Source: the human T2T-CHM13v2.0 reference genome, Homo sapiens
Direction of reading: 5' to 3'
Assembly (NCBI GenBank): GCA_009914755.4
Contig: CP068257.2
Location: 20,224,001 to 20,288,000, forward strand
DNA length: 64,000 nucleotides
Both the position numbers and the translations under genes were made by a program. A model generated the notes under the pieces. The model did no database searches. It saw nothing but the letters and a program-made list of their open reading frames with translations, and was not told where the DNA came from. This document shows positions 1 through 64,000 of this stretch, piece after piece; within the stretch, counting starts at the first letter, position 1, and each line of letters begins with the position of its first letter.

Positions 1-1059
1 GGATTGAGACAGATTATATTAAAAATAAAAAGCCTGATTACTTATCTTGTGTAATTCATCATTCTTACCTTCATCAGTTATCTCCCCTTCTCCCTGCACA
101 GTAACCAGCGATGCTAACTCCCACCCTCACTCCCAAAAAAGTACATGCTTGACTTACATGACTTATACTATTAGAGAAAATTCAGGTTTTACTGTTCAGG
201 AACATGTAAAAGTCCCCAAATTATACTCTGCAAATGATGATATTATAAAAATATTCAAATTGTATGGGGGAATTTAAAAAGTCCAACTCATATTGCAAGT
301 GCATTTGCCTTATCCATTCAAAACCCCAGTCAAACATAACTAGGAGCTGATATATCAATGCTTCATACAATCCAGGTGAAAAAATTATCTGACTTTTATT
401 TAAAAATGTGCAAAAATAATAAAATTCAGATTTTTGAACACCATACTAGACCGACTGTATCAGCATATTTAGAGGTGGTAACTAAACATTTTAAATTAAA
501 GTAAAACAAAATGAAGACTCTTTTAGTTGGTCTTGGATTTTTAGAAACAATAATAGCTATGTAATAAACTTTTTTAGTATTTCAAAATTTGGGCACCTTT
601 GCATTTTCACCATTACATAAAAATTCATTAGTTTAATATTGTCATGAAGTCTTTTCCAAATACTTCAAAATCTTATTTTAAAACTAAGTAATTTTGCAAT
701 AATTAACACTCTTCAGTCTCATATAGTAAAACTCGTGAGCATAATTATCAGCATCAGCAATTTCTAAAAATTTGTTAAGCTTACTTTTAAGCATCTGATC
801 AATTCAGCATATTCTCTTCAAACATTCCAAGCAAATTGATTTTTACTATTTTTTTAATAAATGGTATTCAAAATTTTAAGATTGTATTTAAATTGTCAGA
901 AATGAGGGCAATAATGCAAACTCTCAAAGGATATAGAATCTCATAAGCACAAATGAATCTATTTTAATGATGGTTAGTTGGTGGAGGCTTCAGATGATTT
1001 CAGTTGTGTTGTTATCTCTGTTGTCTGCATGACCTAATAGCAGAAGAACTTCACTGTGA

Positions 1060-1312
1060 GAGAAGAAAAGAAGGAAGGAAAGAAGGAAGGCAGAGAAAGG
1101 AAGAGAGAAAGAAAGAAAGAGAGAGAGCGAAAAAAGAAGAAAAAAAGAAGCAAAAGAAAGAAAGAGAAAGAAAAAGAAAGAAAGAAAGGAAAGAAAAGGA
1201 AGGAAAGAAAGGAAAGAAAAAGAAAGAAAAAGAGAAAGAAAGAAAAAGAGAAGAGAGAAATAAAGAGAGAAAGGAAGGAAGGGAAAGAAAGAAAAGAAAA
1301 GAAAGAAAACTT
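1060..1312. repeat. Long polypurine (GAAA)n/(GAAAG)n/(GGAA)n microsatellite tract of about 250 bp
   Basis: Uninterrupted A/G-only run readable in the sequence (agaaaagaaggaaggaaagaagg...gaaagaaaac). The lysine/glutamate-rich ORFs at 1004-1321 and 1056-1316 are artefacts of it. Confidence 0.95.
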
Positions 1313-3292
1313 ATGACCTAAGGAACATGCTTTCTGACTGGGAATTGGATTCCACAACTCAACCGCATCATCTGCCTGCTGGTCATCAGAACCCACAGGA
1401 GTTGGGTAAAGAAAATAACTCACCATCCTCGATATAAACCTAAGAATTTATGTGTATTCCTCAGAGATGCACCTGCAGAGTGGGTTGGAACATTTACAAT
1501 TCATAACATGCCATTGTTCATACTGGTAATCAAACCAGTTTAACTGCTGAAGAATAAGATCACCACAATCATTATCAAAGATGCAAATAAACAGAAAATT
1601 AGAATGACAGTAATACTCTGTCAAGAGGTTCCATGGTAATATGATTTGTTGTAATACAGCAATTCCTGTATCACATCTTGTGATGTTTTCATGAACCAGT
1701 TCTAAAAAGAATTTAATATGCAAATATGCCAGCAGAATTGAGAATACAGCACATACCTAGTGTTTAATTTTAAATATGAATGAAGCATAATATCTTCATG
1801 TTTAATTCTGTTATAATTTTGGGGGTTTATATTTCCACATTCAATTTTTATGTTTCTTCTTTTTGTTATTAACATACAGATACGAGAGCAATTTCCTGAA
1901 GAATAACTTTCAAGGCTTCTCCCTTGACAAAGATAAAGTTGTTATTACAGGGCATGACTAAAGTAATCTCCTCTCTGTTGATTCACTAGCACACAATGTG
2001 ATTTTCTCTTAAAATTTTTATCAAGATTATTTATGCACAATACGGGCTTAACAACCCATAGTGATAAGTGAAAATACAAAAGTGCATTTTACCATGAACA
2101 TATAAAGGTGTTAAACTTATTTCAAGGTACATCAATAATTTATTTAAGGCAATCTTCATAAAGTTAGGACACTAGTTTTGTTTTTATTGTTCTGCAAAAC
2201 TGCTTGTCTAAAACTCATTTTTAAAAGATAATGTAGGAGTTTTAATGGAAACATACAAGTGGATTATTTAATTTATTTTTAATTAGTGTACTTACTATTC
2301 TCATGTCTTATGATGTAGATTAATCTTTCTCTTTATATATACCTGATACATGTTTCCTGAGTAAACTTACAGAGATTATTTACGCTCTGGTGTATGTTGC
2401 CACACACGGGTGTAGGAAAATATTCTTGATCACTCTATTATTTTGTTAATGATTATAATATAAATGGTCATTAACTTTGGTACCGAACACTAGGTTAATG
2501 ATGTTCAGATATTCCTTTTATAGTTCCAGTTCAAAGTCTAGTTTATAAGAAAAGAGTTTTAACATAAACAAGGTCATTGAAGTCAGTGCTTCTTGGTGAT
2601 GAAATTGAGATTAAATCATGCTATTTACACATCAAAAGCCTGATTAACATAAAATGCCTGTAACAATTACACAGCCCAGGCACACAGATCAACTCATGAA
2701 TCAACATAAACTACTTTTATCAGAACCACTAACATTTTAGGAGTTGTGAATTTATCACTGATTTACTTTTTTAAGAAATTTCAAGTATGACAGTCAAAAA
2801 CCCTTAAATTTCTAATTTACAAGGCAGTTGAACATAGTCACTAGAAATTAAGAGCAAATGCATCAAACTTCTCTGTCTACCACAAATACATTCTTCTTCC
2901 TTTTATATATGTACTCTTTAGGGTCACCAGTGGAGTCTTCTCAATTCCCAGTCCCCTTCCGTGAAATCAAAACCTTCCTTCCTATTCGGAGTATCAGTGA
3001 CAATTTTATCTCTATCCTCTATTTAACCTCTCTCACATTGTAGCTAGTGCAGACCTGTTTTTTTTCCTAAGCTATAGTAAAGTTGTTTGTACTTTCACTT
3101 TGCCACAGAATTTACACTTGCACTGTTATTACCAACTACTCTAAAAATAGAATTGAGAACCTGCTATGAGTCAGAGGTTTTAGGTCATTTCCCATCCTCT
3201 AACGGTGTCCTGTTTTAGCCTAGGAATGGGAAAATGGAATAGTGGATATTATCAGCTTCTAATCTCTAACTTAGATATTCTCACCTCTCAAA

Positions 3293-3308
3293 ACACACAC
3301 ACACACAC
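3293..3308. repeat. Short (CA)n dinucleotide repeat
   Basis: cacacacacacacac run. Confidence 0.8.
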
Positions 3309-3859
3309 TTACAATTGGTCCCATTTCTCCATGGTTGGGTCCAAGGAAGTAACATTAGAGAAATTCCTCATGACCACACGGGAGGCATATGTGGGATCTG
3401 TCATTGGCCTGGTGGGTGATTAGAGCTGTTTCTTTCTCTCACATACACTTTTATGGCTTTCACAGATGTCCCATCCCCTGAACGTTCAACAGATAGCCTC
3501 TTGGTAAGAAAGCTGTTTTTGTTTTTTCGGGGTAAACGGTTTACAATCTCTTTCTATAAATATTCTTTCTAATACAGTCAGCTTGCACAGCAAACTCATA
3601 GAGCTCTCCCCTACTCCCAAACAACCTCCCCTCACCTCTTAATTCTTACTAACTTTTGCTGAGGTGATGGGATAAGGGTACTAGCGCTGGTTTGTAGCAT
3701 GTATTTGCAAGTCCTGTATCAGTTCATTCCTTAGGCAACACTGGGCATTTGTTCACTGCCAGGAAGTATTCTGACCACTGAAAATGAACAAAAGAAAAAA
3801 ATCTGCCATCATTGGGCTTAAAAACTTTTTTAAAAGACTCAAATATATAATGATTTACA

Positions 3860-4730
3860 TGATGCTAATTGCTAAGGAAGAAAAATAAGTAGAAAAGGCA
3901 ATATGAAGTATGTATGTGTTGGTGGATGGAGTTGAACTTTTAAACAGCATTTCCAGAGCAAGTCTCCCTGAGAGAGTGAATTTGACTGGAGATCTAAAGA
4001 GGAGAGAGGGGATAATATTTCCAGAAAAAGTGATCAACCTGTTCAAAGGGCCATGAAGCAAGAGCACACCTAGATGTCTAAGAAGCATGCAGAATCCACA
4101 GCCAAGAGAGTAGAATGAAATGGGTTAAGGCGGCAAAGAGAGGTAAAGTGGGGAGGACCAAGAAGTGCCATGTGCCACTCATAGGACTTGTGGGTTCTAA
4201 GCACTCTTGGATTTTTACCCTAAGGAGATAAGAGGCCACCGGAGGGTTTTGAGCAAGGGATGGGAATAAACTTGTTTGTTATGCCTTATTTTGGTCACTA
4301 TGATTGCTGTGCTAAAACTACTGTGAAAAGGGCAAGGGCAGGAATATGGAAATCAGTTACTAGATTCTTGCAATTACCTGGCAAGAGGTAATGTGACTTG
4401 TACCAGGATGGTGGCAATGCAGTTGTTGAGAAGTCAAGTTTGGTATGTATCTAGAAAGTAAAGTCAATCTTATTCACTGGAAACTAGATGTGGGTGAGAA
4501 AGAGAAGAGTCAAGGAAACCAAGTTTTGTGGCTTTAGCAAATAGAATAAGGGGGCAAAATCTCAGGAGCTGAGATGTGAAGATTGCGGGAGCAGGCTTAA
4601 GAGTAGGAGGGGTGGGATCATATGAATTTTTAGATGTGGATTATGGTTGTATCTACAGGTGTCAGGTAAGATGTTAAATACATGAACCTGGAAGTCAGTA
4701 GATAAGTCATCACCTCAATTTTTTTCCACC
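3860..4730. mobile_element. Possible ancient mammalian-wide LINE fragment (L2 3'-end-like); orientation undetermined
   Basis: Diverged stretch with motifs reminiscent of the L2 3' region (ggagttgaacttttaaacagcatttccagagcaag..., ggatgggaataaacttg..., ggtggcaatgcagttgttgagaag...). Recognised only by loose recall. Confidence 0.25.
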
Positions 4731-5632
4731 AAATGTTTGATTTCCAACATATGGATTGCAACAAAAATAGAGAACAGTCATTGTACATATTCTAATCTAA
4801 TGCCTTGTACCATGTACATTGTCTCATTTGATTGTAAACTAAAAGAATTCCACGGCTATTATTTCCCCAATGTAACAAGTTAGGAGAAGGAGACTAAAAT
4901 TTTATAGTTATTTTGTCATTTTAGATAATAGATAAAATCACTTACTGTATGTTTCTGAGAACATTAATGGTTAAAAATCAAGGTTCTAGTTAGAGCAACT
5001 CATGCCATTTTGAAGATCAAAAAGTCTTTTAAAGAACACAACTTATGTTCTAGCTTTTCTCTTAAATGAGATATCTTTTCTTTGTCTGGGCCCCAAGTGC
5101 CTCTACATTTCTAAGATGTATGATATACATTTGTCTGTGTTTCCAGATTTCCCAGACTTCATGACACCCTGTTCACACAAATACAAAAGCTCAAAGTCAG
5201 ACAACTCTTATCTTGATTCCTCAAAATCATCTACAAAGAACTTCTTCAGAGGAGGGTGTTTTGGCTTCTCCAGAGTGCTTAGGAGCTTCTAGATTTTGGA
5301 AGACGCTCTGACCCACTCATTCATGGAACAACTTTCATGGGAAGGGCAGAGGAGCACAGAGGCCAAGACACACCCTACCCTCTGGAGAAGTGGACACAGG
5401 TTTGAGGTCTGAGGACAAGTAGCATGACCACATCAGAATTTACAAACACAGCGATGTGCCAGCCCCATCAATCATTTTAGACTTAATTTATTTAACAAGT
5501 ACTTATTGAATGCCTTCCAGGAAATAAGACTTGTGCTAAGCTAGCAGTTTTTGAAATGGTCCAGGGACCCCAGGAGTGTCTAAGATGCTTTCAGGGGGTT
5601 CATGAGATTAAGACTATTCCATGGTAATATTA

Positions 5633-5963
<331 letters not shown>

Positions 5964-7376
5964 CTAAGAAATTTCACTTTCATATGAACCATGACACTGA
6001 TTTAACAACTTCTCCCAAATGACACGGATCTTTTAATTATTTTTTTTCCTTGGGAGTTATATTTTTAAATTTATTTTGTATACTATAAGACATATATTCA
6101 ATAAAATCTTCCCTACTTTAAATTGTATATTAATAATTAATAAGCTTTGGATTCCAAAAAACAACCTTCAAAGTATAATAGATTATATATATACCACGTG
6201 CTTCCTGATGTTAAGTGAAGGAAATGCTTATTCTGCAGCTGGGCTTTGTGGGGCTGGCTTGGACCAAAGTTTTCGTGTCTCCCTCTTTCCAGGAACCAGG
6301 ATGAAGGAGCGGCTACTATATTGAGCAAAGTACTGTCCTAGTTGAGGGCAGAAGCTGGAAGGGGAGAAGGATGAGGAAAGGATCCTAACTATACAGTGCA
6401 CTTAAAGTTCCAATTTGAATGTGGTTTATGATGTGTCTGTTTACATTCAGTTGAGAGAATAAAATCCAATTCATATTTATCTCTTGGTCTAAAATGCAAA
6501 TGAATAAGTTAAAAAGCAATTATATTTCAGTCACACATATTCCATTTATACTGAATGAGTCAGCTGAGGTTTACATCCATTCTATATTCTTCAGCAGTTG
6601 CTTTAGTCATTTTTATGGTATGACCCTGTATTTATGTCCCGCCAGATAGCGCTTTTTCTAGATGTGATGATCCTTGGCACGTTGTCAGCTGAGGAATACT
6701 GTCATGTATTCGTGGTTGCCAAGAGGTTTTTTCACAAACAGAAAGGGCCACAGAATCCAAAAAAGCAAATAAGCTATTGAAGTTTATAACATAAAGTAAG
6801 TTAAACAAATTGGATATGAACTTCTCACAGAAGAAATCTCTTGATTTTTTATATAGATGTGTACAATAGTTTCTCACCCTTCTGAGAGAGATTCTAAAAC
6901 TTTTCATCTCTGAGATAAAGAAAAAAAACAAATCATGCCAGGGAATGAAACCATGCTTTTAAAGTCAGCATGATTACATTTTTTTAAGGTACTACTGTGA
7001 GGGGGAAAAGTCATTGGAACAAGAAGCAGAACTTGATTTTTTGGATGTGCAGGAAGGGAATTCTTTCTGTTTCAAAGTTAAATCAGGAAAGATAAGCTGA
7101 GAATACTTTGCTTTGCTCTATAATTTAGGTATAACCAGATTTACTCAAAAATTAGGCGGGGATATTTTTTGAGGGAGTAAAGAAAATTGTACTTGGTGAT
7201 TAATTAATATAATCCAATTGTATATTACTTCATTTCAAAATTATTTAAGAAGCATGTTATACCATCAAAGTCTCCATCCAAAATACATTTAACCAGTGGT
7301 TACTCAGCCTCCCCAACCCTAAGTTCACTTTAAAGTAGGTTTTATCTGAGATCCAGGACACATATTCTGGATATGT

Positions 7377-7498
7377 GTATCTGTATGTACACATACACAT
7401 GCATACATTAATGTATGTGCATATTCAAAGATGCTTACATACATGTCATACACATGTGACATACATATGCATATATGTCATATATACTTACATGCATG
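7377..7498. repeat. Degenerate (TG/CA/TA)-rich low-complexity tract
   Basis: gtatctgtatgtacacatacacatgcatacattaatgtatgtgcatat...catatgcatatatgtcatatatac. Confidence 0.7.
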
Positions 7499-7972
7499 AA
7501 ACAAACATTTCATGAAACTGTAATTACTATGTTTTACTCTGTTATTTCTGTTCTGTTTAATTTTTTAAAATTACATAGTAAATATATTTTATGACTCACC
7601 AATTCGCAAAGCACTGTTTTAAACCGTTTGTTTCACCTTTTGGTTATAAATAAAGACACACACAAAAACTGCTTTAGAGAGAATACAAATGTATTAATTA
7701 ATATTTGATATCTCAGGAAGGGCCAGAGAATCAGTTTTGGAGTTTACACAACCAGAGCTTACACTCAAACCATACGATGGAACAACTGTTCATAGGACCC
7801 TTCATGGCTGTTGCTGGGCACAACCGCTGTTTGTGTCACAGACACTGGACACTGTAAGCTGCCTTTGAAAGATCTGGCTCTGCTGACACTGAAGACACAT
7901 AGGAGGGCACCATTTCTTGATATCTCAAGTTTATGAATAAAGGCTCGAGCAATATTTCTGATCGTTGGGGCT

Positions 7973-8359
7973 TGTATTAGCTTCAGCTGCCAAAACAACA
8001 TACTACACACTGAGCAACTTATACAACAGATATTTAATTTTTCACAGTTTTAGGAGGTGGAAGTAAAAAATTCAGGTGCCTGCAAGGCTAGTCTGATGAG
8101 ATCTCTCTTCCAGGCGTGCAGGCGGCCACCTTCTCTCTGTGTCCTCACATGGCCTTTCTTCTACGAGTATGCTGAGTAAGGAAGAGAGCTCTGGTGACTC
8201 TTCTTACAAAGACACTAGTCCTATGGAGTGAAGGCCCAACCTTCATGACCTTATTTAACCTTAATTATCTCCTTAAGGGGCATACATCCAAATACAGTCA
8301 TATTGGCAGTTAGGGCTTCGGCATATGAATCTTAGAGGGACACAATTCAGTCTATAACA
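7973..8359 (-). mobile_element. ERVL-MaLR solo LTR (MLT1/MST-like), antisense on + strand
   Basis: Reads as the reverse complement of a MaLR LTR. It starts tgtattagcttcagctgccaaaacaacatactacacactgagcaacttat...ttcacagttttaggaggtggaag. It continues ...gccaccttctctctgtgtcctcacatgg...cttcttacaaagacac...accttaattatctcc...caaatacagtcatattgg...ttagggcttcggcatatgaatcttagagggacacaattcagtctataaca. Confidence 0.65.
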
Positions 8360-10165
8360 AGGCTCATGTCACATGTCTGAATATTGCCTGATGCAAGCCT
8401 CAGAAGATGATTTTCTGGTGAGTTTCTACCTGGGTGAGGCACATACTATCAATATGGTCAATTTCACAAACATAGGAAACATATATAAACCTTTTGGACC
8501 ACCAAAAAGTGTGATAAATGTCATCTGCACTGTAAAACAAGGAAAATCTGCCCCATATTTATAAATCTTCACAGTAAAAGATTTTCCAATTTGGAAATCT
8601 ACAACAATAAGAAAACCACAAATTAATTGAAAAATATAATATAGCACACATTATCGATTTGACTAAAAGATTTAATCCTGTGTACACTGTTACATATTTT
8701 TCATAGATATTTTCAATAATTCATTCTAGTTAATGCTTTATTTAAAACAATGGGAGACAGTCTAATTTGACGTATGATAAAGAATATATTCTCCTGATGA
8801 CATGTATTATGTCACCCTAAATTACTTAAGACATCTGCCAAATCAATAATAATTCAGTTAATCTGGCAAACACATAACAAATAAAAACAATTATACACTT
8901 GAAAATTATGTTGACTCCTTTTCCTTTTTATAAATAACAAATTAAATTCTCTGTTAAGACATTTGTTTAACACTGATAGTCTTAATGCAAGTTACTTTTA
9001 CAGATAACATGGTAATATTTTCAAAAAATTGGAAAATGGTGTCGTAAATTACACATTATTATTATAGAGCCTCAACATCACTTGGTGATTTATAAAATTG
9101 ACCTTGTCAATATTCATAAAAGTGGTGTAAATTATGTCTGATAAAAACATAACAATCCACATAAGCCTGATGTTTAGCTTCTCATATGCATGACATAGGC
9201 TTGATTAGGAGAGCAATTTTGTCACTTTTTTTTAAATTAATTTTTATGGGTACATAGTAGATGTATATGCTTATGGGATATATGAGATATTATGATATAG
9301 GCATACAATGTGTAATAATCACATCAGTGTAAGTGGAGTGTCCATCACCTCAAGCATGTATCATTTCTTTGTACTACAAATGTTCTAATTATACACTTTT
9401 ATTTTTAAATGTACAATAAATTATTTCTGACTACAGTCATCCTGTTGTGCTATCAAATACTGGATCTTGTTAATTCTATCAACTATACTTTTGTACCCAT
9501 TAACCATCCCCATTCCTCACTCCCCTCTACCCCTCCCAGCCTCTGGTAACTATCATTCTACTTTCTACCTCCACGAATTCAATTGTTTTAATTTTAACAC
9601 CCACAGATGAGTGAGAACATGTGAAGTTTGTCTTTCTGTCCCTGGCTTATTTCACTTAAATCATGTCCTCCATTTCCATCCATGTTGTTGGAAATGACAG
9701 GATTGCATTCTGTTTTACGACTGAATACTATTTCATTGTATATATGTTCCACGTTTTCTTTGTACATTTGTCTGTTGATGGACACAGGTTGATTCCAAAT
9801 CTTGGCTATTGTGAATAGTGCTGCAATAAACACGGGAGAGCAGTTATCTTTTCAATACACTGATTTCTTTTCTTTTGGGTGTATGCCTAGCGGTGGGACT
9901 TCCGGGTTACAAAATAGTGCTATTTTTATTTTTCTGAGGAACCTCCATACTCTTCTCCATGCAGATATACTAATTTACGTTCCCACCAAGTTTATGAGAG
10001 TTCTCATTTCTTCATATTCTCACCAGCATTTGTTATTGCTAGTCTTCTGGATAAAAGCCATTTTAACTGGAGTGCAGTATATGTCATTGTAGTTTTGATT
10101 TGCATTTATCTGATAAGCAATGATTTTGAGCACCAACTCATGTACTTGTTTGCCATTTGTATGTC

Positions 10166-10467
10166 TTTTTTTTTTTTTGAGACGGAGCCACACTCTGTCG
10201 CCTAGGCTGGAGTGCAGCGAACATCATCTGTCTTGGCTCACTACAACCTCCGTCTCCCAGGTTCAAGGGATTCTCCTGCCTCAGCCTCCCCAGTAGCTGG
10301 GATTATAGGCACACGCCACCATGTCCAGCTAATTTTTTGTACTTTTTAGTAGAGACAAGATTTCACCAGGTTGGCCAGGCTGTTCTCGAACTCTTGACCT
10401 CAGGTAATCCACCAGCCTCTGCCTCCCAAAGTGCTGGGATTACAGGTGTGAGCCACCGTGCCCGGCC
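10166..10467 (-). mobile_element. Alu SINE inserted inside L1 (minus strand), with target-site duplication
   Basis: tttttttttttttgagacggagccacactctgtcgcctaggctggagtgcag...cctcccaaagtgctgggattacaggtgtgagccaccgtgcccggcc. The flanks gtatgtcttt / agtatgccttctttt give an imperfect 12-14 bp TSD that restores the L1 sequence ccatttgtatgtcttcttttgag. Confidence 0.95.
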
Positions 10468-12033
10468 AGTATGCCTTCTTTTGAGAAATGTCAATTCAGA
10501 ACTTTTGCACATTTTAAATCAGATTATTAGATTTGTTTTTCCTATAGAGTTTTTGAGCTCCTTACATATTATGGTTATTAATCCCTTGTCAAATGGATAG
10601 TTGGCAAATATCTTCTCCCATTCTGTGTGCTGTCTCTTCACTTTGTTGTTTGTTTCCTTTGCTGTGCAGAAACTTTTTAACTTGATGTTATTCCATTTGT
10701 TCATTTTTGCTTTGTTTTCCTGTGCTGTTGGAGTAATACTCAATAAATCTTTGCCGAGACTAATGTCCTCGAGGGTTTACCTAGTGTTTTATTTTAATAG
10801 TTTCATAGTTTGAGGGCTTAGATTTAAATCTTTGATCTGGATTTAGTTTTTGCATATGGTGAGAGATAGGGTCTAGTTTCATTCTTCTGCATATGGATAT
10901 TCAGTTTTTCCAGCGCCATTTATTGAAGAGACTGTTCTTTACACAAACTATATTCTTGACAGCTTCATAAGAAACAAGTTCACTGTAGATGTATGGATTT
11001 AGTTCTGAGTTTTCTATTTTTTTCTGTTGGTCTATGTGTCTGTTTTTATGCCACTACTACACTGTTTACTTACAATAGGTCTACAGCATAATATGAAACC
11101 AGGTAATGTGATTCCTCCTGTCTTGTTCTTTTTGCTGAGGATGGCTTTTGCTATTTTGGGTCTTTTTTGGGTCTTAAAATTTCCACGTAAATTTTAAGAT
11201 TTTTTTTTTTAATTTTTGTGAGAATGTCATTGGTATTTTGATAAGGATTGCATTAAATCTGTAGCTTGCTTTGGGTAGTATGGACATTTTAGCAATAATT
11301 CATTCTTCTAATCCATGAAAATGAAATATCTTTTATTTTTTTGTGTGTCCTCTTCAACTTTTTGTATCAATGTTTTATAGCTCTTATTGCAGAGATCTTG
11401 TACTTCTTTGGTTAATTCCTAGGTATTTTATTTTATCTGCAGTGTTTGTAAATGAGATTACTTTCTTGATTACTTTTCAGAATGTTCGCTATTGGCATAT
11501 AGAGATGCTACTGATTTTTGTATGTTGATTGTTTGTCCTAAAACCATAAACCTAAAACCTAAAACCACCTCTAAGGTAAAATACTTGTGTTAAAAAAAAA
11601 AAGGAAAGCGGGGTACAGTGTACATCACACACAAGGCCCAGCAATCTCTTGCACGTAACATTTACTACTTTGACCACGTCAACCTTATCTATCAAAGTAG
11701 CCATCCATTAATTCCTTCCCACACTCCCTTTTTCTTTTCCAGTTCTAACTTCTTATTGAAATAAGTATAATTTCACATGCCAATAAACATGAATATGTTT
11801 ATCAGTTCTAATAGATTTTTTTTTGTGGAATCTTTAGGTTTTTCTAATATAGAATCATATAATCTTCAAACAAGGACAGTTTTACTTCTTCCTTCCCAAT
11901 TTGGATGCCTTTTATTTTTTTCTTTTGGCTGATTGCTGTAGCTAGGACTTCCATTGCTATTTTGAAAAATCGTGGTGAACGTGGGCATCCTTGTCATATT
12001 CCGGATATTAGAGCAAAGGCTTTCTGTTTTCCC

Positions 12034-12222
12034 TCATTCAGTATGATATGAGCTGTGTCTGTTGTACATGGCCTTTATATTGTTGAGGTATGTTCCTTCT
12101 ATACCCAGGTTTTTGAAGGTTTTTATGATAAAAGGATACTGAATAATATCAAATGCTTTTTTAGTGTCAGTTGAAATAATCATATGGTTATTTTCCTTCA
12201 TTCTGTTGATACACTGTATCAC
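12034..12222 (-). pseudogene. L1 ORF2 reverse-transcriptase remnant (within the full-length L1)
   Basis: Minus-strand [56 protein letters not shown] matches the conserved L1 RT motif ([50 protein letters not shown]). The ORF is flanked by stops and frameshifts. Confidence 0.85.
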
Positions 12223-13349
12223 ATTGATTTATTTGTGGATATGGAATCATCCTTGCATCCCTAGGATGAATTCCACTTAGTCATAATGACTAGTCTTTTT
12301 ACTGTGTTGTTGAATTCAGTTTGCTAGTATTTTGTGGAGGATTTTTGCGTCAGTGTTCATGAGGAATATTGGCCTTTAGTTTTTTTGTTGTTGTTTTGGG
12401 GTTTTTTTTTTTTTTTTTTTTGATATGTCTTTGTTTGGTTTTGGTATCAGAATAATACTGGCCTCATAGCTTGATTTTGGAAGTACTCCCTCCTCCTTTA
12501 TTTTTCAAAATAGTTTGAGTAGGGTTGGTATTAGTTTTCATTTAAATGTTTGCTAAAATTCAGCAGTGAAGCCATCAGGTCCTGGGCTTTTTTTATCAAA
12601 AAACTTTTTATTATGGCTTCAATCTCTTTAGTTTTTTTGGTCTGTTCAGGTTTTGGATTTCTTCATGATTCAATCTTATCCATGTCTAGGAATTTATCCA
12701 TTTCTTCTAGATTTTCCAATTTATTGGCATATAGTGCCTCCTAGTACTCCAAAGATTCTTTGAATTTCTGTAGTATCGACTGTAATGTCTCCTTTTTCAT
12801 GTATGATTTTATTTATTTGGATCTTCTTTCTGATTTTTAATTTGGCTAAAGGTTTGTCAACATAGTTTATCTTTTCAAAAAGCCAAATTTTCATTTCATT
12901 TATCTTGTGTATATTTTATTTCAATTTCTTTATTACTGTTCTGTTCTTCATTATTTCTTTTCTTTTACTAACTCTGTCTTGAAATGTATTTGTCTGACAT
13001 AAATATACAGCTACTCCTGCTCTTGTTTGGTTTCTATTTGCATGGAATATCCTTTTCCTTCCCTTTATTTTCAGTCTGTGTGTGTCTGTATAGGCAAAAT
13101 GTGTTTTTTGTAGGCAACAAAAAATAGCAAGATTTGGATCTTGCTATTTTATCCATTAAGCTACTCTATATCTTCAGATTGGCGAGTTTAGTCCATTTAC
13201 ATTTAATGTTATTATTAATAACTAATAACTCACTACTGCCATTTTGTTATTTGTTTTCTGGTTGTTTTGTGGTGTTCTGTTCCTTCCTTTTTTCCTTCCT
13301 GTATTCCTATCAGTAAACATGATTTTCTTTGGGGTATGTTTCAATTTTT

Positions 13350-13737
<388 letters not shown>

Positions 13738-15851
13738 TAACATCTTATGATCTGTTATTTTAAACTGATGACATCTTAACTCTGATTGCAAAAACAAACA
13801 AACAAAGAAGCAAAGGGAAAACTAATACAAACTCTTCACTTTACCCTTATCCCCCTGATTTTTAACTTTTTGTTGTTAGTTATAATGTCTGCCTTGAAAA
13901 ATTGTTGTAGTCATTTTTAATAGTTAATCTTTTATCTTTCTAATTAAGATATAAGTACCTTACCCACCACAATTACAGTGTTATAATATTCTATGTTTGT
14001 CTGCATACTTACTATTATCAGTGACTTTGGGGCCTTAAGATGATTTCTTATTGCTCTTTGAAGTTATTTTCTTTCAGACTGAAGAATTCCTTTTAATATT
14101 TCTTGTAGAAAAGGACTGATATTGAGGAAAATTCCTCGGGTTTTGTTTGTCTGGGAGTCTTTATTTCTTCTTCATGTTTGAAGGATATTTTCATGAGATA
14201 TACTATTCTAGGTTAAAAGTTTTTTGTTTTTTTCCATCAGCACTTTAAATATATTATGCTACTCTCTCCTGGCCTGTAAGCTTCCATTGAGAAGTTGGCT
14301 GCCAGATGTTTGCAGACTCATAGAGGCAACACCTTAATGGTCTTCGGTACAATCCAGAATAATTATCTGGATTACCAGCAAGAGTCTTGTTCTCTTCCCT
14401 TTCTTTCCCCCAAACAAATAAGAGTCTTTCTTTCTGTGTTAAGCTCTCTGGAGCTGGTGGAGGGGTGACACAAGTACTCCTGTTGCCACCACCACTTGGA
14501 GTGTGCTAGGTCAGACTCAAATCCAGCACAGCACTGGATCACACCCCAGGCCTGTGGCAAGTACTGCCTGGCTACCACTGATATTCACTCAAGGTCCAAG
14601 AGTGATCTTGTGGTGAATGACGTCAGGCCTGGATCTTTCAATTTAATGCAGCAGCCTCCGCTCTGGCCCAAGGTGGATCCAGAAATGCTGATGAGGGGCC
14701 AAGGCCTGAAATTGGTGTCCCTAGGAGAGCCCACTCGTTGCTCCATCACTCTATCATCAAGCTTGTACTCAAGCTGTAAGACAAAGTCTCATTTACTCTT
14801 CCCTCTCCTTTCCTCAAGCAGGAGTCTCTCCCCATGGCTACCACATCTGGAAATGCTCTGGGTAACCCCCAAATCCAGTTCTATACTGGGTGTCACCCAA
14901 GGCCCACAGTGAATACTACCTGATTACCACTAAGGTGTATTCAAGGCCCAAGGGCTCTTTAGGCAGCAGGTGATGAATCCTGTCAAGACTGGGCCCTTCC
15001 CTTCAAGGTGTGGGTTCCTTTCTGGGCCAGGGTGTGTCTACAATTGTTATCTGGGAGCTAGGGCCTAGAATGAGGTGCCCTATTCTACTGTGTCTGAGCT
15101 GGTCTATAACTTGAAAGACAAAGTCCTTCTTACTCTATCCTGTTTTCTCCACACATAGATGAAAGGAGTCTTTCCTGGAGCTAGGAGTTCCAATGCCTGG
15201 GGTTGGAGGAGGGGTGGCACAAGCACTCCCCTGGACTCTGGCTGAAGTCTCACTAGGTCATGTGTACCTCACATCTGCTGGCTCTGAGCCCAGCACAGCA
15301 CCAGGACTTGCCCAGGAATTGCAGTCCTTGTGGCCTAGAGCATCTTTCAAGTTTATTTAGGACCCCAGGGTACTTCAGCTCATGAAGGTTGGGCTAGCTG
15401 TAACTCAGGTTCCAAATGCTAGGATGGATGATTACCCTCTGGCTAGGGCTGGTCTAAATGCTCACTCCCTGTGTGTCAACCGAATTTGCCCTGTGTTGCT
15501 TTCCGCAGTGACAGAACAGCACTGAGTTCCAATGCAGAGGCCCGCGCTCACTATGCTGTCTTTTCCCCAAGCACACAGATTCTCTTTCTGCACCACGTGG
15601 CCACTGCTGGCAGATGAGGGAGGGATGGGGTAGGCAGTTCAAGACTGTCTCTCCTACACTCTTTAGTGCCTCTTTCCTTGATATCATGTTAAATTTCGGC
15701 ACTGTGATTGTTACTTGATTTTTGGTTCTTATAAAGGCACTTTCTTGTGTGGATAGTTGTTCACTTCGATGTTCCTGTTGGGAGGACAATTACTGGAGGG
15801 TTCTGTTCAGCCATCTTGTTCTCTCACTCTATCTTTTAAAACCAAATAGTA

Positions 15852-16190
<339 letters not shown>

Positions 16191-18283
16191 ATTTTTATGT
16201 AGCAGATACAATACTCAAATTTAAGGTTCTTCCCCAGATGTAAGCTCATTACTAGTAAAGGAAATTTTTAAACACAGAGCTCCATAGAGTGCTAGGTTTC
16301 TTTGTTGGTAAACAAGAGAATAAGGATGAAAGGAAACATTCTTGGATGCATTTTTTTCATATAGCCATCTTTTTTCTGGGGTCTAAGAATTACTGAACAA
16401 GGAGAGACATGATAGGAATGTTGTTTTCCATTGACGCATGATTGGCATGCAATGACCAGCAGCTACTGGCTTATCACTGCGTTTGCAAGCTTCCTTCATG
16501 GCATGGCAAAACAGGTTTATAATCTTGACTTTCAGTTATTTGTGATAACTTATTATATTGATACTTAGCATTTTGCCATCAAAGATGGGACAGAGTTAGC
16601 AATAGTGCATGCCCTCACTTTTGCTTTATAAGAAACTGGGATCATTTACAAATCTTTGATAAAAGGATACTGGGATCTATTTTGTTCTTCCTACTTCATC
16701 TAATTGCCTCATAACAGACACTCAAAATTTCCAGAACTTAACCCACCCAGACCTGTGCTGGCCCTTGCTTCTACTGGGTTATCAGAGCAATTGTTAAATT
16801 TTCAAGAATTTTGTAAGCTCTTCGATGTCACATTCACAACTTATATTGGCAATGGTGAGATTATTTAAAGGATGGATATTAGCAAACACCAACAGGAGCT
16901 CTCCATTTCCTTTTTCAGAAAGCCAGGTCTTCCAGCACACATTGAGCCTAACACATCATATTAGATTTACAAGGGATCTTTTGACACATTTATTTGACAG
17001 AGAGAAATCAAAATGTTTGTTACTTATTCTACTGATGTAGTTGGGTACAGGTGTAGTTATTTTATCTATTGGCACTAAAAATTTTTTCTTTGTTGGAAAA
17101 ATACTTTGTCCAATATAAATTGGAGCTACCAATTTATATTTGGACAATGAGAATCACAATGGTCTGGAAAGGGATAGGTGAAATGAAGTATTACTAAACT
17201 CCTGTACTTACGCCAGTGTGACAGTTACTGAAACTGGAGACCGAAAGAATGGCTTGGGTTAAGAGGAGATGACTGTGAGGGGGAAGGGGTCACAAATAAT
17301 ACATGTGAGTTATTATTAAGGAATAAGCATTTTCTAACATATCCTAAGATTAATATTACACTGAAAATGTAGAGTGTCTTTTCTATCCTTCTGTCTCATT
17401 CTGTTCCTATTGTAATTATTCTACTACTATGGTTAGTAGATTTATTGTCTATTGAGAGTAAACAGAAATTTTCAAGGCTTAATAAAATCAAACATATATG
17501 TCATATCAAATCAAAACAAATGTGAGTATGTCTGAGAGAGAGAATTTCAGAAGTTAATCCAGTAAAATTTTGTTTGTGTTATACAAAGTAATGCATTGTG
17601 TTTAGGGTTTTTGATTTCTGATCTAATATCTGATGGTTACTTTACTTTATCTAAGTGTTTATTTATTTGATAACTTGGTAAATAATATCTTCAATATGAT
17701 CTCAGAATTTTAATCTATAAAATAGAATTAGCAAAAAATACTTTTGTAGCTTACATTGACATCCTAATTATATGGAAGGATACTCTGAATGGTTTCATTA
17801 ATATATTAAGTCTTCTCAGCAAATGCTTCCCCATGATGAAAGCTGACATTTATAATCAACCTCTAATATCACATTTCTACAGACTTATTCCTTTGCTTAC
17901 ATTTATTAGAGTGCATTTGAATAATTTACCTTCTAATTTTTCAGCTAACATCTGTGCAAAAAAATTTTAATAAGCTAGAGGAAAGAAAATAGCCACCAAA
18001 ATAGATTGCCTCCTTTAACACAAAACACTGTTTTAGAGAAGTAGCATATGAGAAATTACTGTGAAAAGGACATAATTTCACTATTTATTCAGTTTTAAAT
18101 ACTCTATGTTGTAGTTCATATATAACATAAATAGCTCTGTGAAAGGAAGAAAAACTATATTTTAGATACTTCAGAGGTTATTAGGCTCAGAAAACCCTGG
18201 GAAAATGAACTTGAATCTATGGAAATATTTGTTAATCTCACAAATCTACCAGTTCTTTTCTCCACTCGAAAGTTAATTCATAT

Positions 18284-18652
18284 ACACCATGAAATACTAT
18301 GCAGGCATAAAAAAAGAATGAGATCATGTCCTTTGCAGGGGGAGCTGGAGACCATAATTCTTAGCAAACTAACACAGTAACAGAAAAGCAAATACTACAT
18401 GATCTCTTATAAGCGGGAGCTAAATGATGAGAACACATGGACACAAAAAGGGAAACAATGAACACTGGAGATTACTGGATGGTGGAGTGTGAGAGGAGGG
18501 AGAGGATCAGGGAAAATAACTAATGGGTACTAGGCTTAATACCTGGGTGATCAAATAATCTGTACCACAAAGCCCCATGACTTAGATTTACCTATATAAC
18601 AAACCTGCACATGTACCCCTGAACTTAAAATAAAAGTTACACAAAGAGCTAA
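18284..18652 (+). mobile_element. 5'-truncated L1 3'-end fragment (L1P-type 3'UTR), about 370 bp
   Basis: atacaccatgaaatactatgcaggcataaaaaaagaatgagatcatgtcctttgcaggg...ctagcaaactaacacag...catgatctcttataagcgggagctaaatgatgagaacacatggacacaaaaagggaaacaatgaacactgg...aacaaacctgcacatgtacccctgaacttaaaataaaagttac, colinear with the L1PA 3' end. Confidence 0.8.
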
Positions 18653-18659
18653 GCATCCT

Positions 18660-18908
18660 GGGAGAAAAAATTCAAAATTTTTGAGTAAGCTTCATACAAT
18701 TTTCCACAGCAGCTGAACCATTTTACTTCCCAATGAATTTGCCAACTCTTACCTTTTGTTTCCCTTTATAATAGCCATCCTAATAGATGAGATGACATCT
18801 CACTATGGTTTTGATTTGCAATTCTCTAACAGTTAGTGTTGTTAAGCATTTCTCATATACCTTTTGGCAATGTGTATGTCTTCTTTGGAAAAATGTCTGT
18901 CATATAAT
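18660..18908 (-). mobile_element. Inverted (antisense) L1M ORF2 segment, the 5' arm of a twin-priming-type L1 insertion
   Basis: ttttccacagcagctgaaccattttacttcccaatgaatttgcc...ccctttataatagccatcctaatagatgagatgacatctcactatggttttgatttgcaattctctaac...ttttggcaatgtgtatgtcttctttggaaaaatgtctgtc is the reverse complement of the L1 ORF2 region lying just upstream of the sense segment that follows. Confidence 0.6.
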
Positions 18909-19470
18909 CCAACAATCCCACTTCTGTGTTTTTATCCAAAACAATTGAAATCAAGATCTCCAAGAGATGTCTGCATTTTCATGATTATTACAGCATTATT
19001 TACAATACACATGATATGGAAACTAATGTCCATCAATAGATAAGCAAATATAGCAAATGTGGCATATACATACAATAAAATATTATTTGGCCTTAAAAAT
19101 AAGAAAATTCTGTCATATATGACAACATGGATGAATTTGGGGTACATTATGCTAGGTGAAATAAGACAGTCACAGAAGGACAAACTGCACTTTTCCCCTT
19201 ATACGAATTATCTGTAATAGACTCATAGAAACAGAAACGAGAATGGTGCTTGTCAAGTGCTGAGGGATGGGGGAAATGGGGAGTTGCTGTTCAACAGGTA
19301 TAAAGCTTCAGTTATGCAAGATGAGTAAGTTCTAAACCTCTGTTCACCATAGCACCTATAGTTAATATTACTGCATTGTGTATTTAAATTTTTGTTAAGA
19401 CTGTAGATCTCACGCTAAGTGTTCCAACTACAATAAAGAAGTCAATTCACAGTGAATATATCATTATAAA
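18909..19470 (+). mobile_element. L1M 3' end (sense), the 3' arm of the same insertion
   Basis: ccaacaatcccacttctgtgtttttatccaaaacaattgaaatcaagatctccaagagat...tccatcaatagataagcaaat...catacaataaaatattatttggccttaaaaataagaaaattctgtcatatatgacaacatggatgaatttggggtacattatgctaggtgaaataagacagtcacagaaggacaaactgc... is colinear with the L1M ORF2 C-terminus and 3'UTR consensus. Confidence 0.75.
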
Positions 19471-20235
19471 TAGATATTTATATTTTCTCTGTGAAGCTTC
19501 ATGTAATATTAACTAACTTCTTAAGAAAATTTAATGGTCTTCCAGCTACCTGCTCTGTCACATTCTTAAGTGCTTTAATTGGGGATGTTACAGCCACCAC
19601 CACAATATGGAGGAGCTACTTTCAAGTTTCATCATATTTGCAAGTTTTATATTATGTATAATTTTTTTAAAAGTTCACTCTTCTAACAAAATAACTGTAT
19701 TGAGAGGATCCAGTGATTATGAAAGAAGGCTCAGTCAGAAATCCTTAAACTATCTTTAGCAAAGATCCTCTGGTATGTAGTAACAGAATCAGGGTAATAT
19801 CAATAGGAAGAATCCAGTACAACAGAAATAAATAGACATTAGCTGTTTTCTCAGTAATTATGTAGGAAAAAGGGACCAAGACTCTCAGTAATGGAGGCAA
19901 TAGATTTTATCTTTAAAAACAAGGAAACTTGGTTGTATATTCCTAATCTTGCCTTGTAAAACTATGTCTACCGTGTTAATATTATTAACTGATTGACTTG
20001 AATCCTTGATGATATTGTTTGTCAGTCATAATTCTTTGCGTTACTCTCATTTCAGCTAGGTATTCTGATGATGTACAGACACATATACCCATACACAACT
20101 CACAGCATTACGGCTTACTAAATAGAACTCCAAGCTAATAATGCCTTTGACGTTATTATTGCATACTTTTCCTTGTTAAAAATATTAAGGAGAGAAAAAT
20201 AGTGTGGGCAGACTCGTAATTATAAAGCCACAGTC

Positions 20236-20550
20236 GGCTGGGCGCGGTGGCTCACACCTGTAATCCCAGAATTTTGGAAGGCCGAGGTGGGCAGATCACG
20301 AGGTCAGGGGTTCAAGACCAGCCTGGCCAACATGGTGAAACCTCATCTCTACTAAAAATAAAAAAATTAGCCAGGCATTGTGCCAGGCACCTGTAATCCC
20401 AGCTACTACATCAGGTAAACTCAGGAGGCTGAGGCAGGAGAATCACTTGAAACCAGAAGGCAGAGGCTGCAGTGAGCTAAGATCGCGCCACTGCACTCCA
20501 GCCTGGGCGAAAGAGCGAAACTTCGTCTCAAAAAAAGAAAAAAAATAGAT
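20236..20550 (+). mobile_element. Full-length AluS-like SINE carrying a 14-bp insertion (ACATCAGGTAAACT) in the right arm
   Basis: ggctgggcgcggtggctcacacctgtaatcccagaattttggaaggccgaggtgggcagatcacgaggtcaggggttcaagaccagcctggccaacatggtgaaacc...cccagctactACATCAGGTAAACTcaggaggctgaggcaggagaatcacttgaa...cactgcactccagcctgggcgaaagagcgaaacttcgtctcaaaaaaag. Confidence 0.95.
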
Positions 20551-20877
20551 AGTCTCGGATTACTGTCCATCACTTTTGAATCAATCAAAGCTATCTCACA
20601 AATGTTACTTTAGAAGTTGTACCTTCTATTTTTTTAAGGAAGTCAATTTAGCATCGTGTAGCTGAAGAAGGTGTATATCTGTGACATGCAGGGAGAAATA
20701 CAAAAAAAAAAAAGAATTCTGCATTTGAGGACAAACATGTTTCTAGAAAATAATTTTGTACCTCCCGGCTTAATTGCTAACCATATTTCAGGACTTTTAG
20801 TTCTTCCCTTGACATTTAGAATTCAGCCTTGAAATAATAAATATGAATTAGAGCCAGAAAACTTCTCCTGTTCCTGT

Positions 20878-20948
20878 CCTTGAAGTTTCTGTTACTTCCC
20901 AGAGTTTAATCCGCCCTTGAGGTTTCTGTTACTTCCCAGAGTTTAATC
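20878..20948. repeat. Local tandem duplication: 34-bp unit x2 with 3-bp spacer
   Basis: ccttgaagtttctgttacttcccagagtttaatc cgc ccttgaggtttctgttacttcccagagtttaatc. Confidence 0.75.
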
Positions 20949-23392
20949 TTCTCTTGGGAGAGAAATGTTACGTATTACTCTCCCTTTGCCTTGGATACTC
21001 ATCTATTTGGGTCAAGTTGAGGTAATCCTGGGTCTTTCTATACTGTTTTAATCAGGTTTTGTCCTGATGCAGTTGTGTTCCATGCCTCCTTCACTTTCTC
21101 CTAATTACAATTTCTGGGCGCTAGCAACCAAATGTCGATTAAGGTATACTTAGGGTCCACCATCTTGTAATCTACTCCAGTTGAATTCTCCACGGTTATG
21201 TGTCATTGCTGGTGGTCATAAACAACTTCTTTTGCTTTTCACTGCAGCTGCTTCAAATGTCACCATTTGCACTTCATCTTGCTCTCGTTCCATGCTCTCC
21301 ATTTCCCACATTTCTGGGTCTGCTAATGGCCACATTCTGGTAAGGTCTCCAAATCCAACTTTACCTGTAAGAGTCTTGGTCCCCTGATTCTAACACAAAT
21401 TGTGATGGAGCTCTCCTCTGATTATTTCTTCTGCATTGGCTGCTTTATATTGTTACAGCTTTGATTCTGTTGACAGTACACAACTTCTGATAGATCGTTT
21501 GATGCCAAATGTAATTTTAGCTTCCTAGGTCAGTTCAGTTCACCGAATATCATTAAGCATTTACAATAGTGCTGGACGTGGTGCTAAGGGTGGGGGAAAT
21601 AGGGACAAATCAGACACCATCCCAGCCCTGAAGAAACTATTAATTTGATTAGGAGGAAGAAAGGAAATTGCAAATCAATGTAAATAGTAGTTGATAGTTC
21701 TGATGATTTTGCTATTGCTTCTACTCTAGCCTGCTCCAGCCCCCACCTTTACTGCTACACAATCTACAGAGAGTCAATGTGGACAACCTTCACTAAAGAC
21801 ACATTACGTGTCTGATTAAAACAGGTTTGTGAAAATACAGCCTTGCTTCTGGACTCTCCAACAGATCATCAGTGTATCATCTTGTTCTCAGTCTTATAAA
21901 TCCTACATAATTATTTATAGCATGCCTAAAGTAGAAATCATTAAACTCTAAATGGCAAAGCAGACTTTACTTTTTTGCATATAGTACTTTAATCAAGTGG
22001 CTTTTTTATATGCTCTCTTTATGTGATAAATCAATAAAATCATCTGAGTCCTATAAAACAGTAAAATACATGAGAATTGTATTTTTATATAAATAGTATA
22101 GAAATTCAAAGTATTTCCTTAAAATTTTAAACTGCTATATTCCTTTATTGACATTGATTAAAGAATCATACTTCTCAGTGTGTATTTATTCTAAATATTT
22201 GCCTCACCTTTAGAATAAAGAGAGAAGTCGCAAAATAGAAGTCACAGACTTTACATTTCAATTCATTTCTGAAACATACGCCATCCTTAAATTTTTTTAA
22301 GCAGAGTAATAGCATCAGCTAAATTCTTCATTATCTATAATTTACACTCAAGTCACAAATTTGTATTCAAGTCAGGAATTTATTTTCAGTTCTTTGCCCT
22401 GAATAAGTCTATTATACTTTCTACACAATAATTTTTGCTTATGAATTTTTATGAAAGCAACTTGATAATATATTATAACTGAGTCTATATGCACATAGGG
22501 AATTGGAGAATTGTTCCTCTCACAGACGTACGCAAATTGAATAATAGTTCCACCTAAGATACCTGCCTATTTCAGGTCAATAGTCTTTTGCCTTGGATTA
22601 CAAATAATTTTCCAGTACTCTATTTGGCATGTATGGGCATGGTCTTAATCTGCCCTACCATATCTGGTTTCAAAATGCCAGTGCTTTTTGGTACTTAATA
22701 ATTAAATATGGATGATAAAACATTCCCTGGCATTAAAGTGGTACATCGGACGGTAAAATTCACACAGTAAGACACTAAAATTTAAGGTGATAGTAGCCAG
22801 ATGGCTTTTCTGATGTTCTAAAATACACATGAAGGATTTTATTAATTTAACCACCATATGGGACGGAGTTGAAATTAGTATCTACGGGCAGTTAAATCCA
22901 GATATAACCTGGATATAACAGTGTGTACTATTGCAACTTTTGCTGTTTTTCTCTCTGTTGACACTACATGGAATCATTTTAGTTCTTCTTTTCCATGTAG
23001 ATGCAGGAATAGAATACCTGCCTTCTGTCAGTTTTATATTGTTAAAAGTACTTAAAATCGAAATGAGAAAACACTTAGGTATACATCCAGAAGGTGGTAA
23101 TTGATTCTTATACAAATTCTACATCATTGCCTCATGAAATCTATCAAGGAACATGCGTTCAACAATTAACATTAATTTTATATTTTCTTTACTGGCTCCT
23201 GAACTATTTTATATCCAATATAATGTTCAAATTTAAAAAGCAGAAATATCAATTTTCAAAGTAACTGTACATCCACAGAAGAATATTAGATGTGGTTTTT
23301 GAAATGACATTCTGCTCTTGGATCAGCTGGTCAACCTCCTTCAAGTGTAATCTAATTTATCACCTGTTAAATTAAGGTGATGCAGCTCTAGA

Positions 23393-23760
23393 TGACATCG
23401 GACCAGCAACTGGCTAACTATGACCCATGGGCCAAATCCAGTTCACAGTATGTTTTTGTACTGCCCTCATGCTAATTTTTAAAAAAAATGTTAAAAGGTT
23501 GTGAAAAAAATAAATAAGCAAACAAATAATAAGAAGAATATGCAACAGAAACCATATGCTACTAAGATATTTACTATTTGGCCCTTGACAGAAAGTATGT
23601 TAACCTTTGTACTAGATAACAAATGTTTATACAGAATTGGATCTGTAGGTTTCAACACAGATACTGGAAGGCAACAAATTCACAAATGTAAAAAATTCAC
23701 ACTAAAAATCACCCTACATAAATATGGCAGAGTTTTCAATTGAGTAATACTAAAAGATGA
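23393..23760. mobile_element. Probable ancient non-autonomous DNA-transposon (MER-type) fragment; family not resolved
   Basis: The motifs tatgacccatgggccaaatccagttcacagtatgtttttgtac and ccatatgctactaagatatttactatttggcccttgacagaaagtatgttaacc resemble the terminal and internal motifs of a common MER-class element (...ccatgggccaaatccagcc...gtttttgtaaataaag...atatttactatctggcccttt acagaaaa...). Recognised from memory only. Confidence 0.3.
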
Positions 23761-26700
23761 AAGTTCAATTGCTGAATACATATAAGCAAAGACAATGTTT
23801 ATCAGAGCCAGGTTCTATGAAATCCAATACAACAGATTTCTGGAAAATTCAAATTAATTATCAGTGTTAAGCTATTTTAATAAGCTTAGTTTTTCACAAT
23901 ACTACAAAAATAATTTCATTTCTTTCTGAATGTAATAGTGAACAATTTTATAGTGACTTTGTATTTTGTAAAGTATATTCATCTATGTCTTCTCATTTGA
24001 TATTTGAAACATCAAATGTGTTTTGTTTAAAGATTTGCATAAAATTACACAGCTACTTAGTGATAAAATGAGATTTTCTGTGCCCAAGCCCCATGCTCTT
24101 CCCCCTACACAGGGTTGCTCCTTATCAGGTGAAAAAATGTATACAGGTAAATGGAAAAATAATTAATTGTTAATTATGGATATAGCTGTATCTATTTTTG
24201 TAAAAGAAGAAACTGCAAAATAACTAAATAAATTTTATCAGAGGTGAAAAAGAGTTTCCAATGCATGTAGACATGACTAGAGTTAATCATATACCAATCG
24301 CCAATAAATAAGTTGGTTACAAATTTAAATAAATAATTGAATTCACTATATTTCAGATTTAGTGTGTTTTTCAGTTAATGCAAATAAAAGCTGGAAGAAA
24401 TGAAGTAAAAATTCATAACCACTACATTATAAAATAACTGTTCATTTTTAAGGTAGTTTAAAACATCTTTAGTAAAACTGTGTTCTACAGACTTCTACTC
24501 AGAGATGGAACAGTTCAAAATCAAGATGATTGTGAAAGTACAGAATTGAGATACTTGCATAGCCCTTCTAACATTTCATAAAACCATAAGATGCAGAATT
24601 ACAATACTGGTGGTATAACAGATACATTTTTCCTTCAAGTTTACATTGTTTTACTAAACATCTTCCTTCATACAAATAAAATATAAATATATCATTTAAT
24701 TCAGAATCATAAATATCGTATGTTCTAGTAAAGTAAGAGATTGCATTTCCTTATTGATATTCATTAACTTAATATAAATTAAAAGTTACAGTATTACTAA
24801 GTCATGTAGATATCATTTTTACCACTACCATTAGTGTTGGTTTGTAAAACTCTAGCTTTATTACTCTACTAAAATCTTTTATGCAGTATTATATAATATG
24901 AAACACTCCAGTTTTCCCTGTGGTATATAATCTTTCACACTTTTAGGTTTTCATAACCTCACTGACTAAAACACTCTCAAAGTTACTGACTTTTTAATAC
25001 AAAATTTTAAGTCTCAATAGCAAATACATTTGATAAAATAACCAGGCTTTTTAACAGGCTATTATAGATACAATGTATTGCATCAATTTCAAACCACAAT
25101 TCTCAAAACTTAAGGTAAGGTCTATTGCTTAGACTTGCAACTAAGGAAGTCAGATCCCTGAAAAGGTTTGTTTTTATCTGTGGTCTGATGGTATTCATCA
25201 CAAATTTCCTACTTGGAGAATTTATGATTTTATATTTCAACTTTACATTATAAGACAAGAAATTCAAAAACTGTATTTCCCAAGCCTCTAATTGTTCATG
25301 TGGTCCAACCTTCATGCTCTATTTGCCACATCATAAATACCTCATATATTACAACCTGAGAGAAGCTTTTAAGTAGTAATTTTGAAAACCAAACCAGAAA
25401 GTGCAAGTCAATTTCTAACCAAGTTCAAGTGTGCCTATTAATTTCTGTGACTTATTTGAACCATAAAGACCTTTTCACTTGAACATAGTGGAGTCATTAC
25501 TGTGACTTTGCTACACAAAATTCAGTGGAGAATAAAGTTAAAACGTGATTCTATCTGTCTGTGTAACAAGAGAAGGTCAAATCTGTTTTTTGTTTCTGTT
25601 TAGGGTTTTGGGGTGGGGGATGGACTGTTCAGTCTTTTTGAGCATAACAGCTCTGCCACTGTACATGGCATTGGTTTAATTTTCTTACTTGTAAAGAGAA
25701 AATCATTGCTTAAATAATTAGGTAATATTCCTAAAGGATTTAACTCCTTAGGGAAAACATAAAGCAGGATAAATGTGTTTAATTATAATTTGGTCATGCC
25801 TAGACTATCGTGCCCTGCTTATATTTTTTCTTTATTATAACTTTAACTTCCAAAAATTATAGCAAAAAAATGAACACAACCAAAATTCCATATCATTCCA
25901 TCACGTAAAATGATGAATTGCTCTGGAGAGTTTAACAATATAGCAACTTAGAAAGATGAGCATGTATTTAAAGAGATGATACATTCAATTGTATTAAGTC
26001 CACATTTTCACAGAATTTCCTGCAATGTATAAAGGGAGTTTCCATTCCCACAGCTTTCAATGTGTTTCTTCTCTAGATCAAAATGGAATTCCTTATAACA
26101 TTCACAGGTAAATCAATCCCTCAAGCATCTGCACATCTGAGAAGATTGCTCCTCTCCAGTTCATAGCCCTAAGACTGCCAACTCTAGTACTAAGAAAAGT
26201 ACATTCAAAGTACAGCCCTGCCATTTTCCCATAATTTAATCCCATGCATAATTAGTTCATCCGCCTGAGCTTCAGTTTGCTCGTTTATAAAATGGGCTTG
26301 AAAATGTCACACCCAAAGGGTTGTTGTAGAATTATATGACATAATTCATGCTAACTATTTTGGGTAGTACATGTTACACAGTATGAACTTAAAACATAAA
26401 TATTTTCTATTACTCATTTTTTGGTTGTTACTTACAAGATTATGTCTCCCTATCCCCGGATGTGTGAAAATTTAATCCCAAGCATGCTCATTTTTAAAGC
26501 AACGTTGAATCGCCCACACAAGAGCTTTTGTTACCCAAATTCTAAGGCTTTGTTCCTGCTGTCACTTCTATTTTTTTTCCCTTTTTCAAACTCTCGATGT
26601 TATAGAATGACACCTTTAAGGTTTAGATAAAATTCCTTCTTTAGTCAAGCCCACTTTGGATACATACATACCTCCCATTATAATATATTCTTAAATACTA

Positions 26701-27059
26701 TAATTAATTGTCTCCCAACTTCCCCTTTCCTGGTTTTCTACCATCAATCAGCATTATAGAGTGCAAATGATGTACATACAGCACCCTTGTGGATATGCCT
26801 TTATAAATCAAACAAGTAAGTTGGTTAATTTATACAATGCTTAAACTAAATTGCTACATTTCTTTAGACACAATGAAATAAGTGTTGAAAATATTACCTT
26901 AGTCTTAGTCTAGTATGTAGTATATTGTGGGAATTCGATTACATTTAATTTGATTAAAATTAATGTTATTATTCTGTAAATTAGATATAAAATCTTTCTT
27001 TTTGAATTTTGTCTTAAAATGTTTAATTTTTTTTAACCTTTCGTTTATTTGTTTTTGCA

Positions 27060-27365
27060 TTTTTTTTTTTTTTTTTTTTTTTTTTGAGACGGAGTCTTGC
27101 ACTGTCACCCGGGCGGGAGTGCAGTGGTGAGAGCTCGACTCACTGCAACCTCCAACTTCCAGGTTCAAGTCATTCTCCTGCCTCAGCCTCCCGAGCACCT
27201 GGGATTTCAGGTGCCTGCCACCACGCCCGGGTATTTTTTTGTATTTTTAGTAGATACGGGGTTTTACTATGTTGACAAGGCTGGTCTCGAACGCCTAATC
27301 TCGTGATCCACCAGCCTTGGCCCCCCAAAGTGCTGGAATTACAGGCATGAGCCACCACACCCAGC
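27060..27365 (-). mobile_element. Alu SINE (minus strand) with TSD
   Basis: Poly-T then gagacggagtcttgcactgtcacccgggcgggagtgcagtggtgagagctcgactcactgcaacctccaacttccaggttcaagtcattctcctgcctcagcctcccgagcacctggg...ctggaattacaggcatgagccaccacacccagc. Flanking ttgcatttt repeated on both sides. Confidence 0.95.

Positions 27366-64000: not shown

What the first reader, a model, noticed from the sequence alone, without database searches (positions are those of the whole stretch)
20236..20550. Alu carrying an unusual 14-bp insertion (ACATCAGGTAAACT) that is shared exactly with a second Alu 13 kb away
The right arm reads cccagctactACATCAGGTAAACTcaggaggctgagg, instead of the consensus cccagctactcgggaggctgagg. 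The minus-strand Alu at 33196-33449 has exactly the same 14 bp at exactly the same position (reverse complement cccagctactACATCAGGTAAACTcaggagcctgagg). Elsewhere the two copies differ mainly by independent CpG decay. None of the other roughly 15 Alus in the window has the insertion. Two independent identical insertions are implausible. The likely explanations are (a) both derive from a minor Alu source lineage defined by this insertion, or (b) gene conversion between the two copies. On the sense strand the insertion creates CAG|GTAAAC, a near-consensus 5' splice-donor-like motif.
Basis: seen in the sequence. Interest (0 to 1): 0.6.

Follow-up and report, generated by a model that had tools for sequence, protein, structure and literature searches.

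The report
Short gene-conversion tract between two Alus
Two Alu repeats 13 kb apart share an odd 14-bp insertion, most likely because a patch of at most 62 bp was copied from one into the other by gene conversion; this is a clearly marked example of a known process, not a new Alu family.

Summary
ACATCAGGTAAACT lies at the same Alu position in a full-length Alu (A1, 20236-20545, +) and in a 5'-truncated Alu inside an old L1 (A2, 33195-33447, -). No other Alu in the window has it. None of 86 published human Alu consensus sequences contains it.

The two Alus do not share a source. Measured against the 20 published AluS consensus sequences, A1 carries the AluSq4 signature (153G, 205A, 210A, 272A). 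A2 has the AluSx/Sg/Sz state at each of those sites. Discordant sites at 153/156 and 205 bracket a 62-bp block (48 consensus columns plus the insertion) in which the copies differ once. Outside the block they differ about once every 5.6 columns.

Option (a), one insertion-bearing source lineage, is contradicted.

- The direction of conversion is unresolved, with a weak lean towards A1 as donor.
- The genome-wide copy number of the insertion could not be measured with these tools.
- The CAG|GTAAAC donor-like motif is present, but nothing shows that it is used.

This is an ordinary mechanism with an unusually clear marker. Interest is low to moderate.

The parts
20236..20545 (+). A1: full-length AluS of AluSq4 type, with an A7GA8 tail at 20530-20545
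   Evidence: Best published consensus is AluSq4. It carries Sq4 states at 20386 (position 153 G), 20452 (205 A), 20457 (210 A) and 20519 (272 A).
20408..20421 (+). 14-bp insertion ACATCAGGTAAACT in A1, equally readable as ACTACATCAGGTAA at 20405-20418. The donor-like CAG|GT falls at 20412-20414|20415-20416.
20390..20451 (+). Inferred conversion tract in A1, given as its maximum extent: AluSx positions 157-204 plus the insertion, 62 bp. There is one mismatch to A2, at 20428.
   Evidence: Bounded by discordant sites 20386 and 20389 (positions 153 and 156) on the left and 20452 (position 205) on the right.
33195..33447 (-). A2: 5'-truncated AluS of AluSx/Sg/Sz type (consensus ~64-282) with a pure A22 tail at 33195-33216, inserted in an old L1
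   Evidence: Best published consensus is AluSx/Sg/Sz, and AluSq4 is 6 events worse. It has the Sx state at 33360 (position 153, T derived from C), 33294 (205 C), 33289 (210 G) and 33227 (272 G). L1 context is shown.
33325..33338 (-). The same 14-bp insertion in A2, on the reverse strand
33295..33356 (-). Inferred conversion tract in A2, given as its maximum extent, 62 bp. There is one mismatch to A1, at 33318 (position 181, G to C).

Best explanation
A1 and A2 are two independent retrotransposition events from different AluS source genes. A1 is AluSq4-type and A2 is AluSx/Sg/Sz-type. A private 14-bp insertion arose once, in one of them, after integration. It was later copied into the other by short-tract non-allelic (ectopic) gene conversion between the two inverted elements, which lie 12.9 kb apart.

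The tract is at least the 14 bp and at most 62 bp (AluSx positions 157-204 plus the insertion).

Shown here: the insertion is identical in sequence and position in both copies. The two copies are independent integrations. Their subfamily backgrounds differ on both sides of the block. The block is unusually alike.

Inferred: the molecular route (homologous repair or heteroduplex formation with repair of a 14-nt loop), that the exchange was directly between these two copies, and the direction. A1 as donor is weakly favoured, because both CpGs in the tract are CpA. That fits A1, which has CpA at 10 of its 20 other CpGs, better than A2, which has CpA at 2 of its 15 other CpGs.
For: (1) Independent integrations. 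The flanks are unrelated. A1 is full-length. A2 is 5'-truncated, has its own pure A22 tail abutting an A-rich L1 target, and lacks about 44 bp of L1 at the junction.

(2) Different sources. Against the 20 published AluS consensus sequences (PMC3672193 Text S1), A1 fits AluSq4 best, with 8 mismatches plus 1 gap against 12 for AluSx. A2 fits AluSx/Sg/Sz best, with 8 mismatches against 13 plus 1 gap for AluSq4. At the sites that separate Sq4 from Sx, A1 has 153G, 205A, 210A and 272A. A2 has the Sx state at all six assessable sites. In 160 Alus, 205A and 210A each occur 3 times, counting A1. They occur together only in A1, where 0.06 co-occurrences are expected. The chance that an Sx-derived copy shows 4 or more of 6 specified states is about 1e-5.

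(3) Mosaic pattern. The discordant sites 153/156 and 205 bracket the insertion. Between them there is 1 difference in 48 columns, against 30 in 167 columns outside (Fisher p=0.002 with post-hoc bounds). A class-preserving permutation anchored on the insertion gives p=0.015. Only 2-3% of random Alu pairs with similar outside divergence have 1 or fewer differences in this block, where the median is 5-6.

(4) The insertion is not a catalogued subfamily marker. It is absent from 86 published consensus sequences and from their 11 known indels.

(5) The literature fits. Alu-Alu conversion is documented, is often partial, and is reported to act over about 10 kb with an effect that falls with distance (PMC8230782).
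Against: - No outgroup or orthologous locus could be examined, so the pre-conversion state has not been seen.
- The genome-wide copy number of the insertion is unknown. A third insertion-bearing copy could be the true donor.
- The statistical excess of identity in the block is modest (p about 0.015-0.09, depending on the test), and the block limits were read from the data.
- The three shared CpG-to-CpA changes carry no weight, because that much overlap with A1's many CpA sites is expected by chance (hypergeometric p about 0.55).
- A spacing of 12.9 kb is at the far end of the reported ~10 kb range.
- A1 lacks two AluSq4 states: 262 is G, and there is no clean 265.1 insertion. It is therefore Sq4-like rather than a perfect Sq4.
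Confidence: 0.78

Rival explanations
1. Both Alus descend by retrotransposition from one minor source lineage that carried the 14-bp insertion. This could include A1 being the source of A2. On this view their closeness is coincidence.
For: The insertion is identical in sequence and position. Both copies have their own A-tails and unrelated flanks, as daughters of a source would. Small secondary source lineages are common among Alus (general knowledge). The scans that found no third copy cover far less than one primate genome, because they did not recover even these two loci.
Against: A1 has the AluSq4-specific pair 205A and 210A, plus 153G and 272A. A2 has the Sx state at every one of these sites, so a common source would need 4-5 reversions or parallel changes. 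The copies share no non-CpG derived site apart from the insertion. The insertion is absent from 86 published consensus sequences. For a lineage of N copies, the expected number of pairs within 13 kb genome-wide is about N squared times 4e-6. This is my own rough estimate. It means the closeness is unexpected unless N is several hundred.
Confidence: 0.1
2. Gene conversion did occur, but the donor was a third insertion-bearing Alu elsewhere, or a member of a small insertion-bearing lineage. The exchange was not directly between A1 and A2.
For: The mosaic pattern shows only that at least one copy acquired the block by recombination. It does not identify the partner. The copy number of the insertion in the genome is unmeasured.
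Against: This needs an extra, unobserved element and still leaves the 12.9 kb closeness of the two carriers as coincidence. No third copy exists in the 64-kb window or in any scanned collection.
Confidence: 0.08
3. The shared insertion is an artefact (assembly or sequencing error) or arose twice independently.
For: None specific. Repeat-rich regions can be misassembled.
Against: The two copies sit in unrelated unique flanks and differ at 31 of 215 columns, so they are not collapsed reads of one element. An identical non-templated 14-mer arising twice at one site has a chance of about 4^-14. Other insertions at this site are tandem duplications.
Confidence: 0.02

Closest known systems
Non-allelic (interlocus) Alu-Alu gene conversion, including partial conversion that yields hybrid elements (Doronina et al. 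2021, PMC8230782; Aleshin & Zhi 2010 and Roy et al. 2000 as cited there)
   Same: Two paralogous Alus at separate nearby loci. A short internal segment is shared, while the flanking diagnostic positions keep each element's own subfamily identity. The spacing is on the order of the ~10 kb range reported for homogenisation of neighbouring Alus.
   Different: The published screens detect conversion through changes of subfamily-diagnostic bases (AluS/AluY hybrids) across orthologous loci. Here the tract contains no diagnostic base and is visible only because it carries a private 14-bp insertion. No orthologous comparison was possible. The tract is short, at most 62 bp.
Indel-defined Alu subfamilies, for example the AluYb8/9 7-bp duplication (245.1-245.7), the AluYc5 12-bp deletion (87-98) and the AluYh3a3 19-bp deletion (243-261), listed in PMC3672193 Table S1
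   Same: A multi-base indel in the Alu body is shared by more than one copy.
   Different: Those indels occur in tens to hundreds or more of unlinked copies on one consistent diagnostic background. This insertion is seen in two linked copies on two different backgrounds, and it is absent from all 86 published consensus sequences.
Recombinant Alu source genes, for example AluSx4 proposed to derive from AluSq4 x AluSx3 (PMC3672193)
   Same: It involves exchange between AluSq4-type and AluSx-type sequences and produces a mosaic.
   Different: That case concerns a recombinant that went on to act as a source gene and founded a subfamily. Nothing here suggests that either copy was later active.
Creation of 5' splice sites in Alus leading to exonisation
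   Same: A mutation inside an Alu creates a donor-like motif, CAG|GTAAAC, which matches MAG|GTRAGT at 7 of 9 positions with 7 contiguous U1-pairing positions from -3 to +4.
   Different: Most known Alu exons come from antisense Alus. This motif is on the Alu sense strand. No host gene, upstream acceptor or transcript evidence was available.

Membership tests
Non-allelic Alu-Alu gene conversion event | The two elements are independent integrations at distinct loci (different flanks, tails and truncation) | tested here: met
   The flanks are unrelated. A1 is full-length. A2 is 5'-truncated inside an L1 and has its own A22 tail.
Non-allelic Alu-Alu gene conversion event | Mosaic pattern: a shared private variant or variants inside a tract flanked on both sides by discordant diagnostic positions | tested here: met
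   A1 has 153G, 205A, 210A and 272A (AluSq4). A2 has the Sx state at all of these sites. The insertion lies between positions 153/156 and 205.
Non-allelic Alu-Alu gene conversion event | The tract is significantly more alike than the rest of the elements | tested here: met
   There is 1 difference in 48 columns against 30 in 167. Anchored permutation gives p=0.015. The empirical tail is 2-3%. Support is modest, and some alternative tests give p of 0.05-0.1.
Non-allelic Alu-Alu gene conversion event | An orthologous locus in an outgroup species shows the pre-conversion state | not testable with these tools
   No primate genomes are available. No annotated gene was found in the window through which to fetch orthologous DNA.
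Non-allelic Alu-Alu gene conversion event | The partners lie within the reported range of neighbour homogenisation (~10 kb) | tested here: inconclusive
   The spacing is 12.9 kb, and the reported range is 'about 10 kb, inversely proportional to distance' (PMC8230782).
Alu subfamily or source lineage defined by the 14-bp insertion | The marker is present in multiple unlinked copies | tested here: inconclusive
   There were 0 hits for the junction 20-mer in the viral, genome and metagenome collections and 0 among insertions at this site. These collections did not contain even the two known loci, so coverage of the primate genome is far below 1x.
Alu subfamily or source lineage defined by the 14-bp insertion | Carriers share one diagnostic background | tested here: not met
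   The backgrounds are AluSq4-type and AluSx/Sg/Sz-type.
Alu subfamily or source lineage defined by the 14-bp insertion | The marker is present in a catalogued consensus | tested here: not met
   It is absent from 86 consensus sequences covering 73 subfamilies and from their 11 indels.
AluSq4 (for A1) | Sq4 diagnostic states relative to AluSx: 65 del, 153G, 205A, 210A, 262A, 265.1 insA, 272A | tested here: met
   States 153G, 205A, 210A and 272A are present, and positions 64-65 are deleted. Position 262 is G, and the 265.1 insertion is not clearly present. A1 is therefore Sq4-like, with 4-5 of 7 states, including the Sq4-specific pair.
Functional Alu-derived 5' splice site | Match to the donor consensus | tested here: met
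   CAG|GTAAAC matches MAG|GTRAGT at 7 of 9 positions, read directly from the sequence. No MaxEnt score was computed.
Functional Alu-derived 5' splice site | The site lies in a transcribed gene on the matching strand, and spliced transcripts use it | not testable with these tools
   No transcript data are available, and no gene was recognised in the window.

The most novel reading that the evidence does not exclude
The 14-bp insertion creates the strongest sense-strand 5' splice donor in an Alu. Conversion has placed it on both strands of the locus (A1 on +, A2 on -), so a transcript in either direction meets one such donor. If the site is used, this would be an example of gene conversion spreading a functional motif between transposable elements. 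Alternatively, the insertion marks an uncatalogued micro-lineage with further genomic members on mixed backgrounds.
Probability: 0.07. Interest if true: 0.4.

Novelty: new member of a known kind. Interest (0 to 1): 0.22.

Why it matters
Conversion between dispersed repeats is usually invisible, because the partners are so alike. Here a private, non-duplicative 14-bp insertion tags the tract, and the subfamily-diagnostic bases on either side limit it to 62 bp or less. This gives a clean single-locus example of three things: very short tracts can move a 14-nt heterology between inverted Alus about 13 kb apart, a shared indel is not by itself evidence of a subfamily, and divergence-based ages or subfamily calls for Alus can be locally misleading. 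It adds an example to a known process and does not change understanding of it.

Tried and rejected
(1) Exact scans for the junction 20-mer in viral, bacterial-genome and metagenome collections gave 0 hits. A control scan showed that the viral set contains no ordinary Alus. The bacterial set contains at least 120 human-contaminant Alus, all without an insertion. These data cannot bound the copy number.

(2) I ran a protein-level search using the frame-joining peptide ...[16 protein letters not shown]... created by the insertion. It returned only 53 candidates, and none contained TTSGKL. An exact look-up of the window's own 56-aa ORF found nothing on record. A first attempt failed because the query was shorter than the 40-aa minimum.

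(3) I tried to fetch orthologous primate loci through an annotated gene. No gene was recognisable. The only GC-rich region is an LTR12-like LTR, and there were no Rfam hits.

(4) I considered the shared CpG-to-CpA changes (positions 152, 176, 198) as evidence of common descent and rejected them. A1 has CpA at 11 of its 17 right-arm CpGs, so that much overlap with A2's 4 CpA sites is expected by chance (hypergeometric p about 0.55).

(5) My first empirical control set was biased, because it excluded every Alu that matched my own search pattern. I replaced it with a fairer set.

(6) I looked for a local template for the 14-mer. There is none in the window. Weak resemblances to ACTCAGG and to the antisense left arm are at chance level.

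(7) The AluY fragment next to A2 starts at consensus position ~172. This is a coincidence, and it has no insertion.

(8) A literature search for the 14-mer found one unrelated paper on NQO1, which I did not open. Aleshin & Zhi 2010 is not held in the library.

Full report
**Observation.** The 14-mer ACATCAGGTAAACT occurs exactly twice in the 64-kb window, at 20408-20421 (+) and 33325-33338 (-). No further match appears with up to 2 mismatches, and an 18-mer spanning the junction finds only these two with up to 3 mismatches. Both copies lie in Alu right arms, between AluSx consensus positions 171 and 172. The placement is ambiguous by 3 nt because ACT flanks the insertion on both sides. A BLAST inventory with Alu consensus sequences finds about 15 full or near-full Alus (AluJ, S and Y) plus fragments in the window, and none of the others has the insertion.

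**Anatomy of the two elements.**
- A1 (20236-20545, +) is full-length with an A7GA8 tail.
- A2 (33195-33447, -) starts at about consensus position 64-68 and has a pure A22 tail.
- A2 lies inside an old L1. Compared with a paralogous L1 copy at 10651-11056, about 44 bp of L1 are missing at the junction and there is no target-site duplication.
- The flanks of A1 and A2 are unrelated.

These are two separate integration events, not a segmental duplication.

**Is the insertion a known subfamily marker?** The supplement of PMC3672193 lists 86 published human Alu consensus sequences covering 73 subfamilies. Neither junction, nor the core of the insertion, occurs in any of them. The 11 indels that distinguish known subfamilies lie at 65-66, 87-98, 177.1, 190, 201.1, 206.1, 243-261, 245.1-7, 259, 265 and 266-267. 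None is at this site.

**Searches for further copies.**
- The junction 20-mer has no exact match in the viral, bacterial-genome or metagenome collections.
- The bacterial collection holds at least 120 human-contaminant Alus, all without an insertion.
- A relaxed metagenome scan for any 8-20 bp insertion at this site found 8 Alus. All 8 carry simple tandem duplications of neighbouring Alu sequence.
- A protein search built on the reading-frame junction that the insertion creates found nothing relevant.
- The collections did not contain even the two known loci, so they cover far less than one primate genome. They cannot bound the genome-wide copy number.

They do show that the 14-mer is unusual in kind. 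It is not a duplication, so it makes a reliable single-origin marker.

**Distribution of differences.** Over 215 aligned consensus columns, A1 and A2 differ at 31: 16 at CpG positions and 15 elsewhere. The differences are uneven. Between positions 157 and 204 (48 columns plus the 14-bp insertion, 62 bp in all) there is one mismatch, against 30 in the other 167 columns.
- A permutation that keeps the CpG and non-CpG classes and is anchored on the insertion gives p=0.015 for a segment this long with at most 1 mismatch, and p=0.09 for the mismatch-free segment.
- My first control used other Alus but was biased by my own search pattern. With a corrected sample of 74 Alus, only 2-3% of pairs with similar outside divergence have 1 or fewer differences in this block. 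The median is 5-6. The block evolves only slightly more slowly than the rest of the element, with a per-site ratio of about 0.8.
- The three shared CpG-to-CpA changes are not evidence of common descent. A1 has CpA at most of its CpGs, so overlap is expected by chance.

On its own this evidence is suggestive, not decisive.

**The decisive evidence: different subfamily backgrounds.** I compared both elements with the 20 published AluS consensus sequences, ignoring CpG transitions.
- A1 fits AluSq4 best, with 8 mismatches plus 1 gap in the shared region, against 12 for AluSx.
- A2 fits AluSx/Sg/Sz best, with 8 mismatches, against 13 plus 1 gap for AluSq4.
- At the positions that separate AluSq4 from AluSx, A1 has 153G, 205A, 210A and 272A, and a deletion at 64-65.
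- A2 has the AluSx state at all six assessable positions. Its T at 153 is a CpG transition from the Sx C.
- In 160 Alus (the window plus human-contaminant contigs), 205A and 210A each occur three times, counting A1. They occur together only in A1. Their joint presence in A1 therefore reflects subfamily origin, not chance (about 1e-5).

The nearest discordant sites, 153/156 on the left and 205 on the right, bracket the near-identical block. The block itself contains no subfamily-diagnostic position. Each element keeps its own subfamily identity on both sides of the shared insertion-bearing segment.

**Interpretation.** This mosaic is what short-tract non-allelic gene conversion produces. It cannot arise from simple descent of both copies from one insertion-bearing source, which would require 4-5 reversions or parallel changes.

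The literature documents Alu-Alu conversion, most of it partial. Homogenisation of neighbouring Alus is reported to extend to about 10 kb (PMC8230782). The two copies here are 12.9 kb apart and inverted.

My own rough estimate is that a lineage of N copies would produce about N squared times 4e-6 pairs within 13 kb genome-wide. This also makes coincidental closeness of two lineage members unlikely unless the lineage has several hundred copies.

I therefore put about 0.78 on local gene conversion between A1 and A2. I put about 0.08 on conversion from an unsampled third carrier, about 0.10 on a common lineage, and about 0.02 on artefact or independent origin.

**Direction and date.** Both CpGs inside the tract are CpA in both copies. 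A1 has CpA at 12 of its 22 CpGs (10 of the 20 outside the tract), in an unbroken run from position 57 to 213. A2 has CpA at only 2 of its 15 CpGs outside the tract. This favours A1 as donor by roughly 4- to 12-fold. Against that, A1 has no private non-CpG change inside the tract, although about 2.6 would be expected. The direction is unresolved, with a weak lean to A1 as donor. One mismatch in 58 non-CpG sites dates the event very loosely, with a point estimate of about 4-9 Myr and a 95% range from under 1 Myr to over 20 Myr.

**Splice-donor motif.** On the Alu sense strand the insertion creates CAG|GTAAAC, which matches MAG|GTRAGT at 7 of 9 positions and lacks +5G and +6T. No gene was recognised in the window. 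It is AT-rich (36.8% GC). Its only GC-rich segment is an LTR12-like LTR, and there are no Rfam matches. Use of the site could not be tested.

**Verdict.** This is a new, unusually well-marked instance of a known process. It is not a new Alu family or a new mechanism.

Noticed in passing
window 33195-33460 and 10651-11056: A2 appears to have integrated with a small target deletion instead of a target-site duplication. Compared with a paralogous L1 copy, about 44 bp of L1 are missing between the 5' junction and the A-rich site that abuts the A22 tail. The 5' junction shows microhomology (GGATATC in the L1, GGATCAC in the Alu). This looks like a retrotransposition-associated deletion.
   Followed up: partly
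window 33629-33758 (-): This is a separate 5'-truncated AluY-type right arm, about 200 bp from A2 in the same L1. It starts at consensus position ~172, the same position as the insertion site, and has an (AAC)n-rich tail. It has no insertion, so the shared position looks coincidental. It contains GCAGTCC, a Yb-lineage-like change.
   Followed up: partly
window 20236-20529 (A1): CpG decay in A1 is strongly one-sided, with 12 CpA against 2 TpG and an unbroken CpA run from consensus position 57 to 213. The other 14 Alus in the window pooled give 80:75. The uncorrected p is 0.013, which is not significant after testing 15 elements. The cause is unknown.
   Followed up: partly
window ~45900-47100 (+): The only GC-rich part of the window is an LTR12/HERV9-type LTR with tandem 41- and 119-bp units containing CCAAT boxes, followed by an AATAAA region. 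It is not a gene promoter CpG island. I identified it by eye from the sequence, not by a database match.
   Followed up: partly
L001-L120 (genome contigs), e.g. L053 5454-5481: At least 120 stretches of DNA from species-representative bacterial assemblies contain human Alu sequence. Most are tiny low-coverage contigs. One hit lies in a record titled 'Georgenia sp. SUBG003 chromosome, complete genome', and several 8-10 kb contigs of a Roseivirga MAG carry multiple Alus. This looks like human contamination of public bacterial assemblies.
   Followed up: no
L121-L128 (metagenome contigs): All 8 Alus found with an 8-20 bp insertion after CCCAGCTACT carry tandem duplications of adjacent sequence (CAGCTACT, CGGGAGGCTGAGG, GTAATCCCAGCTACT and similar). 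This suggests the site is prone to slippage.
   Followed up: partly
window 1067-1308; 47361-47753; 53327-53857: There is an (AAAG)n-type purine-rich microsatellite at 1067-1308. At 47361-47753 overlapping ORFs on both strands translate to simple repeated peptide motifs, which suggests low-complexity repeat DNA. I did not read that DNA, and the tandem-repeat scan listed nothing there. Tandem repeats of 24, 41 and 61 bp lie at 53.3-53.9 kb. All of these generate long spurious ORFs.
   Followed up: no
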